64,000 bases of DNA. Origin: Bacteroidota bacterium (GTDB lineage Bacteria; Bacteroidota; Bacteroidia; Chitinophagales; Chitinophagaceae). Below the pieces are notes generated by a model. It did no database searches, was not told where the DNA came from, and saw only the letters and a list, made by a program, of their open reading frames with translations. This document shows positions 1 to 64,000 of this stretch, in pieces. Location: the NCBI GenBank assembly GCA_018267625.1, contig JAFDYC010000037.1, positions 21,736-85,735 of the forward strand, read 5' to 3'. The first letter of the stretch is position 1; each line of letters starts with the position of its first letter. Position numbers and translations under genes: made by a program.

Positions 1-857
1 AGTATTTGCGCCTTGAAAAAATCCTGTTCATCATGCACCCACAGGTCATCCTCGTTGTAGTTGCCTTCTGTCAGGCTCACCACCTGTGGCTTGTAGCCAT
101 CTAATCGAATACCCTTATTCCGCCCCTCTGCACCGTAGCGAAGAGGCTTCCCCTGTTCCATAAACAAAGTTGTGTCCGCCTTGCTGCCCTTATCCGTAAA
201 GACGGCGAAAGCCTCATCATTAAAGATGTTGCAGTTCTGATAGATTTCTAAGAAAGATGCGCCCTTGTGGTTTGCGGAACGCAGCAGCATTGCCTGTAAA
301 TGTTTCGGGTCACGATCCATGCTCCGGGCCACAAAACTGGCATCTGCACCCATCGCCAGGGCCAGCGGATTGAACGGGTGGTCAAGAGAGCCGAAAGGGG
401 TACTCTTTGTCACCTTATTCGCTTCTGAAGTAGGAGAATACTGACCCTTGGTCAGGCCGTAAATCTGATTATTAAACAGCATCACATTCACATCAAAATT
501 CCGCCGCAGCAGGTGTATCGTGTGATTGCCTCCAATGGACAATCCGTCTCCATCGCCCGTCACAATCCAGATGCTCAGCTCTGGCCGGGAGGCCTTCAGG
601 CCCGAAGCAATCGCCGTAGCCCGGCCATGAATTGAGTGCATCCCGAAAGTGTTCACATAGTATGGAAACCTTGACGAGCAGCCTATGCCCGAAATCACAA
701 CAATATGCTCCTTCGGCACACCAAGCTGGGGCAGCGTTTTCTGCATTGCCGCCAGGATGGCATAATCACCGCAGCCAGGGCACCAGCGTACTTCCTGGTC
801 CGTCTGGAAATCCTTAGCAGTCAGTGTAGGGGCGGGCAGCGGCATGGTTTCGGGCAT
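1..857 (-). CDS. korB: 2-oxoglutarate/2-oxoacid:ferredoxin oxidoreductase beta (TPP-binding) subunit; the 3' part runs off the left edge
   Basis: Absent from the ORF track because it is truncated. My reverse-complement translation from the ATG at 857 (alternative ATG at 845) reads MPETMPLPAPTLTAKDFQTDQEVRWCPGCGDYAILAAMQ...GIGCSSRFPYY...IWIVTGDGDGLSIGGNH...NNQIYGLTKGQ. These are the CxxC and GDGD TPP motifs of KorB-type subunits. An in-frame TGA lies just upstream of 857. Confidence 0.85.
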   Translation of the reverse strand, partial: MPETMPLPAPTLTAKDFQTDQEVRWCPGCGDYAILAAMQKTLPQLGVPKEHIVVISGIGCSSRFPYYVNTFGMHSIHGRATAIASGLKASRPELSIWIVTGDGDGLSIGGNHTIHLLRRNFDVNVMLFNNQIYGLTKGQYSPTSEANKVTKSTPFGSLDHPFNPLALAMGADASFVARSMDRDPKHLQAMLLRSANHKGASFLEIYQNCNIFNDEAFAVFTDKGSKADTTLFMEQGKPLRYGAEGRNKGIRLDGYKPQVVSLTEGNYNEDDLWVHDEQDFFKAQI

Positions 858-991
858 CTTCTTCTCGGGTCATTATGCTCGCAAATTTACAAGCAGCCCA
901 GCCCTGCATAAAATGGATTCTGCTGATAGGCATCAGGCCCCTGGCCTTTTCCAAGGCTCTGGCCGGAATTATTATTTCAAAAGCAGGAAAC

Positions 992-1018
992 AAAAAAAAA
1001 ATGGCCGCATCAGCAGCC
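992..1018 (-). terminator. Intrinsic terminator downstream of the 69-aa ORF
   Basis: On the minus strand, the GGCUGC/GCGGCC stem (plus-strand 1003-1008 pairs with 1013-1018, 4-nt loop) is followed by a run of 10 U (plus-strand A-run 992-1001). Confidence 0.55.
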
Positions 1019-1050
1019 ACTTCTTCACTAGAGTCATTCAGGCGAACGAC

Positions 1051-1260
1051 TTACCAGCCTTGTTTCTTAGCCACACCATTCTTGATGGCTTCATTTGCTG
1101 CAGCTTCATTCATCATGGTGGTCATTTTGTTGCCTTTGCCATCATGGCCTTGAGCCATATAGCCGCCGCGGGCTGTCTTTGAAATCACTGCTTCATGCAT
1201 GGGAACATTTTTTTCTTTTGTCTTCATGCAATAGGCCTTGATCATTTTTGAGGTGTCCAT
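1051..1260 (-). CDS. Small hypothetical protein (69 aa, or 58 aa from the internal Met)
   Basis: Track ORF MDTSKMIKAYCMKTKEKNVPMHEAVISKTARGGYMAQGHDGKGNKMTTMMNEAAANEAIKNGVAKKQGW. It is hydrophilic, has its own terminator about 33 nt downstream, and I recognise no family. Confidence 0.4.
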   Translation of the reverse strand: MDTSKMIKAYCMKTKEKNVPMHEAVISKTARGGYMAQGHDGKGNKMTTMMNEAAANEAIKNGVAKKQGW

Positions 1261-1371
1261 GTTCGTGAGGAATTTTTGATTGTGAGGGAAGATTCTGAAC
1301 GGCTAAAACTAAGTGTTTCCATGCTAATCCAACGGTAGCTAGATATGGGAAACAATTCGTTAGCGCGAGTG

Positions 1372-2613
1372 CTATTTAGCGGCAATTTTTTGGAGCACAT
1401 CTTTTACGGCATTCTTGTTCACCGTTGCGGTCATCATCTTTAGCTTCACGTAGTCTTCGTGCATAAACCAATATCCCGTGTGGTCAAGATTGTTGTGGCC
1501 TCCCGAGCCGGAATCCTTCACCAGAAACCAGGTACCATTGCTCTTCTGGGTATAGCCTACTATGTGCATGGCATGGTCATCCGTTGTGGCGCCATTGAGG
1601 TAGCGCATGAGGCGGGCATCATCGTTGATGTAGGATGATGGAATGTCGAACGAAGGAATCATCATGATGCCAAGCTTGCTGTCAATGCCAGGTTCGCTCA
1701 CATCACCCCCGATAGAAATACTGTAGCCCTGTTTCAGTGCATTTTTGATCAGGCCAATGAAATCACTCAGGGGCACGTTGTAGTAATCCTTGGAATGCCA
1801 CCAGTTGTCGCCCACTTTGTATTCTGCATTCGTCCACATGGGCTCGCTCTTCAGGCTCATGAAGGTGACATAGTCTGATGGGTTGATGCCGACCACATCG
1901 CGCAGGTATTGTTTCGGGCTGAGTTGTTTTCCCTGATAAGCTACGCTGCTCGGTGGCACCCCGATGTAGTGGTTCATGATGTCCTTGATAGTAGCCACCA
2001 CTTCGTCGGTATTCCAGGCATTGCGTTGTTTCACGCCCTCCAGGTAGCTCCTCATCTCATCAATCATCGGGGCATGGTCGAGGTATGGCTGCCCGGGCTT
2101 CAGACCCGTATAGGCTTCCAGTGGCACAGCACCATACTTAGACATCATGCGCTGTACCGCATTCGTCTCAGAGCCTTCGTCAAACTTGCTTTTGCCCCTG
2201 GTGCGAACAAACTCTTTTGCCTTCTCCACATATTCCCAATAGACAGTGAACATCTCACTGAGCCGGATGCCGGGGTGTCCTAAGCGTGCCGCTTCACTTT
2301 CATAAAACGAAGAAGTGGAAAAGCACCAGCAAGTGCCCGTGATACCCTGGCTGACAGGCTTTTCACTGGCAACCATCTTGAACTCATTGATGGACTTCGG
2401 CACCTCTACGCCCGTATAGTCCATGTAGAGTCGTTTCACCGGCTCCTTCTTTTGTTTGAAAAACGAATCCGTTTTGCTTTCGATGCTTTCAAAGAAGTTG
2501 TTCTTCTTTGCTGGGATGTACTGGCCCGCATCGTGGCGGTCTTGCGCCCAGGAGCCGGTAGAAAGGGCGAGCAACAACGCAGTTGCAACGCCGGTTATGA
2601 TGGAGGTTTTCAT
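1372..2613 (-). CDS. Secreted C1-family cysteine peptidase (aminopeptidase C / bleomycin-hydrolase-like)
   Basis: Signal peptide MKTSIITGVATALLLALSTGSWAQ. Catalytic Cys context QGITGTCWCFSTSSF and His context DDHAMHIVGY. The tail WFLVKDSGSG...GYWFMHEDYV resembles C1B enzymes. Confidence 0.75.
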   Translation of the reverse strand: MKTSIITGVATALLLALSTGSWAQDRHDAGQYIPAKKNNFFESIESKTDSFFKQKKEPVKRLYMDYTGVEVPKSINEFKMVASEKPVSQGITGTCWCFSTSSFYESEAARLGHPGIRLSEMFTVYWEYVEKAKEFVRTRGKSKFDEGSETNAVQRMMSKYGAVPLEAYTGLKPGQPYLDHAPMIDEMRSYLEGVKQRNAWNTDEVVATIKDIMNHYIGVPPSSVAYQGKQLSPKQYLRDVVGINPSDYVTFMSLKSEPMWTNAEYKVGDNWWHSKDYYNVPLSDFIGLIKNALKQGYSISIGGDVSEPGIDSKLGIMMIPSFDIPSSYINDDARLMRYLNGATTDDHAMHIVGYTQKSNGTWFLVKDSGSGGHNNLDHTGYWFMHEDYVKLKMMTATVNKNAVKDVLQKIAAK

Positions 2614-2658
2614 GCGAGAATAAAAAAAATGCAGGATACCGACCCTTGCAGATATCCT

Positions 2659-3639
2659 TCAGCGCCCCTTACTGAAATAGTTCGCTTCGGCGGCTAAATT
2701 AAGGAAGGGATAAGCAGCGCCGAGAGCTGCCGTCTTTTCAGCATATACTTTCAGAAACTGTTTATGCGCCTCAGTGTCCGGGAATCGGGGTCGGTGCTTC
2801 ATGGCTGTCACGATATCCGCTACCTGCTCCATGATGGGAACCGCTTCTGCCGCCAGGCAGGAATCAACAAAGGCCTCCCACACCGTTTCCGTAGCAGCAT
2901 AATTGGGATGCACCAGGTCTATATCGTAAAAACGATAGTCGCGAAGCACATCAATCACCAGCTCATATGCCGGGAAGTAGTGGCTATCCTTTCGTGTGTT
3001 GCAGAGTGCATGCACAGTCTCTATCAGGCGTGCTTTACTGCGGTTATTTTCCGTCACACCATCGCGGATGTGGCGCACAGGGGAGATAGTAAACAGAAAC
3101 TGCAGTCCGGGGTTCACAGCCTGAGCCGTATCCAATGCCGTACTTAAAGCTTCATAAATGGCAGCAATCTCGAGCAGCCGCTTGTCAAACCATGCCGCCG
3201 GCGCCCGGTGGTTGTTCGATACCGGCATTCCGCTTTCTTTCAAAAAATATTGGAAGGCTGAACCAAGCGTGATGACCACCCAGTTACACTCTTTCAGAAA
3301 TGTGCTGGCCTCTTGTTGCGCTGCATTGATACTCCGGAGGGCCTCCTCTTTCAGAATGTGCGAAAAACGGGTATGATGCGACCAGCTTCCCCAGAGTTCA
3401 TTCAGTAAAAAAAGATCCTCATCCGTATAGCTTTTTGACGCTGCATAGCTACTCAGGCTATTCGCTACACTCATAGGATTGAATAGGATGCCGTGAGGAT
3501 TTTGAAGGGTCTGAAACCGATAGGCAGACAGCCTGTCCGAGATATGCTCTGTGAAGCAGGAGCCCATTAGCAGTACCTTATTAGTGTAGTGAATAGGCTG
3601 CGGCAGCTTGGGGAAAGTGATCGGTAGCTGGAAGCGCAT
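2659..3639 (-). CDS. GSCFA-domain protein
   Basis: N-terminal KVLLMGSCFTEHI motif (the GSCF(A/T) signature); size of about 326 aa is typical of the family. Confidence 0.75.
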   Translation of the reverse strand: MRFQLPITFPKLPQPIHYTNKVLLMGSCFTEHISDRLSAYRFQTLQNPHGILFNPMSVANSLSSYAASKSYTDEDLFLLNELWGSWSHHTRFSHILKEEALRSINAAQQEASTFLKECNWVVITLGSAFQYFLKESGMPVSNNHRAPAAWFDKRLLEIAAIYEALSTALDTAQAVNPGLQFLFTISPVRHIRDGVTENNRSKARLIETVHALCNTRKDSHYFPAYELVIDVLRDYRFYDIDLVHPNYAATETVWEAFVDSCLAAEAVPIMEQVADIVTAMKHRPRFPDTEAHKQFLKVYAEKTAALGAAYPFLNLAAEANYFSKGR

Positions 3640-3823
3640 GGCTTGCGAAATTGAACATGATAATCTTATCCAGCTTCAGGCAATTCTTCCTTCGGGTATT
3701 TGTAAAGAATACTTTTTTTGCTGGCAGGCAGAAGTACCCTGATGCAACATCGAATACCGGAAGCTGCACTGCTGCCGACTAAAAAAATATCTACCTACAA
3801 TATTTCTTCGTTTTACAGAGACT

Positions 3824-4612
3824 TTACCCGCCCCGTTGTTCCTTCATCAGCATCAGCACCTTCTCAATGTCTTCAGGCCGGTCAATGCAATGGCTGTCGT
3901 GGCGAGTGAGGGCGCAGGTCACCTTATAGCCTGCTTCCAGCCAGCGGAGCTGCTCTAAGGATTCTGCTTTTTCCAGGCTTGAAACAGGCAGCTTCGTGAG
4001 TTGTTCCAGCACATCGCAGCGGTAGGCATACATGCCCACATGCCTGTAATAGGTATGTCGGAGGTGCCACTCCTGTTCGGGCACATCCTTAAGAAAGGGA
4101 ATAACCGAGCGGCTGAAGTAGAGGGCTTCCCGCTGTGGGTTGAGCACCACTTTCACCTCGCCTGTGTCGAAGAGTACATCCTGGCGGTCGGCCTCAATGA
4201 TAAGAGTAGCAATTTGGGATTTGCCATCGTGCAGCACTTCGGCCAGGGTGTCAATCTGAGAAGGGTCAATAAAGGGTTCATCCCCCTGGATATTCATCAG
4301 GTAGCTAGGGGGCAAATGTGTGCCTGTAGAAACCCCGGAAGAGAACAGCCCGAACTTTTGGGCTACTTCAGCGCAGCGGTCGGTACCCGATGGGTGCTGA
4401 TCCGAGGTAAGGATGACTTCGCCGTTGAAGTCCTGAACATGGCGGGCGATGCGTGCATCATCGGTAGCCACGATTACACGGCTCAGGCTCCGGCTTTTAG
4501 AGGCCTGTTCATACACCCGTTGGAGCATACTCTTCCCTTCAATCATCGCCAGTGGCTTGCCAGGAAAACGGCTAGAGGCATAGCGGGCGGGGATGACACC
4601 AAGTATTTGCAC
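3824..4612 (-). CDS. kdsB: 3-deoxy-manno-octulosonate cytidylyltransferase (CMP-Kdo synthetase)
   Basis: MQILGVIPARYASSRFPGKPLAMIEGKSM... is the canonical KdsB N-terminus. NIQGDEPFI motif present. 262 aa. Confidence 0.9.
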   Translation of the reverse strand: MQILGVIPARYASSRFPGKPLAMIEGKSMLQRVYEQASKSRSLSRVIVATDDARIARHVQDFNGEVILTSDQHPSGTDRCAEVAQKFGLFSSGVSTGTHLPPSYLMNIQGDEPFIDPSQIDTLAEVLHDGKSQIATLIIEADRQDVLFDTGEVKVVLNPQREALYFSRSVIPFLKDVPEQEWHLRHTYYRHVGMYAYRCDVLEQLTKLPVSSLEKAESLEQLRWLEAGYKVTCALTRHDSHCIDRPEDIEKVLMLMKEQRGG

Positions 4613-4637
4613 AGAATTACCTTTTTTAAAAACTCAA

Positions 4638-5348
4638 TTATCGGGGTACAATTTTCCCATCGCGGAACGAAAAAAGCTGTGTGATTATGGCATTCCGTTC
4701 TGAAAAATATTCCTGATAGCGGTTTGAAAACACGGCTCGTTCTTCAAGCATTTCATCATAGCAGCCACTCAGCCCGGCAAGGAGTTCCATCACTTCGCGG
4801 ACTGCATGATGTGCACCATCCGATGCCGTGAGGTAATCTACCATGCCTTCCCGCAGGGCGTATTGAATCAATAATGGGTTGCAGTCGCGGCCGATCATGA
4901 TGCGGAGGCCACATTCTTTCGCCACGGAGAAATCAAGTACATCATCAAAGAAAAAGGCAACCTCAGCTTCGAGGATACCAAAGGCCTGATGGAGGTGTTG
5001 CATGGCAGCCGACTTATTCTTTGCACCGCAGTATAGGGCATGAAAATGCTCCCGTTGGGCAAAGCCTATAGCTGCCTGATTGTTTTCGCCGGTGATGATT
5101 GCCGTAATTGCCTGCAATTGATTGCGGAGGTGATGATTGAAACGAAGTAGGTTGGTGCCCATAGAATCAACTTCATTAAAAGGCGATTCTCCGGCATTGT
5201 TTTTCCAGCCAGCATTAAACACACCATCCCAGTCAAAGACAAAGGCCTTAATCTGATGTAAGCGTTCAGCTATCACTTCCGGAGCGGTGATGAATTGACC
5301 CTTGAAATGGGCGGCAGTCTCCTGAATGGAATGCATGACAGGTATCAA
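4638..5348 (-). CDS. HAD-superfamily phosphatase, KdsC-like (putative Kdo-8-phosphate phosphatase) with a C-terminal extension
   Basis: Collinear with KdsC: the DxD motif FVFDWDGVF, then AIITGENN, FFFDDVLDFSVAKECGL and GAHHAVREVMELL (compare GGRGAVREVCDLL in E. coli KdsC). Lies between the aldolase-CBS gene and kdsB. Confidence 0.7.
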   Translation of the reverse strand: MIPVMHSIQETAAHFKGQFITAPEVIAERLHQIKAFVFDWDGVFNAGWKNNAGESPFNEVDSMGTNLLRFNHHLRNQLQAITAIITGENNQAAIGFAQREHFHALYCGAKNKSAAMQHLHQAFGILEAEVAFFFDDVLDFSVAKECGLRIMIGRDCNPLLIQYALREGMVDYLTASDGAHHAVREVMELLAGLSGCYDEMLEERAVFSNRYQEYFSERNAIITQLFSFRDGKIVPR

Positions 5349-5392
5349 AAAAGAAGAAAGGCGCTAAGCGGGAAAACCGGGTCTTAGCGCCT
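5347..5392 (-). terminator. Intrinsic terminator-like hairpin between the aldolase-CBS gene and the kdsC-like gene
   Basis: 10-bp perfect stem aggcgctaag (5359-5368) / cttagcgcct (5383-5392). On the minus strand it is followed by UUCUUCUUUU. Confidence 0.5.
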
Positions 5393-5409
5393 CTTCGATG
5401 AATAAAAAA

Positions 5410-6420
5410 CTAAGCCTCCAGGTCCTGAATGTCCAACATACCGACCGGTTTGCCCATTTCAGTGATAAGGATAGTATCCACGTTGGTTTTTTTGAAAAGC
5501 ATCTGGGCATCATTAAGCAGGGCAGAAGCTTCAATGGAAATAGGAGTTTTGTAGCTCATGTCCGCCATCTTCTGATCCAAGATTTGCCCGTTACCGCTTT
5601 GCAGCAGGCGGCGAATGTCACCATCCGTGAAGACACCCAGTAAGGAACCATCCCCCTGCACCACAGTGATGGCGCCAAAGCCGAATTCTGTCATCTTCAC
5701 CAAGGCGTCGCGCAGGGCCATGTCCCCTTGCACCAGCGGATTCACCGGGCGAGCCGCTTCCCGAACGCGAGTCGTCATTAGGCGTGTGTCTTGCAGGAAT
5801 TGCTCCGTACCCACGGTAGTGAAATTATTTTCGGTGAGTTGCTTCAACACTTTCAGCGGTACCGTGATGGTATGCACGCCAATATTTATCGCATTACGGA
5901 CATGCTCAGCATGGCGCACCGAAGAAAACATAATCTTACTGTTGTAGCCATAGCGTAGGGTAGCATCCACACATTGCTCTACAAGGCTGAGTGCATCATG
6001 CCCCTGGTCCTGAAGGCGGCCTACCAGTGGACATACATAAGTAGCTCCTGCGTGCATGGCCATGTAAGCTTGTTGCAGGGTGTAGACAAGATGCACATTC
6101 ACCAACAAACCTTCCTTGCGCAACAGATGGCAGGCGCGGACACCTTCCAGTGATACCGGGATTTTAAAAACGGTACGGGAGGGGTCAAGGCCGAGGTCGA
6201 GCTGGCGTTTGGCTTCCGCCACCACATCTTCGGCTTTGTTTCCCAAGGCTTCGATTTGCAGGACAGGCACCATCTTCGAGAGCTTGACAATCGTGCCGTC
6301 AATATCGGTGATCCCTTCACGTTGCATGAAGGTGGGTGTAGTAGTAAGGCCGTCTAAAAAGCCTAGTTTAAAGCCTTCTTCTATTTCGCGAAGGTTGGCG
6401 GAGTCTAAGTAGAGTTCCAT
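5410..6420 (-). CDS. Fusion protein: FSA/TalC-type class I aldolase domain plus a KdsD-type CBS pair
   Basis: The N-terminus MELYLDSANLREIEE... is collinear with E. coli fructose-6-P aldolase (MELYLDTSD...), and the Schiff-base Lys context VFKIPVS matches VVKVPVT. The C-terminal 110 aa is a CBS pair with LLGVFTDGDIRRLL and VGMLDIQDL, as in KdsD/KpsF. There is no SIS domain. Confidence 0.8.
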   Translation of the reverse strand: MELYLDSANLREIEEGFKLGFLDGLTTTPTFMQREGITDIDGTIVKLSKMVPVLQIEALGNKAEDVVAEAKRQLDLGLDPSRTVFKIPVSLEGVRACHLLRKEGLLVNVHLVYTLQQAYMAMHAGATYVCPLVGRLQDQGHDALSLVEQCVDATLRYGYNSKIMFSSVRHAEHVRNAINIGVHTITVPLKVLKQLTENNFTTVGTEQFLQDTRLMTTRVREAARPVNPLVQGDMALRDALVKMTEFGFGAITVVQGDGSLLGVFTDGDIRRLLQSGNGQILDQKMADMSYKTPISIEASALLNDAQMLFKKTNVDTILITEMGKPVGMLDIQDLEA

Positions 6421-6439
6421 GAAGGTGCAAAGAATATGG

Positions 6440-6859
6440 TTATGGATGAATTAGTGTGAGCAGAAAATCATCGGGACTGTACACCGGAATATCGGAATAA
6501 TAAAAACCGCCTTGGTCATAGGTGATAATAGCTTGGCAGTTTTGGCGCTTTGCAGCAAAGTATTGCAGCCCGTCTTCAAAGTCTTCAATCGCCGGCATAC
6601 TGAATGCGCTCCGTACTTCCTGTACATCGCAGCGCGCAATATTAAGATGATTGGCTACGGAATCAAGGCGAAGCTTAGCAGCCGTCTTCCCAAATTTCTT
6701 CTCAGAGAGATAAAAGCAGGTGGCTAAGGTTAGGGCAGAAGTATACACATCAAATCGCCGGGAATCAATGAGCGACATGACGGCAGCACTCGCCCGCATT
6801 CGAGGCGTTTCTTTTAGCAGAACAGAAGCAATGATGTTTGTGTCCAGAAAGATTCTCAC
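6440..6859 (-). CDS. vapC: PIN-domain toxin (VapC-like)
   Basis: MRIFLDTNIIASVLL... gives the acidic D6 of a PIN domain. 139 aa. There is a 4-nt overlap with the upstream small antitoxin-like ORF. Confidence 0.8.
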   Translation of the reverse strand: MRIFLDTNIIASVLLKETPRMRASAAVMSLIDSRRFDVYTSALTLATCFYLSEKKFGKTAAKLRLDSVANHLNIARCDVQEVRSAFSMPAIEDFEDGLQYFAAKRQNCQAIITYDQGGFYYSDIPVYSPDDFLLTLIHP

Positions 6860-7137
6860 GCCTGGGAATTATTCTTTGAGGCTTTTTTGTATTCCTGAGC
6901 CTCGGCGCGGAGTTCTTTATTCGAACGGGGCTTGGTCGTGTAGGTTACGGGGCCTTCCATTAAAGTCATCAGCCATTCAGAAACCGGAAAATCTTCGATG
7001 CTTTTGTATTCCCTACTGGTACTTTTCCGAAGGAGATATTCGACCAGGCGGCTGAGACTCAGGCCGTTGGCTTCGGCAAAGCCTTTGGCTTTTTCGATAA
7101 CTTCTTTATCGAAGGAGAGGGTGAGCTTGGTGTCCAT
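6856..7137 (-). CDS. Antitoxin partner of VapC (DUF6364-like)
   Basis: I prefer the internal ATG at 7137 (MDTKLTLSFDKEVIEKAKGFAEANGLSLSRLVEYLL...). The long form starting at 7218 would overlap the kdsA stop by 26 nt. Its stop overlaps the vapC start, which is typical type II TA geometry. Confidence 0.65.
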   Translation of the reverse strand: MDTKLTLSFDKEVIEKAKGFAEANGLSLSRLVEYLLRKSTSREYKSIEDFPVSEWLMTLMEGPVTYTTKPRSNKELRAEAQEYKKASKNNSQA

Positions 7138-7192
7138 GGCCTTAGGGTTTTTCAATACGTCAAAGCTACAATAAATATACGTATAGTTTCTA

Positions 7193-8023
7193 TCACTGAT
7201 TTTTTTTGACAATCTCATGCAAGGCTATCAGTGGCTTCAGAAACGCTTCCAGATCGTACACGCAAAGCTGGCTGGCGGCATCGCAAAGTGCCTTTTCGGG
7301 CTCTGGGTGCGTTTCGATAAACACGCCATCCACACCGGCGGCAACACCGGCACGGCTAAGAACGGGTAAAAACTCTCGTGCTCCGCCCTTGGCATCCGCT
7401 GAAGGAATACCATACTTACGGATGCTGTGCGTGATGTCGAACACCACAGGATAGCCAAGTTGTGCCATATGATAAAATGCCCTTGGGTCCACCACCAGAT
7501 CATTATAGCCCATCGTATAGCCGCGTTCGGTCAGGATGATTTTATCGTTGCCTGAATCCAGACATTTACCCACAGGATGCTTCATGTTTTCCGGCGCCAG
7601 AAACTGCCCGTGTTTGATGTTGATAATACGCCCCGTTTTTGCGGCAGCTACCAACAATCCACTTTGCATACAGAGATAAGCAGGTATCTGAAGGATATCG
7701 CAGACCTCCGCAGCGGGTGCTGCCTGGTCGGGATAATGAATATCAGTCAGGATTGGGAAGCCAAATTGTTCCTTCACTTTCGACAGCATCCGGATACCCT
7801 TATCCAGGCCAGGGCCGTCATAATATTTCAAAGAGCTACGGTTGTCTTTAGTGAATGAGCTTTTATAAATCACGGGCAGTTTCAGCCTTTCGCTCACCTC
7901 GCGAAGAGTTTCGGCTGTTTTCATCATCACCATTTCGTCTTCGATGACGCAAGGGCCTGAGATTAGAAACAGTTGGTCAGCGCCTATTTGAATGTTCCCG
8001 AGTGGAAATTGTTTTTGAGACAT
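7193..8023 (-). CDS. kdsA: 2-dehydro-3-deoxyphosphooctonate aldolase (Kdo-8-P synthase)
   Basis: LISGPCVIE, VIYKSSFTKDNRSS (compare FKSSFDKANRSS) and FDITHS motifs. 276 aa. Confidence 0.9.
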   Translation of the reverse strand: MSQKQFPLGNIQIGADQLFLISGPCVIEDEMVMMKTAETLREVSERLKLPVIYKSSFTKDNRSSLKYYDGPGLDKGIRMLSKVKEQFGFPILTDIHYPDQAAPAAEVCDILQIPAYLCMQSGLLVAAAKTGRIINIKHGQFLAPENMKHPVGKCLDSGNDKIILTERGYTMGYNDLVVDPRAFYHMAQLGYPVVFDITHSIRKYGIPSADAKGGAREFLPVLSRAGVAAGVDGVFIETHPEPEKALCDAASQLCVYDLEAFLKPLIALHEIVKKNQ

Positions 8024-8059
8024 GATGTAGTTTTTTTTTGAGGGAAAGAGAAAGGAAGC

Positions 8060-9136
8060 TTACATCCTCCGGAACAAGGCCTCGATATCTTCAAGTGTCA
8101 GTTTCGTTTGCCAGTCTTCGCCGATGGCATGGCGCCACATATGTGTAAGGTTAAAAGCCACTTGAGCCATCTTCGTAATAGTCTCATCGCTCCAAGCCTT
8201 GCTGAGGCCCTGCGGTAGTTTGATATCATGCTTCTGAAGCATGGTCTTAAATTCCTTCACACCTTCCGGATAATAGTCTTCCAGATGCTGGAAGGCTACA
8301 CAATTAGCATAGCAATGCTTTTCGTGAAGAATTTTTGAAAGCCCGTAAGAAAGCGCATGACAAACGCCCACCTCTGAATAGGTCAGAGACAAGCCCCCCA
8401 TGAGAGAAGCCACCATCAGTTTATCATCATTAGCCGCCGTTTGCCCTGCCTCATCACCTAAAAAAATGTCGCGGCAAAGCTTAAGCGATTGCTCTGCATA
8501 AGCATGTGAAAAGGCATTGTTCAGCGAGCCATTTTCGCTTTCGATGCAGTGGATATACGTATCCATGCCAGTATAAAACCAACGCTCACGCGGAACCGAG
8601 GCAATCAATTCAGGATCCAGAATCACCTGGTTGAACACCGTCCAGTCACATTTAAGGCCTAGTTTTTTTTCAGGCCCGGTCAGCACAGCCGTCATACTCA
8701 CTTCCGCACCGGTGCCTGAAATTGTAGGAACCCCGAGGTGATAAATGCCGGGTTTCTGAATCAGGTTCAAACCCTGATATTGGGTAGAAGAACCATCATT
8801 CGTAAACATCAGCGACACGGCCTTGGCAATGTCCATAATGCTGCCTCCGCCGATACCTATTACACCGGCTGGAATGCCTTTGGCCTGCATGGTTTCATCG
8901 CGGAGCGCATCTATCTGTTCTGTGGTCGGCTCATGCGGGTCCACATCAATAAAATGAACTAGGTCCCCAGCAGCAGCCGGCAGCCTTTTTTCCAGTTCTT
9001 TTCCTTTGAAGAAATGGTCAACGACAAACAGGAAGAAACCTCCGTTACGGCGTTCGGCCAGGATTTGTTCCATCATCGAAAATGAACCACGGCCGTAGCA
9101 GACCTTCTCAATATTCTTGAAATTCTTATGCTCCAC
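8060..9136 (-). CDS. kdnB: Iron-containing alcohol dehydrogenase family protein; by context KdnB-like (Kdo 8-oxidase)
   Basis: Fe-ADH signature GIGGGSIMDIAKAV and metal His contexts YIHCIE and CHALSYG. The position between kdsA and a DegT aminotransferase plus waaA mirrors the Shewanella Kdo8N locus. Family confidence is about 0.85; the specific function is inferred. Confidence 0.6.
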   Translation of the reverse strand: MEHKNFKNIEKVCYGRGSFSMMEQILAERRNGGFFLFVVDHFFKGKELEKRLPAAAGDLVHFIDVDPHEPTTEQIDALRDETMQAKGIPAGVIGIGGGSIMDIAKAVSLMFTNDGSSTQYQGLNLIQKPGIYHLGVPTISGTGAEVSMTAVLTGPEKKLGLKCDWTVFNQVILDPELIASVPRERWFYTGMDTYIHCIESENGSLNNAFSHAYAEQSLKLCRDIFLGDEAGQTAANDDKLMVASLMGGLSLTYSEVGVCHALSYGLSKILHEKHCYANCVAFQHLEDYYPEGVKEFKTMLQKHDIKLPQGLSKAWSDETITKMAQVAFNLTHMWRHAIGEDWQTKLTLEDIEALFRRM

Positions 9137-9177
9137 AGATTACTTTTTAGAGTTGAAAAAATTGCTTCAGAAGTAAA

Positions 9178-10386
9178 TCAGGCTCTCATCGGGCGTAAGG
9201 CTTGTTCCACACATTGGCTGATTTGTCCGGCCAAGACCTGAACCTCTTCATCTGTCCAGGTGCAACGAATACCAAAGGAAATCAAGCGGCCAATTACTTC
9301 CTGGGATTTGGGCAGTTCCAGATTCGCATAATCCTGTGGTGCACCCAGGAGCTGCACATTCAGCCTGCTGACGGTGCTCATACTCTTAATATGGTCCCAC
9401 TGGTTGATGAAGTGATACATGTTCGTAAACCAATAATTGACCCCACCCACACCTGCTTTATTCAGCTCGGCTACTACCTGCTGAGCCGATACCTTGTCGG
9501 GCAGGAACATGTTCAGGAAGGTGGCACTATCGCCATCTGGGTCGGCCAGCCGGGCAAATGAAACACCAGGTAACTTGCTCAGCGCATCGGTCAGGGCCCT
9601 TTTGTGCCGGCGATTGGCAGCCAACACTTGAGGCACACGGCGCGTTTGCACAGCACCAACGGCGGCATTCATCTCACCAATCCTATAATTAAAACCCAAA
9701 ACAGGATGAGGTTCCATGCCCCGGTTGTTGCCTACGTGGCTGTGGCCATGGTCTGAATAAGTGTCAGCGAGTTTATATACTGCTTCATCATTGGTTATCA
9801 GGACACCTCCTTCACCAGCAGTTGCAATCTTGAAAAAATCGAAAGAGAACGCCCCGGCCTTGCCAAACAAGCCTACCGACTTGCCTTTGTAGGAAGCACC
9901 GAAAGCCTGACCAGCATCATCCACTAATGTCAGATTGTGCTCCCGGCATACTTCCAGTACAGCATCCATATCCCCCATACCGCCGCACATATGCACGATG
10001 CACACAGCCTTGGTCTTGGGTGTTATGGCTTTACGGATGCCTTCGGCAGAAAGGCAAAGAGTCTCATCAATTTCCGCAAACACCGGTAAGGCACCGACAA
10101 ACAGTACCGCCTCGATGGTGGCGATAAAAGTGAACGGAGGGACAATCACTTCATCCCCCGCACCAATGCCCGAAGCTGCCAGAGCCGTGATGACTGCCGT
10201 AGAACCGGAGGAAACAGCATGAGCATATTTCGCACCGGTGATTTTCCGCACCTCAGCTTCAAAGTCACGGGCCTTCCAATGACCGGCGCGTTGGGCATCG
10301 TGGTTGTAACGAAAAAGGACGCCTGTTTCGAGGACGTCCGCAACTTCTTTGCGCTCTTCAGCGCCGAATAATTCTGTTCCGGGCAT
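9178..10386 (-). CDS. kdnA: DegT/DnrJ/EryC1-family PLP aminotransferase; by context KdnA-like (Kdo8N transaminase)
   Basis: PLP-Lys context SFDFFKIATAGEGGV, and AHAVSSGSTAV. I use the ATG at 10386 (MPGTELFGAEE...). The track start at 10425 is a TTG that abuts the waaA stop. Confidence 0.6.
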   Translation of the reverse strand: MPGTELFGAEERKEVADVLETGVLFRYNHDAQRAGHWKARDFEAEVRKITGAKYAHAVSSGSTAVITALAASGIGAGDEVIVPPFTFIATIEAVLFVGALPVFAEIDETLCLSAEGIRKAITPKTKAVCIVHMCGGMGDMDAVLEVCREHNLTLVDDAGQAFGASYKGKSVGLFGKAGAFSFDFFKIATAGEGGVLITNDEAVYKLADTYSDHGHSHVGNNRGMEPHPVLGFNYRIGEMNAAVGAVQTRRVPQVLAANRRHKRALTDALSKLPGVSFARLADPDGDSATFLNMFLPDKVSAQQVVAELNKAGVGGVNYWFTNMYHFINQWDHIKSMSTVSRLNVQLLGAPQDYANLELPKSQEVIGRLISFGIRCTWTDEEVQVLAGQISQCVEQALRPMRA

Positions 10387-10421
10387 GACGATAATGATTT
10401 GGAGCCGCAAAAGTACAGGCT

Positions 10422-11666
10422 TCAATGAGCGACAGGCAGCAAGGAAAGGATTTTAGCAGTTGCTCCTGTTTGCGACACTACCTGCCTGCTCATTGCCTCT
10501 GCCAGCCGCTCCCGCAACGCGTCATCGGATGTCAAAAGCTGCAATCGTTCGTACAATGAAGATTCATCAGCAACTGCAAATGCCAGCCCCAGCCTCACGA
10601 GCTCAACGGCTTCACGAAATTTCTGATAATTGGGCCCCATCACAACGGGCAAGCCAAAAACGGCAGGCTCGAGAACATTATGAATGCCACCCCGGTTAAA
10701 CCCGCCTCCGATACAGGCCAACGCTCCATAACGATATAAAGAAGACAACATGCCGATGTTATCAATCACCAATACGCGCTCCTGCCCGCCCGGCTTGTAT
10801 GCAGAATAGAAAATACATTCCTTCCCGAAGGCTTCCTGAATTGCAGATAAATGCACCGTATCAATTTCATGAGGGGCCAAAACCAGTTTCCAGCCCTGGG
10901 GCATATGGGGCAGGTAGCTGCACAACAACCGTTCATCTTCAGGCCAGGTGCTACCAGCAATAATGAGTTTATCATCGCCGCGGAAAGATTCTATAATAGG
11001 AATCGGCCTCGCTTCAGAAGCAATAGTAGCCACGCGGTCATAGCGTGTGTCGCCAGTGATTACCGCCTTCCCTGCCAGGCCCCGGGCTTGCAGCAAACTG
11101 AGTGAATGTGCATCCTGCAAACTGAGCAAGGAAAACAGGCGAAGCATCTTCCTAAAAAAAAGACCCCACCAGGCAAAGAAAGGTTGCGACTCCCGGAAGA
11201 TGCCCGACACCAGCACAGAAGGAATTTTCCTAAGCGACAATTCGTTCAGGTAGAAATACCAAAACTCATACTTCACAAAAAGTGCCTGTGTAGGTTGCAG
11301 AAAATCGAGAAAACGGGCAGCAGCATGCGGGCCGTCCATAGGCAGGTAACAGACTAAATCGGCAAACGGATAGTCTTTTCGGGGTTCATAACCGGAAGGG
11401 GAAAAGAAACTGAGCAGTACAACACAGCCCGGGTCACGGGCTTTGAGCGCTTCTATCAAGGGCCTGCCTTGTTCAAACTCGCCCAAAGAAGCACAATGCA
11501 TCCAGTAGCGGACCTGATGGGCCTTAGATACCGGAACCTGTTTTGCGAGCCTCTGCCATTGCCCCTTTCGGCCCCTCATCCAGGCCCCAGCTTTTTTATT
11601 CCATAATGAAGAAATTGCGATTGCCGCCTGATAGAGCCAGAGGAAAAGTCGGTAGAGCAGCAGCAC
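10422..11666 (-). CDS. waaA: 3-deoxy-D-manno-octulosonic acid transferase
   Basis: WMHCASLGEFEQGRPLIEAL and the N-terminal LLLYRLFLWLYQ...MRGRKG resemble E. coli WaaA (LLYTALLYLIQP...VRGRKA). The track start (TTG at 11753) spans the upstream terminator hairpin, so I prefer the in-frame GTG at 11666. The start remains uncertain. Confidence 0.8.
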   Translation of the reverse strand: MLLLYRLFLWLYQAAIAISSLWNKKAGAWMRGRKGQWQRLAKQVPVSKAHQVRYWMHCASLGEFEQGRPLIEALKARDPGCVVLLSFFSPSGYEPRKDYPFADLVCYLPMDGPHAAARFLDFLQPTQALFVKYEFWYFYLNELSLRKIPSVLVSGIFRESQPFFAWWGLFFRKMLRLFSLLSLQDAHSLSLLQARGLAGKAVITGDTRYDRVATIASEARPIPIIESFRGDDKLIIAGSTWPEDERLLCSYLPHMPQGWKLVLAPHEIDTVHLSAIQEAFGKECIFYSAYKPGGQERVLVIDNIGMLSSLYRYGALACIGGGFNRGGIHNVLEPAVFGLPVVMGPNYQKFREAVELVRLGLAFAVADESSLYERLQLLTSDDALRERLAEAMSRQVVSQTGATAKILSLLPVAH

Positions 11667-11718
11667 GGCTGCGAAAGTAGGCGAACCGAATACGAAAGGC
11701 GGAGGTATGACAGGAGTA

Positions 11719-11747
11719 GAAAAGCAAAACCCCGCGGGAAGCGGGGT
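11719..11747 (-). terminator. Intrinsic terminator after the 2TM gene
   Basis: 7-bp GC-rich stem accccgc (11729-11735) / gcggggt (11741-11747). On the minus strand it is followed by UUUGCUUUU. Confidence 0.6.
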
Positions 11748-11771
11748 CTTCAATATGAGGGGAAGCTGGAT

Positions 11772-12032
11772 TTAGCCTTGTTTCTTTTCGCGTTCGTATT
11801 TCAGCATTCCTGGGTCTTCATAAGAAGTCCAGAGCGCGCACATATGGCCCACGATGCCAAGGCTCCAGGCAGCTATGACCCAGGCATGCCAGGGATAGGC
11901 CCAGCCACCCTGTGCCTTCATCTCACTCTTGTGCATCATCACCATCGTGACCACGCCAATCACAAAAATGACCGCGTGGATGAAGAAATTCCGCTTGGCG
12001 GCAGCAGTAGGTATGATTCGGTTATGCGACAT
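11772..12032 (-). CDS. Small membrane protein (2TM-domain-like)
   Basis: 86 aa with two hydrophobic helices (FFIHAVIFVIGVVTMVMM and WVIAAWSLGIVGHMCALW) and a basic C-terminal tail. Confidence 0.55.
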   Translation of the reverse strand: MSHNRIIPTAAAKRNFFIHAVIFVIGVVTMVMMHKSEMKAQGGWAYPWHAWVIAAWSLGIVGHMCALWTSYEDPGMLKYEREKKQG

Positions 12033-12224
12033 GGCTCGTTTTGATGTGGCGCAAAGATAGGGGCAATGATTTTTTATGAAAGCCTTAGCCCTTGGCCTGT
12101 TCCGGTTCTGAAATCCAGGCCAACGTTCTGAATTGCATTTGAATTTTTTAGCTGTCTATTACCGCTCAATTTATCAGCAAGGAAGCTGCATCTGGGCACT
12201 GAAGCCGGCTACCAAAAAAGTAAT

Positions 12225-12257
12225 GGAAAAAATAAGGCTGCCTTTTTGAGGCAGCCT
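12225..12257 (-). terminator. Intrinsic terminator after the membrane-protein gene
   Basis: 8-bp stem aggctgcc (12235-12242) / ggcagcct (12250-12257) with a 7-nt loop. A U-rich tail follows on the minus strand. Confidence 0.65.
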
Positions 12258-12279
12258 AACAAAATGAATTTGGGGAAGA

Positions 12280-12846
12280 TTAAGCATGCTGAGCCTTTGC
12301 CTGCTCCTGATGGCGAGGGAGCAGATACCAGCAGCCAAAGAACAGCACCGAGAAAAACAACGAAGAAGCCATGCTCCATTTTAAGAAAGGAAGCCCATCG
12401 GTCAGGGCCATGAGCCAGCCATTGAAGCTGATAGGGCGCTGAAACCCGCCATGGAACATCCAGGTACCGGTATTCGAAAGCAGGAAGTAAACCAAAGGGG
12501 CAGACAAGGCCGCAACGGCAATCCGGCGCAGGTTGATTTGCTTCATAAAAATGCCGAAAAAGCTGAGGCCTCCAAGCAAAATATAATTGAGCCATTGCCC
12601 GTCATAGAGGCCGGGCATGTTTGTGATGCCGGCGCGGGTGAGGCCTTCAAAAAGAGCATCGGAAAGCAGCATGGCTGCGAGGGGCAGGGCAAAAGCCCAT
12701 TTTTTATTAGAGATGACTGCGCCGCCAAAGATGGCCATGGCAATCATAGGGTCGAAGCCATAAGGGCGGCCCGGCACAATGCGGTAGAGCGCAGCAGCAA
12801 GTACCAGCAAGGCAAAGGCTAAGAGCGTGGAATGTTTTTGATTCAT
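12280..12846 (-). CDS. Polytopic membrane protein (DUF6580-like putative transporter component)
   Basis: Start at the ATG at 12846 (MNQKHSTLLAFALLVLAAALYRIV...). About 5 to 6 hydrophobic helices. The family assignment is from memory only. Confidence 0.55.
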   Translation of the reverse strand: MNQKHSTLLAFALLVLAAALYRIVPGRPYGFDPMIAMAIFGGAVISNKKWAFALPLAAMLLSDALFEGLTRAGITNMPGLYDGQWLNYILLGGLSFFGIFMKQINLRRIAVAALSAPLVYFLLSNTGTWMFHGGFQRPISFNGWLMALTDGLPFLKWSMASSLFFSVLFFGCWYLLPRHQEQAKAQHA

Positions 12847-12898
12847 AACATGGAGATATACGAACACAAAAGTAAAGGGAAACGCAGGCAGCCTCATC

Positions 12899-13627
12899 TC
12901 AAATGCCCCTCCGTGCTAAGACCTGCCGGATTTCTTTAGCCCATAGGCTGTAGGCAGCTGCATTAAGGTGGCAGCCATCAGCGCGGGAAAAGGCTGGATT
13001 AAGCGTGCCGCCGGGTGCAATCTGTGGATTCAGGTTGATGAAATCGAAGCCCTGATGAGCAGAAAAGTCAGCGAGTGAATCATTCAGCCGGGCAATGATT
13101 TTGTTTACGGAATCATACGATGCATACACCGGGGATACGTGGGTAATGGCGGTCAGCACCGGAAGTACACCTTGTGCATGAAGGCGGAGGGCAACTTGCC
13201 TGAGGTTAGATAGGATTTTAGGCTCTGCCACGCTCCGGTCTATATCATTGATCCCTCCTTCAATGAATACGATGTGGGGCTTTAGTCGCAATACATAGGG
13301 CACACGGGCGAGGATGCCCCCGGTGACATCGCCCTGCACGCCCCGGGTAGCAACATCGCAGCGATTCAGCAGTTCCTGCCACTCCATTTTTTGGGTCAGG
13401 GAATTACCCAACATGACGATGGTTCGAGGCTCATGGAACAAGGTGTCGAAGTCGAGCACTTCATGGAAAAAGGTATTGTCAGAGTATGAGTAGGGGTGGG
13501 GCGGGGGAGCCGTCCATCGGTGCCAAAGCCTGCCTGCATAATCTTCATGCAAGCAAACTGCCAGCAGCAGCAGGGCCAGGATGATATTTCCAGCCAGCAG
13601 CAGCCTGCATCGGGAAGGATGATTCAT
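12899..13627 (-). CDS. SGNH/GDSL-family hydrolase
   Basis: Block I IVMLGNSLT (GNSL variant of GDSL), block III FIEGGINDI, and a C-terminal DGCHLN (DxxH). Confidence 0.75.
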   Translation of the reverse strand: MNHPSRCRLLLAGNIILALLLLAVCLHEDYAGRLWHRWTAPPPHPYSYSDNTFFHEVLDFDTLFHEPRTIVMLGNSLTQKMEWQELLNRCDVATRGVQGDVTGGILARVPYVLRLKPHIVFIEGGINDIDRSVAEPKILSNLRQVALRLHAQGVLPVLTAITHVSPVYASYDSVNKIIARLNDSLADFSAHQGFDFINLNPQIAPGGTLNPAFSRADGCHLNAAAYSLWAKEIRQVLARRGI

Positions 13628-13641
13628 GTTGTGGGCAGCCT

Positions 13642-15813
13642 TTATTTGACGAGATTCATTTCCTTCAGTAGCCAGCCTGCTCCCCCGAATTTTTCAATAA
13701 TGAAAAGCGTGTAGCGGATGTCCACCGAAATGTTGCGGCAAACAGAGGGGTCAAAATAGAGGTCGCTCATGGTGCCTTCCCAGACACGGTCGAAGTTGGT
13801 GCCAATAAGCTGTCCTTTAGCGTTCAAAACCGGTGAGCCTGAGTTGCCGCCGCTGGTGTGTAAGTCGGCCAGGAAGGCTACAGGAACAGTACGGTCTGTG
13901 TCGTGGTAGGGAATACTCCAGCGGCCGTAATCCTTTTTTTCGTAGAGCAATTTCAGTTTTTCAGGCACCCGAAACTCTTCAACGGAAGGCTGATCTTTTG
14001 CAATGACCCCATTGAGGTTGGTTTGCCAGGAATAGCCTGCAGGCCCATCCGGGTCAATCCCCTTGATGTGGCCATAGCTCAGGCGCAGGCTGAAGTTGGC
14101 ATCCGGGAAGAAGGCACGCTGGGCGCTGTCTTTGGCCAGTTGCGCAGCCATGTACAAGCGATTGAGTGGTTGGATGCGGCGAGCATAATCAGCGAGTACA
14201 GGCAACACTTGTTGTTTGCGTATGTTTTCGATAGCATGATACAGTTGCCAGGCTGGGTCGGCCAGCAAGCGGTTGCTATCAGCCGACGCAAGCAGTGCAT
14301 TGAATCGTGCTTCCGAGCTAAAGGCGGAAGTGCCGAAGACATGCCTTGCCCAACGTACATAGTCCCCATTATTCGCTCGTAGTCCGAAATAAAATTCAGC
14401 AGGTACATAGTGGGGGGCATCTTCAAAAAAAGCAGGCATCAAGACGGAGAACAGCTTTTCATCGGTTGCAGGGTCATAATTTTTGTAAAAGCCTACCCAG
14501 GCATCATGCACTTTTTTAAGCTCATCAGGTTTTGGCTTACGCCAGGCCTCCAGCAGTTTTTCCATTGCGGGTCCTTGGGCGATTAGCTCTATGCCGAGCG
14601 CTCCTTCCCGAATATATTCTTCTGCCCGCAGCGCTTGCCGCACGGCACTGGTCGTAGCCTGGATTTCAGGTAATAAATACCGGGCGTAAGGCAGGCTGGA
14701 TTCGGAATTGGCCCATGCTTGAAAGGCAAATTCCTGTTCCTCTTTTTTGTCAGCAACTTTATTCAGGCGCAAGCCACGGAGTTCGCCCTGCCACTTTTTC
14801 CAGCCATTCGCGAGGCCTGCGCGTTTAGAAGTATATTTCAGAAAGACATCCCGGTCTGCTTTCATTGCCTGATTCCACACGTCCAGTTTTTTGGTTCGCA
14901 GTTCGATGCGGATAGGGTCTTGAATATCGGTGATGAGCCTGAGTTGCGATTGGGAGATATATTCCCTCGTAATGGCAGGGAATCCATAGACCATGGCGAA
15001 ATCGCCCTCCTTGTACCCAGAGGTGCTGATGGAGAAAAATTGCTTGGGCTGGTAGGGTTTGTTGTCTTTGTTGTAGTCAGCGGGTTTCCCGTCTGTTCCT
15101 GCATAAACGCGAAAGAGGGAGAAATCGCCTGTGTGCCGGGGCCACATCCAGTTGTCGGTATCGCCGCCGAACGTGCCGATGCCATTAGGCGGGAAGCCCA
15201 CAAGGCGGATGTCGCGGTACGTTTCGGTCAGGATGACCCAGTATTGGTTGCCTTCGTAAAAAGGTTTGATGCTGGCATCGAGTCCGGTGCTGAGTTTGTA
15301 CCCTTTTTCAAGAGCATGAACCCGAATGTTGATGACTTCATTACGGCTGCTTTCTGAAAGTGTGTCTGGAAGGTCATAAGTGATTTTATCCGTCACATTT
15401 TCCATTTTTCGAACGAACGTGACGGTGAGTCCCGGACAAGGCAATTCTTCACTCTTTTTTTTTGCCCAGAAGCCGGCAGCGAAATAATCATTTTGCATGC
15501 TGCTCAACCGTTGCACGCTTCCATACCCACAATGGTGGTTGGTGAGCACAAGTCCCTGAGCAGAAATAATTTCGCCGGTACATCCGCGGCCAAACAGCAC
15601 AACCGCATTATTCAGGCCAGTACCATTGGCGTTGTAGAGCTGGTCAACAGGGATTTCCAGGCCTTCGGCCCGCATGTCATTGGCATGTAATTTCAGCTTC
15701 GGCGGCAGCCACATTCCTTCCTTTGCGGAAGAAAAAGGGGCACAAAAACCAACCATTAGGGCGAGGATACCCGTCTTAAGAAACAAATTGCGGAAACCTT
15801 GAAAACCTGTCAT
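13642..15813 (-). CDS. S46-family dipeptidyl-peptidase (DPP7/DPP11-like)
   Basis: KEGMWLP mature N-terminus, His context LVLTNHHCG, Ser context SGGNSGSPVLN. The ATG at 15813 gives a signal peptide (MTGFQGFRNLFLKTGILALMVGF...) and avoids overlap with the divergent gene at 15914. Confidence 0.85.
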   Translation of the reverse strand: MTGFQGFRNLFLKTGILALMVGFCAPFSSAKEGMWLPPKLKLHANDMRAEGLEIPVDQLYNANGTGLNNAVVLFGRGCTGEIISAQGLVLTNHHCGYGSVQRLSSMQNDYFAAGFWAKKKSEELPCPGLTVTFVRKMENVTDKITYDLPDTLSESSRNEVINIRVHALEKGYKLSTGLDASIKPFYEGNQYWVILTETYRDIRLVGFPPNGIGTFGGDTDNWMWPRHTGDFSLFRVYAGTDGKPADYNKDNKPYQPKQFFSISTSGYKEGDFAMVYGFPAITREYISQSQLRLITDIQDPIRIELRTKKLDVWNQAMKADRDVFLKYTSKRAGLANGWKKWQGELRGLRLNKVADKKEEQEFAFQAWANSESSLPYARYLLPEIQATTSAVRQALRAEEYIREGALGIELIAQGPAMEKLLEAWRKPKPDELKKVHDAWVGFYKNYDPATDEKLFSVLMPAFFEDAPHYVPAEFYFGLRANNGDYVRWARHVFGTSAFSSEARFNALLASADSNRLLADPAWQLYHAIENIRKQQVLPVLADYARRIQPLNRLYMAAQLAKDSAQRAFFPDANFSLRLSYGHIKGIDPDGPAGYSWQTNLNGVIAKDQPSVEEFRVPEKLKLLYEKKDYGRWSIPYHDTDRTVPVAFLADLHTSGGNSGSPVLNAKGQLIGTNFDRVWEGTMSDLYFDPSVCRNISVDIRYTLFIIEKFGGAGWLLKEMNLVK

Positions 15814-15913
15814 TCTTATTGAATTTTGGAATAAAAATAGCCGTTCGGCCAGCAAGTTTGGGGCGAATGGGTATATTAGCCCACTGTTGTAAAGCCATCT
15901 ATTATTACCGTCT

Positions 15914-17950
15914 ATGAACAAACGCCTACTACTGGCATTTGCTGCGTTGCTCCTGCTGCCTGCGGGCTTGTATGCGCAGAGTTATTTTGATCTGGAGACT
16001 GACACGGCCTGCGTCGGGCAAAAGATTCATTTGGCGCCCCACACGATGAACGCCAGCAGCTACTACTGGGGCTTTTGCTCGGGATACCTGCTCAATAAGC
16101 CTATCGAAGAGAACCTTGGAGGCGGCTTTGGGTTTGATGATCCCTCTGGAATTGAAATTGCCAAGGATGGCGGCAACTACTACGGTTTTGTCGTGAATAC
16201 CAATGGCAACCAATTGCTTCGCTTAGATTTTGGAAAGAAGTTGAACAATATTCCAACGGTGACCAATTTCGGCAGTATAGACACTACGGTGCCACCCTCT
16301 CCTAATTCAGTTTATCTGATGCAAGATTCGGGCAAGTGGTTTTTGTTTGTTTGCGGTGGCGGAGGTGGAGCGCCTTCCAGCATTGCCCGTTTTGACTTCG
16401 GAAATTCCCTATCGAATGTGCCCAATGGAGTACGTTTTCCGGATGTAAATGGTTTGTTGAATGACCCGCAAGGCATTTTTGTCTCCCGGGACGGAGGCGT
16501 GTATTATGGCTTCGTCGTGAATAAAGGGAATGACCGGTTGATCCGCCTGAACTTCGGAAATAACATTTCGCGTACGCCTACTTATTTGAACCTCGGTAAT
16601 CCTGGAAATGATCTTTCTGCCGGAAATGATATTGCTCCTTTCTACGACAATGGCAATTGGTATTTCTTAGTACCCAACACCAAGAAAGTAGGTGGCGGTG
16701 GCTCCAGTTACTACAACATCAACAAAATATACTTTGGCAATACACTTTCCAATACGCCCGTGAGTACCGTAGCAACCGGCTATCGGAACTACACAGATGT
16801 GCCCACGGCGATTAGCCTGACAAAAGACTGCGGGGAGTTCAAGGCATTTGTGACGAATGCAGGGGACAATTCCATTTTACGCGTAGATATCCCGAGCCTA
16901 ACGACCAGCACCTGGTCTGGTGAAGTAGCTGTAAACAATACGTTCAATCAGCCCGAAGACATTTCCCGGATTCTGCGTGATAAGGACTCCCTGTATGCCT
17001 TTGTGATCAATCGTGGGAATAATACCTTGACGCGACTCACATTCCCCCAATGCCACAACAGCAGTATTCAATCTTCTACTGACGCCATCCCTCCTGCATA
17101 TACTTATGATACGGCCGGACGGTACAATATTCTTCTAGTAGTCAATGAAGGCCTGCCCAATATGGAAGTGGATTGCCAGCAAATTGAAATCCGCAACATA
17201 CCCCCTATGACTATAGCCCATGACACTTTGATTTGCCAGGGAGATACAGTCACCTTGTTTGCGAACACAGAAGACGCACTCAATTATTATTATAGCCCCC
17301 ATTACAACCTGACCGACACACAAGGCTCACTGGTTCGTGCTTACCCGAAACTGACGACTCAATATTTCATCAATATCCCAATGAAGGATGGCTGTATCGT
17401 GGATACTGTAATAAAAGTGGATGTGAGTGATGTACGTGCGGATGCTGGTCCCGATCGCAGCATAGCCGATGGAGCAAAAACTATCATCGGTGGCCCCAAC
17501 ACGCTCATCGCACCGAAGATGACGTATCAGTGGTCTCCTCCTGAAAATATTGACGATGTATTCAGCTTATTTCCTACAGTAAGCCCTCGTACAACCAAGA
17601 GCTATATTCTGAAAGTGACCAACACGTTGGGCTGTATTTCGATGGACACGGTAGTGGTGAAAGTGCTTTGTAATAGCTTCAACCTGCCGAATGCATTTGC
17701 ACCTGGAAACCACAGCGGTGAGCCTACGACATTTGGTATGAAAAACCGCCAGATTTCTGTGCTGTACTACTTCCGGATTTTCGACCGCTGGGGCCGTCAG
17801 GTATTCAGCACGAGCGACCCGACCAAGGAATGGGACGGCACGTACAACGGAGACCCTGCCCCCTTTGGGGTCTATGTCTGGGAAGCAGAAGGCGCTTGCG
17901 TGAATCAAGAGCGCATGAAAGCAACTGGCAACGTTACTTTAATCAGGTAG
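15914..17950 (+). CDS. Secreted repeat protein with a T9SS type B (gliding-motility-associated) C-terminal sorting domain
   Basis: Signal peptide, six propeller-like blades of about 55 aa, a PKD-like segment (YTYDTAGRYNILLVVNEG), and the C-terminus LPNAFAPGN...FRIFDRWGRQVFSTSDPTKEWDGTYNGDPAPFGVYVWEAEG, typical of type B CTDs. Confidence 0.75.
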   Translation: MNKRLLLAFAALLLLPAGLYAQSYFDLETDTACVGQKIHLAPHTMNASSYYWGFCSGYLLNKPIEENLGGGFGFDDPSGIEIAKDGGNYYGFVVNTNGNQLLRLDFGKKLNNIPTVTNFGSIDTTVPPSPNSVYLMQDSGKWFLFVCGGGGGAPSSIARFDFGNSLSNVPNGVRFPDVNGLLNDPQGIFVSRDGGVYYGFVVNKGNDRLIRLNFGNNISRTPTYLNLGNPGNDLSAGNDIAPFYDNGNWYFLVPNTKKVGGGGSSYYNINKIYFGNTLSNTPVSTVATGYRNYTDVPTAISLTKDCGEFKAFVTNAGDNSILRVDIPSLTTSTWSGEVAVNNTFNQPEDISRILRDKDSLYAFVINRGNNTLTRLTFPQCHNSSIQSSTDAIPPAYTYDTAGRYNILLVVNEGLPNMEVDCQQIEIRNIPPMTIAHDTLICQGDTVTLFANTEDALNYYYSPHYNLTDTQGSLVRAYPKLTTQYFINIPMKDGCIVDTVIKVDVSDVRADAGPDRSIADGAKTIIGGPNTLIAPKMTYQWSPPENIDDVFSLFPTVSPRTTKSYILKVTNTLGCISMDTVVVKVLCNSFNLPNAFAPGNHSGEPTTFGMKNRQISVLYYFRIFDRWGRQVFSTSDPTKEWDGTYNGDPAPFGVYVWEAEGACVNQERMKATGNVTLIR

Positions 17951-17973
17951 CGTTTCTAATCCAAGTACCTTAG

Positions 17974-18008
17974 CGGCGCAGCCTCACACAGGCTGCGCCG
18001 TTTTATTT
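17974..18008 (+). terminator. Intrinsic terminator
   Basis: Perfect 10-bp stem cggcgcagcc (17974-17983) / ggctgcgccg (17991-18000), 7-nt loop, then TTTTATTT. Confidence 0.8.
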
Positions 18009-18305
18009 ATGACTGCCTATATGTTTCAGTTGGAATTGCCGGCTATGACGGATGAAATTGAAGCGGTTATTCCCCAACAAAGGCTGCGGATTTCCGCACT
18101 CTTCTCAGAGGGCAGGCTCATTACATACAGCCTCGCCCAGTCTCAGAAAATGATTTGGTGCGTGGTGATGGCGACAGATGAGCAAGACGCAATGGAGCTC
18201 GTAGCCAGCTTCCCATTGCACCCCTTTTTTACAGAAGTACTTTGCCAGGCACTGCGCTTTCATAATACCGTCTCATCCTCCTTGCCGGATATTTCACTGA
18301 ATTAA
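18009..18305 (+). CDS. Small protein, muconolactone-isomerase-like fold family (hypothetical)
   Basis: 98 aa: MFQLELPAMTDEIEAVIPQQRLRISALFSEGRLITYSL...FPLHPFF. The family call is from memory of similar Bacteroidota proteins. The start may instead be the ATG at 18021. The gene begins immediately after a terminator tail. Confidence 0.45.
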   Translation: MTAYMFQLELPAMTDEIEAVIPQQRLRISALFSEGRLITYSLAQSQKMIWCVVMATDEQDAMELVASFPLHPFFTEVLCQALRFHNTVSSSLPDISLN

Positions 18306-18373
18306 TGCCGCGTGTCAATTAAGGCATACAGCCATTGTCCATACTAATATTGTCCAAAACTCAGAGGTTCCCC

Positions 18374-20491
18374 ATGAAGCGAATTCTCCTTCCCGCCTTA
18401 CTCATGTCTTTCCAGCTTTCAGCTCAGACCAGCCCTGATTTTTTGGGCCAGTATCCATTTACTCATACAGTACCCCAGGTGGACACTTTCTTTGGTACGA
18501 TAGTCCATGACCCATACCGCTGGCTGGAAGATGACCGCTCTGAAGAAACCCATGATTGGGTGGTAGCAGAAAATAAAGTGACGGATGCCTACCTCGCTCA
18601 GATTCCATTCCGCGATGCGATTCGCAAACGCCTGACGGAACTCTGGAATTATGAAAAGTATTCTGCGCCCTTTCACGAAGGAGCATACACTTATTTCTTC
18701 AAGAATGACGGGTTGCAAAACCAGAGCGTGCTTTATCGCCAGAAAGGGAATAGCCCGGCAGAAATTTTTCTGAATCCAAATACCTTTTCAAAAGATGGCA
18801 CTTCTTCACTGGCAGGAATTTATTTTTCAAAAGATGGCTCGCTCTGCACGTACCTTATTTCTGAAGGAGGCTCTGACTGGAATAAAGGGGTTATCCTGGA
18901 TGTGAAGAATGGACGTCAATTAGGCGACACACTTCGGAACCTGAAATTCAGTGACATCGCCTGGAAGCACAATGATGGATTTTATTACTGCACCTATGAT
19001 AAGCCAGCAGGCTCGCAACTCAGCGCCAAAACAGAACATCATAAACTGATGTATCATAAACTGGGAACGCCTCAGAGCAACGACATACTCATTTTCGGAG
19101 GGGAAACCACGCCTCGTCGTTATTTAAGTGCTGCAGTCACAGAGGATCAGCAATTCCTAGTCATCTCTGCAGCAAATGCCACCTACGGCAATGAACTTTA
19201 TATCCAAAACCTGACGATGGAAAAGGCACCCATTCAGCCCATCGTTACAGGCTATGAGCATGAACAGAATGTGCTCTGGAGTCATAATGGCAAGCTCTAT
19301 ATCACAACCAATCAGGGGGCGCCGAACCGCAAGCTTGTAGTGGCCGATGCCGCGCATCCTCAATCCTCGGGGTGGAAGGATATCATTCCAGAAAAAAACT
19401 TCCCACTTGAAGTGAGCACCTGCGGGGGAAAGTTCTTTGCCCGCTACACCGAAGATGCCGTCAGCAAGGTGTATCAATATTCAACAGAAGGAAAGATGGA
19501 ACGTGAAATCCATTTGCCGGGCCTCGGTACGGCCAGTGGTTTTTCGGGTAAGCAGAATGAACAAGAACTCTACTACACCTTCACTTCCTACATCTTCCCG
19601 CCTACCATTTTTCATTATGACTTACTCAGCGGAAAGACGAGGGTGTTTAAGAAGCCGGCTGTGAAGTTTGATCCCGCTCTTTATGAGAGTAAGCAAGTGA
19701 AATACACCTCTGAGGATGGCACGGTCATACCGATGATTCTTACATACCGGAAAGGCTTGAAGTTGGATGGAAAAAATCCGACGATGCTCTATGGCTATGG
19801 GGGGTTCAACATTTCCGTCACCCCTACCTTTTCCGTCTCCAACCTCAGCTTTATGGAAGCCGGCGGGGTGTATGCAGTGGCTAATATCCGGGGTGGAGGT
19901 GAGTATGGCGACCAGTGGCATAATGCCGGTATCAAGATGCACAAGCAAAACGTCTTTAATGATTTTTTTGCCGCTGCCGAATACCTGATTCAAAACAAAT
20001 ACACCAGCCCCGAGCGTCTTGCCATTTCAGGTGCTTCTAACGGCGGCCTGCTGATTGGTGCTTCTATTACCCAGCGTCCGGAATTGTTCCGGGTGGCCTT
20101 CCCTCAAGTAGGTGTTTTGGATATGCTCCGTTACAACAAATTCACCGCCGGTGCAGGCTGGGCCTATGATTATGGTACGGCCAATGACAGCAAAGAGATG
20201 TTTGAATATCTCTACAAATACTCCCCGGTTCATAACGTGCGTAAAGGCACCTGCTATCCTTCTACTTTGGTGATGACAGGCGACCATGATGACCGTGTGG
20301 TTCCGGCACACTCATTCAAGTTTGCAGCAGCATTGCAAGCAGATCAGTCCTGCAAGCACCCTACCCTGATTCGTATTGAAACAAAAGCCGGCCATGGTGC
20401 GGGAAAGCCGACCTCGATGCTCATTGACGAGCAGACGGACAAGTGGGCTTTCCTGTTTTGGAATATGGGCTTAGGGTATTCAGCCCGATAA
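18374..20491 (+). CDS. Prolyl oligopeptidase (S9A)
   Basis: DPYRWLEDDRSEE near the N-terminus, catalytic Ser GASNGGLL, and C-terminal GDHDDRV and GHG. The ATG at 18374 gives the signal peptide MKRILLPALLMSFQLSAQ. Confidence 0.9.
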   Translation: MKRILLPALLMSFQLSAQTSPDFLGQYPFTHTVPQVDTFFGTIVHDPYRWLEDDRSEETHDWVVAENKVTDAYLAQIPFRDAIRKRLTELWNYEKYSAPFHEGAYTYFFKNDGLQNQSVLYRQKGNSPAEIFLNPNTFSKDGTSSLAGIYFSKDGSLCTYLISEGGSDWNKGVILDVKNGRQLGDTLRNLKFSDIAWKHNDGFYYCTYDKPAGSQLSAKTEHHKLMYHKLGTPQSNDILIFGGETTPRRYLSAAVTEDQQFLVISAANATYGNELYIQNLTMEKAPIQPIVTGYEHEQNVLWSHNGKLYITTNQGAPNRKLVVADAAHPQSSGWKDIIPEKNFPLEVSTCGGKFFARYTEDAVSKVYQYSTEGKMEREIHLPGLGTASGFSGKQNEQELYYTFTSYIFPPTIFHYDLLSGKTRVFKKPAVKFDPALYESKQVKYTSEDGTVIPMILTYRKGLKLDGKNPTMLYGYGGFNISVTPTFSVSNLSFMEAGGVYAVANIRGGGEYGDQWHNAGIKMHKQNVFNDFFAAAEYLIQNKYTSPERLAISGASNGGLLIGASITQRPELFRVAFPQVGVLDMLRYNKFTAGAGWAYDYGTANDSKEMFEYLYKYSPVHNVRKGTCYPSTLVMTGDHDDRVVPAHSFKFAAALQADQSCKHPTLIRIETKAGHGAGKPTSMLIDEQTDKWAFLFWNMGLGYSAR

Positions 20492-20513
20492 TGATTGTTG
20501 TTTTCCAAAGTGT

Positions 20514-20546
20514 CGTCTCAACTAGGTGTTGAGGCGGCTTTCTTTC
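20514..20546 (+). terminator. Probable intrinsic terminator of the prolyl oligopeptidase gene
   Basis: 9-bp stem cgtctcaac / gttgaggcg (one G-U pair), 5-nt loop, then GCTTTCTTTC. Confidence 0.5.
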
Positions 20547-20587
20547 GGATACCTTGCTTCGCTTAAAGCCCGGTAAAGAACCGAACC

Positions 20588-20608
20588 CTGAAGGGAGCGT
20601 CGCAACGG
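20588..20608. repeat. 21-nt exact repeat, copy 1 (ctgaagggagcgtcgcaacgg)
   Basis: The identical 21-mer also occurs at 62319-62339 in the same orientation. Both copies lie in convergent intergenic spacers between a plus-strand and a minus-strand terminator. Confidence 0.9.
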
Positions 20609-20667
20609 CAGCTCTATAGCGAGCGAAAAGCTGACTCAAAAAACAAGACTATTTCTGCGGGTTAGAT

Positions 20668-20704
20668 CCAAAAAAATCGAGGCCACTTTTTTAGAAGTAG
20701 CCTC
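20668..20704 (-). terminator. Intrinsic terminator of the M16 peptidase gene
   Basis: 10-bp stem gaggccactt / aagtagcctc (one mismatch), 6-nt loop, with a U-run on the minus strand (plus-strand A6 at 20671-20676). Confidence 0.6.
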
Positions 20705-20727
20705 GTGTTATCAGGAAGTATTTCTGC

Positions 20728-23544
20728 TTATAGTTCCGGGTTCAGGATGGCTGTGAATTCATTCTGCCCATTGAAAACTTCGTGGGCTGTTTGTTGTAGT
20801 TGTTCAGAGCTGAGGCTGTCAATCCATTGGTCGTATTGGAGTATGTGGCTGCGGTCGCGACCGAGGTAGAGGATTTGTTGCAGGGCAGATGTCCAGTAGC
20901 CGTTTTCCTTCATGTTCACTTTATGTTTTTCGTGCCATTGACTCTTCACTTTTTCCAGGTTTTTAGGATCCACGCCTTGTTGCTGGATGTTTTTGATTTC
21001 TTCTGCGGAGGCGTTCAGGAGCTTGTCCACATTTTCGGGGCCACAGGGCAGGGACAAAATCATGCTGAAATGGGCGTAAGGCTCCTTGCTGACCTGAGCC
21101 TGGAAGCCTCCGGCGTAGATGCTGCCTAGTTTTTCGCGCAGGTCTTCAATCACCTTTATGTTGAGTACCTCAGCGAGGGCTTCTGCCCGAAGTTGAAAGT
21201 CTTCGTTGTAGGGGTGTTCTCCGTGATATATTTCCAGGATCAAGCTTTTCTTTTCCTTGCCTTTATTCATCACTAACTTTTTCTTGCCTTCAATGGGGCG
21301 GACTCCGTTGTCCTTGAAAGTGGGCGTTTGGCCGCTGGCAGGGAGGCTGCCGAGGTACGTTTCCAGCAGGGGGAGGGCCGTGGCTGTATCTACGTTTCCG
21401 ACGATGAAAAATTCGAATCCCCTGGCATCGCCAAATTCATTTTTATAAATCTCCAGGGCGCGTTCTAAGTGAATGGCATCGAAGTCTGCCGGCTTCGGCA
21501 CGGCAGATGGAGCCAGCGGGTTGTGGTTGTAGAGTACTCCGATGGTGCTGTCAATAAATGCGATTTGTGGGGAGGCAGAGAGGAACTGGAGTTGTTGTTT
21601 TTGCTTCAGGCGAAAAGCATCGAAGAGTGCTTCATCCTTTCTTGGATTAGTCAATTGGAGGTAGAGGTATTGCAGCATCGTCTCGAAATCCTTCACATTG
21701 CTGGAGCCGCTGATGTTGTCATGGATAGCGCCCAAACTGGTATTCACATCGGCCACTTTGCCCGCCAAAATTTGTTCGATTTGAGTGGGCGTAAAAGCGC
21801 CATAGCCCATGGCATCCACTACGGAAGTAGCATATTGTGCGTTTTGCTTGTCAGCAACTCCGTAATTATTCGTTCCGCCTTTTTTCATGCCGCTCAGGCG
21901 GATTTCATCGCTTTTGAAGTCGGTGGTTTTGATAGTCACCTTGATTCCGTTGCTGAATGTGAACGTGGTGGCGCCTAGTGCAGGTTCCGCCTGTCTTGCA
22001 GTTAGCTTCCCGGGCGTTGGCACTTTTTCTAAAAGAGATTTAGCTACCGCTTCTTCTTTGTTTGCTTCTACTTTTTGTGCGAATGCTTTTTGGGAATAAG
22101 CAAGCAGTTGGGCATTAGTTGGCAAAGGCAGGCTTTGCTTTTGAGGGGCCGTAATCAGTGTGAAGGTGTTCAGGCTACTCATCCATTTTTTTGGTAGGGC
22201 CGACACTTCAGCAGCGGTAATGCCCGGCAACAATTCCTTGTAATAAGAGTACTCATTGCTCAGGCCCGGCATCGCCTCGCCATTCAGGAAATTGCGGATA
22301 TACTCTTCGGCATACACCTGGCTGGGCGTGGTTTTTCGTTCGTTATACATTTTATCCATGCCCGCCATCAGTTCTGCTTTTGCCCGTTCCAATTCAGCAT
22401 CTGAAAAGCCATAGTCGCGGGCTTTGAGCAGTTCGGCAACCATGGCGTCTAAGGGTTTTTGCACCCCCTCTGTGCTGAAAGTGGTAGAGGCAGTGAAGCT
22501 TTGGTAGCCGTGAATCATATCATCGAAACCGGCGAAAGCATAGGCGAAAGGAGGTGTGGCACTTTGAGACAAATCACGCAGGCGGCGGTTGATGATGCTG
22601 AGGGCCAGACCGCGCATCAGGGAATGGCGGTAGTCGCCGAGGCTCTTATCTTCTTCATGTTTCTGTACCGGGAAGAGGATTTGCAGAGAAGGGCTGATGG
22701 CTTCTTTATCGCTCACCACCATAGCTTCTGCCTTAGCACGCGGTGTTGCGGAGATATAATTACGCGGGCGTTCATTGGCCGGGTTCTTCAGGTCTTTGAA
22801 ATGCCTGGTGATTAGAGAAAGGGCCGTGGCGGAATCAATGTCCCCCACCACAATCACTGCTTGCAGGTCGGGGCGGTACCAGTCGTGGTAAAAGCGACGA
22901 AGCACATCCGGCTTAAAAGTTTTGAGGATTTCGTCTTTGCCAATAGGCAGGCGTTCCGCATAGAGGGTACCAGAGGCGTATTTGGGGAAATATTTTTTCA
23001 GCATACGGTCGTCAGCACCCTTGCCGAGGCGGCTTTCTTCCAGCACCACACCGCGCTCTTCGTTGATGTCTTTATCGGTGAGCAAGGCATTGTGTGCCCA
23101 GTCTTCCACAATTTGAAATCCCTTTTCCAGGTTGCCGGGTTTGTCGGTCGGGATTGGGAGGATGTACACCGTCTCATCGAAGCTGGTGTAGGCATTCAGG
23201 TCGGCCCCAAACTCCACGCCGATGCTTTGCAGATAGCTCACCAATTCATTCTTCTTAAAATGCAGCAGCCCATTGAAGTTCATGTGCTCCATGAAGTGAG
23301 CCAGGCCAAGCTGGTCCGGCGTTTCGAGGATAGAGCCTGCCTTCACTACGAGCCGCAGTTCCACCTTTTGTTCGGGTTTTTTATTGTGGCGGAAGTAGTA
23401 GGTCAGTCCGTTGGGGAAAGTGCCCTTGATGACCTGCGGGTCCTGGGGCAAAGGCTGGTTGAGGTCTTGTGCATAGCCAGAAATAGAAAACGCGCAAAAG
23501 GCTGACAAAAGCAGGCAGCGTAGGGCGCGGAATGGGTGCGACAT
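20728..23544 (-). CDS. M16-family (pitrilysin/insulinase-like) zinc peptidase, double-length form
   Basis: Inverted zinc motif HFMEHMNFNG (HxxEH). About 940 aa. The ATG at 23544 gives the signal peptide MSHPFRALRCLLLSAFCAFSISGYAQ. Confidence 0.85.
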   Translation of the reverse strand: MSHPFRALRCLLLSAFCAFSISGYAQDLNQPLPQDPQVIKGTFPNGLTYYFRHNKKPEQKVELRLVVKAGSILETPDQLGLAHFMEHMNFNGLLHFKKNELVSYLQSIGVEFGADLNAYTSFDETVYILPIPTDKPGNLEKGFQIVEDWAHNALLTDKDINEERGVVLEESRLGKGADDRMLKKYFPKYASGTLYAERLPIGKDEILKTFKPDVLRRFYHDWYRPDLQAVIVVGDIDSATALSLITRHFKDLKNPANERPRNYISATPRAKAEAMVVSDKEAISPSLQILFPVQKHEEDKSLGDYRHSLMRGLALSIINRRLRDLSQSATPPFAYAFAGFDDMIHGYQSFTASTTFSTEGVQKPLDAMVAELLKARDYGFSDAELERAKAELMAGMDKMYNERKTTPSQVYAEEYIRNFLNGEAMPGLSNEYSYYKELLPGITAAEVSALPKKWMSSLNTFTLITAPQKQSLPLPTNAQLLAYSQKAFAQKVEANKEEAVAKSLLEKVPTPGKLTARQAEPALGATTFTFSNGIKVTIKTTDFKSDEIRLSGMKKGGTNNYGVADKQNAQYATSVVDAMGYGAFTPTQIEQILAGKVADVNTSLGAIHDNISGSSNVKDFETMLQYLYLQLTNPRKDEALFDAFRLKQKQQLQFLSASPQIAFIDSTIGVLYNHNPLAPSAVPKPADFDAIHLERALEIYKNEFGDARGFEFFIVGNVDTATALPLLETYLGSLPASGQTPTFKDNGVRPIEGKKKLVMNKGKEKKSLILEIYHGEHPYNEDFQLRAEALAEVLNIKVIEDLREKLGSIYAGGFQAQVSKEPYAHFSMILSLPCGPENVDKLLNASAEEIKNIQQQGVDPKNLEKVKSQWHEKHKVNMKENGYWTSALQQILYLGRDRSHILQYDQWIDSLSSEQLQQTAHEVFNGQNEFTAILNPEL

Positions 23545-23653
23545 ATGGGATTCGTTTGTGCGAATGTAGCGGGAGAAAAAGCTTAGTGTGGTTCCCCGAG
23601 TCCTGAAGCATTTGCTTGGTTGGGAAAAGAAGAAAGGAAATACTAAAGGCATG

Positions 23654-23680
23654 AAAAAAGCCGCGACCCCAAGGCCGCGA
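23654..23680 (-). terminator. Possible intrinsic terminator after the lipoprotein gene
   Basis: cgcgacc/ggccgcg hairpin (one mismatch) followed on the minus strand by a U6 run. Weak. Confidence 0.4.
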
Positions 23681-23705
23681 CTCAGAAAAAAACTTTCCTA
23701 AATCC

Positions 23706-24215
23706 TCAGTTACAAGTCACCGAAGTGGCAATCTTCATGGAGTCGCTTACCCCGCCATTGGAATAGTAAAATACCAGGTTTTCGAAGCTTATCTTTTTCT
23801 TGCCGCCCGATTCGCTGACGCGTACGGTGCCATTCAGGAAGCTATTGTTATAGCCCCGGAAAGTGAGGTTGGAAGCCGCAATTCCAGTGGGTAGATTACC
23901 ATAGTTGCTAAACGATTGGATATTGTAGTCGCCGGCTGCAGGCTCAGTCTTCCAGGCAACAGACAGCCGATCGTATGCAGGCCCGCCAACATCAAAGAAG
24001 GCTCTGACAGACCAAAAGGTTCCCACCGAGTTGGTCTCGGTTCCGCAGGTGATGTTGTTGAATGACGTGCTGGAGTCGCCAACGCCAGTTTTGCTGTAGC
24101 GCATCGTGTTTTCCGGGAGTGAGCCACCACCGCCGCCGCCAGGGTTGCTGTCATCTTTCTTGCAGGCAACGAAAAATAGGCTGCAGGCAATCATTAAGCT
24201 GAATAATCGTCTCAT
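23706..24215 (-). CDS. Hypothetical lipoprotein
   Basis: The ATG at 24215 gives MRRLFSLMIACSLFFVAC (lipobox), followed by a Gly6 linker. No family recognised. Confidence 0.6.
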   Translation of the reverse strand: MRRLFSLMIACSLFFVACKKDDSNPGGGGGGSLPENTMRYSKTGVGDSSTSFNNITCGTETNSVGTFWSVRAFFDVGGPAYDRLSVAWKTEPAAGDYNIQSFSNYGNLPTGIAASNLTFRGYNNSFLNGTVRVSESGGKKKISFENLVFYYSNGGVSDSMKIATSVTCN

Positions 24216-24518
24216 GATGTAAGGGGTTTTATTTTTTGAAATAGGTTCAAGACAGCGAATTAGCTGCGCTGTAAAAATATTTGGGCGGAGCAGTTCTTTA
24301 AATGTGAGAATAGTAGTAGCCATCCCACAAAAGCATTTGTTTTCTGTAAGTGCAACTTGGAATGACGCACACTCCTTAGCCCATTATTAGCAGATGAGGT
24401 CAGCATCCTGAAAAAGTGGGGCAACACACGATACTGTCCGTTAGTTCACCGCTTAGTGCCTCAGCTGCCCCCTTTTCATTCCCCTACCTTTGCGCCTCCC
24501 TGCATATATCCTTTACTG

Positions 24519-25556
24519 ATGCCTATTTCCTTCCGCCGCCTCGGTTTCCTGCTGCTACCTGCCCTTTGTCTTCTGGCTTCTTGCTCCGAAGATTTTAAAA
24601 TTGCCGCTTCCTACAAGCCGGTTACGGTGGTCTATGGCTTGATGAACATGGACGATACCGCCCATTACATCCGGATTCAAAAAGCCTTTTTAGATGAAAA
24701 CAAAAGCGCTTTGGATATGGCACAAGTGGCGGACTCAAATTTCTATTCGTCACTGGAAGTGCACCTCAGGGAGCTTCAAAGCGGCGCAATAGTGCATGAT
24801 GAAATATTGTCCCGGGTGGACCTGAACCAGGAAGGTTATCAGAAAGATTCAGGTGTGTTCTTCTCGGCCCCCAACTACGCCTACAAGACAACCCGCACGC
24901 TAAACCCAGCCTACACCTACCGCTTAGTCATCATCAACCAAAGCACCGGGGAAGCCGATTCAGCAGAGACGGGTATCGTGCCGGATAATTTCCGGGTGGA
25001 TGAATTTATGTTCCGTTATGAACTGGTTTTCCCAGCCGTTTCTGACCGGAGCAATTTTTCTCTGACAGTAAGTGTCCCCGGTAATGCACAAACTTTTGAA
25101 GGCATTATCCGCTTCAATTATGTGGACAAGAATGTCATCACCAACCAGCAGACAGACCACAGCCTGGACTGGAGCTTTGCCACTACCGATGCTACCCCGG
25201 GCAAAGCAAGCGTCATCCTGAGCACCTCTCAGCGCTCCTTCTATTCCTTCCTGCACTCAGCAATCCCGGATGCACCCAATGGCATCGAACGCTACATGGA
25301 TACGGCTCAGATATTCGTTTGGACCGGCAGCACGGAATATTCTTTATTCAAAAAAATTAATGGTGCAGAAGGCGGACTTACGGCAGACCAAATCCGCCCC
25401 ATCTATACCAATATCAAGGGGAAAAACGTGTATGGCCTCTTTGCCAGCCGCGCCATGCGCTCCTACTATGCACCGGTGAGCGATCTGACCCTCGATTCGC
25501 TCATGAGCAACTCCGTCACCCTGCCGCTCAATTTCAAAGGCCGCTCCGACCATTGA
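24519..25556 (+). CDS. Hypothetical lipoprotein (DUF4249-like)
   Basis: The ATG at 24519 gives MPISFRRLGFLLLPALCLLASC (lipobox). KPVTVVYGLMNMDD...IRIQKAF resembles the DUF4249 N-terminal strand pattern. The family call is tentative. Confidence 0.5.
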   Translation: MPISFRRLGFLLLPALCLLASCSEDFKIAASYKPVTVVYGLMNMDDTAHYIRIQKAFLDENKSALDMAQVADSNFYSSLEVHLRELQSGAIVHDEILSRVDLNQEGYQKDSGVFFSAPNYAYKTTRTLNPAYTYRLVIINQSTGEADSAETGIVPDNFRVDEFMFRYELVFPAVSDRSNFSLTVSVPGNAQTFEGIIRFNYVDKNVITNQQTDHSLDWSFATTDATPGKASVILSTSQRSFYSFLHSAIPDAPNGIERYMDTAQIFVWTGSTEYSLFKKINGAEGGLTADQIRPIYTNIKGKNVYGLFASRAMRSYYAPVSDLTLDSLMSNSVTLPLNFKGRSDH

Positions 25557-25590
25557 CAGGCTTTCAGGCTTATTCGCGATTGAATGACTT

Positions 25591-25620
25591 GCCTTGCAGA
25601 AATGCAAGGCTTTTTCTTTC
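25591..25620 (+). terminator. Intrinsic terminator
   Basis: gccttgca-gaaa-tgcaaggc perfect 8-bp stem, followed by TTTTTCTTTC. Confidence 0.75.
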
Positions 25621-25757
25621 ATTCTGGCAGCAAGTCGTGACAATTTTTCCATGCTCCGGGCCATGGCACTTTTATTGCCTCATGGGCACTGACTGAGCCT
25701 GCCCGCAGCAGCCAGCACCCATATCCCAGTATTCAACACAAATAAATCATAAGAGAC

Positions 25758-27656
25758 ATGGCAAAAATTATCGGTATAGACCTCGGCACCACCAACTCGT
25801 GTGTGGCTGTCATGGAAGGCAATGAACCGGTCGTCATCGCAAACGATGAAGGCCGTCGCACCACCCCGTCCATCGTGGCATTCCTGAAAAACGGAGAACG
25901 TAAAGTGGGAGATCCTGCCAAGCGCCAGGCAATCACCAACCCCACCAACACCATTATGTCCATCAAGCGCTACATGGGCCGGCGCTTCGATGAAGTGGGC
26001 GAGGAAATCAAACACAACAGCTATCAAATTGTCAAGGGCGACAACAACACCGTCAGGGTGGACATCGAAGGCCGCCCTTACACTCCTCAGGAAATCTCGG
26101 CTATGATTCTTCAAAAAATGAAGAAAACAGCAGAAGACTTCCTGGGTCATGAAGTGAAAGAAGCCGTCATCACCGTGCCGGCCTACTTCAACGATGCCCA
26201 GCGCCAGGCCACCAAAGAAGCCGGAGAAATTGCCGGCCTCAGCGTGCGCCGTATCATCAACGAACCTACCGCGGCAGCGCTGGCCTATGGATTAGATAAG
26301 CAACACGCAGACTCCAAGATCGCCGTCTTCGACCTCGGTGGTGGCACCTTCGATATCTCCATCCTCGAACTCGGCGATGGTGTTTTTGAAGTGAAATCCA
26401 CCAACGGCGACACCCACCTCGGTGGCGATGACTTTGACAAGGTGATCATGGATTGGCTGGCCGACGAATTCAAAAAGGATGAAGCCATTGACCTGCACAA
26501 AGACCCCATGGCCTGGCAGCGCCTCAAAGAAGCTTCGGAAAAGGCTAAGATTGAACTCTCCTCTTCCCAGGAAACAGAAATCAACCTGCCCTACATCACT
26601 GCGGTGGATGGTGTGCCCAAGCACCTCGTTCGCAAACTCAGCCGTGCCAGGTTCGAACAGCTTTCCGACCGCCTCGTCGAACGCACGCTCGAGCCTTGCC
26701 GCAAAGCCCTGAAGGATGCCGGTATGAGCACCTCAGACATTGACGAAGTGATCCTCGTCGGAGGCTCCATCCGCATTCCGAAAATCCAGGAAGTGGTCGA
26801 GAAATTCTTTGGTAAGAAGCCTAACAAGGGCGTGAACCCCGACGAAGTAGTAGCAGTTGGTGCTGCCATCCAGGGCGGTGTGCTCACCGGCGATGTCAAG
26901 GATGTGCTGCTGCTGGACGTCACCCCACTTTCCCTCGGCATCGAAACTATGGGCGGCGTGATGACCAAACTCATCGAAGCCAACACCACTATCCCCACTA
27001 AGAAAGCAGAAGTTTTCTCCACCGCAGCCGACAACCAGCCCAGCGTGGACCTCGTGGTGCTGCAAGGCGAGCGCCCCATGGCTAAAGACAACAAGAGCCT
27101 CGGCCGGTTTAACCTCGACGGCATCCCACCCGCACCCCGCGGCGTACCCCAAATAGAAGTCACATTCGACATTGACGCCAACGGCATCCTGAATGTGACC
27201 GCAAAAGACAAGGGCACCGGCAAGCAACAAAACATCCGCATCGAAGCCGGCTCCGGCTTGTCGAAAGACGAAATCGAGCGAATGAAAAATGAAGCAAAAG
27301 CCAATGAAGAAGCCGACAAGCAAGTGCGCGAGCGCGTCGAAAAGCTCAACATGGCCGACAGCCTCATCTTCAATTCTGAAAAGCAATTAAAGGAATATGG
27401 CGATAAGATTCCGGCTACTGAAAAGGGCAATATCGAGTCGGCTCTGAGCGAGCTGCGTGAGGCCCACAAAAGCGAAAACCTGAGCGGCATGGATGCGGCT
27501 ATGGAAAAACTCAACACGGCATGGCAGGCAGCCAGCCAACACATGTATCAGGCTGGTGGCGAGGCTCCCGGTGCTACCGACAACAGCCAGCAAGGTCAGC
27601 CCGCTGGCGACAACGAAGGCGGCGTTGCCGATGCTGAATATGAAGAAGTGAAGTAG
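25758..27656 (+). CDS. dnaK: Molecular chaperone DnaK (Hsp70)
   Basis: [29 protein letters not shown] and [14 protein letters not shown]. 632 aa. Confidence 0.97.
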
Positions 27657-27675
27657 CCACAAGCCAAACTTCAAC

Positions 27676-27712
27676 ATGGCCCCGTTTTCAAAGAATGGGG
27701 CCATATTTTTTT
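27676..27712 (+). terminator. Intrinsic terminator of dnaK
   Basis: atggcccc (27676-27683) / ggggccat (27697-27704) 8-bp stem, then ATTTTTTT. Confidence 0.8.
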
Positions 27713-27983
27713 GAGCTGGCTGAAACGGATACCGGGCTATTTGCTACAGCCGGCTCAAATAAAGTATCCTAAGGATGCCTACAATGGCTCTAAGAGTTGC
27801 GGATGTTTAGCAGGAAATTCTCTAAAGAGGGTAGGATGAGCCTAGTATCTTCGCGCCGAAATTTTTTTCCCCTTTTTCAAAACATTCAGGACTTTCTGAA
27901 GCCAGCGCATCCGTTACGCTGCGCCTTTCTGTACCAGATGTTGCGGATGCAGGGACAACACTAAAGGCAATTAGCACCACGGA

Positions 27984-28778
27984 ATGTTTATCCTGATTTT
28001 TTTCGGCTCCATCTGGTATCTGTCTCTGTTTTTCCAATCTTTTTTTCAGCATCGTTATGCGGCCCATGGCGCCTTTGAAATGAGTAAGGGCTGGGAGCGG
28101 GTGTTCTATGTGTGTGCCTACATCGCGCAGGGCTCTTCATACATGAACCCCCGGGCCTATGCCATCATGCACCGGTACCACCATGCCTACACCGACACCG
28201 AGCTGGACCCACATTCTCCCAATTATTCCTCCAATGTTTTTTCGATGATGTGGCGCACCCGGGCATATTACCGTAAGGTGATTCAGAACCGTATGGATGT
28301 TGAGCCCCGCTTTGCCAAAAACCTGCCTTCATGGCCTGCGTTTGACCGCTGGGCGGACACGGATTTCTCAGTTGCTCTCTGGGTGCTGGGTTATGTGTTG
28401 GTCTTTTTCTTTTTCGCTACCAGCCCCTGGCTGTGGCTCTTGCTGCCGGTAGTAATTACGATGGGCGGCTTTCATGGTGCGGTCATTAACTGGTTTGCCC
28501 ATAAGTATGGCTATATCAATTTCAGGCTGAAGAATCTGTCGCGGAATTTGTTTTCTATAGACCTGCTGATGCTGGGTGAATCGTATCACAACAACCACCA
28601 CAAGTATCCCTCTGCCATCAACTTTGGCCGCCGCTGGCATGAACTGGATCCCATCTACCCGGTTATCCGGCTGCTGGCCTGGATGCGCGTTATTCGCTTG
28701 CCTAAAAAAGCCCCAATACCGGCTGTGGCACCGCAAATGAAGCGGAAGGTTTCGGAGCCGGAATTTTGCGAAGCCTGA
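27984..28778 (+). CDS. Membrane fatty-acid (acyl-lipid/acyl-CoA) desaturase
   Basis: Three His boxes: HRYAAH, HRYHHAYTD and HNNHHKYP. Confidence 0.85.
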   Translation: MFILIFFGSIWYLSLFFQSFFQHRYAAHGAFEMSKGWERVFYVCAYIAQGSSYMNPRAYAIMHRYHHAYTDTELDPHSPNYSSNVFSMMWRTRAYYRKVIQNRMDVEPRFAKNLPSWPAFDRWADTDFSVALWVLGYVLVFFFFATSPWLWLLLPVVITMGGFHGAVINWFAHKYGYINFRLKNLSRNLFSIDLLMLGESYHNNHHKYPSAINFGRRWHELDPIYPVIRLLAWMRVIRLPKKAPIPAVAPQMKRKVSEPEFCEA

Positions 28779-28866
28779 GCCGGTCTTTCTTCACGGGCTT
28801 CAGGAATGCATTCCTAAAATAATATCGAAATTGTCGTTCGGCTTTTCCACCGAAACAGACGATTTT

Positions 28867-31101
28867 ATGAAGCTATTTTTCTACCTGCTGGCTGCCCTCG
28901 TTTTGTCTGGGTTCGCTGCCATCGCCCAACCCCATCTCTCCCCACGGACGAAAATATATCTGCAGGAGGCTGCCCGCTATGAAGGGGGAATCATGCCCGG
29001 GTATGTGTACAAGAGCATAGCCGGACAACGCTACCTGAGTGCTTTAATCCAGGTGCAGCCGGGTTTCTCCGATGAGCCGTTGAAATCACTGGGTGTACTC
29101 ATTGGCACGAAGGCGGGTCGGGTGTGGACGGCCCAGATTCCTCTGGCAAGCTTACCGCAGTTTATAAAAACATCCGGAATCGGCTACATCCAGCTTGACC
29201 AGCCGGTACAGGTTTCTTTAGACAGTGCACGGCACTATAGCCATGTGGATTCGGTGCAGCAGGGCCTGGGCCTGAGCCAGTCCTTTTTAGGAAAAGGAGT
29301 GGTGGTAGGCATCATTGATGCAGGCTTTGATTACAGCAGCCCGGCACTCTGGGACACGGGCGGGCATTACTATCGGGTGAAACGGGTGTGGGCACAGAAA
29401 GACCAATCCGCTACTGCGCCCATAGGCTTCTTTTATGGCAGTGAATATGCAGACAGCACCGCGCTGATGACTGCCGGAACGGACAAGGCAGATATGTCAC
29501 ACGGCACGCATGTCACAGGTATTGCTGCCGGTTCCGGATTTGGTAGCAGCGCCAGTAATAACCGGCAATTCCGGGGCATTGCGCCCCTTAGTGACATCGT
29601 GCTGGTGGGCATTATGCCGGCGCAGCAACAATGGATAAACAGCGGCGGTAGCGATGTGATTGACGGCATGTCTTACATTTTCCACTATGCGGCTTCAGTG
29701 GGGAAACCCTGTGTCATCAACCTGAGCTGGGGCACCAGCCTGGGTGCGCACGATGGCTCTTCTTTGTTCAGTGAAGCAGTGGAATCATTATGTGGACCGG
29801 GGAAGCTGTTTGTGAATTCAGCAGGTAATGCAGGTGCCGTTAAGGGCCATGTGCAAAAGGGCTTCAGCCCAACAGACACCTTGCTGAACACCTTCGTCAC
29901 CTACAATGCTTCGGTGAAGAAAACCTGGGTGGACATCTGGGGCGATTCTTCTAAATATTTCCGTGTCGGCCTGCGCCTCTATCAGGGGAATACCGCCGGA
30001 GATTCTACTGGTTTCGTCCCATACGATGGCTCATTGCGCAGCTTCACACTGGTAGGTTCCGATGGCGACACCTGCTTCATTTCAATCGTGGCAGACAGCA
30101 TCGAATACAATGGCAAGCCCCGTGCTTTCATCAGCGTATTCAGCAACACGAGCGATAGCATTTGTGTGCAGGTGCTGGCAAAAAAAGGAGGCACTGTGAA
30201 CTTGTGGAATCGCTATGTAGATGCGCCCACGGGCTATGAAGAACCTTTTACCAATGGCGGTAAAAGTTGGGCTGTGGGGGGCGACACCCTTCAGTCAATT
30301 TCCGACAATGCATCCGGCCCCAGCGTCATCACGGTAGGTGCCTACGCCACCAAGACGTCATGGCGCACACAAGGCGGAGCCGTTTATGGCTATACCTCCA
30401 ACACACCATTAGGTGCCATTGCTCCTTTCTCCAGCACCGGCCCAACATCAGACAGCCGCATCAAGCCGGACATTACTGGCCCGGGCTATGGAGTTGTTTC
30501 TTCCGTCAATTCCTACGACCCTGCATTTAATCCGGGCGGGAGCAGCTACAATTCTTCTGTAGTGTCCAGTTACCTCAATCCCGCAAATGGCCGCACCTAT
30601 CGTTATGCTATTCTTGCGGGCACCTCTATGTCTGGCCCAGTGGTGGCAGGTGTGGTAGCTCTTTTGCTGGAAGCCAATCCCAGCCTCAATCCGGCGCAGG
30701 CAATCAATGTGCTGAAGCAAACGGCAATCGTGGATGCTTTCACCGGTACTGTGCCCAACAATACCTGGGGTGGCGGGAAAGTGAATGCTTATGCGGCTTT
30801 AAAACTTGTGTTGCAACAAAACAGTGTGGCCCCGGTTTCCGCAAAGACGCTGCCAGCAGGGATTTATCCTAATCCGGGTGATGGCCAATTTCAAATAAGC
30901 CTGATGCTCGATGCCCCAACCCAGATTCGCTTAGAAATTTTTGAGCTCAGTGGCCGCAGGGTTCATTCAGAAAACTGGCAGGCTGAAGCAGGGTTCAGTA
31001 CACATGCTTTAACGTTGAATCATGTGGCAGCAGGCGTTTATATCGCGCTTCTCAGTAGTTCTTCGGGCAGCAGCAGCAGCCTGCGTTTTGTCCTGAAATG
31101 A
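28867..31101 (+). CDS. S8 (subtilisin-family) serine peptidase with a T9SS type A C-terminal sorting domain
   Basis: Asp GIIDAGFD, His HGTHVTGIAAG, Ser GTSMSGPVVAG. C-terminal IYPNPGDGQFQISL...GVYIALL...LRFVLK. The ATG at 28867 gives the signal peptide MKLFFYLLAALVLSGFAAIAQ; the track start at 28831 is a TTG. Confidence 0.85.
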   Translation: MKLFFYLLAALVLSGFAAIAQPHLSPRTKIYLQEAARYEGGIMPGYVYKSIAGQRYLSALIQVQPGFSDEPLKSLGVLIGTKAGRVWTAQIPLASLPQFIKTSGIGYIQLDQPVQVSLDSARHYSHVDSVQQGLGLSQSFLGKGVVVGIIDAGFDYSSPALWDTGGHYYRVKRVWAQKDQSATAPIGFFYGSEYADSTALMTAGTDKADMSHGTHVTGIAAGSGFGSSASNNRQFRGIAPLSDIVLVGIMPAQQQWINSGGSDVIDGMSYIFHYAASVGKPCVINLSWGTSLGAHDGSSLFSEAVESLCGPGKLFVNSAGNAGAVKGHVQKGFSPTDTLLNTFVTYNASVKKTWVDIWGDSSKYFRVGLRLYQGNTAGDSTGFVPYDGSLRSFTLVGSDGDTCFISIVADSIEYNGKPRAFISVFSNTSDSICVQVLAKKGGTVNLWNRYVDAPTGYEEPFTNGGKSWAVGGDTLQSISDNASGPSVITVGAYATKTSWRTQGGAVYGYTSNTPLGAIAPFSSTGPTSDSRIKPDITGPGYGVVSSVNSYDPAFNPGGSSYNSSVVSSYLNPANGRTYRYAILAGTSMSGPVVAGVVALLLEANPSLNPAQAINVLKQTAIVDAFTGTVPNNTWGGGKVNAYAALKLVLQQNSVAPVSAKTLPAGIYPNPGDGQFQISLMLDAPTQIRLEIFELSGRRVHSENWQAEAGFSTHALTLNHVAAGVYIALLSSSSGSSSSLRFVLK

Positions 31102-31188
31102 ACAATCAATGAAATCTCAGGAATTGGGTCAAGGGTATTTCAGAGCAATCCCTGTTCGGGAATTTTCTTAATAAAATACTCGAGAGCC

Positions 31189-32583
31189 CTACAGTGATTT
31201 CAGAAAACGAAGAACAGCATCACGGTCTGATCGGCTGAGCTGCATGAATAATTCCTTCGAATGCTGTGCTTCGCCACCATGCCATAGAATGGCTTCTTCC
31301 AGGCTGCGGGCGCGCCCGTCGTGCAGGTAATAAGGGGTTCCGTTCACCTTTTCAAACAGTCCGATTCCCCAGAGTGGAGCTGTGCGCCATTCATTGCCGT
31401 TGGCCAGGAAATCGGGGCGGTTGTCGGCCAGGCCACTGCCCATATCGTGCAGCAGCAAATCCGTGTATGGATGAATACGCTGATTCGAAAGCCAGGGGAA
31501 ACGCACATCAATGCCCGTCTGTAAAGTAGGTTGGTGGCAGCGGCCACATTCGATTTGGGCAAAGAGCTGTTGCCCATGCATCACTTCTGGGTCGCGGGTA
31601 TCGCGTCGTGCCGGCACAGCCAGGGTCTTCACATAAAAAGCTACTGCCTGAAGCAGGGTGTCGGCGAGGTCAGTATGTGCGCTGGGAGTGGGTGCCTGAG
31701 GTTGCCCGAAAGAGCTTTCGACAGGGAAAATTTTATTTGTAATGCCCATGTCCTGATTGTAGGCGCCGGCCACCTGAGTGAGTATGCTCGGCATGTTTGC
31801 CTTCAGGCCAAAACGGCCAATGGCTGTTCGTTGATGCTCGGCATCCCACACATAATTCACTTTGCCGCTGATGCCATCGCCATCGGCATCATTCGGGTCG
31901 GCCATGCTGAGCAGGGTTTGTTCGGGGATCAGTTCCAGCAGCCCCAATCCGAATACAGGAGGCGCCATGCGGGGCGAGAGAGCAAAGCCTGCCGCCATGG
32001 GGGCATAGGCCTGTGTCAGGGTGTACGTGGGAACCCGCAGGGAGGCACTGGAGCCATCGGGATATTGCACCCGTTGCTCGGTATAGTTGATACTCACTTT
32101 GCCTTCAGGCAGGGTGCCTTGCACGGCCTGGTCCTGAAGTTGCCCGCCATATCCCGGCAGACCCATCGGGCCGCCAAATTCATCATGACCATTTTCTGAA
32201 AGCCGAAACAAAAGCGATGAATTGGCAAAGCCTGCTGTTGGGATTCCTTTACCATCGTTATGGTGGCAAGAGATGCAGGAGACGTTGTTGAAAATTGGGC
32301 CGAGGCCGCCATGCAAAGGTGCCGGCGCTGCCACGAAGCTTTGTTCAAAACCCGCATCACCCAGGTCGTGAACGTAGCGGTCGTGGCCGGCAAGTGCGGG
32401 AATCGGATGCGTGAAGGCGCGGGAAGAAGCATCGAAAATGGTGGCGGCTCCTCCGCTCAGTCGTTCATCAAATTCATCCTCCGGAAATTGTTGTGCCTTG
32501 TGGCACTGACTAAATAGGAATAGCCCGCCGCCCATTAGGGCCAGGAGCATCGTTTTCCGGGAGTGTCGCAGCAGCTTCTTCAT
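31189..32583 (-). CDS. Di-heme c-type oxidoreductase/peroxidase-like protein (DUF1111 family)
   Basis: Two CxxCH motifs (CISCHH and CGRCHQ) and a signal peptide. This is the usual partner of imelysin genes. Confidence 0.8.
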   Translation of the reverse strand: MKKLLRHSRKTMLLALMGGGLFLFSQCHKAQQFPEDEFDERLSGGAATIFDASSRAFTHPIPALAGHDRYVHDLGDAGFEQSFVAAPAPLHGGLGPIFNNVSCISCHHNDGKGIPTAGFANSSLLFRLSENGHDEFGGPMGLPGYGGQLQDQAVQGTLPEGKVSINYTEQRVQYPDGSSASLRVPTYTLTQAYAPMAAGFALSPRMAPPVFGLGLLELIPEQTLLSMADPNDADGDGISGKVNYVWDAEHQRTAIGRFGLKANMPSILTQVAGAYNQDMGITNKIFPVESSFGQPQAPTPSAHTDLADTLLQAVAFYVKTLAVPARRDTRDPEVMHGQQLFAQIECGRCHQPTLQTGIDVRFPWLSNQRIHPYTDLLLHDMGSGLADNRPDFLANGNEWRTAPLWGIGLFEKVNGTPYYLHDGRARSLEEAILWHGGEAQHSKELFMQLSRSDRDAVLRFLKSL

Positions 32584-32648
32584 TCTTTTTCAAACGAGGT
32601 AAGCGTGGATGTCTGAAACTTATCGGGCATCCACGTGAGGAACCCAGC

Positions 32649-33713
32649 TTAGTCTTTTATGGTTTGAATCAAATAAGGTTTCAGTTCTTCTTCCAGTGTC
32701 TTTTTCAAGCTGGCTAAAGCTGCCTGCGTCTGCAGGATTTGAGGCTTTTGGTCGAAGATGGCTTGCTCGAAAGGATGTGTGATATTGTCGAAAGAGTTGA
32801 TTGCAGCAGTGATTTGGGATTGGATTTTATTGTCTAAAGCCACATTACCCAAAGCGACGAGGTCGTTCATTCCGGGGCCGTTTGTTTCGTAGCGGCCGAG
32901 ATAGACGTTTTGCAAGCCGATGATGTTGTTCTTGAAATCAGCTACGGAGTTTCCGCTGTAGGGAGATTCCACTTTCTGCGGGTCCTGCTGCACGAAAGGT
33001 TCTTCCATTTTGCCTTCGCCCACTTCTTCGCAAATGTCAATCAGGCCATCTGTCAGGGCTAAAAAGACTTCGTTTCGGGAGTGATACTTACTGTTGGCGC
33101 TGCCGGCATTGATGATTTGTGCACCATAGTTGCCGTCACTGAGCGACCAGGAAGCAGCCAGGTTGTTGCAATTATTCAGCAGGTCATCGCTGAGGCTGCT
33201 TAGGTATTCCAATTGACGGCTCGTGAGATCTGCTGCTTTACGGCTGGCATTCCTGCCGAAGATGATATACTCCACCGGGTGGAAGCCTCTTAGAGAAAGA
33301 GTGATGTTTTGAATGGCTTGCAGATTGAGTGTTGAACTGCTGGCCAGCAGAGAATCCATCTGGGTATAGTCTGTTGGCCAGGTATCCATGTACGGGTCGT
33401 AGTTATCATCTTCTACAGGCCCGAAGAGGAAGCCCTCGCATTGTTCCCAAACGGAGCGCATGCTTTTCCAGGCACTGCGGGCAGCACTCAGGTTGTCGTC
33501 TGTTTTGTTGCTTTCTAATGCGGCAATGGATGCATGTAATGCCTGGGCTTTTACGGCTAAATCGTTGTACTGCGCCCGGGCTACCTGGTCGGTAAAATGG
33601 CTGAGTACTGTTGCCTCCGTTGTTTGCTGATCGGGAAGATTGTTGTTGTCATTTTTCTTGCAGGCTCCAATCAGGAGGAGGGTAGCAAGGGGCAGAATGG
33701 CGAAGCGCTTCAT
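32649..33713 (-). CDS. Imelysin-family lipoprotein (IrpA/EfeO-M75-like)
   Basis: Lipobox LLIGAC and the imelysin GxHxxE motif RGFHPVEYIIFG. Confidence 0.8.
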   Translation of the reverse strand: MKRFAILPLATLLLIGACKKNDNNNLPDQQTTEATVLSHFTDQVARAQYNDLAVKAQALHASIAALESNKTDDNLSAARSAWKSMRSVWEQCEGFLFGPVEDDNYDPYMDTWPTDYTQMDSLLASSSTLNLQAIQNITLSLRGFHPVEYIIFGRNASRKAADLTSRQLEYLSSLSDDLLNNCNNLAASWSLSDGNYGAQIINAGSANSKYHSRNEVFLALTDGLIDICEEVGEGKMEEPFVQQDPQKVESPYSGNSVADFKNNIIGLQNVYLGRYETNGPGMNDLVALGNVALDNKIQSQITAAINSFDNITHPFEQAIFDQKPQILQTQAALASLKKTLEEELKPYLIQTIKD

Positions 33714-33734
33714 GGTTTATTTGTCGTTGGAGGG

Positions 33735-34166
33735 TTAAACGTGGATGAGGATATTCCCGCCCGATAGGGAGCAGGGAAGTTGGGTGAGGGGGACACTGGC
33801 AGGGCCGTTTTGTACCTGTCCGTTTTCATCAAAGCGGGAGCCATGCAGGCTGCAGTAAAAGCCCTTTCCGGATACCGTGAGCGGATTGCTGAAATGCGTG
33901 CAGCGTAACAACAGGGCTTCATATTTACCGGCCTCAATCCGGCGCAAAGCGATGTCATAATCCATGCCTTTACTGCGGATGATGCTGAACTTTCCATCCA
34001 TTACTTCTGCTTCAGGAACCGTGATAATCTTGCCGGCCAGAGGCGCTTTATAAATCTTCAGGGCCGTTCCGGGAGCACAGGACAGCAGCTCGGTCAGGCT
34101 CACCAAACCCGCAGCGCCGAGCAGGCAGCCGGTGCAAGAGAGTTTCAGAAAATCGCTGCGTTTCAT
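33735..34166 (-). CDS. Exported Rieske [2Fe-2S] domain protein
   Basis: CTHFSNPL...CSLHGSRF (CxH...CxxH). The N-terminus MKRSDFLKLSCTGCLLGAAG resembles a KR-variant Tat signal. Confidence 0.8.
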   Translation of the reverse strand: MKRSDFLKLSCTGCLLGAAGLVSLTELLSCAPGTALKIYKAPLAGKIITVPEAEVMDGKFSIIRSKGMDYDIALRRIEAGKYEALLLRCTHFSNPLTVSGKGFYCSLHGSRFDENGQVQNGPASVPLTQLPCSLSGGNILIHV

Positions 34167-34215
34167 TTGAGAAGAACCTGATTTGGAGAAAGGCGACGGG
34201 CCGATGAGTGCTTTA

Positions 34216-35460
34216 TTAAAATGAATATCCGATGCCCAGGTTCAGGAAGGTATTGTCCTGACGGTAGGGCAAGGCATTGGGCGAAGGGTTGATGACCAAC
34301 TCCGGGTTTTGCGGGCCGGTGTGTAAGAGCCGTACATCCGCCTTTATGGCAATATTGGGCAGGGGCATAAAGTTGAAGCCGGCGATGAGGTGGCGTTGGT
34401 TGAGCGTAGGGTCTCCAATACCACGGGGTGCAGCCGGAATTTGGGCTGCCAGGTCTAAGCTTTCATAGCGGGCAAAGGCAATGAGCTGTGTGTGTTTGTT
34501 GTGGCCCTGGCTGTATGAATACAACAGGTCGTAGCCCAGTTCGGCATATGCGCCAAACATTTGTGTAGGCAGGTTTTTGCCGTAGGCAGCATTCACATTG
34601 CCAGCATCGGGATAAGCAATAACGGCCCCGAGTGCTTTGGCCGCAAAAGCTCCATGATGCCATTGCAGATCACCTTCTCCTAAAAAGACAGGAGTACCCA
34701 GTGCCCCGCCATCCAAATGGAGGCTGTCGGCAGCACGAGGATTGATGTCGGTGGTGCCGGCAGCATAGCCGGAAACCTGAAAGCGGAAGTCGCCAGCCAG
34801 GTAAGCAGCCGATGCAGAAAAGGCCAAATCATTGGCAGGTGCCATAAAGCCTTCTGCGCGGCCGCCCCGGATGCCCGTGCCATGTTCCATTCCCGAGTTG
34901 CGCAAGCCATTCATCAGGCCGGCACTCAGTTGGATGCGGTTGAAATTGCCATACCAGGCAACGCCCAGTTCGCGCCAGGTGGCAGGGATGATGACGGTCT
35001 CTACGATAGGCCGCTCTACACCGTTGAAATTTACCGGCAGGTGGTTTTCATTCAATAGCCCGATGCGGGGAATGAACAGGCCCGCCACGATGTATTGCCT
35101 AGGGTTGATATTGTAGCGCAGATAGGCTTGTTCCAGGGAGATTTCCCCGCTGGGTTCGCCGCCCACCACAATGCCGTTCTCTAATTCCAACTCGGAGAAG
35201 AAAGCCCATTTATGATTGAATTGATGGCCGACAAACAGCACCACCCGTTCTAAACTTGCAGTACCTTTTTTAGCATTCACGTCACGCTGGTAGAAAGCGC
35301 TGCCATAGCCCGAAAGGACGGTGCGGGAGGCATCGAGGCCAGCATGCAGCGAATCTTCCCCCGTCTGAACGAGTTTCTGAGCGCTGGTGAGAGTCTGGGA
35401 TTGAGATGCTGACGCAAAGAGCAGGCTCCACGCAGTAAGAAAAAATATAGCTTTTGGCAT
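34216..35460 (-). CDS. Outer-membrane beta-barrel (porin-like)
   Basis: Signal peptide, alternating amphipathic strands, and a terminal aromatic residue (...LNLGIGYSF). Confidence 0.55.
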   Translation of the reverse strand: MPKAIFFLTAWSLLFASASQSQTLTSAQKLVQTGEDSLHAGLDASRTVLSGYGSAFYQRDVNAKKGTASLERVVLFVGHQFNHKWAFFSELELENGIVVGGEPSGEISLEQAYLRYNINPRQYIVAGLFIPRIGLLNENHLPVNFNGVERPIVETVIIPATWRELGVAWYGNFNRIQLSAGLMNGLRNSGMEHGTGIRGGRAEGFMAPANDLAFSASAAYLAGDFRFQVSGYAAGTTDINPRAADSLHLDGGALGTPVFLGEGDLQWHHGAFAAKALGAVIAYPDAGNVNAAYGKNLPTQMFGAYAELGYDLLYSYSQGHNKHTQLIAFARYESLDLAAQIPAAPRGIGDPTLNQRHLIAGFNFMPLPNIAIKADVRLLHTGPQNPELVINPSPNALPYRQDNTFLNLGIGYSF

Positions 35461-35544
35461 GAGGGCCGCAAAGGAAAGGCAGCCTACAGAGCGGGACTAT
35501 CAAAAAAGGGAAAAAGAGAAAGGGGGATAAACGAAGTAGCATTT

Positions 35545-35566
35545 TTGAATTGGAATGCCGATTCAA
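35545..35566. promoter_or_regulatory. Near-perfect 22-bp palindrome in a divergent promoter region (candidate operator)
   Basis: TTGAATTGG-AATG-CCGATTCAA: 9-bp arms with one mismatch. It lies 85 nt upstream of the porin-cluster start (35460) and 73 nt upstream of the ygiD-like start (35639). Confidence 0.3.
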
Positions 35567-35638
35567 TCACTAGCGGTATTGCAATCGGGAATCTTAGTTT
35601 GCGTCAGCCGAAATTTACCGGGCTGAACCTCCGCCTAC

Positions 35639-36523
35639 ATGAATAGAAAACAGTTTCTTCAATCGCTGGCGGTTTTACCCTTCGCATCCCCGGCAATGAA
35701 CCTACATGATTTAGGAAAGATGACGGCTGGCATGAGCTCTTCCGAAAAGATGCCGGTATTGTTTCTGGGCCATGGCAGCCCGATGAATGCTATTGAAGAA
35801 AATGAGTTCGTAGCCGGCTTTAGAAAATTGGCATTGGAGCTACCCAGGCCACAAGCAATTCTTTGCGTGTCGGCGCATTGGGAAACCCGCGGCACCTGGG
35901 TGACCGCAATGGAAAAGCCTCCGACGATTCATGATTTTGGAGGTTTCCCGAAGGCTCTTTACGAAGTACAATATCCTGCACCGGGCAGTCCTGAATTAGC
36001 CCGGGAAACAAAAGCAATAATTCAACACACGGAAATAGGCCTCGACCAAAGCTGGGGCTTCGACCACGGAGCCTGGAGCGTCATCAGGCATCTATACCCG
36101 AAAGCAGACGTGCCCCTCATTCAAATGAGCTTAGATGCCTACCAGTTGCCCCAGCATCATTTTGACCTGGCCAAAGACTTATCCCTGCTGCGCAGAAAAG
36201 GAGTACTCATCATCGGCAGCGGCAATATGGTGCACAACCTGCGGATGGTGGCCTGGGATCGACTTGAGGATGCAGGCTATGGCTACGACTGGGCGCTGGA
36301 AGCAAGTGCGAAAATGAAGGCGTTTATTTTGGATGGCAATAGCCAGGGACTCATCCATTTTCGCGCCCAGGGAAAATCTTTTGACTTAGCCATACCTACC
36401 CCGGAACATTACCTACCCATGCTTTACGCCTTGGCCTTGCAGGAAAAAGGGGAGCCTGTTCGAATCTTCAACGATAAGGCCATAGCAGGCTCGCTGACGA
36501 TGACATCGCTCAAAATAGGCTGA
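35639..36523 (+). CDS. ygiD: Class III extradiol dioxygenase (4,5-DOPA dioxygenase/YgiD-like) with an N-terminal export-like signal
   Basis: MPVLFLGHGSPMNA, and WGFDHGAW. The N-terminus MNRKQFLQSLAVLPFASPA is Tat-like. Confidence 0.75.
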   Translation: MNRKQFLQSLAVLPFASPAMNLHDLGKMTAGMSSSEKMPVLFLGHGSPMNAIEENEFVAGFRKLALELPRPQAILCVSAHWETRGTWVTAMEKPPTIHDFGGFPKALYEVQYPAPGSPELARETKAIIQHTEIGLDQSWGFDHGAWSVIRHLYPKADVPLIQMSLDAYQLPQHHFDLAKDLSLLRRKGVLIIGSGNMVHNLRMVAWDRLEDAGYGYDWALEASAKMKAFILDGNSQGLIHFRAQGKSFDLAIPTPEHYLPMLYALALQEKGEPVRIFNDKAIAGSLTMTSLKIG

Positions 36524-36553
36524 ACCGCACTGCGGATACACACCATAATAAAC

Positions 36554-38152
36554 TCAAAGCACCACATCCTGCAAGCGGGGGCTTTTGCCAGGATAGTCGG
36601 TGGTGTAATGCAAGCCCCTGCTTTCTTTTCTAAATGAAGCCCCTTTCACAATCAGGTAGCCTATCGTGATCAGGTTGCGTAGTTCCATCAGTTGTGGGGA
36701 AATCACGGTATTGCGATACAAGGCTTCGGTTTCTTCAAAAATTAAATCAAGCCGGCGCATAGCCCGGGCGAGGCGCACGTCATTCCGCACAATGCCAACA
36801 TAGTCGCTCATCAGGCTTTGCAGTTCTTTCAGGCTTTGAGTGATCAGAATCATTTCTTTCGGCTCGGCGGTGCCGGAAGCATTCCAGTCGGGCACATCTA
36901 CCCGCACCTGCGTTGTTTTCAGAGCTTCTGCTGCATCTTCTGCACAGCGGTGAGCAAACACCAATGCCTCGAGCAGCGAGTTGGAAGCAAGGCGATTGGC
37001 ACCATGCAAACCTGTGGAGGAACATTCACCGCAGGCATAAAGATGCCGTATGGAAGTGCGTCCCATTTCATCTACCTGGATACCGCCGCAACAATAGTGT
37101 GCTGCCGGTGCCACCGGAATCATCTGCACGGCCACGTCAATACCGATGCTGAGGCATTTTGCGTGTATGCTCGGGAAATGCTCCAGAAATTTTTCAGGGT
37201 TCATGTGCCGGCAATCGAGGAAGACATGTTCGGTGCCGCCGCGTTTCATTTCGTTGTCAATTGCACGGGCAACCACATCCCTTGGCGCCAGGTCGCGGCG
37301 GGCATCATATTGCTCCATAAAAGCTACTCCTTCCTTATTGCGCAGGATGCCGCCATCGCCGCGCACAGCTTCGGTGATCAGGAAGGAAGGAGAGACGCCT
37401 GCTTCGTAGAGCGCCGTCGGGTGAAACTGAATAAACTCCATATTCTCTACCCGGGCTTTTGCGCGATATGCCATGGCAATGCCATCACCGGTTGCGATGC
37501 GTGGATTGGTGGTGCTGCGGTAGGCCTGGCCGGTGCCGCCGGTAGCCATCACCGTAATGGGGGCGAGGATTTTTTCGATGGCAAAGCTGTGCAGATTGAG
37601 GGCATAGACGCCAAAACATTCAATATCTGGAGTGGCTTTGGTGACGAGGTAGCCAAGGTGGTGCTGGGTGATTAAGTCCACCACAAACCAATGGTTGTGG
37701 ATGCTGATATTGGGGCATTGCCGCACGGCATCAATCAAGGCACGCTCCATTTCGAAGCCGGTAAAATCCTTGTGGTGCAGGATGCGGAATTCAGAATGCC
37801 CTCCTTCGCGCCCGCGCATATAGTCGCCCGCCGGCGTCTTGTCGAAACGGGCACCCCAGCCTACGATTTCAGCAACACGTTGAGGCCCTTCTTCCACCAC
37901 CATGCGCACAATACGTTCATCGCAAAGTCCATCGCCGGCGATGAGGGTGTCGTCAATATGTTTTTTAAATGAATCGTGCTCCAGGTCATTGACAACGGCA
38001 ATACCACCCTGCGCATACTTCGTGTTCGTTTCGTCTGTGGCTGCCTTGGTGAGGATGCTGATGTTTTTTTCAGGAAATCGGCGGGCGGTCTTTAAAGCAA
38101 AACTCAGCCCGGCAATGCCCGAGCCTATGACCAGAAAGTCGGTTTGCAACAT
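36554..38152 (-). CDS. nadB: L-aspartate oxidase
   Basis: FLVIGSGIAGLS FAD fingerprint, HPTAL, ACGECSSTGLHGANRLASNSLLE. 532 aa. Confidence 0.93.
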   Translation of the reverse strand: MLQTDFLVIGSGIAGLSFALKTARRFPEKNISILTKAATDETNTKYAQGGIAVVNDLEHDSFKKHIDDTLIAGDGLCDERIVRMVVEEGPQRVAEIVGWGARFDKTPAGDYMRGREGGHSEFRILHHKDFTGFEMERALIDAVRQCPNISIHNHWFVVDLITQHHLGYLVTKATPDIECFGVYALNLHSFAIEKILAPITVMATGGTGQAYRSTTNPRIATGDGIAMAYRAKARVENMEFIQFHPTALYEAGVSPSFLITEAVRGDGGILRNKEGVAFMEQYDARRDLAPRDVVARAIDNEMKRGGTEHVFLDCRHMNPEKFLEHFPSIHAKCLSIGIDVAVQMIPVAPAAHYCCGGIQVDEMGRTSIRHLYACGECSSTGLHGANRLASNSLLEALVFAHRCAEDAAEALKTTQVRVDVPDWNASGTAEPKEMILITQSLKELQSLMSDYVGIVRNDVRLARAMRRLDLIFEETEALYRNTVISPQLMELRNLITIGYLIVKGASFRKESRGLHYTTDYPGKSPRLQDVVL

Positions 38153-38254
38153 AACGTCAAAAGTAGGAGTGCGTCCGCCTCCTCAGCATTGAGTATCCTC
38201 AGTGGAAGCTTTCTTAAAAGCACTTACTTTAGCGGCATTACGGGATAAACGGAG

Positions 38255-39016
38255 ATGAATTACGAAATAAAGAGTCTGGGCAAGTTTAAGTATGTAGAAG
38301 AAGGCGAAGGTGAGCCACTCGTACTGCTTCATGGCCTCTTTGGCGCCTTGTCCAATTTTCAGGATCTTATCGAAAATTTTAAAAGCAGCTATCGGGTAGT
38401 TATCCCCCTCTTGCCCCTGTTCGACCTGAATATTTTAGACACTTCCGTAGGAGGCTTAGCCAAACATGTAGCCAAATTCATTGAGGCCCGCGGGCTGGAT
38501 CGGGTACATCTGCTGGGTAATTCCTTGGGTGGCCATGTAGGGCTTGTTTATACGTTGAAGAATCAGGCAAAGGTGAAAACCATCATCCTCACCGGCTCTT
38601 CTGGTTTGTTTGAAAATGGAATGGGAGAAACCTATCCCAAACGCGGCGACAGAGAGTTTATCCGCAAGAAAACCGAGCTTACCTTCTATGACCCTAAAGT
38701 GGCCACGAAGGAGCTGGTGGACGAAGTGTTTGAAATCGTCAACAACCGCCTGAAAGCAATTAAAATTATTTCACTGGCCAAGAGTGCCATCCGTCACAAC
38801 CTGGGGGAAGAGCTTAAAGATATTCAGGTGCCTGCCTGTCTAATCTGGGGCCGTAATGATACCATTACACCACCCATGGTCGCAGAAGAATTTCACAAGC
38901 TCCTGCCTAAAAGTGAGCTGCATTGGATTGATAAATGTGGCCACGCACCTATGATGGAAGTACCCGTCGAATTCAACCAAATTTTGAGCAATTTCTTGTC
39001 GCAGAACGTTCAGTAA
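38255..39016 (+). CDS. Alpha/beta-fold hydrolase
   Basis: Nucleophile elbow GNSLGGH, HG oxyanion motif LLHGLFG, and C-terminal CGHAPMME. Confidence 0.75.
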   Translation: MNYEIKSLGKFKYVEEGEGEPLVLLHGLFGALSNFQDLIENFKSSYRVVIPLLPLFDLNILDTSVGGLAKHVAKFIEARGLDRVHLLGNSLGGHVGLVYTLKNQAKVKTIILTGSSGLFENGMGETYPKRGDREFIRKKTELTFYDPKVATKELVDEVFEIVNNRLKAIKIISLAKSAIRHNLGEELKDIQVPACLIWGRNDTITPPMVAEEFHKLLPKSELHWIDKCGHAPMMEVPVEFNQILSNFLSQNVQ

Positions 39017-39037
39017 TTCCTATAAGCAGCTCATCCC

Positions 39038-39415
39038 ATGCTTAGAAATTTTCTGCTGGTAGGAATTGGAGGTGCCGCGGGAAGTATGTTGCGCTATGGG
39101 ATTAGCTGGTTGCTGCCCCGCGGGATGCATGGCTTTCCCTGGTCTACCTTCCTGACCAACATCGCCGGTTGTTTTCTCATAGGCTTGTTGGCCGGAATGA
39201 TGCCGGGAAATCACTGGCTCCGGCGGACGGGCTGGTTTCTTTTAGGCACCGGATTATGCGGGGGCTTCACTACGTTTTCAAGTTTCGCTTTAGAAAGTAT
39301 CGTGCTCACACAGGAAGGGATGAGCCTGAAAGCAGCAGCGTATCTTATCGCCAGCATAGGAATTGGTCTGGTGTTTTGCCTGGCAGGTTATGCAGCCGCC
39401 CTTCGGATGAATTAA
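39038..39415 (+). CDS. crcB: Fluoride channel CrcB/FluC
   Basis: MLRNFLLVGIGGAAGSMLRY and GLCGGFTTFSSF. 125 aa. Confidence 0.9.
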   Translation: MLRNFLLVGIGGAAGSMLRYGISWLLPRGMHGFPWSTFLTNIAGCFLIGLLAGMMPGNHWLRRTGWFLLGTGLCGGFTTFSSFALESIVLTQEGMSLKAAAYLIASIGIGLVFCLAGYAAALRMN

Positions 39416-39615
39416 TCAGAATGGCCCTCGATAGAAGTACCTGTTTTCCTGTTTGCTTCTTTAGCTGTACTGCCGAATGAAAGCTTGAAACAGGAAAGGG
39501 TCGTGTGTATAGCCGCTTTCATCTTTTGACATTATGCCGAAATGAGAGGTTATTTTCTGAGGCTGCCGTACATTTTCATCGCTCCATTCAGTAAGCACCG
39601 TCATCCATCGAACGC

Positions 39616-40086
39616 ATGCCTCAATTCAGTTTCTCCTTTGAGCGCTGCCCGGTAGCGCAACTCCCTGCCGAAATTCAAATGCTGATTCAGGCGGCAGAAA
39701 CCGCCCGGGCTACAGCCTACGCTCCATATTCTCATTTCAAAGTAGGAGCCGCCATATTATTGAGTGATGGTACAACACTGCGTGCAGCGAACCAGGAAAA
39801 TGCTTCTTTCCCGGCAGGTATTTGTGCGGAGCGAGCAGCCCTGGCAAAGCACAATCTGAATGGTAGCGAAACAATATTGGCCTTAGCCATAAGCTACTTG
39901 CCCCATTCCGGTACGGGGAATCAGCCCTTGTCGCCCTGTGGTATTTGCCGGCAAAGTATTCTGGAAGCACAGCTACACCAGGGAAGACCGATTGCCGTGT
40001 ATATGTGTTCGCCAGCAGGCGAAGTGCTTTATGTGAAAGATGCCAGTTTACTGTTGCCCTTCCATTTCAGCAGTGCGTTTCTCTAA
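39616..40086 (+). CDS. cdd: Cytidine deaminase
   Basis: Zinc motifs CAERAAL and PCGICRQ. Confidence 0.85.
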   Translation: MPQFSFSFERCPVAQLPAEIQMLIQAAETARATAYAPYSHFKVGAAILLSDGTTLRAANQENASFPAGICAERAALAKHNLNGSETILALAISYLPHSGTGNQPLSPCGICRQSILEAQLHQGRPIAVYMCSPAGEVLYVKDASLLLPFHFSSAFL

Positions 40087-40221
40087 GAAATTTTCCTGCT
40101 TGCTGTTTCCATCAACTTCATCAGTAGCTGAAATATTTTCAGCTCATTGAAAATTGACTCAAGACTACAGCGGCTCCAAGCCCGACTTTTGCTGCATTCA
40201 TAAATAACCTTCCTTCTTTTT

Positions 40222-41457
40222 ATGCGCAGCCTGATAACCAATATCCACTTACTTGCCGGCATAGAAAATGGTGATCGCCGCAGGGTGGTATCTGGTGCTG
40301 ACATGGCCTCGATGCGCTGCCTGAAGGATGCTTGGGTGCTGGCAGAAGGTGGCCTGATCACAGGCTTCGGGACGATGGATGCACTACCCGATTTTCATGC
40401 CGATACACAGATAGATGCGAGTGGTAGTATCGTGCTGCCGGCCTGGTGTGATTCGCATACTCATATTGTCTTTGCCGCAGCCCGTGATGGAGAATTTGTG
40501 GATCGAATTCGTGGGCTGAGCTATGCAGAAATTGCAGCAAGAGGCGGCGGCATTCTCAACTCAGCAAATAAGTTGAATGAAGCAGATGAAGAAGCACTCT
40601 TCGATGCGGCATTACATCGGGTGCATCAGGTGATGGCGCAAGGCACAGGGGCCCTCGAAATCAAAAGCGGCTACGGATTGAATACAGAATCCGAGCTCAA
40701 AATGCTTCGGGTCATCCGAAGGCTGCGGGAGACTCTGCCCATTCCTATCCGGGCTTCTTTCCTCGCTGCTCATGCGTATCCGGCAAGCTACCGAAACAAC
40801 AAAGAGGCGTATGTGAAATTGATCATTGATGAGATGCTGCCCCGGGTGGCCGATGAAGGCCTGGCGGACTATATGGATGTGTTTTGTGAAGAAGGGTTTT
40901 TCAGTGTGGATGATACCTCGCGATTGCTGGATGCCGCAGCCCTCCGGGGCCTGAAGCCGAAGATTCATGCCAACCAACTGCATAATAGTGGCGGCGTACA
41001 AGTGGGCATCCGACATGGCGCCATCTCAGTAGATCATCTGGAATGCGTGGCAGAACCCGAGCTGGAAGCTTTGAAGCATTCAGACACCATTCCCACTTTA
41101 CTACCCGGTGCTGCATATTTCCTGGGGATGCATTATCAGCCTGCGCGTCAAATGATTGATGCCGGGTTGCCGGTCTGCCTGGCAACGGACTACAACCCCG
41201 GAAGTTGCCCCAGTGGGAATGTACCCTTGCTGCTGAATATCGCCTGTACCCAAATGAAAATGCTGCCGGAAGAAGCTATTCAGGCGGTTACCCTTAACGG
41301 TGCTGCAGCCATAGAACTCAGTACGCAACTTGGAACAATTGCCGTTGGCAAAACAGCGAACCTGATCATCACCCGGCCCATGCCTTCATTAGCTTATATC
41401 CCGTATGATTTTGGGAACAATCCGGTAGGCAGAATGATGATAAAAGGAAGAATCTGA
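40222..41457 (+). CDS. hutI: Imidazolonepropionase
   Basis: CDSHTHIVFA metal motif, amidohydrolase fold length (411 aa), and LATDYNPGS. Confidence 0.85.
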   Translation: MRSLITNIHLLAGIENGDRRRVVSGADMASMRCLKDAWVLAEGGLITGFGTMDALPDFHADTQIDASGSIVLPAWCDSHTHIVFAAARDGEFVDRIRGLSYAEIAARGGGILNSANKLNEADEEALFDAALHRVHQVMAQGTGALEIKSGYGLNTESELKMLRVIRRLRETLPIPIRASFLAAHAYPASYRNNKEAYVKLIIDEMLPRVADEGLADYMDVFCEEGFFSVDDTSRLLDAAALRGLKPKIHANQLHNSGGVQVGIRHGAISVDHLECVAEPELEALKHSDTIPTLLPGAAYFLGMHYQPARQMIDAGLPVCLATDYNPGSCPSGNVPLLLNIACTQMKMLPEEAIQAVTLNGAAAIELSTQLGTIAVGKTANLIITRPMPSLAYIPYDFGNNPVGRMMIKGRI

Positions 41458-41470
41458 AAGCCGGAATTGC

Positions 41471-41498
41471 AAAAAAAACCGCCGCCCGGAGGCAGCGG
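41471..41498 (-). terminator. Intrinsic terminator after the DUF6089-like gene
   Basis: ccgccgcc/ggcagcgg hairpin (one mismatch) flanked by A8 and A9 runs. On the minus strand the hairpin is followed by U8. Confidence 0.6.
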
Positions 41499-41533
41499 AA
41501 AAAAAAAGAGTTGGGTTGAAGCAATACCGTTCT

Positions 41534-42421
41534 TTATCGGTAGTAGTTCTTAGCCCGTCCCGGAAACCAGGTGGGGCATTTAGTCTGGATGTATTCCTTG
41601 ATATTGCCTAAGGCAGAGAGATAAACATTCACATTGAGGCCGGCAAAATAATACCAGTCGTTGCCCTTAAAATCGCCTCGCTGATGGGTATAGTCCGGGT
41701 AGGCACCGTCCCAGCCAGGCACTTCAGAGCCGCGGAAAGAAAGTGCCGCTGCCTGAGCACCGCGGAAGGCCGTAAGTGTGTCCATGTTGACGTAAGAGCG
41801 GCTGACATCGTCCAGGTAATCGGTGCTGGTGTAGCGAAGGCCTACTTCAGTGGTTACCATCAGTGTTTTCCCGATAAAGAATTTGAGGCCACCCCCAATA
41901 GGGAAAGCTACGTTTACGAGTTTGTATTCCTTGCGGTCCGGGTATTGATAAAGACCTTGACCTTCTGTGCTGAGGGGGCGCAGGAATACTTTATCGCCGT
42001 TGGGCGCTGTGGTGTAGGGATTGGAGTAGAAGAGTGCAATGCCACCGAACACATAGGGGGACACTTTCATGCGGTCCACATCTACGGGCAGGAGGTTGAT
42101 TTCGAGGCCGCCGTGAATCTCAAAGAGGTTTGTAGCAAAACTCAAATTACGGGCTTTGTTGACGGGAATATCGGAAAGAGAGTCTGCGGCGGTAAGCTGG
42201 GCAAATGAGGCTCCGAAACGAAGGCCTACATGCGGCGACATGAAATACTTGTACACGATACCTCCCATTGGTTTGTAGCCATAGCTGGCTGGAAGTTTCG
42301 TCTGCAAGTCGCCGTAGTAGTTGGCCACGCCGGCCATGAGGCCTATTTCGTGGTGCATTTGCGCTGCAGCAGACAGAGGGAGTGCTCCAATCAGGAGCAA
42401 TGAGTATAGCAGTCGTTTCAT
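41534..42421 (-). CDS. Outer-membrane beta-barrel protein (DUF6089-like)
   Basis: Signal peptide MKRLLYSLLLIGALPLSAAAQ, then HEIGLMAGVANYYGDL and repeated amphipathic strands. The family call is from memory. Confidence 0.55.
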   Translation of the reverse strand: MKRLLYSLLLIGALPLSAAAQMHHEIGLMAGVANYYGDLQTKLPASYGYKPMGGIVYKYFMSPHVGLRFGASFAQLTAADSLSDIPVNKARNLSFATNLFEIHGGLEINLLPVDVDRMKVSPYVFGGIALFYSNPYTTAPNGDKVFLRPLSTEGQGLYQYPDRKEYKLVNVAFPIGGGLKFFIGKTLMVTTEVGLRYTSTDYLDDVSRSYVNMDTLTAFRGAQAAALSFRGSEVPGWDGAYPDYTHQRGDFKGNDWYYFAGLNVNVYLSALGNIKEYIQTKCPTWFPGRAKNYYR

Positions 42422-42687
42422 CAGCCGATTGTTAAAAAATAACTGTCGGGCAAGGTAAGGCGCTTTTGGGAAAAATAAAACGGGATTTGGGATAGAGTTT
42501 TCAGCTTTTTATCTCGCAGGGCGTTTTGGGAAGATGTGCAAGAAAATGCTTAGCAATAACGGGAAATAGAAGCTGCCAGGCGGCTCAATAGTAGTAATAG
42601 CCCTGAACGGTGCCATCGCCGAAAAAGCCGATGAGAGGGCAACTGCTGACCACAAAAAAAATTTCAATCCAATGAGCCTTTCCCAGA

Positions 42688-45600
42688 CTATCGCATGATG
42701 TACATCTTGCCCCAGCCGTTGTGGAAGAAGCGGTCAATACCGCCGCCTCGTTTTTGGGTGTTGGCATCATCCGTGCGGATATCTACATCCTGCCCATTGA
42801 GCATGGTTACGACCCGGTAGAGGTACACACCGTTGCCAAGAAGCTGGCCGTATTGGTCACGGCCATCCCATTTGTATTCTGTGATGTTGCGTCCGATGTG
42901 CAGGGGGCCTAGTTCGGCACGGGTGATTTCGCGGACCACTTTGCCGGTGACGGTGAGGATTTGAATCTTAAGCTGCGATGGGATTTGGGAGCCCGTAAGG
43001 GTGAACACAAATGCAGTGGCGGTGGAGAATGGATTGGGGTAATTCAATAGCCGGGTAATGCTGGGTTTGTTGTCCACGGTGAAGCTGATTTTGTAATCAG
43101 AGCTACCGATATTGCCGGAGGTGCCACCGGCGATGTTACCGGCTCTGTCGTGGCCGCTTACTACTAGTTGGTAAGTTCCATCCTGGCTGAGCGTGGGCCG
43201 GTATTCTATGTAAGCTTCGTTGGTGCCGCCTGGGTTTGCCGGTATGAAGCGGCAGGTTTGCCCATCAAAAGGAATGGGTTGTGCATTGCCACCGAATGAA
43301 TCAGCAGGTGTACGCAGGGATAGCTGCAACATGCTTGTGTCGTTGAGTGCTTGAAATTTGTTTTCGTCTTTGAGCATGACCTTGATAAATGGTTTTGCAG
43401 AGACGATATCGCCATTGAGGATGTGAATGCCATCGAAGGTCACATCGAGCAAGGGGTTGCGGGTGTCAATTCCTACGCGGAAAGGCAGGTATCCGAGGTT
43501 GTTGGGGTGGTATTGTTCGGGCTGGTCATCATCCGGGTTTGCTTCCACGAAGAGAAGGTTGCTGCCGGGATAGTCTGAAGGGTCGAAACTGTATTGAACA
43601 TGAATTGTATCGAGTGCCGCCAAAGGTTTATAGCGTATGTCGGCTAGGTTGTGCGTGGTGCCGTTTGCCCCCACAATCCGGTAGCGCACCAGCATACTGT
43701 CCATCGGGAGGTCTGTGAGATTTTCAATTGCAGTAGAGAAATTCTGAGTTTGACCGGCAGAGACCGAATCACTGTATGACAGGAAGGAGGCTGGGTTAAG
43801 AGCCGCTTCAGGGACTGGTTGATAAAGCACCCGCCAATAGGCAAGTTGGGGACTGGTCAGGCTGATGGAATCTTTGCTGGTCCAGAGCAAACGGAGGTAG
43901 GGATATTGCTGGACAGAGATGTTGCTGAGAGAAGTGTCGCCCGTAACATCAGGCATCAGGGTGGTTTCGTTGCCCTGTTTATCTACACCGATAACAGCGA
44001 TTGTAGCCGTGTCATTTATGCCAGCGGTGTCGAGGGGAAAGGTTTTCCATTTCAGCTCTTGCCAGGATTTGGCAGGGCCAATAACCGTGCTTCGATACTG
44101 GCCGCTCGGGGCCGGTGCCTCTATGGTATAATCTAAGCGGAGTATGTCACTTAAGTTGTCGGTTACTGCCTGGTATATGGGGAATGAAGGGGTGTTTTTC
44201 CGACACATGAAGATGAACACCCGTTCGCGATAGAAGGAGTCAATTTTTGTGAAGCCCAGATTGTAAAGCGAATTGTAGAGCGAGCGCCCCGGGCCGGTAA
44301 CGGTCGTGTCTGCTTTCCAGGCAGGGATACAATAAATGGGAGAAGAGATGCCATGCCAAAAGGCATTTTTTACAACGATGTAGTCCCCATCGGGAATAGT
44401 ATCTATAAAGCGGGCGGCGGCAATGCGCCCGGCCTGACTGGCCAAATTGAACTGCCTGGACCAGGAGCCGGTACCATCGGGACGGGGTGGGGTACTGCCA
44501 TAGGTAGTGCTGGGAGAATTCATCCAGATGCGCGCTGTAGCCGGGTCAATGACAAGGATGCTCAGTGCATTCCAGACACCGGAATGTGAGGATTGTTCGA
44601 TACGCGAGTTGTTGTAGAAAGTCTGCATGTCATTGGCTGTAGAATTGCAGTTCCCATCCCAACACAGCACGATATTTTTCACCTCCAGGCTATTGCCTAC
44701 CAGGGGGAAATGAAAGACGCGGTCAGAGTCCAGATCAAGACCTTGAGGATAGTCTCTTTGGTATTGGAAGAAGTGGCTTTGGTTCCAGCCTTCACTGCCT
44801 TTATCGAGATAAACAAAAGAACTATTGCTCCAGCGTAAATCATTTGCGGGGCTATCAAGGGCCGTGCGCCAGTAATAAACAACACTATCCCGGTATTGGA
44901 CATCCGGTTTCCATTTCACCACTCCTCCGGCACTGTTAATACGGGTGCTCACTTTGAGGGGGCTGTTGAAGAGGATGGTGGTATCCATCTCAATCCGATA
45001 GTTTGCCGGCCCCCGGAAGGCATTGAGGATCGAAGCTTTTAAGGTGAGCCCCTGATTGTGGACGATGGCAAACTCTTTAGGATAGACAGGAACTAAGTTG
45101 TCGGAATAGATGAAGAGTTGCAGGTTGGCCGTGTTGTTCATTTCGCTGACTTCATCATACTTATCGGCAGCGTCAATGGTGACTTTGTATTTGTTCAGCC
45201 CCAGGTCCGCAATCTTATTGACGGGAATTTTTATCAAGCTGGTATCGCTGAAAAACAAATTGGGAATCGTGTAGCTCGCGATAACAGAGGTTGCGCCGGC
45301 AGGGTTTGTATGTTCTACCCGGACAAGGACCGTGTCCGGAACTGCTTTCCCCAAATTGTAACTCTCAACACGCAATCCAAAGCTGTCCATAGAAGTGCTC
45401 ACATTCCCGGGCACCGCAGCGAGGTTATAGTCTGCCAGGAAAAAATCCGGCTTTGAAGGAGATGGAAATCGTACAGCAGGATCACCGGCCAGAATAATAG
45501 ATTCGAGCTGGGTAGAATAGCTATTGGGATAGCTGCTGCCGGTGTTTACAATATAGTTGTTCGTGACACTGTCATAGGCGAAATTGGCATGCGTGCCCAT

Positions 45601-47796
45601 GGTGCCCCCGTAGTTTTTGCTGGCAACACTGCGATAGTATGCGTAGAGATAATAATCGTCAAAACCCACGAAGCTTAAGTTGCAGCTTGCGAGCATGGTG
45701 AGTGCACCTGAGTTGGGCGACAGAATATAGTTTTCGGTGATCGTCCGGTTGATGGTGATGTCAAACATCTGAGAGACATCGCAACCTAAAGCCAGAAAAT
45801 TGATGACCCTGCCGGAATTGTTGTACGAATTCAAAGGAGGCAGTTCATAATCCAGAAGTACGGGTGAGCCATGCCCATAAAAGCTGATTTGTGAAAGCCC
45901 ACCCCGTAGCAATGAATCTACAAGCAGGGCATTCACTTGTTCAATCTGTGCGGAGGAGCCTTTAGCAAAGGTGTAGGTATGCCTTCCCGTGAAGGTGTCT
46001 GCCAATATTTTAGCTCCTTCAATCATGGTCGGCATCACTTGCTGGCTGATTTCATCGCTGCCGGTACCAATCAGGTGCATCACCCTTTTCTTCCACATTT
46101 CAGAAGCAACGCTGGGGAAAGCAGCAGGAGCAGATTGCTGCTCCACGGATTTTACTTTATCGAGGTACACCCCAATTTCATCAGGTGTCCAAACAGACAA
46201 ACGGCCGATGCCGATGCGCGGCTGATGCACCCCATTGAACATGACAAAATTTAAGTCGGAGCCCGGAATGCCATAAGTTGGAACCACAGGAAAAGGATAG
46301 GTACTGCGATTGGCAGCGTAAGACTTTCGTTGTGTGTATAAGATGCCCCTCCCAATCAAAAAGACTTCTTCAGGCCGGATACTCCAATTGTCATAAGCAA
46401 AATGAAGGAAGCGCTGGATGGCTAAGGGATGCAAATCCTGGCCATAGGCAAATTCATCATACAGCTCAGTAATATCGGCCACCTGCACCTGCCAGTTTCC
46501 GCCAGTAGCGGAATGCCTGTATTGTGCATAATCATCCACATAATTTCTGCCGTTCGAAACACGCATCAGGTCGGGGTGGCTGATGATAATGTAATTCCCT
46601 TGCTGTGCATTCCAGTTTGTAAACTGAAATTCTTTTAGTGGGCTCAACGCCGGGATGCCGGTTGCTGCATCACTTAGGACACAGAAGTCGCGGGTCGTTA
46701 CGGATGGGTCAAGATAGAATCGGGTTTTTCCGGCAATAGCTGTATTCCCTGCATACCATTTTTGATTGGTGATATCAAACAGCCGGGCAGCACCGAGGTT
46801 GCTAAATTCGAGATACTGCGCAGATCCTGTTGCAGGCAAAGAGAACCGGGCCTGTTGCAGTCCGCTCATGTCGAAGTTGCGGGGGTATTCCAGCGAAGCA
46901 CCTGAAATACCGAAATAATCATATGGAGAAGGGTTGCCGTTTGAAGTGAATGAACTGGCTTGAAACTTCAGTTGGTTATTGCCAGTAAGCGAAGCCGCCG
47001 GCACGCTCAGGCTAAAATGCTTTGCCTCTGCCACACCTGCTGAAGCGGTTGCGAGTTGCGAACCGTTAAACAACAGGTTTAGCTGGTGGGTATAATCGAA
47101 AGACCGAACGATAACGGAAGCATTCAATTGCCCGTTGACACCCGGCACCAGATTGGGTGTTGCCAGGTTGATACTCGGCACCGAGCTAATGCCATACTTC
47201 CCGTTGATATAACCTTCGCCTGCATCAAAAGACGGAGACCATAGGTCAATACTTCCTGCATAGCTTGGCCCGGGCATCCAGGTGTTGGTAGCCGAATAGC
47301 GGACGGTAGCCAGGCAATAAGGTGCTGCTGCCGGAGGTGTTACAGGAATATTATTTGGAATAGAAGCAAAGCGCAAATGGTTGTTTCCATTATCATAACA
47401 GAGGAAATAACTGGCAGAATCAGTAAATAAAGAAAGTTGGTCATTGGGCTGGTCATTGGGATTTTGGTAAAGCTCCTGGTCCAAAGAGCCGTCCGGGCCA
47501 TCGCCCCAAAACTGGATATAATCATTCGGCAACATCGTTTCTGCCGATACATACACCGGCAGCTCTTTCCCATCCCGGAACAACATGAAATTAGAACCCA
47601 CAACCTGGGTAGGCAGGCCTGCGGCATTCAATGTAGAACGGTATATCCGGAAGAAACCGCTGCTGCCTACCTTGAATTTGTAGTAGGTTTTGCTGTAGTC
47701 AATCCACTCATTGCCATAAGGGCCTGACTGAGCCCAAATCCGGATTCCGGGTAAGCCCAAAAGAAACAACAACAGGAAAATCAATCGCGTTTTCAT
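42688..47796 (-). CDS. Very large C25 (gingipain-fold) cysteine peptidase-like protein, PorU-like T9SS sortase paralog (PorU2-type)
   Basis: Signal peptide, then GPYGNEWIDYSKTYYKFKV. His-Cys dyad contexts FYGHGSP and FLALGCDVSQ. There is a C-terminal T9SS-CTD-like module NYPNPFSTATAF...WDGRDQYGQLLGNGVYLYRV. It lies directly downstream of a PorV/PorQ-family gene. Confidence 0.7.
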   Translation of the reverse strand: MKTRLIFLLLFLLGLPGIRIWAQSGPYGNEWIDYSKTYYKFKVGSSGFFRIYRSTLNAAGLPTQVVGSNFMLFRDGKELPVYVSAETMLPNDYIQFWGDGPDGSLDQELYQNPNDQPNDQLSLFTDSASYFLCYDNGNNHLRFASIPNNIPVTPPAAAPYCLATVRYSATNTWMPGPSYAGSIDLWSPSFDAGEGYINGKYGISSVPSINLATPNLVPGVNGQLNASVIVRSFDYTHQLNLLFNGSQLATASAGVAEAKHFSLSVPAASLTGNNQLKFQASSFTSNGNPSPYDYFGISGASLEYPRNFDMSGLQQARFSLPATGSAQYLEFSNLGAARLFDITNQKWYAGNTAIAGKTRFYLDPSVTTRDFCVLSDAATGIPALSPLKEFQFTNWNAQQGNYIIISHPDLMRVSNGRNYVDDYAQYRHSATGGNWQVQVADITELYDEFAYGQDLHPLAIQRFLHFAYDNWSIRPEEVFLIGRGILYTQRKSYAANRSTYPFPVVPTYGIPGSDLNFVMFNGVHQPRIGIGRLSVWTPDEIGVYLDKVKSVEQQSAPAAFPSVASEMWKKRVMHLIGTGSDEISQQVMPTMIEGAKILADTFTGRHTYTFAKGSSAQIEQVNALLVDSLLRGGLSQISFYGHGSPVLLDYELPPLNSYNNSGRVINFLALGCDVSQMFDITINRTITENYILSPNSGALTMLASCNLSFVGFDDYYLYAYYRSVASKNYGGTMGTHANFAYDSVTNNYIVNTGSSYPNSYSTQLESIILAGDPAVRFPSPSKPDFFLADYNLAAVPGNVSTSMDSFGLRVESYNLGKAVPDTVLVRVEHTNPAGATSVIASYTIPNLFFSDTSLIKIPVNKIADLGLNKYKVTIDAADKYDEVSEMNNTANLQLFIYSDNLVPVYPKEFAIVHNQGLTLKASILNAFRGPANYRIEMDTTILFNSPLKVSTRINSAGGVVKWKPDVQYRDSVVYYWRTALDSPANDLRWSNSSFVYLDKGSEGWNQSHFFQYQRDYPQGLDLDSDRVFHFPLVGNSLEVKNIVLCWDGNCNSTANDMQTFYNNSRIEQSSHSGVWNALSILVIDPATARIWMNSPSTTYGSTPPRPDGTGSWSRQFNLASQAGRIAAARFIDTIPDGDYIVVKNAFWHGISSPIYCIPAWKADTTVTGPGRSLYNSLYNLGFTKIDSFYRERVFIFMCRKNTPSFPIYQAVTDNLSDILRLDYTIEAPAPSGQYRSTVIGPAKSWQELKWKTFPLDTAGINDTATIAVIGVDKQGNETTLMPDVTGDTSLSNISVQQYPYLRLLWTSKDSISLTSPQLAYWRVLYQPVPEAALNPASFLSYSDSVSAGQTQNFSTAIENLTDLPMDSMLVRYRIVGANGTTHNLADIRYKPLAALDTIHVQYSFDPSDYPGSNLLFVEANPDDDQPEQYHPNNLGYLPFRVGIDTRNPLLDVTFDGIHILNGDIVSAKPFIKVMLKDENKFQALNDTSMLQLSLRTPADSFGGNAQPIPFDGQTCRFIPANPGGTNEAYIEYRPTLSQDGTYQLVVSGHDRAGNIAGGTSGNIGSSDYKISFTVDNKPSITRLLNYPNPFSTATAFVFTLTGSQIPSQLKIQILTVTGKVVREITRAELGPLHIGRNITEYKWDGRDQYGQLLGNGVYLYRVVTMLNGQDVDIRTDDANTQKRGGGIDRFFHNGWGKMYIMR

Positions 47797-47826
47797 AATA
47801 AAGAAATCAATTACTACGGGATAGGT

Positions 47827-49008
47827 TTAGCGAAGGATTGGAGCGCCGCTGGCAGGAGTTTCAACGGGTGTTGCCTGGGCAGGAATAGCAGCTTCCTGCC
47901 GGGCATGATGTTTCCCTTTGAAGATGTCTAAGCGGGCCGACACGATGTGGGAAAACAAAGGATTGCTTTGTGTTTGCAACGAAGTGTAGGCATAGTCCAC
48001 CATCAGGCCAGCTATGCGAAGGCCAATACCGGCAGAGGGTTGCCAGAGCGTGAATTGCTGCACATTGTTGCTGTCTCGGTCGTCCAGCACACGCTGAAAA
48101 TTGGAAACGCCGAGCCGTAAATACACAATGCCCTTGTACGAAATTTCCAGGCCGGCATGGGGGTCTAAGCTGAGGTCAGCATTGCTCACGAGGGTGTTTC
48201 GTCTTCCATCAGTGGTCAGGTCGGCATTCAGTTCCGCCAGCAGTTGCAGCTTGCTATCCGGCTTGGTGAAATACCGCCCAATTCCCAGGATAAACCGGGG
48301 TTTCATGACCTCATATGACTTTACCGGAATCTCATTTCCTGTTTGTCCAAACACCGCTTTTTCCTGGTCGGTCAGGTGGAAACTCCAGGCCGTTACGGTA
48401 GTAGTAATGTCTTTGGCGCTGATGCCAAAGCGCCAGCGCCCCAGGCTGCTTTGCAGGCCCAGGTCGAGGCCGGCACCCCAGGCATTAGCCATCGATCCGA
48501 TATGGCGATACAGCACTTTCAGGTTTGCGCCCAAGCGTGTTTGTAAACGGTGGCCGGGCTTGAGTGCCTGCGCATAAGAAACTAAAAAAGCATAATCGCC
48601 GGCGGAAATAGATTTCAATTTGGAATCATCGAAGGAGCCATCCGGCTGCACATAGTCTATAGTGTAGGCGATATCATCCGTTGCAAAACGAAAGGCGGAA
48701 ATGCCCAGGCAACGGTCTTTCCCTTTCAGAGGCATTGCCAGTCCGGCATAATCATATTTTGAATTACCGGCGAAATATTCTGCATGCATGAGCCCTACCT
48801 GAAGGTCTGGCTGGACGAGCATCAGGCCGGCCGGGTTCCAGTAGCCGGAAGTCACATCATTGCTGCTGGCAGCTACAGAACCGCCCATAGCCAGCGCCCT
48901 GCCTCCCACGCCGATGTTGAGGTACTCATTTACATACACCCTCTGTTGCGCATGAACCAGAGAGCCAAACAGACTTACACAACAAAGAGAAAAGAGCAGT
49001 CGCTTCAT
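47827..49008 (-). CDS. PorV/PorQ-family outer-membrane barrel (PorV2-type)
   Basis: Signal peptide and GGRALAMGGSVAASSNDVTSGYWNPAGL (the YWNPAGL hallmark). 393 aa. Confidence 0.75.
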   Translation of the reverse strand: MKRLLFSLCCVSLFGSLVHAQQRVYVNEYLNIGVGGRALAMGGSVAASSNDVTSGYWNPAGLMLVQPDLQVGLMHAEYFAGNSKYDYAGLAMPLKGKDRCLGISAFRFATDDIAYTIDYVQPDGSFDDSKLKSISAGDYAFLVSYAQALKPGHRLQTRLGANLKVLYRHIGSMANAWGAGLDLGLQSSLGRWRFGISAKDITTTVTAWSFHLTDQEKAVFGQTGNEIPVKSYEVMKPRFILGIGRYFTKPDSKLQLLAELNADLTTDGRRNTLVSNADLSLDPHAGLEISYKGIVYLRLGVSNFQRVLDDRDSNNVQQFTLWQPSAGIGLRIAGLMVDYAYTSLQTQSNPLFSHIVSARLDIFKGKHHARQEAAIPAQATPVETPASGAPILR

Positions 49009-49175
49009 AGTCCGGGTATAGAGGAAGTGGTAAGGGCACAGCGAATTTAATATACCATGTCTGTTTACATCTTTATCCGGCTTGTTATCGGCAGCTTAGG
49101 CAAGGAGCATGTTGTGCCCAAAAACGGATTATCAGTCTGAATATTATTCGAAGCCTAGGATCGATTCAGAAAGTA

Positions 49176-51608
49176 TCAGAAAGGATAGCCAATGGCCACT
49201 ACGGGCATCAGGTAACGAGCACGCCAGTTGCGGTCTCCCGGTCGAATCTGGTCAAAGACCCAGCCCCCGTTCTGTGCATAGTTGGGCGCTTTAATCGGGA
49301 TGCCCCAATCCGCCCGGATGACAAAGAGGCTGGCAATATCTACCCGCAAACCGAAGCCGGTATTTATTGCCAAATCATGCCCCAGTTCACTAAGCCGGAA
49401 TTCCCCCCCGGGGTAATCATTAGAAGGCTTGGCCAGCCAGATATTTCCTGCATCCAGGAAGATGGCTCCGTTGATGTGTAATGAGCCGCCAAAAAGCGGA
49501 ATCATATCAAAGCGGAATTCTGCATTTGCCTCTAGCTTGATGTCACCGGTACGGTCAATAAACGATACATCCGCATTGGTGCTGGTGTCCTGATAGGAAC
49601 CGGGACCTAATTGCCGCACACGCCATCCCCGAAGGCTGTAGGGGCCACCTACAAAGTATTGCTTCACGTAGGGCAGCACAGAGCTTTTATCATACGGGAT
49701 GCCCACTCCGGAAAAAAAACGGGTTGCCAGCATCGAATGATGCCGCCGAATGTAATGACGGGCATCCAATTCAAAACGGGCATATTGCGAATAGCGGAGG
49801 CCCAGCGAATGGTTCAGGTCAATAGCGGCATTCACTAAGCCCAATAAAGCTCCTGCTTCTTCTATTCCCGTGTGCACATAGCTATAGTGCCTTCTTGCTA
49901 TTGGGTCATTTTGATTTGAAAAGGTGAAGTACAAATTCTCCCCCTCGATCAATATTTCCTGATAAGTGTTGCGGAGGTATGCATTTGAATTGAGAAGGTC
50001 TTGAAAAGAACCTGAACGGTAAGGCAAGCGTAATACATTGACGAATAGCGGCGAAAAATCCCAGCTTTTCTTGCTGTCTTGTTTCCAATTGTAACCCAGG
50101 CTCAGCGCGGTGTTGATGAGTGTGAAATAATTCACCCGGTCTAACAGGCTGCTGCCGATTCCCAGCAGGGTATGTGTCTGGTTGGGGCGAATAATTTTTC
50201 CTAAAAAATTCGGTGCAATAAACTTGGGAAAATCAATGGTCGCATTGATGCCCACGTTTCGGGAAAGCAGGTAAAACCGGTCCAGGAATGATTTGCTGGC
50301 AATGGAATCATAACCCAGTTCCACACCTCCATTCAGGGAAATACTGAGCAGATTACCTCCCCGGCCCAGGTTGCGGTTTCGATAGTTGAGGCCGATACTG
50401 CTGCCCAGGCTGTAGGTCTGTCCATGCGTCACATCCAGGCCCACAGAAACGTCATATCGTTTCACAGGGCTCATCAGCACCGTCACTCGTAAAGACCGGT
50501 CTGCCGGCAATGTTGAGTCTTCCCGGACATATAGCTGCACATACTGAAACAAGCCCAGCCCATTCAGCTTTGTGATGCTTTGGTCGTAATCGTCTTGAGT
50601 AAAGAGCTGGCCGGGGCGAAGGAAAATCTGGTTCAGCAACACCCGGTCGTGCACATAGTAATGATGATACCGAAACACGGCGCCGTCCAGCATATGCTCT
50701 TCCATCGTGGAGTCATGAATATCTGCCCGGCTCACAAAATCAGGATATACATGCAAGCTTCCAATCTTAAAACGTTTGTATGCATCCCGCACGTTTTCGG
50801 CACGGATGCGAATGGTAAGGTCCACGGTTGGCTTTCTGCCGGCCTGCTGCTGCGCTAAAAAGTTGAGGGCACTTTCAAAAGGGTTTTCTACGTCGTGCAG
50901 CAAGCTTTTGTTGAATGTGTCTGCCTCTATATGCACGAACTCCGAACTGAATTTGAAATAGCCGTGGTTTTGAAGCACGTTCGCAATCCGGGTTCGCTCT
51001 TCATCGGCTATGGACATGGCAAAGGGGGTGCCGCTCTTTAAAGGGCTTTGCAGCATGCTGGCTTCTACAATAGCTCGAACAGCACTGTCATCAGCATCTA
51101 AACTGATTCGGTTGATAAGATACCTCAGCCCCGTTTTGACGGAATAGCGTACGGTCGCTTTACGTCGCTTACACACCATAGTGTCGTTCACTTCCGCATA
51201 GAAATACCCCTGGTTAAAGAGATATCCTTGCATATGCTGTTTGCTTTTTTCAGCAAGGATGCTGTCGTAAATAACCGGCCGCTCGACCGTTTTAATCTTC
51301 AACTGAAACTTCTCTGCAGCCGTGTCTCGCTGATAGCGCTTGTAACGCCCGTTGTAGAGCCAGACTTTGTACGGAAAAACACCCAGGAAGTAAGTGTTTG
51401 GTTTTTGGATTATCAGAGAACTGAGTGCATCGGAAAGCTCTCCCTTGTTGGTAAGGGTACGGTCGCTGGCCAATTGCAGGCTATTGCGCCGCAGCAGGCA
51501 GTCCTTGTCAGAAATATGGCGGGTTGTGTTGCAAGCTCCTAAAAACAATACCCCTGCAAAAGATAGCCGGCAGCAAGCAAGGGCAAGCGGGCGAATGAAT
51601 GACTTCAT
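49176..51608 (-). CDS. tamL: Omp85-superfamily lipoprotein, TamL-type (BamA/TamA family)
   Basis: Lipobox VLFLGAC, about 810 aa, POTRA-like N-terminal half, and a C-terminal barrel ending ...VVAIGYPF. Confidence 0.65.
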   Translation of the reverse strand: MKSFIRPLALACCRLSFAGVLFLGACNTTRHISDKDCLLRRNSLQLASDRTLTNKGELSDALSSLIIQKPNTYFLGVFPYKVWLYNGRYKRYQRDTAAEKFQLKIKTVERPVIYDSILAEKSKQHMQGYLFNQGYFYAEVNDTMVCKRRKATVRYSVKTGLRYLINRISLDADDSAVRAIVEASMLQSPLKSGTPFAMSIADEERTRIANVLQNHGYFKFSSEFVHIEADTFNKSLLHDVENPFESALNFLAQQQAGRKPTVDLTIRIRAENVRDAYKRFKIGSLHVYPDFVSRADIHDSTMEEHMLDGAVFRYHHYYVHDRVLLNQIFLRPGQLFTQDDYDQSITKLNGLGLFQYVQLYVREDSTLPADRSLRVTVLMSPVKRYDVSVGLDVTHGQTYSLGSSIGLNYRNRNLGRGGNLLSISLNGGVELGYDSIASKSFLDRFYLLSRNVGINATIDFPKFIAPNFLGKIIRPNQTHTLLGIGSSLLDRVNYFTLINTALSLGYNWKQDSKKSWDFSPLFVNVLRLPYRSGSFQDLLNSNAYLRNTYQEILIEGENLYFTFSNQNDPIARRHYSYVHTGIEEAGALLGLVNAAIDLNHSLGLRYSQYARFELDARHYIRRHHSMLATRFFSGVGIPYDKSSVLPYVKQYFVGGPYSLRGWRVRQLGPGSYQDTSTNADVSFIDRTGDIKLEANAEFRFDMIPLFGGSLHINGAIFLDAGNIWLAKPSNDYPGGEFRLSELGHDLAINTGFGLRVDIASLFVIRADWGIPIKAPNYAQNGGWVFDQIRPGDRNWRARYLMPVVAIGYPF

Positions 51609-51638
51609 GCGGCGGGAGCAAAGCGCGTTCCGGTAGCT

Positions 51639-52394
51639 TTGCCACCGGTGATCTCAAAGTCGCAAGTTAAAGATATTCGTTCCCTAAGCTCTGTGAAGGG
51701 AAGGCAAGAGCAGCATCGCTACCTGGTGGAAGGCGACAAGCTGTCCCGCGAATGGCTCCATCAGGGGAAAAACATCTGCCATGTCCTTGCCACCTCTTCC
51801 TGGCTTCGGGAACAGGAAGCCTTGCTGCAACAACATCCAGAGACTCTCATTCACGAAGTAACTCCGGATGAACTAGCCAGGGTTTCCACACAAAAAACAC
51901 CCCATGATGCCCTCTTAGTTGTTGCTCTTCCTGATTTTCAATACGCATTGCCGCAGCATGAATGGTGCATAGCATTGGACCGGCTGCAAGACCCTGGGAA
52001 TCTGGGTTCCATCCTGCGTATTGCCGATTGGTTTGGTATTGGTCATGTGGTATGCTCGCCCGGTTGCGCCAATTTTTTCAACCCAAAAGTGATTGCCGCA
52101 GGAATGGGCGCCCACCTGCGGGTAGCCTTGCACGAAACCTCGCTGGAGGCTTTCCTAGCGCAATGCCAAATGCCCGTGTTTGCTGCCGCCTTGCAAGGCA
52201 CTCCCATATCCCAATTCCCGAAACAGAAGGCAGCAACCCTGCTTATTGGAAATGAATCAACCGGTATTTATCCGGCATTGCTTCAAAGGGCTACGCACAA
52301 GGTGCATATCCCAGGCGGTGGCGGTGCTGAATCGCTGAACGCGGCAGTATCTGCGGGCATATTAGTAGCAGCCTTGTTTGGCGGTATCCGCTGA
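51639..52394 (+). CDS. TrmH/SpoU-family RNA 2'-O-methyltransferase
   Basis: GNLGSILRIADWFG, LLIGNESTGI and IPGGGGAESLNAAVSAGI. The track start is a TTG; an in-frame GTG at 51648 is an alternative. Confidence 0.8.
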   Translation: MPPVISKSQVKDIRSLSSVKGRQEQHRYLVEGDKLSREWLHQGKNICHVLATSSWLREQEALLQQHPETLIHEVTPDELARVSTQKTPHDALLVVALPDFQYALPQHEWCIALDRLQDPGNLGSILRIADWFGIGHVVCSPGCANFFNPKVIAAGMGAHLRVALHETSLEAFLAQCQMPVFAAALQGTPISQFPKQKAATLLIGNESTGIYPALLQRATHKVHIPGGGGAESLNAAVSAGILVAALFGGIR

Positions 52395-52557
52395 TAGCTT
52401 CCGCATTTTTTTTTGCTTTCGCTAGCGCGAAAATGGGAGCTGGATTTCCTGCTGTAATTTTTAAAAAATGAAAATTTTCTCAGGGCTAAAAAATGTATTT
52501 GGCACGCCGGTTGAAATAGCTGAGGCAACATTCGTTCACCCAAAAAATTTCAAAGCC

Positions 52558-53352
52558 ATGAAACAACTTCTTACCCTCCTTTTTGTGGCATTCAGCCTGG
52601 GCGCTTCTGCCCAAGACAACCGTATCAGTGAATTGCGCCTGCGCCTCAGTGATGGCAGCAACCTCGCTATCAGTCTGGATGGCCAACTCATCGCCCGCAA
52701 CACAAACTCCCTCACCCTCGATGGTATCGAACCAGGACGGCACCGAATAGAAGTCTATAGGGATAATGGCCGTCGCTCCCGGCTCCGCCGCATCATTACA
52801 ACAACGCTAAACCTCAGCCCTGCCACCTATAATGATGGTGTGGTGGATGTGCGGATGCGTAGGCTGCAATTGCACACGGTAGCAGCAAATGATGAGCTGC
52901 GTACGGATCAATCTTATGACCGATATGGCAACCGGAACGGAACATCGGATCGACGCCCCAATGATTACGACCCACTCAATGAGCAATCGGATCATGACTA
53001 TCGGGAAGGATATGGATCATACCCACGAGGCAGGGAAGGATACAATTCAAATGACTATTACACGCCGCGCTTCAGCGACCGCGACATGGAAGACCTGCGC
53101 AGCCGTGTGGCAAGCCGCATGATGGATGAAGACAAGGAAAAGCTCATGGAACAAGTCCTGAGTGACCGGATGGTGAGTACGACACAGGTTCGGCAAATGC
53201 TCGGCTGGCTGACGTTTGAATCTACAAAACTGGAGTTTGCCAAATGGGCTTATACCCGTGCCAGCGACCGCCGTGACTATTGGAAATTAGAAGATGCTTT
53301 CACTTTTGAGTCATCAAAAGACGAGTTCAATCAGGCCATCAGCGGACGGTAG
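52558..53352 (+). CDS. Secreted DUF4476-like protein
   Basis: The ATG at 52558 gives the signal peptide MKQLLTLLFVAFSLGASAQ. The C-terminal part VSTTQVRQMLGWLTFESTKLEFAKWAY...FTFESSKDEF fits the DUF4476 repeat pattern. Confidence 0.55.
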   Translation: MKQLLTLLFVAFSLGASAQDNRISELRLRLSDGSNLAISLDGQLIARNTNSLTLDGIEPGRHRIEVYRDNGRRSRLRRIITTTLNLSPATYNDGVVDVRMRRLQLHTVAANDELRTDQSYDRYGNRNGTSDRRPNDYDPLNEQSDHDYREGYGSYPRGREGYNSNDYYTPRFSDRDMEDLRSRVASRMMDEDKEKLMEQVLSDRMVSTTQVRQMLGWLTFESTKLEFAKWAYTRASDRRDYWKLEDAFTFESSKDEFNQAISGR

Positions 53353-53920
53353 CTAAAGACCATTTTTGGTTGAATAATGTACCCATCAGCAAGCCAATCG
53401 CTGAGCCAATAATTCCACCAACGATTACGTCGCCCGGCCAATGCACGCCTACGTACACCTGTGCATAGGACACCAACAAGGCCCAGGCAATAGGCAATGG
53501 CCAAAACCACCGCAGCCGAACACCGAGCGTAATGGCCATAAAGCTGCCCAGCGCGAAGTGGTTGGCTGCGTGATTAGAAGGGAAACTCCAGCCGCTGCTG
53601 CGCGGTACCAGCAAATGCACCAAGCCTGAAAATCGGGGGTCATTGCAGGGCCGGACACGCTGAATCCAAGGCTTGAGCACCGAGCCACAAACACTATCAG
53701 CCACGACAAAGCAGAGAAAGAAACCGAGACACCAGAGCCAGCCCCGCTTGCCAAAATTCCAGGGCATGAATACCAGGAGAAATAAATAGAGCGGCGCCCA
53801 GGTAAACTGGTTTCGGGCAAAGGGCATCAGCGCATCAAGCACTGGGCTGCGCCAGAGCACATGCAGGTAATGCCAAAGCTGAAAATCCAGACCAATAAGC
53901 CAGGCTTCCAGGCCATTCAT
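53339..53920 (-). CDS. PAP2-family phosphatase
   Basis: KPWIQRVRP, PSNHA and YVGVHWPGDV (the three PAP2 motifs). Confidence 0.8.
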   Translation of the reverse strand: MNGLEAWLIGLDFQLWHYLHVLWRSPVLDALMPFARNQFTWAPLYLFLLVFMPWNFGKRGWLWCLGFFLCFVVADSVCGSVLKPWIQRVRPCNDPRFSGLVHLLVPRSSGWSFPSNHAANHFALGSFMAITLGVRLRWFWPLPIAWALLVSYAQVYVGVHWPGDVIVGGIIGSAIGLLMGTLFNQKWSLATVR

Positions 53921-53925
53921 GAGCG

Positions 53926-54660
53926 CTATTTTTTAAACACCATTATCAGCCTGGGTGACTCGTCGGCATCAAAGGCATCTAAGTGATAATTTCCGAAAGT
54001 GGCTGCTAAAGTCATTCCGGCATTCTGAAATAAATGTTCGAAATCGTTCAGGCCAAATGCGGCAACCCGTTCTGTGTAATTGCGTGTTTGACCATTGGCA
54101 TCGGTAAAAGAAATTTCTTTCAGAAAATGCCCTTCTTCAATGCGCTTTCGGATATGAAAGGTGTAGCCTTCCCTCGTGATAGAATCTTCGGCTTTCATAC
54201 GGCGCATTGCGCGCTCGCTGTTGAGGTAGTCCAATACCAATGTGCCGCCTTTTTTCAGCCCTTTGGCAAATGATTTTGCAGCGAGCTGATGGTCGCGCAT
54301 GTACGCGAAATAGCCGAAGGAAGTGAAGAAATTGAAGGCGTAGTCGAAGTAGTTGACGTAAAGCGGCATCCGCATATCATGCACATAGAAGTGCAGGTTT
54401 TCTTGTTCGCTTTCCTTTGCTTTTAGGATGCTACGGTGCGAGAGGTCGATGCCCGTTACGTCAAAACCCTGATCCGCCAGTTCTATGGCAAATCGCCCTT
54501 CCCCACAGGCAATGTCAAACATGCGGCTGCCTGGTTGCGGATTAAAATACCGGATTAGATTGGCTACAAACTCTTCAGCCTCCAATTCGTCCCGATGCTG
54601 GTAAAGGATACTGTAGTATGGCGAGCCGAACCAGCGCTCAAACCAATTTGCGTCGGACAT
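53926..54660 (-). CDS. Class I SAM-dependent methyltransferase
   Basis: Motif I MFDIACGEGR. The start is taken at the ATG at 54660 (MSDANWFERWF...). Confidence 0.75.
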   Translation of the reverse strand: MSDANWFERWFGSPYYSILYQHRDELEAEEFVANLIRYFNPQPGSRMFDIACGEGRFAIELADQGFDVTGIDLSHRSILKAKESEQENLHFYVHDMRMPLYVNYFDYAFNFFTSFGYFAYMRDHQLAAKSFAKGLKKGGTLVLDYLNSERAMRRMKAEDSITREGYTFHIRKRIEEGHFLKEISFTDANGQTRNYTERVAAFGLNDFEHLFQNAGMTLAATFGNYHLDAFDADESPRLIMVFKK

Positions 54661-54714
54661 GAAAATGGAGGATTTAAACGCCGGCAAAGATACGTCCTCT
54701 TATACCGGAGTGTT

Positions 54715-55935
54715 TTATCCTGCATTCGCTTCTGAAAGGATACCCTGTTCTGATTCAAGGGATACAACTTCTCCTCCGGCAACTACAGTTCCTGGAAGAC
54801 GAATTCCTTTGTTGATGACGCTTTGTTTCGTTTTAAATCGGGAAGTGATAGTTGCAGCGGAATGCTGAGCATGGCTCCTGCGCAAATAGAGCAGCAAGGC
54901 ATAAAGCCCCAGCATAAAGACTAACAAAATAGCCAAAGCTGCATTGATATTAATGCCTTGCAAGCCAATGGCCAAAGCAGTAACTGCCACATTTGCTGCT
55001 AAAATCACGCCTACTGTCCGGGTATGAGACAGACCCAAGTCGAGCAGGTAATGATGCAGGTGGGTCCGGTCAGCATGAAAGGGTGAATGCCCCCGGGCAA
55101 TGCGCAAGAGAAAGACCCGGAAAGTGTCAAATACAGGGATGCAAAGGATAGCCAGTGAAATCAGGAAGACAGCAGAGGAAGAGCCAACCAAGGCATCAAT
55201 CGTCCCTCCCGGATGATAAGTGTTGATGCAGAAAATACTCAACATAGACACGACAAAGCCGATGATCAATGAGCCGGTATCGCCCATAAAAATTTTGGCG
55301 GGTGCTAAGTTGAAACGTAGAAAGCCTACTAAAGCTCCCGCCATTGCAAAGGCCATGACTGCTTCACTCAACCGACCATAAGCCGCCAGAAATAGCCCCA
55401 GCATCACAGTTATATACACACCGATGGTGCCGGCAAGCCCATCAATTCCATCTAGCAGGTTGAAAGCATTCGTCACGAAAATGCATCCAACAATAGAGAA
55501 TGGGATGGCAATGGAATCGGGTAGTTCATAAATCCCAAACAAGCCGCCTAAAGAATGCAAGCGCACGTCTGCAAACACAACCGTGATTGTAGCTGCCATA
55601 GCCTGTGCGATAAATTTCTTGGTCGGGCTGATTGCGACTAAATCGTCCTTCAATCCGGTGATAAACAACACCAGGCAAGCCGCGGCGAGGTAGTTCCACT
55701 TCAGGAAACCTAATGGCTCGATGAGTAATGCTGAAACCAGGAAGAAGGCGAAAAAGATTCCTACACCCCCCAAATTGGGAACTACGCGAGCATGAAGCTT
55801 GCGGTGATTGTCGGGCACATCAACAAGGTGTTTCCGTCTCGCGATATATATAATATTCGGTACGGAAAACAGGCTGATAATTAGTGCGGCAAAAAAGGCT
55901 AGGAAATAGGCAGCATAGGGGTTTAAGAAATACAT
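54715..55935 (-). CDS. MraY/WecA-family polyprenyl-phosphate N-acetylhexosamine-1-phosphate transferase
   Basis: NAFNLLDGIDGLAG and FMGDTGSL; multi-TM. The start is uncertain: ATG at 55935 is used, with alternatives at 55989 and 56046. Confidence 0.8.
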   Translation of the reverse strand: MYFLNPYAAYFLAFFAALIISLFSVPNIIYIARRKHLVDVPDNHRKLHARVVPNLGGVGIFFAFFLVSALLIEPLGFLKWNYLAAACLVLFITGLKDDLVAISPTKKFIAQAMAATITVVFADVRLHSLGGLFGIYELPDSIAIPFSIVGCIFVTNAFNLLDGIDGLAGTIGVYITVMLGLFLAAYGRLSEAVMAFAMAGALVGFLRFNLAPAKIFMGDTGSLIIGFVVSMLSIFCINTYHPGGTIDALVGSSSAVFLISLAILCIPVFDTFRVFLLRIARGHSPFHADRTHLHHYLLDLGLSHTRTVGVILAANVAVTALAIGLQGININAALAILLVFMLGLYALLLYLRRSHAQHSAATITSRFKTKQSVINKGIRLPGTVVAGGEVVSLESEQGILSEANAG

Positions 55936-56116
55936 TTTAAGAGTTTCATAGTTATAGGGTGCCGCAAAGATAGCTGAATAATTTGCCATTCGTATCTCGC
56001 ATTTAATAATTACCCGTGAACTACGGATTGAGGGGGCAAAATGCAATGAACACGCGGCTTTCCGAACAATGTAAACGTCAATGTCTCGTTATCTTCCGTA
56101 AAGAAAAATGACTTAG

Positions 56117-57700
56117 TCACCAACGCGTTATTTTGATTTCAATAAATAAACTGTTTGTGAATAAAATGGCTGCCCGAAGGGCTGTTTCACTTCGGTTGAA
56201 GCCTTTAGAAACACGAAATTCAGACATCACGAATGCTCCAGAGCAATCTATTTCTAACCCATCTGTAAGCAACTTATCCGCAGCTGCTTTTTGTAGGCTG
56301 ATTTGCGGGTGAAAATGAAAGTAGGCGCAGCTTTCCCCGGGAACAGCACCCGTCAATTCATCTTCTATGCGCAGTTTATCTTCTTGTAATAGAAAACGTC
56401 GGAGGTGCCTGCAGCCAGGATTCAGGGCGGGTTCATAGCATAACTCGAGCATTTGCTCTTCTTCGCGAAGCGAAAGCAACTTCGCCCTGCGCCCAACACG
56501 AAACGTCCGCCACATTTCGGACGAGTCCAGACCACCAATGGCCACTGTATTGTGTGCTGCCGAACTACGCTCTTCTGCTCGCCGGGCTCCGGGCTCATAA
56601 ATGGTCACACCCGTATCTACCAGTATAGGTTTCCCATGAACAAACAGGCAAAAACTGGCGATATCGGCATGGGCGTGGCCGGGTTGGTATGCGGGCTGAA
56701 TCGGCGCTGCATTGATTGCCAATTCAAAGGCACCGGCACGAAACATTCGGTAGCCTGACTCTTTGGGCAACATGGCCGGGGTCTTCAGTCCCAACGCCGC
56801 AGCATATGCCTGGATTGAAGCAAGTGCCGGTGCCATTCCTTCCGCCGAATCGTGAAACAAGGGCCAGGTACCATCTGAAAAGCTCATGGCTTCCAGCCAG
56901 CCCAGCATCTGCGCAGCTTTGTCGCAGAGCAGGGTCTGCAGGGTTCTTTCTTCATGTATTGGAATTGCCTGCAGCAGCTCGACACTCTGTAGGCAGCGCC
57001 ACAACAAGAGGCTATGATACATGAGGCTCCCTTCCACATGTGCTCCATCGGGCAAGACCTGTGTGTGCAGGCATTCGGTCAATAAACGGCTGCCTTTGTG
57101 AAACAAGCGTTCGTTTTGAAAAAAACTGCCAGAAGCGATCAATGCAAGTGCATTTTCAAAAAGATGGTTCCCGTCAAGATGGTATTCCGGAAAGCGGCAG
57201 AGCCAGTCGGCATTGGCGAACAACTGCCCTAGCAAGGCTTCATCCCTGATTCCGTATCGTAGTAAAAAACGAATCCAGGACATCGTCCGGAGCGAAATGG
57301 GATAGGCATCATGGCCAACAGGGTGACTTGGAGCAGAGGCATAATCACGCAGGGTTTCTAGACGCTCTTCCGGAGTTAGTGCTTCATCGTAGAGCCATTC
57401 GAAATAATTGAGGTGGTATGCCCAAAGCAAGCCATGTCCCCGAAAATTCCAGTCTGTTTTTTCATCAAAAACCTGTTCGATATTCAAGAATCGAAAGCTT
57501 TTTTCATGGGGTTTGTAGCAAGGGTTGGTTTCCAGCTCCCTGAGCGGGATAAAGTCTCTGCTCAGGGCTGCTTCTATATTTTTTCGGTGCACGTTGCACC
57601 TGCGCGAGCAAGCCATGGCTAAGGGCCGCCAAAGCAAATACACGTACTGCCGGGGCTTCAGGTGGCGCAGCGTATGGTACCAGGTGAGCAGGCTGGGCAT
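56117..57700 (-). CDS. Heparinase II/III-like family protein (polysaccharide-locus type)
   Basis: The N-terminus TWYHTLRHLKPRQYVYLLW is typical of this family in capsule/O-antigen loci. 527 aa. The call is from memory of the family. Confidence 0.55.
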   Translation of the reverse strand: MPSLLTWYHTLRHLKPRQYVYLLWRPLAMACSRRCNVHRKNIEAALSRDFIPLRELETNPCYKPHEKSFRFLNIEQVFDEKTDWNFRGHGLLWAYHLNYFEWLYDEALTPEERLETLRDYASAPSHPVGHDAYPISLRTMSWIRFLLRYGIRDEALLGQLFANADWLCRFPEYHLDGNHLFENALALIASGSFFQNERLFHKGSRLLTECLHTQVLPDGAHVEGSLMYHSLLLWRCLQSVELLQAIPIHEERTLQTLLCDKAAQMLGWLEAMSFSDGTWPLFHDSAEGMAPALASIQAYAAALGLKTPAMLPKESGYRMFRAGAFELAINAAPIQPAYQPGHAHADIASFCLFVHGKPILVDTGVTIYEPGARRAEERSSAAHNTVAIGGLDSSEMWRTFRVGRRAKLLSLREEEQMLELCYEPALNPGCRHLRRFLLQEDKLRIEDELTGAVPGESCAYFHFHPQISLQKAAADKLLTDGLEIDCSGAFVMSEFRVSKGFNRSETALRAAILFTNSLFIEIKITRW

Positions 57701-57758
57701 AAAAAAATCAGGCTCCCAAATTTATCCACCCTAACCGGCCTTGCGGGGTCGGACACAT

Positions 57759-58676
57759 TCATCCGACCATTTGTTGCGCGAAGACATAGATATTAAAGTT
57801 GGGTTGGCGCATGGCTTCCTGTAATTGCAGCAGCAGCGCTTTTTTACTGAATGGCTTCATTCGTTCAGACTGGATCAGGCGATATACTTTTTCAACTAAA
57901 AAATATTGCTGTCGCTCTGTCAAGTGGCTCTGGGTATTGAGCTGATGTGTGATGGCTGCCGCCAGTTCCGACACCCCTTCTTCTTTGCCGGCAATGGTTT
58001 TCAGGACGGGTGTTTCCGGGACGCCATTAGCTTTTTGGTGTGCCAGGATGCGCAGGTTTTGCCAGAGTTTATCCGCTTCGGGTCGGTCGGCTTTGTTCAC
58101 CACAAAGACATCTGCAATCTCGAGCAAGCCAGCTTTCATGGTTTGAATCATATCGCCAGCCTCCGGCACCAGGGTCACTACGGTGCAATCGGCCAGTCCG
58201 GCAATTTCCACTTCGCTTTGCCCTACACCCACCGTTTCAATCAAGACATAATCGTAGCCTGCTTCTTTGACCACATCTGCGATTTCAAAAATGCGGGGAT
58301 GTAAACCGCCCAAAGCGCCCCGGCTGGCCAACGAACGAATGAAAACATCCGGATGATCATAGAAACGGGCCATACGAATTCGGTCGCCGAGCAAGGAGCC
58401 AAAATGAAATGGAGAACTGGGATCTACCGCCAGCACGGCTACTTTTTTTCCTTCGTTGGTCCAGATGTTCAGAAGGGCATTCACTAAAGTGCTTTTTCCG
58501 GCTCCGGGCGGGCCGGTAATGCCGACCAATCTGGGCACCTGAGCATGCAGCAGTGATTGCAGCAACAAGGGAGATCCAGGCAAGTCATTTTCAACAAGGG
58601 TGATGGCACGCGCCAAGGCCCTTTGCTCGCCCGCCCGAAGGCCTATTACTAATTTCTGAACGTCGGGCGGGAGCAC
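57759..58676 (-). CDS. meaB: MeaB/ArgK-type G3E GTPase
   Basis: ALARAITLVEN, P-loop GPPGAGKSTL, ETVGVGQSE and VVNKADR. The track start is a TTG at 58745 that overlaps the divergent gene. I use the in-frame GTG at 58676, but the start is uncertain. Confidence 0.8.
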   Translation of the reverse strand: MLPPDVQKLVIGLRAGEQRALARAITLVENDLPGSPLLLQSLLHAQVPRLVGITGPPGAGKSTLVNALLNIWTNEGKKVAVLAVDPSSPFHFGSLLGDRIRMARFYDHPDVFIRSLASRGALGGLHPRIFEIADVVKEAGYDYVLIETVGVGQSEVEIAGLADCTVVTLVPEAGDMIQTMKAGLLEIADVFVVNKADRPEADKLWQNLRILAHQKANGVPETPVLKTIAGKEEGVSELAAAITHQLNTQSHLTERQQYFLVEKVYRLIQSERMKPFSKKALLLQLQEAMRQPNFNIYVFAQQMVG

Positions 58677-58721
58677 TAAAAAATATCTTTGGTCGTTTTT
58701 GTAGCAACTTTCTGAAGGCGC

Positions 58722-59981
58722 GTGAGCAAAAGTAAACTTCCCCAATTGCCTGCAGGCCTGCGCCTGAATCTTGCATTAATAACCCTGCTGGCAATGATTG
58801 GCGGCATGTTGGTTTCCCGCTCGGTTGCCTCTATTAGCATCATGCTGTTTGGCCTTGTGGCCTTGTGGGGTATTCATCCCAAAGAATGGTTGCGGCAACG
58901 CTGGTGGTTGCTGGGGCTGGGCTGGATTGCGCTTTATGCCCTTTCCTGGTTTTGGACCACCGACAAAGCAGAATGGAGTGCCCATCTTCAGGTGAAATTG
59001 CCCTTTCTGTTATTGCCTCTGGCATTTGGGTTTTTACCCCGGTTTTCTGCACAGCACGGCAGGGTGTACACCTGGGCACTGGCAGCCATGATGCTGGCGG
59101 GTGCGGGCTATACAATGAGCTTTTTCCTGCACGGAAATGTGCATGGACTGATTGACCAGTATAAGTATGCCCATGTGTTGGCCACACCGATGGAGAATGA
59201 CCATATTTCTTTTTCGGCAGCCGTGGCCCTGAGCATCGCCTGGATTGTCTATTATCTACCCAGGATTCCGAATGCCTGGGAGCGGATAGTTCTGGGCTTT
59301 GCTGCTTTGCTTCTGGCTCTTTACCTGCATGTGCTGGCTGCCAAAACCGGCCTGGTTGCCTGCTATATACTGATGCTGGGGCTGGCTTTTTTTTGGCTAA
59401 AGAAAGACTGGCGCAAAGGCTTGTTGGTGCTGGTGCTGATTGCCGGATTATTTGTGCTGGCTTATGCAACGATTCCTACCCTTCGCGAACGTATAGGCTA
59501 TAGTTGGGTCACCTGGCGGGCAATTCAGTCGGGTGAGCGCACGGGGGTGTACAGCGATGCCGGCCGTTTATTTTCTTATGATATCGCCTTGCGGCTAATT
59601 GCAAAAAACCCATTGTTCGGTGTGGGCTCAGGCGATGTGCTGCATGCCATGGGTAAGGGTTATGCACAGTGGTATCCGGAGGTGGCGAAAGCACAGCAAC
59701 TATGGCCCCACAACCAATGGCTCACCTGCGCCCTGGCTGCAGGCATTCCCACAGCCTTGCTCTTTACGCTCTGGCTGTTCTGGCCGCTTCTACGCACAAA
59801 ACCTGGCCGGGATGCTGCTTTCTTTAGGATTGTCTGGTGCATGCTGCTGGTGCCGCTGATGGTGGATGCTATTTTGGAAGTACAGTTTGGGGTCGGTGTA
59901 TTTTTAATCTTCCTGCTGGTGCAGTACAATCAGCTTGATGCAACGACCGATCGGATCACATCCAATAGTTCCTTTCCTTGA
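58722..59981 (+). CDS. O-antigen ligase-like (Wzy_C) polytopic membrane protein
   Basis: About 10 TM helices. The periplasmic loop ...LWPHNQWLTCALAAGIPTALLF is typical of O-antigen ligase/polymerase family members. The start is a GTG at 58722, or an ATG at 58794. Confidence 0.6.
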   Translation: MSKSKLPQLPAGLRLNLALITLLAMIGGMLVSRSVASISIMLFGLVALWGIHPKEWLRQRWWLLGLGWIALYALSWFWTTDKAEWSAHLQVKLPFLLLPLAFGFLPRFSAQHGRVYTWALAAMMLAGAGYTMSFFLHGNVHGLIDQYKYAHVLATPMENDHISFSAAVALSIAWIVYYLPRIPNAWERIVLGFAALLLALYLHVLAAKTGLVACYILMLGLAFFWLKKDWRKGLLVLVLIAGLFVLAYATIPTLRERIGYSWVTWRAIQSGERTGVYSDAGRLFSYDIALRLIAKNPLFGVGSGDVLHAMGKGYAQWYPEVAKAQQLWPHNQWLTCALAAGIPTALLFTLWLFWPLLRTKPGRDAAFFRIVWCMLLVPLMVDAILEVQFGVGVFLIFLLVQYNQLDATTDRITSNSSFP

Positions 59982-60616
59982 CCCATTTCATCCCCATATT
60001 TCCGTTGCGTATTGTCGTCTTCCCGGGCGAAGCGCTCAACCTGCACATCTTCGAACCCCGTTACCGGCAGCTCATCCATGAATGTCTTGAAGAGAAAAAA
60101 CCTTTCGGAATTCCCCCGGTGATGGAGAAAGACCTGCAACACCTGGGCACGCTGATGGAATTGACGGAACTGGTAAAAGAATACCCAGATGGCAGGATGG
60201 ACATTCGTACACGCGGCCTCTCTGTGTTTCGCGTGCTGCACCGCGTAGAGGAAGTACCGGAAAAGCTCTATGCGGGCGCCATAGTTACTTACCCGGATAA
60301 TGTGATCGAAACAGGGAGAAGTATGCTGGCGCAAAAGATTATTGCCGAAGTGCAGCGCCTCTATGAGTTGCTCAATGAGCGCGACCGTTTCCCGGAGGGC
60401 CGAGCCCTTAATTCCTACGACCTCGGCCACCTCGTGGGCCTGAGCCTACAGCAGGAATATGAATTGCTGGGCATCTTCACCGAGATACAACGCTTAGAAT
60501 ATCTGCGCCGCCACCTCAGCAACATGGTGCCCGTTATTCAGGAGCTGGAAGCCATGAAAGCCCGAATCCGGCGCAATGGACACTTCCAAAACCTTTCCTT
60601 GGGCGGAGAAGGCTGA
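59978..60616 (+). CDS. LON N-terminal substrate-binding domain protein
   Basis: IPIFPLRIVVFPGEALNLHIFEPRYRQL is the Lon N-domain signature. TTG start overlapping the preceding stop. Confidence 0.7.
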   Translation: MTHFIPIFPLRIVVFPGEALNLHIFEPRYRQLIHECLEEKKPFGIPPVMEKDLQHLGTLMELTELVKEYPDGRMDIRTRGLSVFRVLHRVEEVPEKLYAGAIVTYPDNVIETGRSMLAQKIIAEVQRLYELLNERDRFPEGRALNSYDLGHLVGLSLQQEYELLGIFTEIQRLEYLRRHLSNMVPVIQELEAMKARIRRNGHFQNLSLGGEG

Positions 60617-60791
60617 CAAAAGGTATCATCGTTCAATAGCTTTCAGCCTCGGCCAGCCCTATGCTGCTCTTTGCTTGGGCCTAATAGCCAGGTTTTTTTC
60701 GACCACTACTTGCCGAACGAAACCCTAACATTTCTTTAAGAATTCCCGGAAATGCTTTTGCAAGTCCAGAAACAGACTCAATCCTTGAATT

Positions 60792-62099
60792 ATGTCCCGC
60801 TTACGCACCAATCTTCGGTTCCTGTTCCTCGGCCTTTGCCTGAGCCTGGGAGCCACTGGTTGTGCTACGGCGCAAGGTTATCCGGATGATACCTATGGCG
60901 ACCGTGGCAGCTATCAGACCTTTTACGATGAGCTCTCGCCCTATGGGCAATGGGTTACTGACCCGAGCTACGGCTATGTGTGGGTGCCCGATGCCGGTGA
61001 CGACTTCCGCCCATACTACAGCAATGGCTATTGGGTGAACACCGAATATGGCAACACCTGGTATTCTGAATATCCCTGGGGCTGGGCCCCCTTCCACTAT
61101 GGCCGTTGGACCTACAGCCCGTATTACGGCTGGATTTGGATTCCCGGCAATGTGTGGGGCCCTGCCTGGGTGAGCTGGCGTTCCGGTGGTGGTTGTTATG
61201 GCTGGGCTCCTTTAGGCCCTGGTATCAGCATCAGTATGTCGTTTGGCAGTGGTTACTACGTGCCCGACTATTGGTGGGTGTTTACGCCGCAGCAATACAT
61301 CCTTAACCCAAGATTCCGGAACTATACCTATGGCCCACGCTACAACCCGCGCTATGTGCAGCAAACTACCATTATCAACAACACCTACGTGTATAACCAC
61401 AACACGTATATCAGTGGGCCTCGCCGGGGCGATATGGAACGTGCCACCGGACGCACCATTACACCAGTAGCCATCAACAATTCCGGCAGGCCTATGGGCG
61501 CAGAACTGCGTGGGAATACCCTTAGCATGTACCGCCCGAACATTGCCGAAGCCAGTCCGAGGCAAACGGAACGTCCCCGGAATTTCGAAGCCGCCCGTGG
61601 CCCAATCAATTCCTCCGATGCCCGCAACCGCCCCATGGTGAATACTCCGAATAACAGCCTGCAACAACAAAGTTCCACCCGCCAGGACCTGAGTTCCGGC
61701 ATGAGGAACCAGGCGGGGCAAATAAGCCCCAGCGAGCCTGCCCAGGAACGTCCAAGGATGGACCCGGTCATGCAGGTGCCCCAACAGCGCCAGCCGGCTC
61801 AGCGCGACAACAACTGGAATAGCCCAGCCCGCCAGGAAACGCCCATGCAGCCGCAGCGTCAGAACATAGACAGGGGCTTTAACAGCCAGCCGCAGCAGGT
61901 GCAACGCCCGCAACGCATGGAGTCGCCCGCTTCTGGCCCTTCATTTGAACGGATGCCCGACATGCAGCGCCCGCAACAAATGGAAGCTCCTCGTCCGGCA
62001 CCTAGCTTCGAACGCCCTCAGAGGATGGATAACCCCAGGCCCGAACGTACGGAACGAGCAGAACCACGCGGAAATAGTGCAAGTCCCTTCCGGCGTTAA
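60792..62099 (+). CDS. Lipoprotein with Trp/Tyr/Gly-rich (WxxGxW-type) N-domain and a Q/P/R-rich repeat tail (DUF6600-like)
   Basis: Lipobox LGATGC, then YGYVWVPD...YPWGWAPFHYGRWTYSPYYGWIWIPGNVWGPAWVSW. The tail has QRPQRMESPASGPSFER / QRPQQMEAPRPAPSFER repeats. Confidence 0.55.
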   Translation: MSRLRTNLRFLFLGLCLSLGATGCATAQGYPDDTYGDRGSYQTFYDELSPYGQWVTDPSYGYVWVPDAGDDFRPYYSNGYWVNTEYGNTWYSEYPWGWAPFHYGRWTYSPYYGWIWIPGNVWGPAWVSWRSGGGCYGWAPLGPGISISMSFGSGYYVPDYWWVFTPQQYILNPRFRNYTYGPRYNPRYVQQTTIINNTYVYNHNTYISGPRRGDMERATGRTITPVAINNSGRPMGAELRGNTLSMYRPNIAEASPRQTERPRNFEAARGPINSSDARNRPMVNTPNNSLQQQSSTRQDLSSGMRNQAGQISPSEPAQERPRMDPVMQVPQQRQPAQRDNNWNSPARQETPMQPQRQNIDRGFNSQPQQVQRPQRMESPASGPSFERMPDMQRPQQMEAPRPAPSFERPQRMDNPRPERTERAEPRGNSASPFRR

Positions 62100-62123
62100 G
62101 CCAAGCATTTGATCGAACTATAA

Positions 62124-62154
62124 GAAGTTGCCTCAAGGGGCAGCTTCTTTTTTT
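62124..62154 (+). terminator. Intrinsic terminator
   Basis: gaagttgcc / ggcagcttc stem (one G-U pair), short loop, then T7 (62148-62154). Confidence 0.7.
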
Positions 62155-62318
62155 ATGATCTCTTCTTTTTGGCTTCATCGTCCTGATGGAGCTTCGGTTG
62201 CAGCCTGCCCTGAACGTATTTCGGGATGGCACCTGGCGGGGCCTGTGTAGGGATTTAGCTTTTTGCGTGCCATCTGGAGCCTTGCCTTTTCCGGGAACTG
62301 CTGAGCTGTGAATTATTG

Positions 62319-62339
62319 CTGAAGGGAGCGTCGCAACGG
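62319..62339. repeat. 21-nt exact repeat, copy 2 (ctgaagggagcgtcgcaacgg)
   Basis: Identical to 20588-20608. It lies in a 214-nt ORF-poor spacer between a plus-strand and a minus-strand terminator. Confidence 0.9.
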
Positions 62340-62368
62340 ATGCCGGGTTGTGAATTGGAGCTGGTAAC

Positions 62369-62407
62369 AAAAAAAAAAAGAGCAGCCCTGAAATCTTGAG
62401 GCTGCTC
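62369..62407 (-). terminator. Strong intrinsic terminator of the 127-aa gene
   Basis: Perfect 8-bp stem gagcagcc (62380-62387) / ggctgctc (62400-62407). On the minus strand it is followed by U11 (plus-strand A11 at 62369-62379). Confidence 0.85.
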
Positions 62408-62454
62408 CAATGTCTTTTTTAGTCCCGGCACAGAGTGGTAATGTGCCGGAGGGA

Positions 62455-62838
62455 TTAGGTTCGTTGCACCTGTTTCAGTCCGTGGTCATTGTAGGACATT
62501 TCGGTCACTTCGAGCTGGCCGGTCATGAGTTGACGAACATAGAAGTGGAAGGCATAACCACCATTATCGCGACCGGTGAAGTGCAGTTTGAAGCCGCCAC
62601 CGCGTGCGTTTTCCGGCTGGTGTGCGCCTTGCTCGATGGTGACTATACGCCGGTCGAAGGGGTCGCAGGCAATGGTGATAAACTCTTTGCACCAATGATC
62701 ATTGAAATGGCCTCGGGCACCGGCGATTGCATTGTTGATGGCATTTTCGTTGAACTGATTTACGAAAACCTGGTTTGCGGTGCGCAGCCAGTTTCTGAGT
62801 TCAAGGTTCCAGTTGGGGCATATTTCACCATTAGGCAT
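62455..62838 (-). CDS. Hypothetical cytoplasmic protein, no family recognised
   Basis: Track ORF MPNGEICPNWNLELRNWLRTANQVFVNQFNE...GGGFKLHFTGRDNGGYAFHFYVRQLM... 127 aa with no signal peptide. It is a monocistronic unit with a strong terminator. Confidence 0.55.
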   Translation of the reverse strand: MPNGEICPNWNLELRNWLRTANQVFVNQFNENAINNAIAGARGHFNDHWCKEFITIACDPFDRRIVTIEQGAHQPENARGGGFKLHFTGRDNGGYAFHFYVRQLMTGQLEVTEMSYNDHGLKQVQRT

Positions 62839-62999
62839 GGGTTTTTTTGCCCTTTAAAGGTATCGTCTAAGAAGTGTCAGCAAACAAAGGATAGCAACAC
62901 AGGGCTTTCCCGAAGGGGCTATGAGTATTACGGGAAGAATGCAGCTAATGCAGGAGTTCCGAAGGCTGCTGCATGAAGTATTGCCGCGGTAGGAAAGCC

Positions 63000-63335
63000 T
63001 TAAGCCTGTTTTTCGGGGCCTTTTTTGGGGCGCATCAGGATGGCGTAGGCCTCGATGCCAAAGCCGATCAGGATGACGATGGGTGCCAGTGTGATACGGC
63101 GGAAAGAGTATATCTCATCGTAGAGAAACTGGTGTGGGTCCGGGCTTTTGCCGCCCGACATTAAGGCGAAGCCTAGAATGATACAAGCCATGCCGATGCC
63201 CATCCAGATGAAGTTGCTCTTGTCAAACAGAAAGACCTGATTGCCACGCGGAGCAGAAGGAGCCGATGACTTGCGGGAAATGGAGCTTTTTGCTGTGCTG
63301 CTGGAATAGGCTGTGTGGGAAGTGGACTTGGCCAT
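63000..63335 (-). CDS. DUF3098-like small membrane protein
   Basis: FLFDKSNFIWMGIGMACIILGFALMSGG...IYSFRRITLAPIVILIGFGIEAYAI. It sits downstream of ftsX, as is usual in Bacteroidota. Confidence 0.7.
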   Translation of the reverse strand: MAKSTSHTAYSSSTAKSSISRKSSAPSAPRGNQVFLFDKSNFIWMGIGMACIILGFALMSGGKSPDPHQFLYDEIYSFRRITLAPIVILIGFGIEAYAILMRPKKGPEKQA

Positions 63336-63497
63336 AGTGAGGGCAATATTAGGGGCTTCGGTGAAAATCTGAGTCAGGAGCGGAGCGGTGTTGTTGCTTG
63401 CCGTTGGGGAGGCCCGAAAAATTTGAATTAGATTTTAGAATGCACCTGAGCTTAGAATTGAAAAGGCTTATGGGCATTTCTGAACGAGACTAAATGC

Positions 63498-64000
63498 TCA
63501 ATACAAATCATCCACCTTCATCTTTAAATATTTCAGAACGGAGCGGTGGGTACTGAGCCAGGAGATGAGCACTCCGAGGATGAGCATACTGAGCATGAGC
63601 AGGATGATGAGTTTTGTATCATGCAGGCTGCGGAGTTCGGGCAATTGGCTTTCGGCAAACTGCATCAGGAGCCATAAGCCGGCAACGGCGATGATACCGC
63701 TGATGAGCCCGTTGATGATGGAGCGCCGGTCGAAAGGCCGGGAAATAAAAAAGCGATTGGCGCCTACCATCTGCATGGTCTTAATCAGAAAGCGGTTTGA
63801 AAACATGGCCAGCCGCACCGTATTGTCAATCAAAACCACGACTGCAAAAACCAATAGTAAGGCGATTGCGCCGAGGATGATGTTGATGCGGCGGAAGTTG
63901 GCATTCATCTGCTCTACATTCCGGGTAGGGTAGGTGACCTCGCGCACTACATTGCTCTGCAAGATGAACTTTCGGATTTTTTCGAGGCTGTCTTTGTTGG
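63498..64000 (-). CDS. ftsX: Cell-division protein FtsX (permease-like); the 5' part runs off the right edge
   Basis: The frame stays open to the window end (...KDSLEKIRKFILQSNVVREVTY...). The C-terminal 4-TM FtsX domain is present (MFSNRFLIKTMQMVGA...). The track Met at 63962 is an internal TTG. Confidence 0.8.
   Translation of the reverse strand, partial: NKDSLEKIRKFILQSNVVREVTYPTRNVEQMNANFRRINIILGAIALLLVFAVVVLIDNTVRLAMFSNRFLIKTMQMVGANRFFISRPFDRRSIINGLISGIIAVAGLWLLMQFAESQLPELRSLHDTKLIILLMLSMLILGVLISWLSTHRSVLKYLKMKVDDLY

Follow-up and report, generated by a model that had tools for sequence, protein, structure and literature searches.

Kdo is the sugar that joins lipid A to the rest of the lipopolysaccharide (LPS). 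In the textbook pathway, its synthesis begins with the SIS-domain isomerase KdsD, an enzyme under study as a target for antibacterials, whose gene lies apart from kdsA in many bacteria. In transaldolases, Ser176 (TalB) holds the C1-hydroxyl of the donor and Thr156 holds the catalytic water; Light and Anderson are said to have described, in 2014, the covalent binding of arabinose-5-phosphate (A5P) to transaldolase as a stable adduct. E. coli FsaA and the F178Y variant of TalB convert glycolaldehyde and D-glyceraldehyde-3-phosphate (G3P) to A5P, both in vitro and in vivo (PMC9947464), and A5P is described as an inhibitor of both transaldolase and ribose-5-phosphate isomerase (PMC7895386). Literature searches yielded nothing relevant on a fusion of the kind described here, on a natural A5P aldolase or synthase, on KdsD-independent Kdo synthesis or on structure 4O9K. 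A cyanophage paper naming TalC, KdsA and KdsB together proved to be unrelated.

Kdo gene string and architecture of the fusion protein

All of the genes described below are located on the minus strand of the window, i.e., the whole stretch of 64,000 nucleotides that was analyzed. The string opens with a waaA-like Kdo transferase gene (10422..11753; Pfam Glycos_transf_N, 8.5e-39), which in NCBIfam matches models of lipid IV(A) Kdo transferase best, though below cutoff. It is followed by genes for a KdnA-like DegT aminotransferase (9178..10425) and a KdnB-like Fe-ADH (8060..9136), both assigned by Pfam. These two proteins resemble the KdnB/KdnA pair that makes Kdo8N; a precedent for KdnB is cited in PMC5125639. 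Next comes kdsA (7193..8023), coding for the A5P-consuming Kdo-8-phosphate (Kdo8P) synthase (NF003543, 347.6 bits, cutoff 242; TIGR01362, 334 bits, cutoff 314), which is separated by a PIN/DUF6364 toxin-antitoxin pair from the fusion gene (5410..6420; 336 aa, ATG start). A divergent KdsC-like HAD phosphatase gene (4638..5348) lies 61 bp downstream of the fusion gene, and its best NCBIfam matches are KdsC models (4.4e-17), below cutoff. The string further includes kdsB for CMP-Kdo synthetase (3824..4612; NF003952, 308 bits, cutoff 193; TIGR00466, 211 bits, cutoff 155).

The ORF list, Pfam and NCBIfam thus agree with the preliminary description of this locus, which had placed the fusion co-directionally between kdsA upstream and the KdsC-like gene and kdsB downstream, with waaA and a kdnAB-like pair in the same string. 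The stated lack of a SIS-domain ORF was borne out as well: a SIS-API profile, which detected its positive controls (3e-94 and 1.8e-17), had no match in the 394 ORFs of 60 aa or longer in the window.

The fusion protein was delineated by means of the ORF list, Pfam, NCBIfam and an AlphaFold model (pLDDT 92.7). Residues 1–214 (5779..6420) constitute a class I (Schiff-base) TIM barrel of a His-Cys-Leu subfamily of TAL_FSA, and residues 217–336 (5413..5772) a CBS pair of the KdsD/KpsF type. Pfam locates TAL_FSA (PF00923) at residues 3–201 (1.1e-32; 114 bits, cutoff 27), and residues 1–211 align end to end with fsa_talC_mipB (NCBIfam, 5e-49). The preliminary description had expected Pfam to report TAL_FSA, two CBS domains and no SIS domain. 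The match to TAL_FSA and the absence of SIS were as predicted, but only the first CBS motif (residues 228–274, 1e-11) exceeded the Pfam threshold, the second being recovered by the KdsD models and the AlphaFold model. Pfam, NCBIfam and the SIS profile therefore confirm a TalC/FSA-type barrel joined to a KdsD-type CBS pair, without a SIS domain. In current automated annotation, these proteins are named "transaldolase" or "CBS domain-containing protein", and no publication or curated family model was found for the fusion family, in line with the earlier statement that no member had been characterized.

Three independent searches ranked KdsD/KpsF CBS pairs first. In NCBIfam, residues 217–334 match the C-terminal CBS region of KpsF/KdsD (2e-13 and 1.3e-12), with the next CBS family about six orders of magnitude weaker; the match to TIGR00393 (KdsD/KpsF/GutQ) is confined to model positions 155–267, which is the CBS part and not the SIS part. 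The best PDB hit of the CBS pair was 4O9K (7.8e-13). BLASTP against the CBS region of E. coli KdsD gave an E-value of 4e-12 at a modest identity of 26%, and the diagnostic strings noticed previously are aligned as described (GVFTDGDIRR and VGMLDIQDL of the fusion with GIFTDGDLRR and LGVLHMHDL of KdsD). A model of the CBS region alone (pLDDT 90.9) had chains of A5P isomerase CBS pairs (3K2V, 4O9K) as its top four fold matches (TM 0.86–0.88). By both sequence and fold, the closest kin of this CBS pair are the CBS pairs of A5P isomerases.

The barrel subfamily and its linkage to kdsA

The barrel had been described as collinear, over residues 1 to about 215, with FSA/TalC aldolases and had been compared with E. 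coli FSA. Its membership in the TAL_FSA superfamily stands, but it is much closer to small TalC-type transaldolases than to E. coli FSA: a phmmer search of the PDB returned the TalC-type transaldolases 1VPX (2e-37) and 3S0C (4e-33), and E. coli FSA at only about 1e-14. Foldseek likewise matched the barrel to the TalC-type structures 1VPX, 3S0C and 3R8R (TM 0.91–0.94). The lysine of the VFKIPVS motif, proposed earlier to form the Schiff base, is present as stated and aligns with Lys86 of the T. acidophilum transaldolase (codon, 6163..6165), which makes it the predicted Schiff-base residue. Other residues aligned with this enzyme (TacTal) and retained in the barrel, together with K86, are D6, E57, R135, S167 and R169. 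Three active-site positions differ. His110 (codon 6091..6093), the hallmark of the subfamily, replaces the Thr110 conserved in both transaldolases and FSA, while in the Cys130-Pro131-Leu132 segment (6025..6033) Cys130 stands for Ser130 of transaldolases (Ala129 in FSA) and Leu132 for Phe132 (Tyr131 in FSA). In other words, His, Cys and Leu are found in place of Thr, Ser and Phe in transaldolases and Thr, Ala and Tyr in E. coli FSA.

These differences are not peculiar to one protein. The signature D-[N/T]-E-K-N-H-C-L-R-S-R is (near-)invariant in the catalytic members, with His110/Cys130/Leu132 conserved throughout the clade, so that the Thr110, Ser130 and Phe132 of TalC-type transaldolases are lacking. 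The residues typical of FSA are lacking too, as Glu57, Asn108, Cys130 and Leu132 occupy the positions of Gln59, Leu107, Ala129 and Tyr131. The barrel scores 166.6 bits with TIGR00875 (the fsa_talC_mipB equivalog), below the cutoff of 245.95. In a neighbor-joining tree rooted on FSA, catalytic His-type members form one clean clade; midpoint rooting split this clade artificially. P0125, P0129, P0132 and P0147, fused proteins that make up a derived sub-clade, have lost Lys86, Asp6 and Arg135. Lys86 is kept in 12 of the 16 fused representatives, and it is present in 80/80 of the ORFs covering this position, out of 82 TAL ORFs of metagenomic loci. All of the kdsA-linked members retain the complete catalytic set, indicating strong constraint. 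The sequence comparisons thus point to a separate clade, nearest to TalC transaldolases and not FSA-like. They also disfavor the alternative offered in the preliminary description, a CBS-gated fructose-6-phosphate (F6P) aldolase, considering the replacement of Gln59, Tyr131, Thr110, Ser130 and Phe132 and the score below the fsa_talC_mipB cutoff.

A scan of GTDB species genomes revealed 467 stretches encoding a relative. In the close set (80 species-level loci of Chitinophagaceae type, 76–88% identity), kdsA is found upstream of the fusion gene in 60/80, the KdsC-like gene downstream in 60/80 and kdsB in 64/80 loci, all co-directional with it; many of the remaining loci are truncated by contig ends, and in a few close relatives (L062, L063, L073 and L077) the gene lies away from kds genes. 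The Fe-ADH gene occurs in 50/80 and the DegT aminotransferase gene in 39/80 of the close loci, as well as in L151, L152, L160, L161 and L173. Fused members with an identity of 32–41% abut a DAHP_synth_1 gene in all four informative contexts (L081, L082, L086 and L087), three of which also contain CTP_transf_3. Placement of the fusion in the kdsD-kdsC-lptCAB slot of Gammaproteobacteria was ruled out by L165, where waaA-kdsA-fusion-HAD is found among housekeeping genes without lpt genes.

The metagenomic set comprised 80 diverse loci picked by barrel similarity alone, with a 6-sequence subset of a 23-sequence alignment as the query; it includes near-duplicates, so the independent lineages are fewer than the locus count. 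A KdsA-family gene was present in 48/48 loci with 900 bp or more on each side, being directly adjacent in 39 of them, and all 57 adjacent KdsA copies were co-directional with the barrel gene. When flanks of at least 2.5 kb were required on either side, 40 loci remained, of which 39 had KdsA within 4 kb and 11 had the full set of KdsA, HAD and KdsB; minimal cassettes consist of barrel-kdsA-kdsB. One stand-alone barrel gene, without a CBS pair, overlaps kdsA by 4 bp. All ten sampled partner genes passed the Kdo8P-synthase equivalog cutoff, which means that the neighbor needs A5P. Thr/Ser/Phe-type TalC homologs serving as negative controls (P0161 and P0169) were on contigs of just 1–2 kb, and the degenerate member P0125 had no adjoining kds genes.

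In total, the barrel gene, fused or stand-alone, adjoins a Kdo8P synthase gene in well over 100 loci, and its co-directional clustering with kdsA, the Kdo8P phosphatase gene and kdsB is conserved. The linkage suspected from the single locus therefore extends to relatives of 32–41% identity, to a second phylum and to barrels without CBS, and the association with Kdo8P synthase belongs to the barrel and not to the CBS fusion as such. Across phyla, the kdsA-coupled genes belong to LPS-core operons or to clusters of capsule or O-antigen-like type, and some clusters carry extra tailoring genes (radical SAM enzymes, methyltransferases, aminotransferases). Searches returned thousands of homologous sequences, and members with a named source come from Bacteroidota, Gammaproteobacteria, Nitrospirota, Spirochaetales and archaeal MAGs. 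About 2.2 Mb of flanks contained no SIS isomerase in a search whose positive controls were recovered; this is weak evidence for its absence from the genomes, since kdsD is often not adjacent to kdsA.

Predicted A5P supply and rival explanations

Based on these results, it is rather probable that the fusion supplies A5P to Kdo8P synthase as a non-orthologous stand-in for the SIS isomerase KdsD/KpsF. We infer A5P as the product, as well as the substrates and the CBS ligand given below. Of the preliminary interpretation, the architecture and the kds linkage are retained, while the FSA-like catalytic domain gives way to the TalC-nearest clade. The barrel is predicted to work by class I (Schiff-base) chemistry, as part of a separate TalC/FSA subfamily marked by His110/Cys130/Leu132; its Lys86 would react with an aldehyde or aldose through C1, and not with a ketose through C2, to give an imine. 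A5P corresponds to F6P minus C1, and two of the three changed positions are what we take to be the equivalents of TalB Ser176 and Thr156. The most economical chemistry would be an FSA-like aldol addition of glycolaldehyde to G3P yielding D-A5P, in which His110 may assume the proton-transfer role of FSA Tyr131. The CBS pair, presumably inherited from a KdsD-like protein, may exert allosteric control as in KdsD, with a nucleotide or CMP-Kdo as the probable ligand. The aldol route from glycolaldehyde and G3P is proposed tentatively, as one possible way of making A5P. Glycolaldehyde does not belong to the standard, abundant metabolites, and no gene for making it was found to be conserved in the cassettes. 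Further points count against A5P supply: the barrel lacks Tyr131, which is the general acid in FSA, ordinary transaldolase is reportedly inhibited by A5P, without turnover, the identity of the CBS pair to that of KdsD is modest, and the gene lies away from kds genes in a few close relatives. Two other routes were rejected by chemical reasoning. Isomerization of Ru5P to A5P on a lysine imine would finally give a Heyns-type amino-sugar adduct, and the product of Tal-type cleavage of F6P, S7P or Xu5P does not have the carbon skeleton or the stereochemistry of A5P.

It is rather doubtful, though conceivable, that the His-Cys-Leu barrel performs a new enzyme chemistry, either converting a central pentose phosphate to A5P through a Schiff base, for example by 2-epimerization of ribose-5-phosphate (R5P), or transferring a two-carbon glycolaldehyde unit onto G3P in the manner of a transaldolase. 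The specific proposal of a Schiff-base 2-epimerase, which would obtain A5P from a central pentose phosphate, most plausibly R5P, without aldol condensation, appears unlikely. C1 of the substrate would be held on Lys86 and C2 inverted through an enaminol, with His110 on one face and the Glu57/water system on the other; in a variant, retro-aldol cleavage would be followed by re-addition inside the active site. The minimal barrel-kdsA-kdsB cassettes speak for it, because they contain no glycolaldehyde-making partner and the substrate should hence be a universal metabolite, as do the occurrence of the subfamily in very different organisms, archaeal MAGs included, and the two potential acid/base residues, His and Cys, that the hallmark changes add around the imine-neighboring carbon. 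Nevertheless, no Schiff-base aldose 2-epimerase is known to us, an aldimine enaminol is prone to Amadori rearrangement, and TAL/FSA enzymes are specific for the threo configuration, which is present in A5P and absent from R5P. That the protein is an ordinary CBS-gated transaldolase or F6P aldolase, tuning pentose-phosphate flux to Ru5P while a canonical isomerase is encoded elsewhere, is quite improbable. Its closest solved structures are bona fide transaldolases, and Asp6, Glu57, Lys86, Asn108, Arg135, Ser167 and Arg169 are all retained, but the Tal-conserved Thr110, Ser130 and Phe132 are replaced clade-wide, the score stays below the equivalog cutoff, and translational coupling to kdsA is unexpected for a housekeeping pentose-phosphate enzyme.

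Action after or against KdsA, either as a safety valve cleaving A5P to glycolaldehyde and G3P or as a Schiff-base aldolase/epimerase on Kdo8P or Kdo, seems very unlikely. Aldol reactions are reversible, the tailoring genes of some clusters would fit, and A5P removal is potentially useful owing to the inhibition of transaldolase and ribose-5-phosphate isomerase (PMC7895386). Yet otherwise complete CMP-Kdo cassettes miss exactly the A5P-forming step, the release of toxic glycolaldehyde by an enzyme of a core LPS operon is hard to rationalize, and the KdsD-type CBS pair indicates the position of KdsD in the pathway. Hardly credible is a non-catalytic barrel, serving as a sugar-phosphate sensor or KdsA partner and binding A5P, covalently or not, without turnover. 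Non-catalytic versions of the fold do exist, as seen from the loss of Lys86, Asp6 and Arg135 in P0125, P0129, P0132 and P0147, and A5P reportedly forms a stable transaldolase adduct; however, the degenerate member with a readable context (P0125) is not beside kds genes, and the kdsA-linked members all retain the complete catalytic set.

The position of the barrel gene beside Kdo8P synthase genes in so many loci suggests an unrecognized, isomerase-independent way to the first Kdo precursor. If the barrel does supply A5P, there are two unrelated solutions to the opening step of an essential envelope pathway, and metabolic reconstructions, misled by the annotation of these proteins, would include a spurious pentose-phosphate enzyme and leave a gap in the Kdo pathway. 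Class I aldolases would gain a natural member tuned to an aldose/aldehyde donor, of interest for biocatalysis and for synthetic glycolaldehyde-assimilation pathways now relying on promiscuous FSA activity. Should the barrel carry out novel chemistry, there would be a second, widespread entry to Kdo in bacteria and archaea, and lineages without the drug target KdsD.

Comparison with known systems

The barrel shares its fold, with 33–35% identity, and its length with the TalC-type transaldolases (T. acidophilum TacTal, 3S0C; T. maritima, 1VPX; B. subtilis, 3R8R), and Asp6, Glu60, Lys86, Asn108, Arg135, Ser167 and Arg169 are common to both. Unlike these enzymes, the fusion has His in place of Thr110, Cys in place of Ser130 and Leu in place of Phe132, as well as Thr instead of Asn28 in this protein, bears a C-terminal CBS pair, and is encoded in the context of Kdo synthesis instead of the pentose-phosphate pathway. 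The sulfofructose transaldolase BmSF-TAL (8BC3/8C4I), a homolog at 3.5e-21, is likewise a small barrel of the TalC family that has taken on a new substrate and a new pathway, but acts on a sulfosugar in catabolism and has neither a CBS pair nor a link to Kdo. E. coli FsaA has the superfamily and Schiff-base chemistry in common with the barrel and performs the reaction of glycolaldehyde and G3P to A5P (PMC9947464). It is distant (E-value, ~1e-14), having Gln59, Leu107, Ala129 and Tyr131 where the fusion has Glu57, Asn108, Cys130 and Leu132, and its A5P formation is a promiscuous activity exploited in synthetic pathways and is not known to take part in Kdo synthesis.

KdsD, KpsF and GutQ, composed of a SIS domain and a CBS pair, possess a C-terminal CBS pair homologous to that of the fusion, including GxFTDGDxRR, and the fusion is proposed to share their pathway step and the KpsF-like type of gene cluster. 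In contrast to them, it lacks the catalytic SIS domain and has an unrelated TIM-barrel aldolase fold instead; with Ru5P as its substrate, a Schiff-base enzyme cannot follow the enediol mechanism of an isomerase. The A5P isomerase of Bacteroides fragilis (3ETN) is the opposite of the fusion, consisting of SIS only, with no CBS, and demonstrates that Bacteroidota already depart from the SIS and CBS architecture at the A5P step.

The fusion protein and its gene string

The ORF at 5410–6420 (minus strand, ATG start) encodes a protein of 336 amino acids, and the ORF list, Pfam and NCBIfam bore out every checkable detail of the preliminary description, these bounds included. Its N-terminal part is, as had been claimed, a TAL_FSA domain (Pfam, residues 3–201; 114 bits against a cutoff of 27), and residues 1–211 align end to end with the NCBIfam model fsa_talC_mipB at 166.6 bits, below the equivalog cutoff of 245.95. 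Two CBS domains had been expected beside it; Pfam names one (residues 228–274), and both CBS motifs, each beta-alpha-beta-beta-alpha, are predicted to follow an eight-stranded barrel in the AlphaFold model (mean pLDDT 92.7, pTM 0.74).

The proposal that the CBS half is of the KdsD type also holds, KdsD-type pairs ranking first in three independent comparisons. In NCBIfam, residues 217–334 match the CBS region of KpsF (2e-13) and KdsD (1.3e-12), the next-ranked CBS-containing family being about six orders of magnitude weaker. Among PDB entries, the best sequence matches are 4O9K (7.8e-13), 3K2V (7.5e-10) and 3FNA (7e-7), generic CBS proteins reaching 1e-6 or weaker; by fold, the four top matches of a CBS-only model (pLDDT 90.9) are both chains of 3K2V and both chains of 4O9K, with TM-scores of 0.86–0.88. 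The CBS pair of E. coli KdsD is 26% identical (E-value, 4e-12) and shares the motifs GxFTDGDxRR and GxLxxxDL. We take 4O9K to be a complex with CMP-Kdo; if this is correct, it suggests that the fusion may be under end-product control through its CBS pair.

The fusion gene sits in a tight co-directional string on the minus strand, in which the neighbours named earlier were all recovered: a waaA-like Kdo transferase gene (10422–11753), genes for a DegT aminotransferase (9178–10425) and an Fe-ADH (8060–9136), and kdsA (7193–8023; above both equivalog cutoffs) lie upstream, and a divergent KdsC-like HAD gene (4638–5348) and kdsB (3824–4612; above cutoff) downstream. Outside the string, unrelated genes are found (peptidases, GSCFA, a GDSL lipase and T9SS cargo typical of Bacteroidota). 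A SIS-isomerase profile made from E. coli KdsD, 5UQI and B. fragilis 3ETN recovered its positive controls (3e-94 and 1.8e-17) and matched none of the 394 ORFs of the window, in agreement with the absence of a SIS ORF reported before; no second TAL or CBS ORF was found in the window.

The KdsC-like HAD has 236 residues, only 23–191 of which match the 187-position KdsC model, and it scores far below the cutoff in all KdsC models (62 bits vs 208); gammaproteobacterial loci carry a 215-aa form. It resembles a lineage of Kdo8P phosphatases that has diverged. The Fe-ADH and DegT pair (8060–10425, minus strand), directly upstream of kdsA, resembles KdnB/KdnA at the level of families only. KdnB/KdnA make 8-amino-Kdo (Kdo8N) in Shewanella. 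Since Fe-ADH recurs in 50 and DegT in 39 of 80 Chitinophagaceae-type loci, and both in several unrelated metagenomic loci (L151, L152, L160, L161, L173), the family-level analogy suggests that the distribution of Kdo8N may extend far beyond Shewanella.

Between kdsA and the fusion gene, a toxin–antitoxin pair is inserted (6440–7137, minus strand), comprising a PIN toxin (6440–6859) and a DUF6364 antitoxin-like gene (6856–7137; likely start Met28). PIN matches occur in 15 of 80 related loci, 14 of them in the same kdsA/fusion gap, and DUF6364 matches in six, so the insertion looks old, either recurrent or inherited.

Genomic context among relatives

Among the lines of evidence, genomic context is the strongest. 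A scan of GTDB species-representative genomes yielded 467 stretches encoding a relative, the best 80 of which (76–88% identity; Chitinophagaceae, Flavipsychrobacter, Taibaiella and similar) were tabulated. In these 80 the proposed linkage to kds genes proved conserved: 60 have kdsA upstream, 60 a KdsC-like gene downstream and 64 kdsB, and these genes are all co-directional. Many of the remaining loci are cut by contig ends. Four loci at 77–78% identity (L062, L063, L073, L077) have no kds neighbour within 10 kb of the fusion gene; in L073, the only annotated one, it stands alone among housekeeping genes, adjoined by a FabI-like reductase gene and RecA. The Kdo operon is evidently dispersed in some lineages.

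Fused members at 32–41% identity lie in different polysaccharide clusters, where a DAHP_synth_1 gene still adjoins (L081, L082, L086, L087) and a CTP_transf_3 gene is present in three of the four. In L086, the synthase gene (4913–6973) encodes a 686-aa protein, with the Kdo8P synthase domain in its N-terminal 240 residues and the remainder unannotated. A radical SAM/SPASM gene shares the small cluster with barrel and kdsA in L081 (7061–8035) and L086 (6987–7940), a hint that the Kdo-type sugar made there may be modified.

The gene of the stand-alone barrel protein P0162 overlaps kdsA by 4 bp, in the order KdsB-like, 96-aa ORF, KdsA, barrel. The 96-aa ORF (L090, 6902–7192) is 74% identical to the ORF just downstream of the fusion in L082 (4231–4521) and has no Pfam match; a profile made from it matched 20 ORFs in metagenomic loci. 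Because it starts with MIYAVDIDGVLC, which is HAD motif I (DIDGVLC), it was read as a minimal, capless KdsC-like phosphatase that, judged by this motif, appears to complete the CMP-Kdo cassette.

A metagenome scan seeded with barrel sequences only yielded 80 loci, near-duplicates included, at 38–51% identity to the seed, except for the seed's own contig (100%). Since the search pattern included the His motif, the constancy of the signature in this set is partly by construction, which does not apply to KdsA adjacency. A KdsA-family gene is present in all 48 loci with two flanks of 900 bp or more, directly adjacent in 39, and adjacent copies are on the strand of the barrel in 57 of 57 cases. Where both flanks are at least 2.5 kb, KdsA lies within 4 kb in 39 of 40 loci, 11 of which hold KdsA, HAD and KdsB, 11 KdsA and KdsB, and six KdsA and HAD. 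All 10 sampled partners exceed the Kdo8P-synthase equivalog cutoff (278–370 bits vs 242). The SIS-isomerase profile found no match in the 173 loci searched (~2.2 Mb in total).

The His-Cys-Leu subfamily

The closest solved proteins to the barrel by sequence are small TalC-type transaldolases (1VPX, 2e-37; 3R8R, 4e-36; 3S0C, 4e-33), which also match the modelled barrel by fold (TM-score, 0.91–0.94); the match to E. coli FSA is far weaker (~1e-14). The fusion and the T. acidophilum transaldolase (Tac) have in common Asp6, Glu57 (Tac Glu60), the Schiff-base Lys86, Asn108, Arg135, Ser167 and Arg169, whereas His110 replaces Tac Thr110, Cys130 stands for Tac Ser130 (FSA Ala129), Leu132 for Tac Phe132 (FSA Tyr131), and Thr28 for Tac Asn28. 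From the Tal/FSA literature, we take it that Ser130 and Asn108 bind the ketose donor at its C1-hydroxyl, that Thr110 positions the catalytic water, and that the Phe/Tyr position (132/131) decides between transferase and aldolase behaviour; on these roles, the changes in the fusion cluster at the donor carbon that adjoins the imine.

Among 1.84 billion representatives searched, fused proteins of full length were recovered at identities as low as ~30%. The His-Cys/Ser-Leu signature is common to 12 of 16 fused representatives, 11 of which have the exact string E-K-N-H-C-L-R-S-R after D-T-T-[N/T]; the twelfth, P0234, departs at three other positions. The His110 signature is also found in 13 genuine stand-alone proteins of ~210–230 aa, two with Cys in place of Leu132. 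With FSA as the root, a neighbour-joining tree groups all 31 His-bearing sequences and four degenerate fused proteins into a single clade of 35, with fused and stand-alone forms interleaved and no Thr-type sequence inside, a result that is indicative only, as the tree has no bootstrap values. The degenerate proteins (P0125, P0129, P0132, P0147), which branch beside the query's own sub-clade, have lost Lys86, Asp6 and the Arg135 motif and kept the GVFTDGDLRR motif of the CBS pair; in the sole readable context (L083) a Peptidase_M61 gene adjoins and kds genes are not near. This sub-clade probably represents a pseudo-enzyme that has acquired a new role.

Source names place one distant clade in the Gammaproteobacteria (marine MAGs; two of its members lie on contigs of 2.2 and 4.7 Mb), and its arrangement is waaA-kdsA-fusion-HAD among housekeeping genes, which is again an LPS-core operon. 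A profile search added members named, as given for MAGs, Nitrospirota, Spirochaetales, Bacteroidales and Thermonemataceae, as well as members assigned to archaeal MAGs, namely Thermoplasmatota, Helarchaeota and Pacearchaeota (P0410, P0418, P0446). Archaea have no LPS; either Kdo-type sugars are made there with the His-Cys-Leu module, or these members are binning artefacts. The Chitinophagaceae-type operon, with 83% protein identity and identical gene spacing, was also met under the labels Azovibrio restrictus MAG, Betaproteobacteria (L024, JANLJF010000062.1) and uncultured Bacteroides sp. (L023, CABHOP010000056.1), probably binning or labelling errors in public records.

A candidate source of arabinose-5-phosphate

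Cassettes otherwise complete for CMP-Kdo (synthase, phosphatase, cytidylyltransferase, often transferase) lack just one function, a source of arabinose-5-phosphate (A5P), and hold exactly one unexplained enzyme, to which the missing isomerase's regulatory module is often fused. On the simplest reading, the unexplained enzyme is a non-orthologous replacement for KdsD/KpsF. A5P is fructose-6-phosphate minus C1; Lys86 would bind an aldehyde carbon in place of a ketone, and the C2–C3 bond of A5P would be made or broken with stereochemistry already present in the family, the proposed reaction being glycolaldehyde + D-glyceraldehyde-3-phosphate -> D-A5P. On this reading His110 would act in proton transfer at the nucleophilic carbon, as Tyr131 does in FSA, and Cys130 would fill the pocket vacated by the missing hydroxymethyl group. 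The same reaction is catalysed by E. coli FsaA and TalB F178Y and is functional in vivo in an engineered pathway (PMC9947464), and a passage of PMC7895386 cites Light & Anderson 2014 for a covalent transaldolase–A5P adduct.

The weak point of the aldol reading is glycolaldehyde, which no conserved gene of the cassettes examined supplies. For this reason, an enzyme that converts a pentose phosphate of central metabolism is kept as a serious alternative; it might, for instance, epimerise ribose-5-phosphate at C2 by way of the enaminol and would need no glycolaldehyde. We know of no precedent for such an epimerisation. A plain CBS-gated transaldolase, with kdsD encoded elsewhere, is less probable; it leaves unexplained why three active-site residues, conserved elsewhere, are replaced across the whole clade and why the gene is translationally coupled to kdsA in clusters of LPS-core and capsule-like type in several phyla. 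A degradative or tailoring role and a sensor role fit less well.

The preliminary description knew of no characterised member of this architecture, and literature searches found no paper on the His-Cys-Leu family; no NCBIfam model was found for it either, and source annotations read only "transaldolase family protein", "TalC/MipB family fructose-6-phosphate aldolase" or "CBS domain-containing protein". With FSA-type aldol chemistry, the fusion would be a functional novelty within a known fold and a new combination of domains; any other chemistry would make it a kind of enzyme not described so far.
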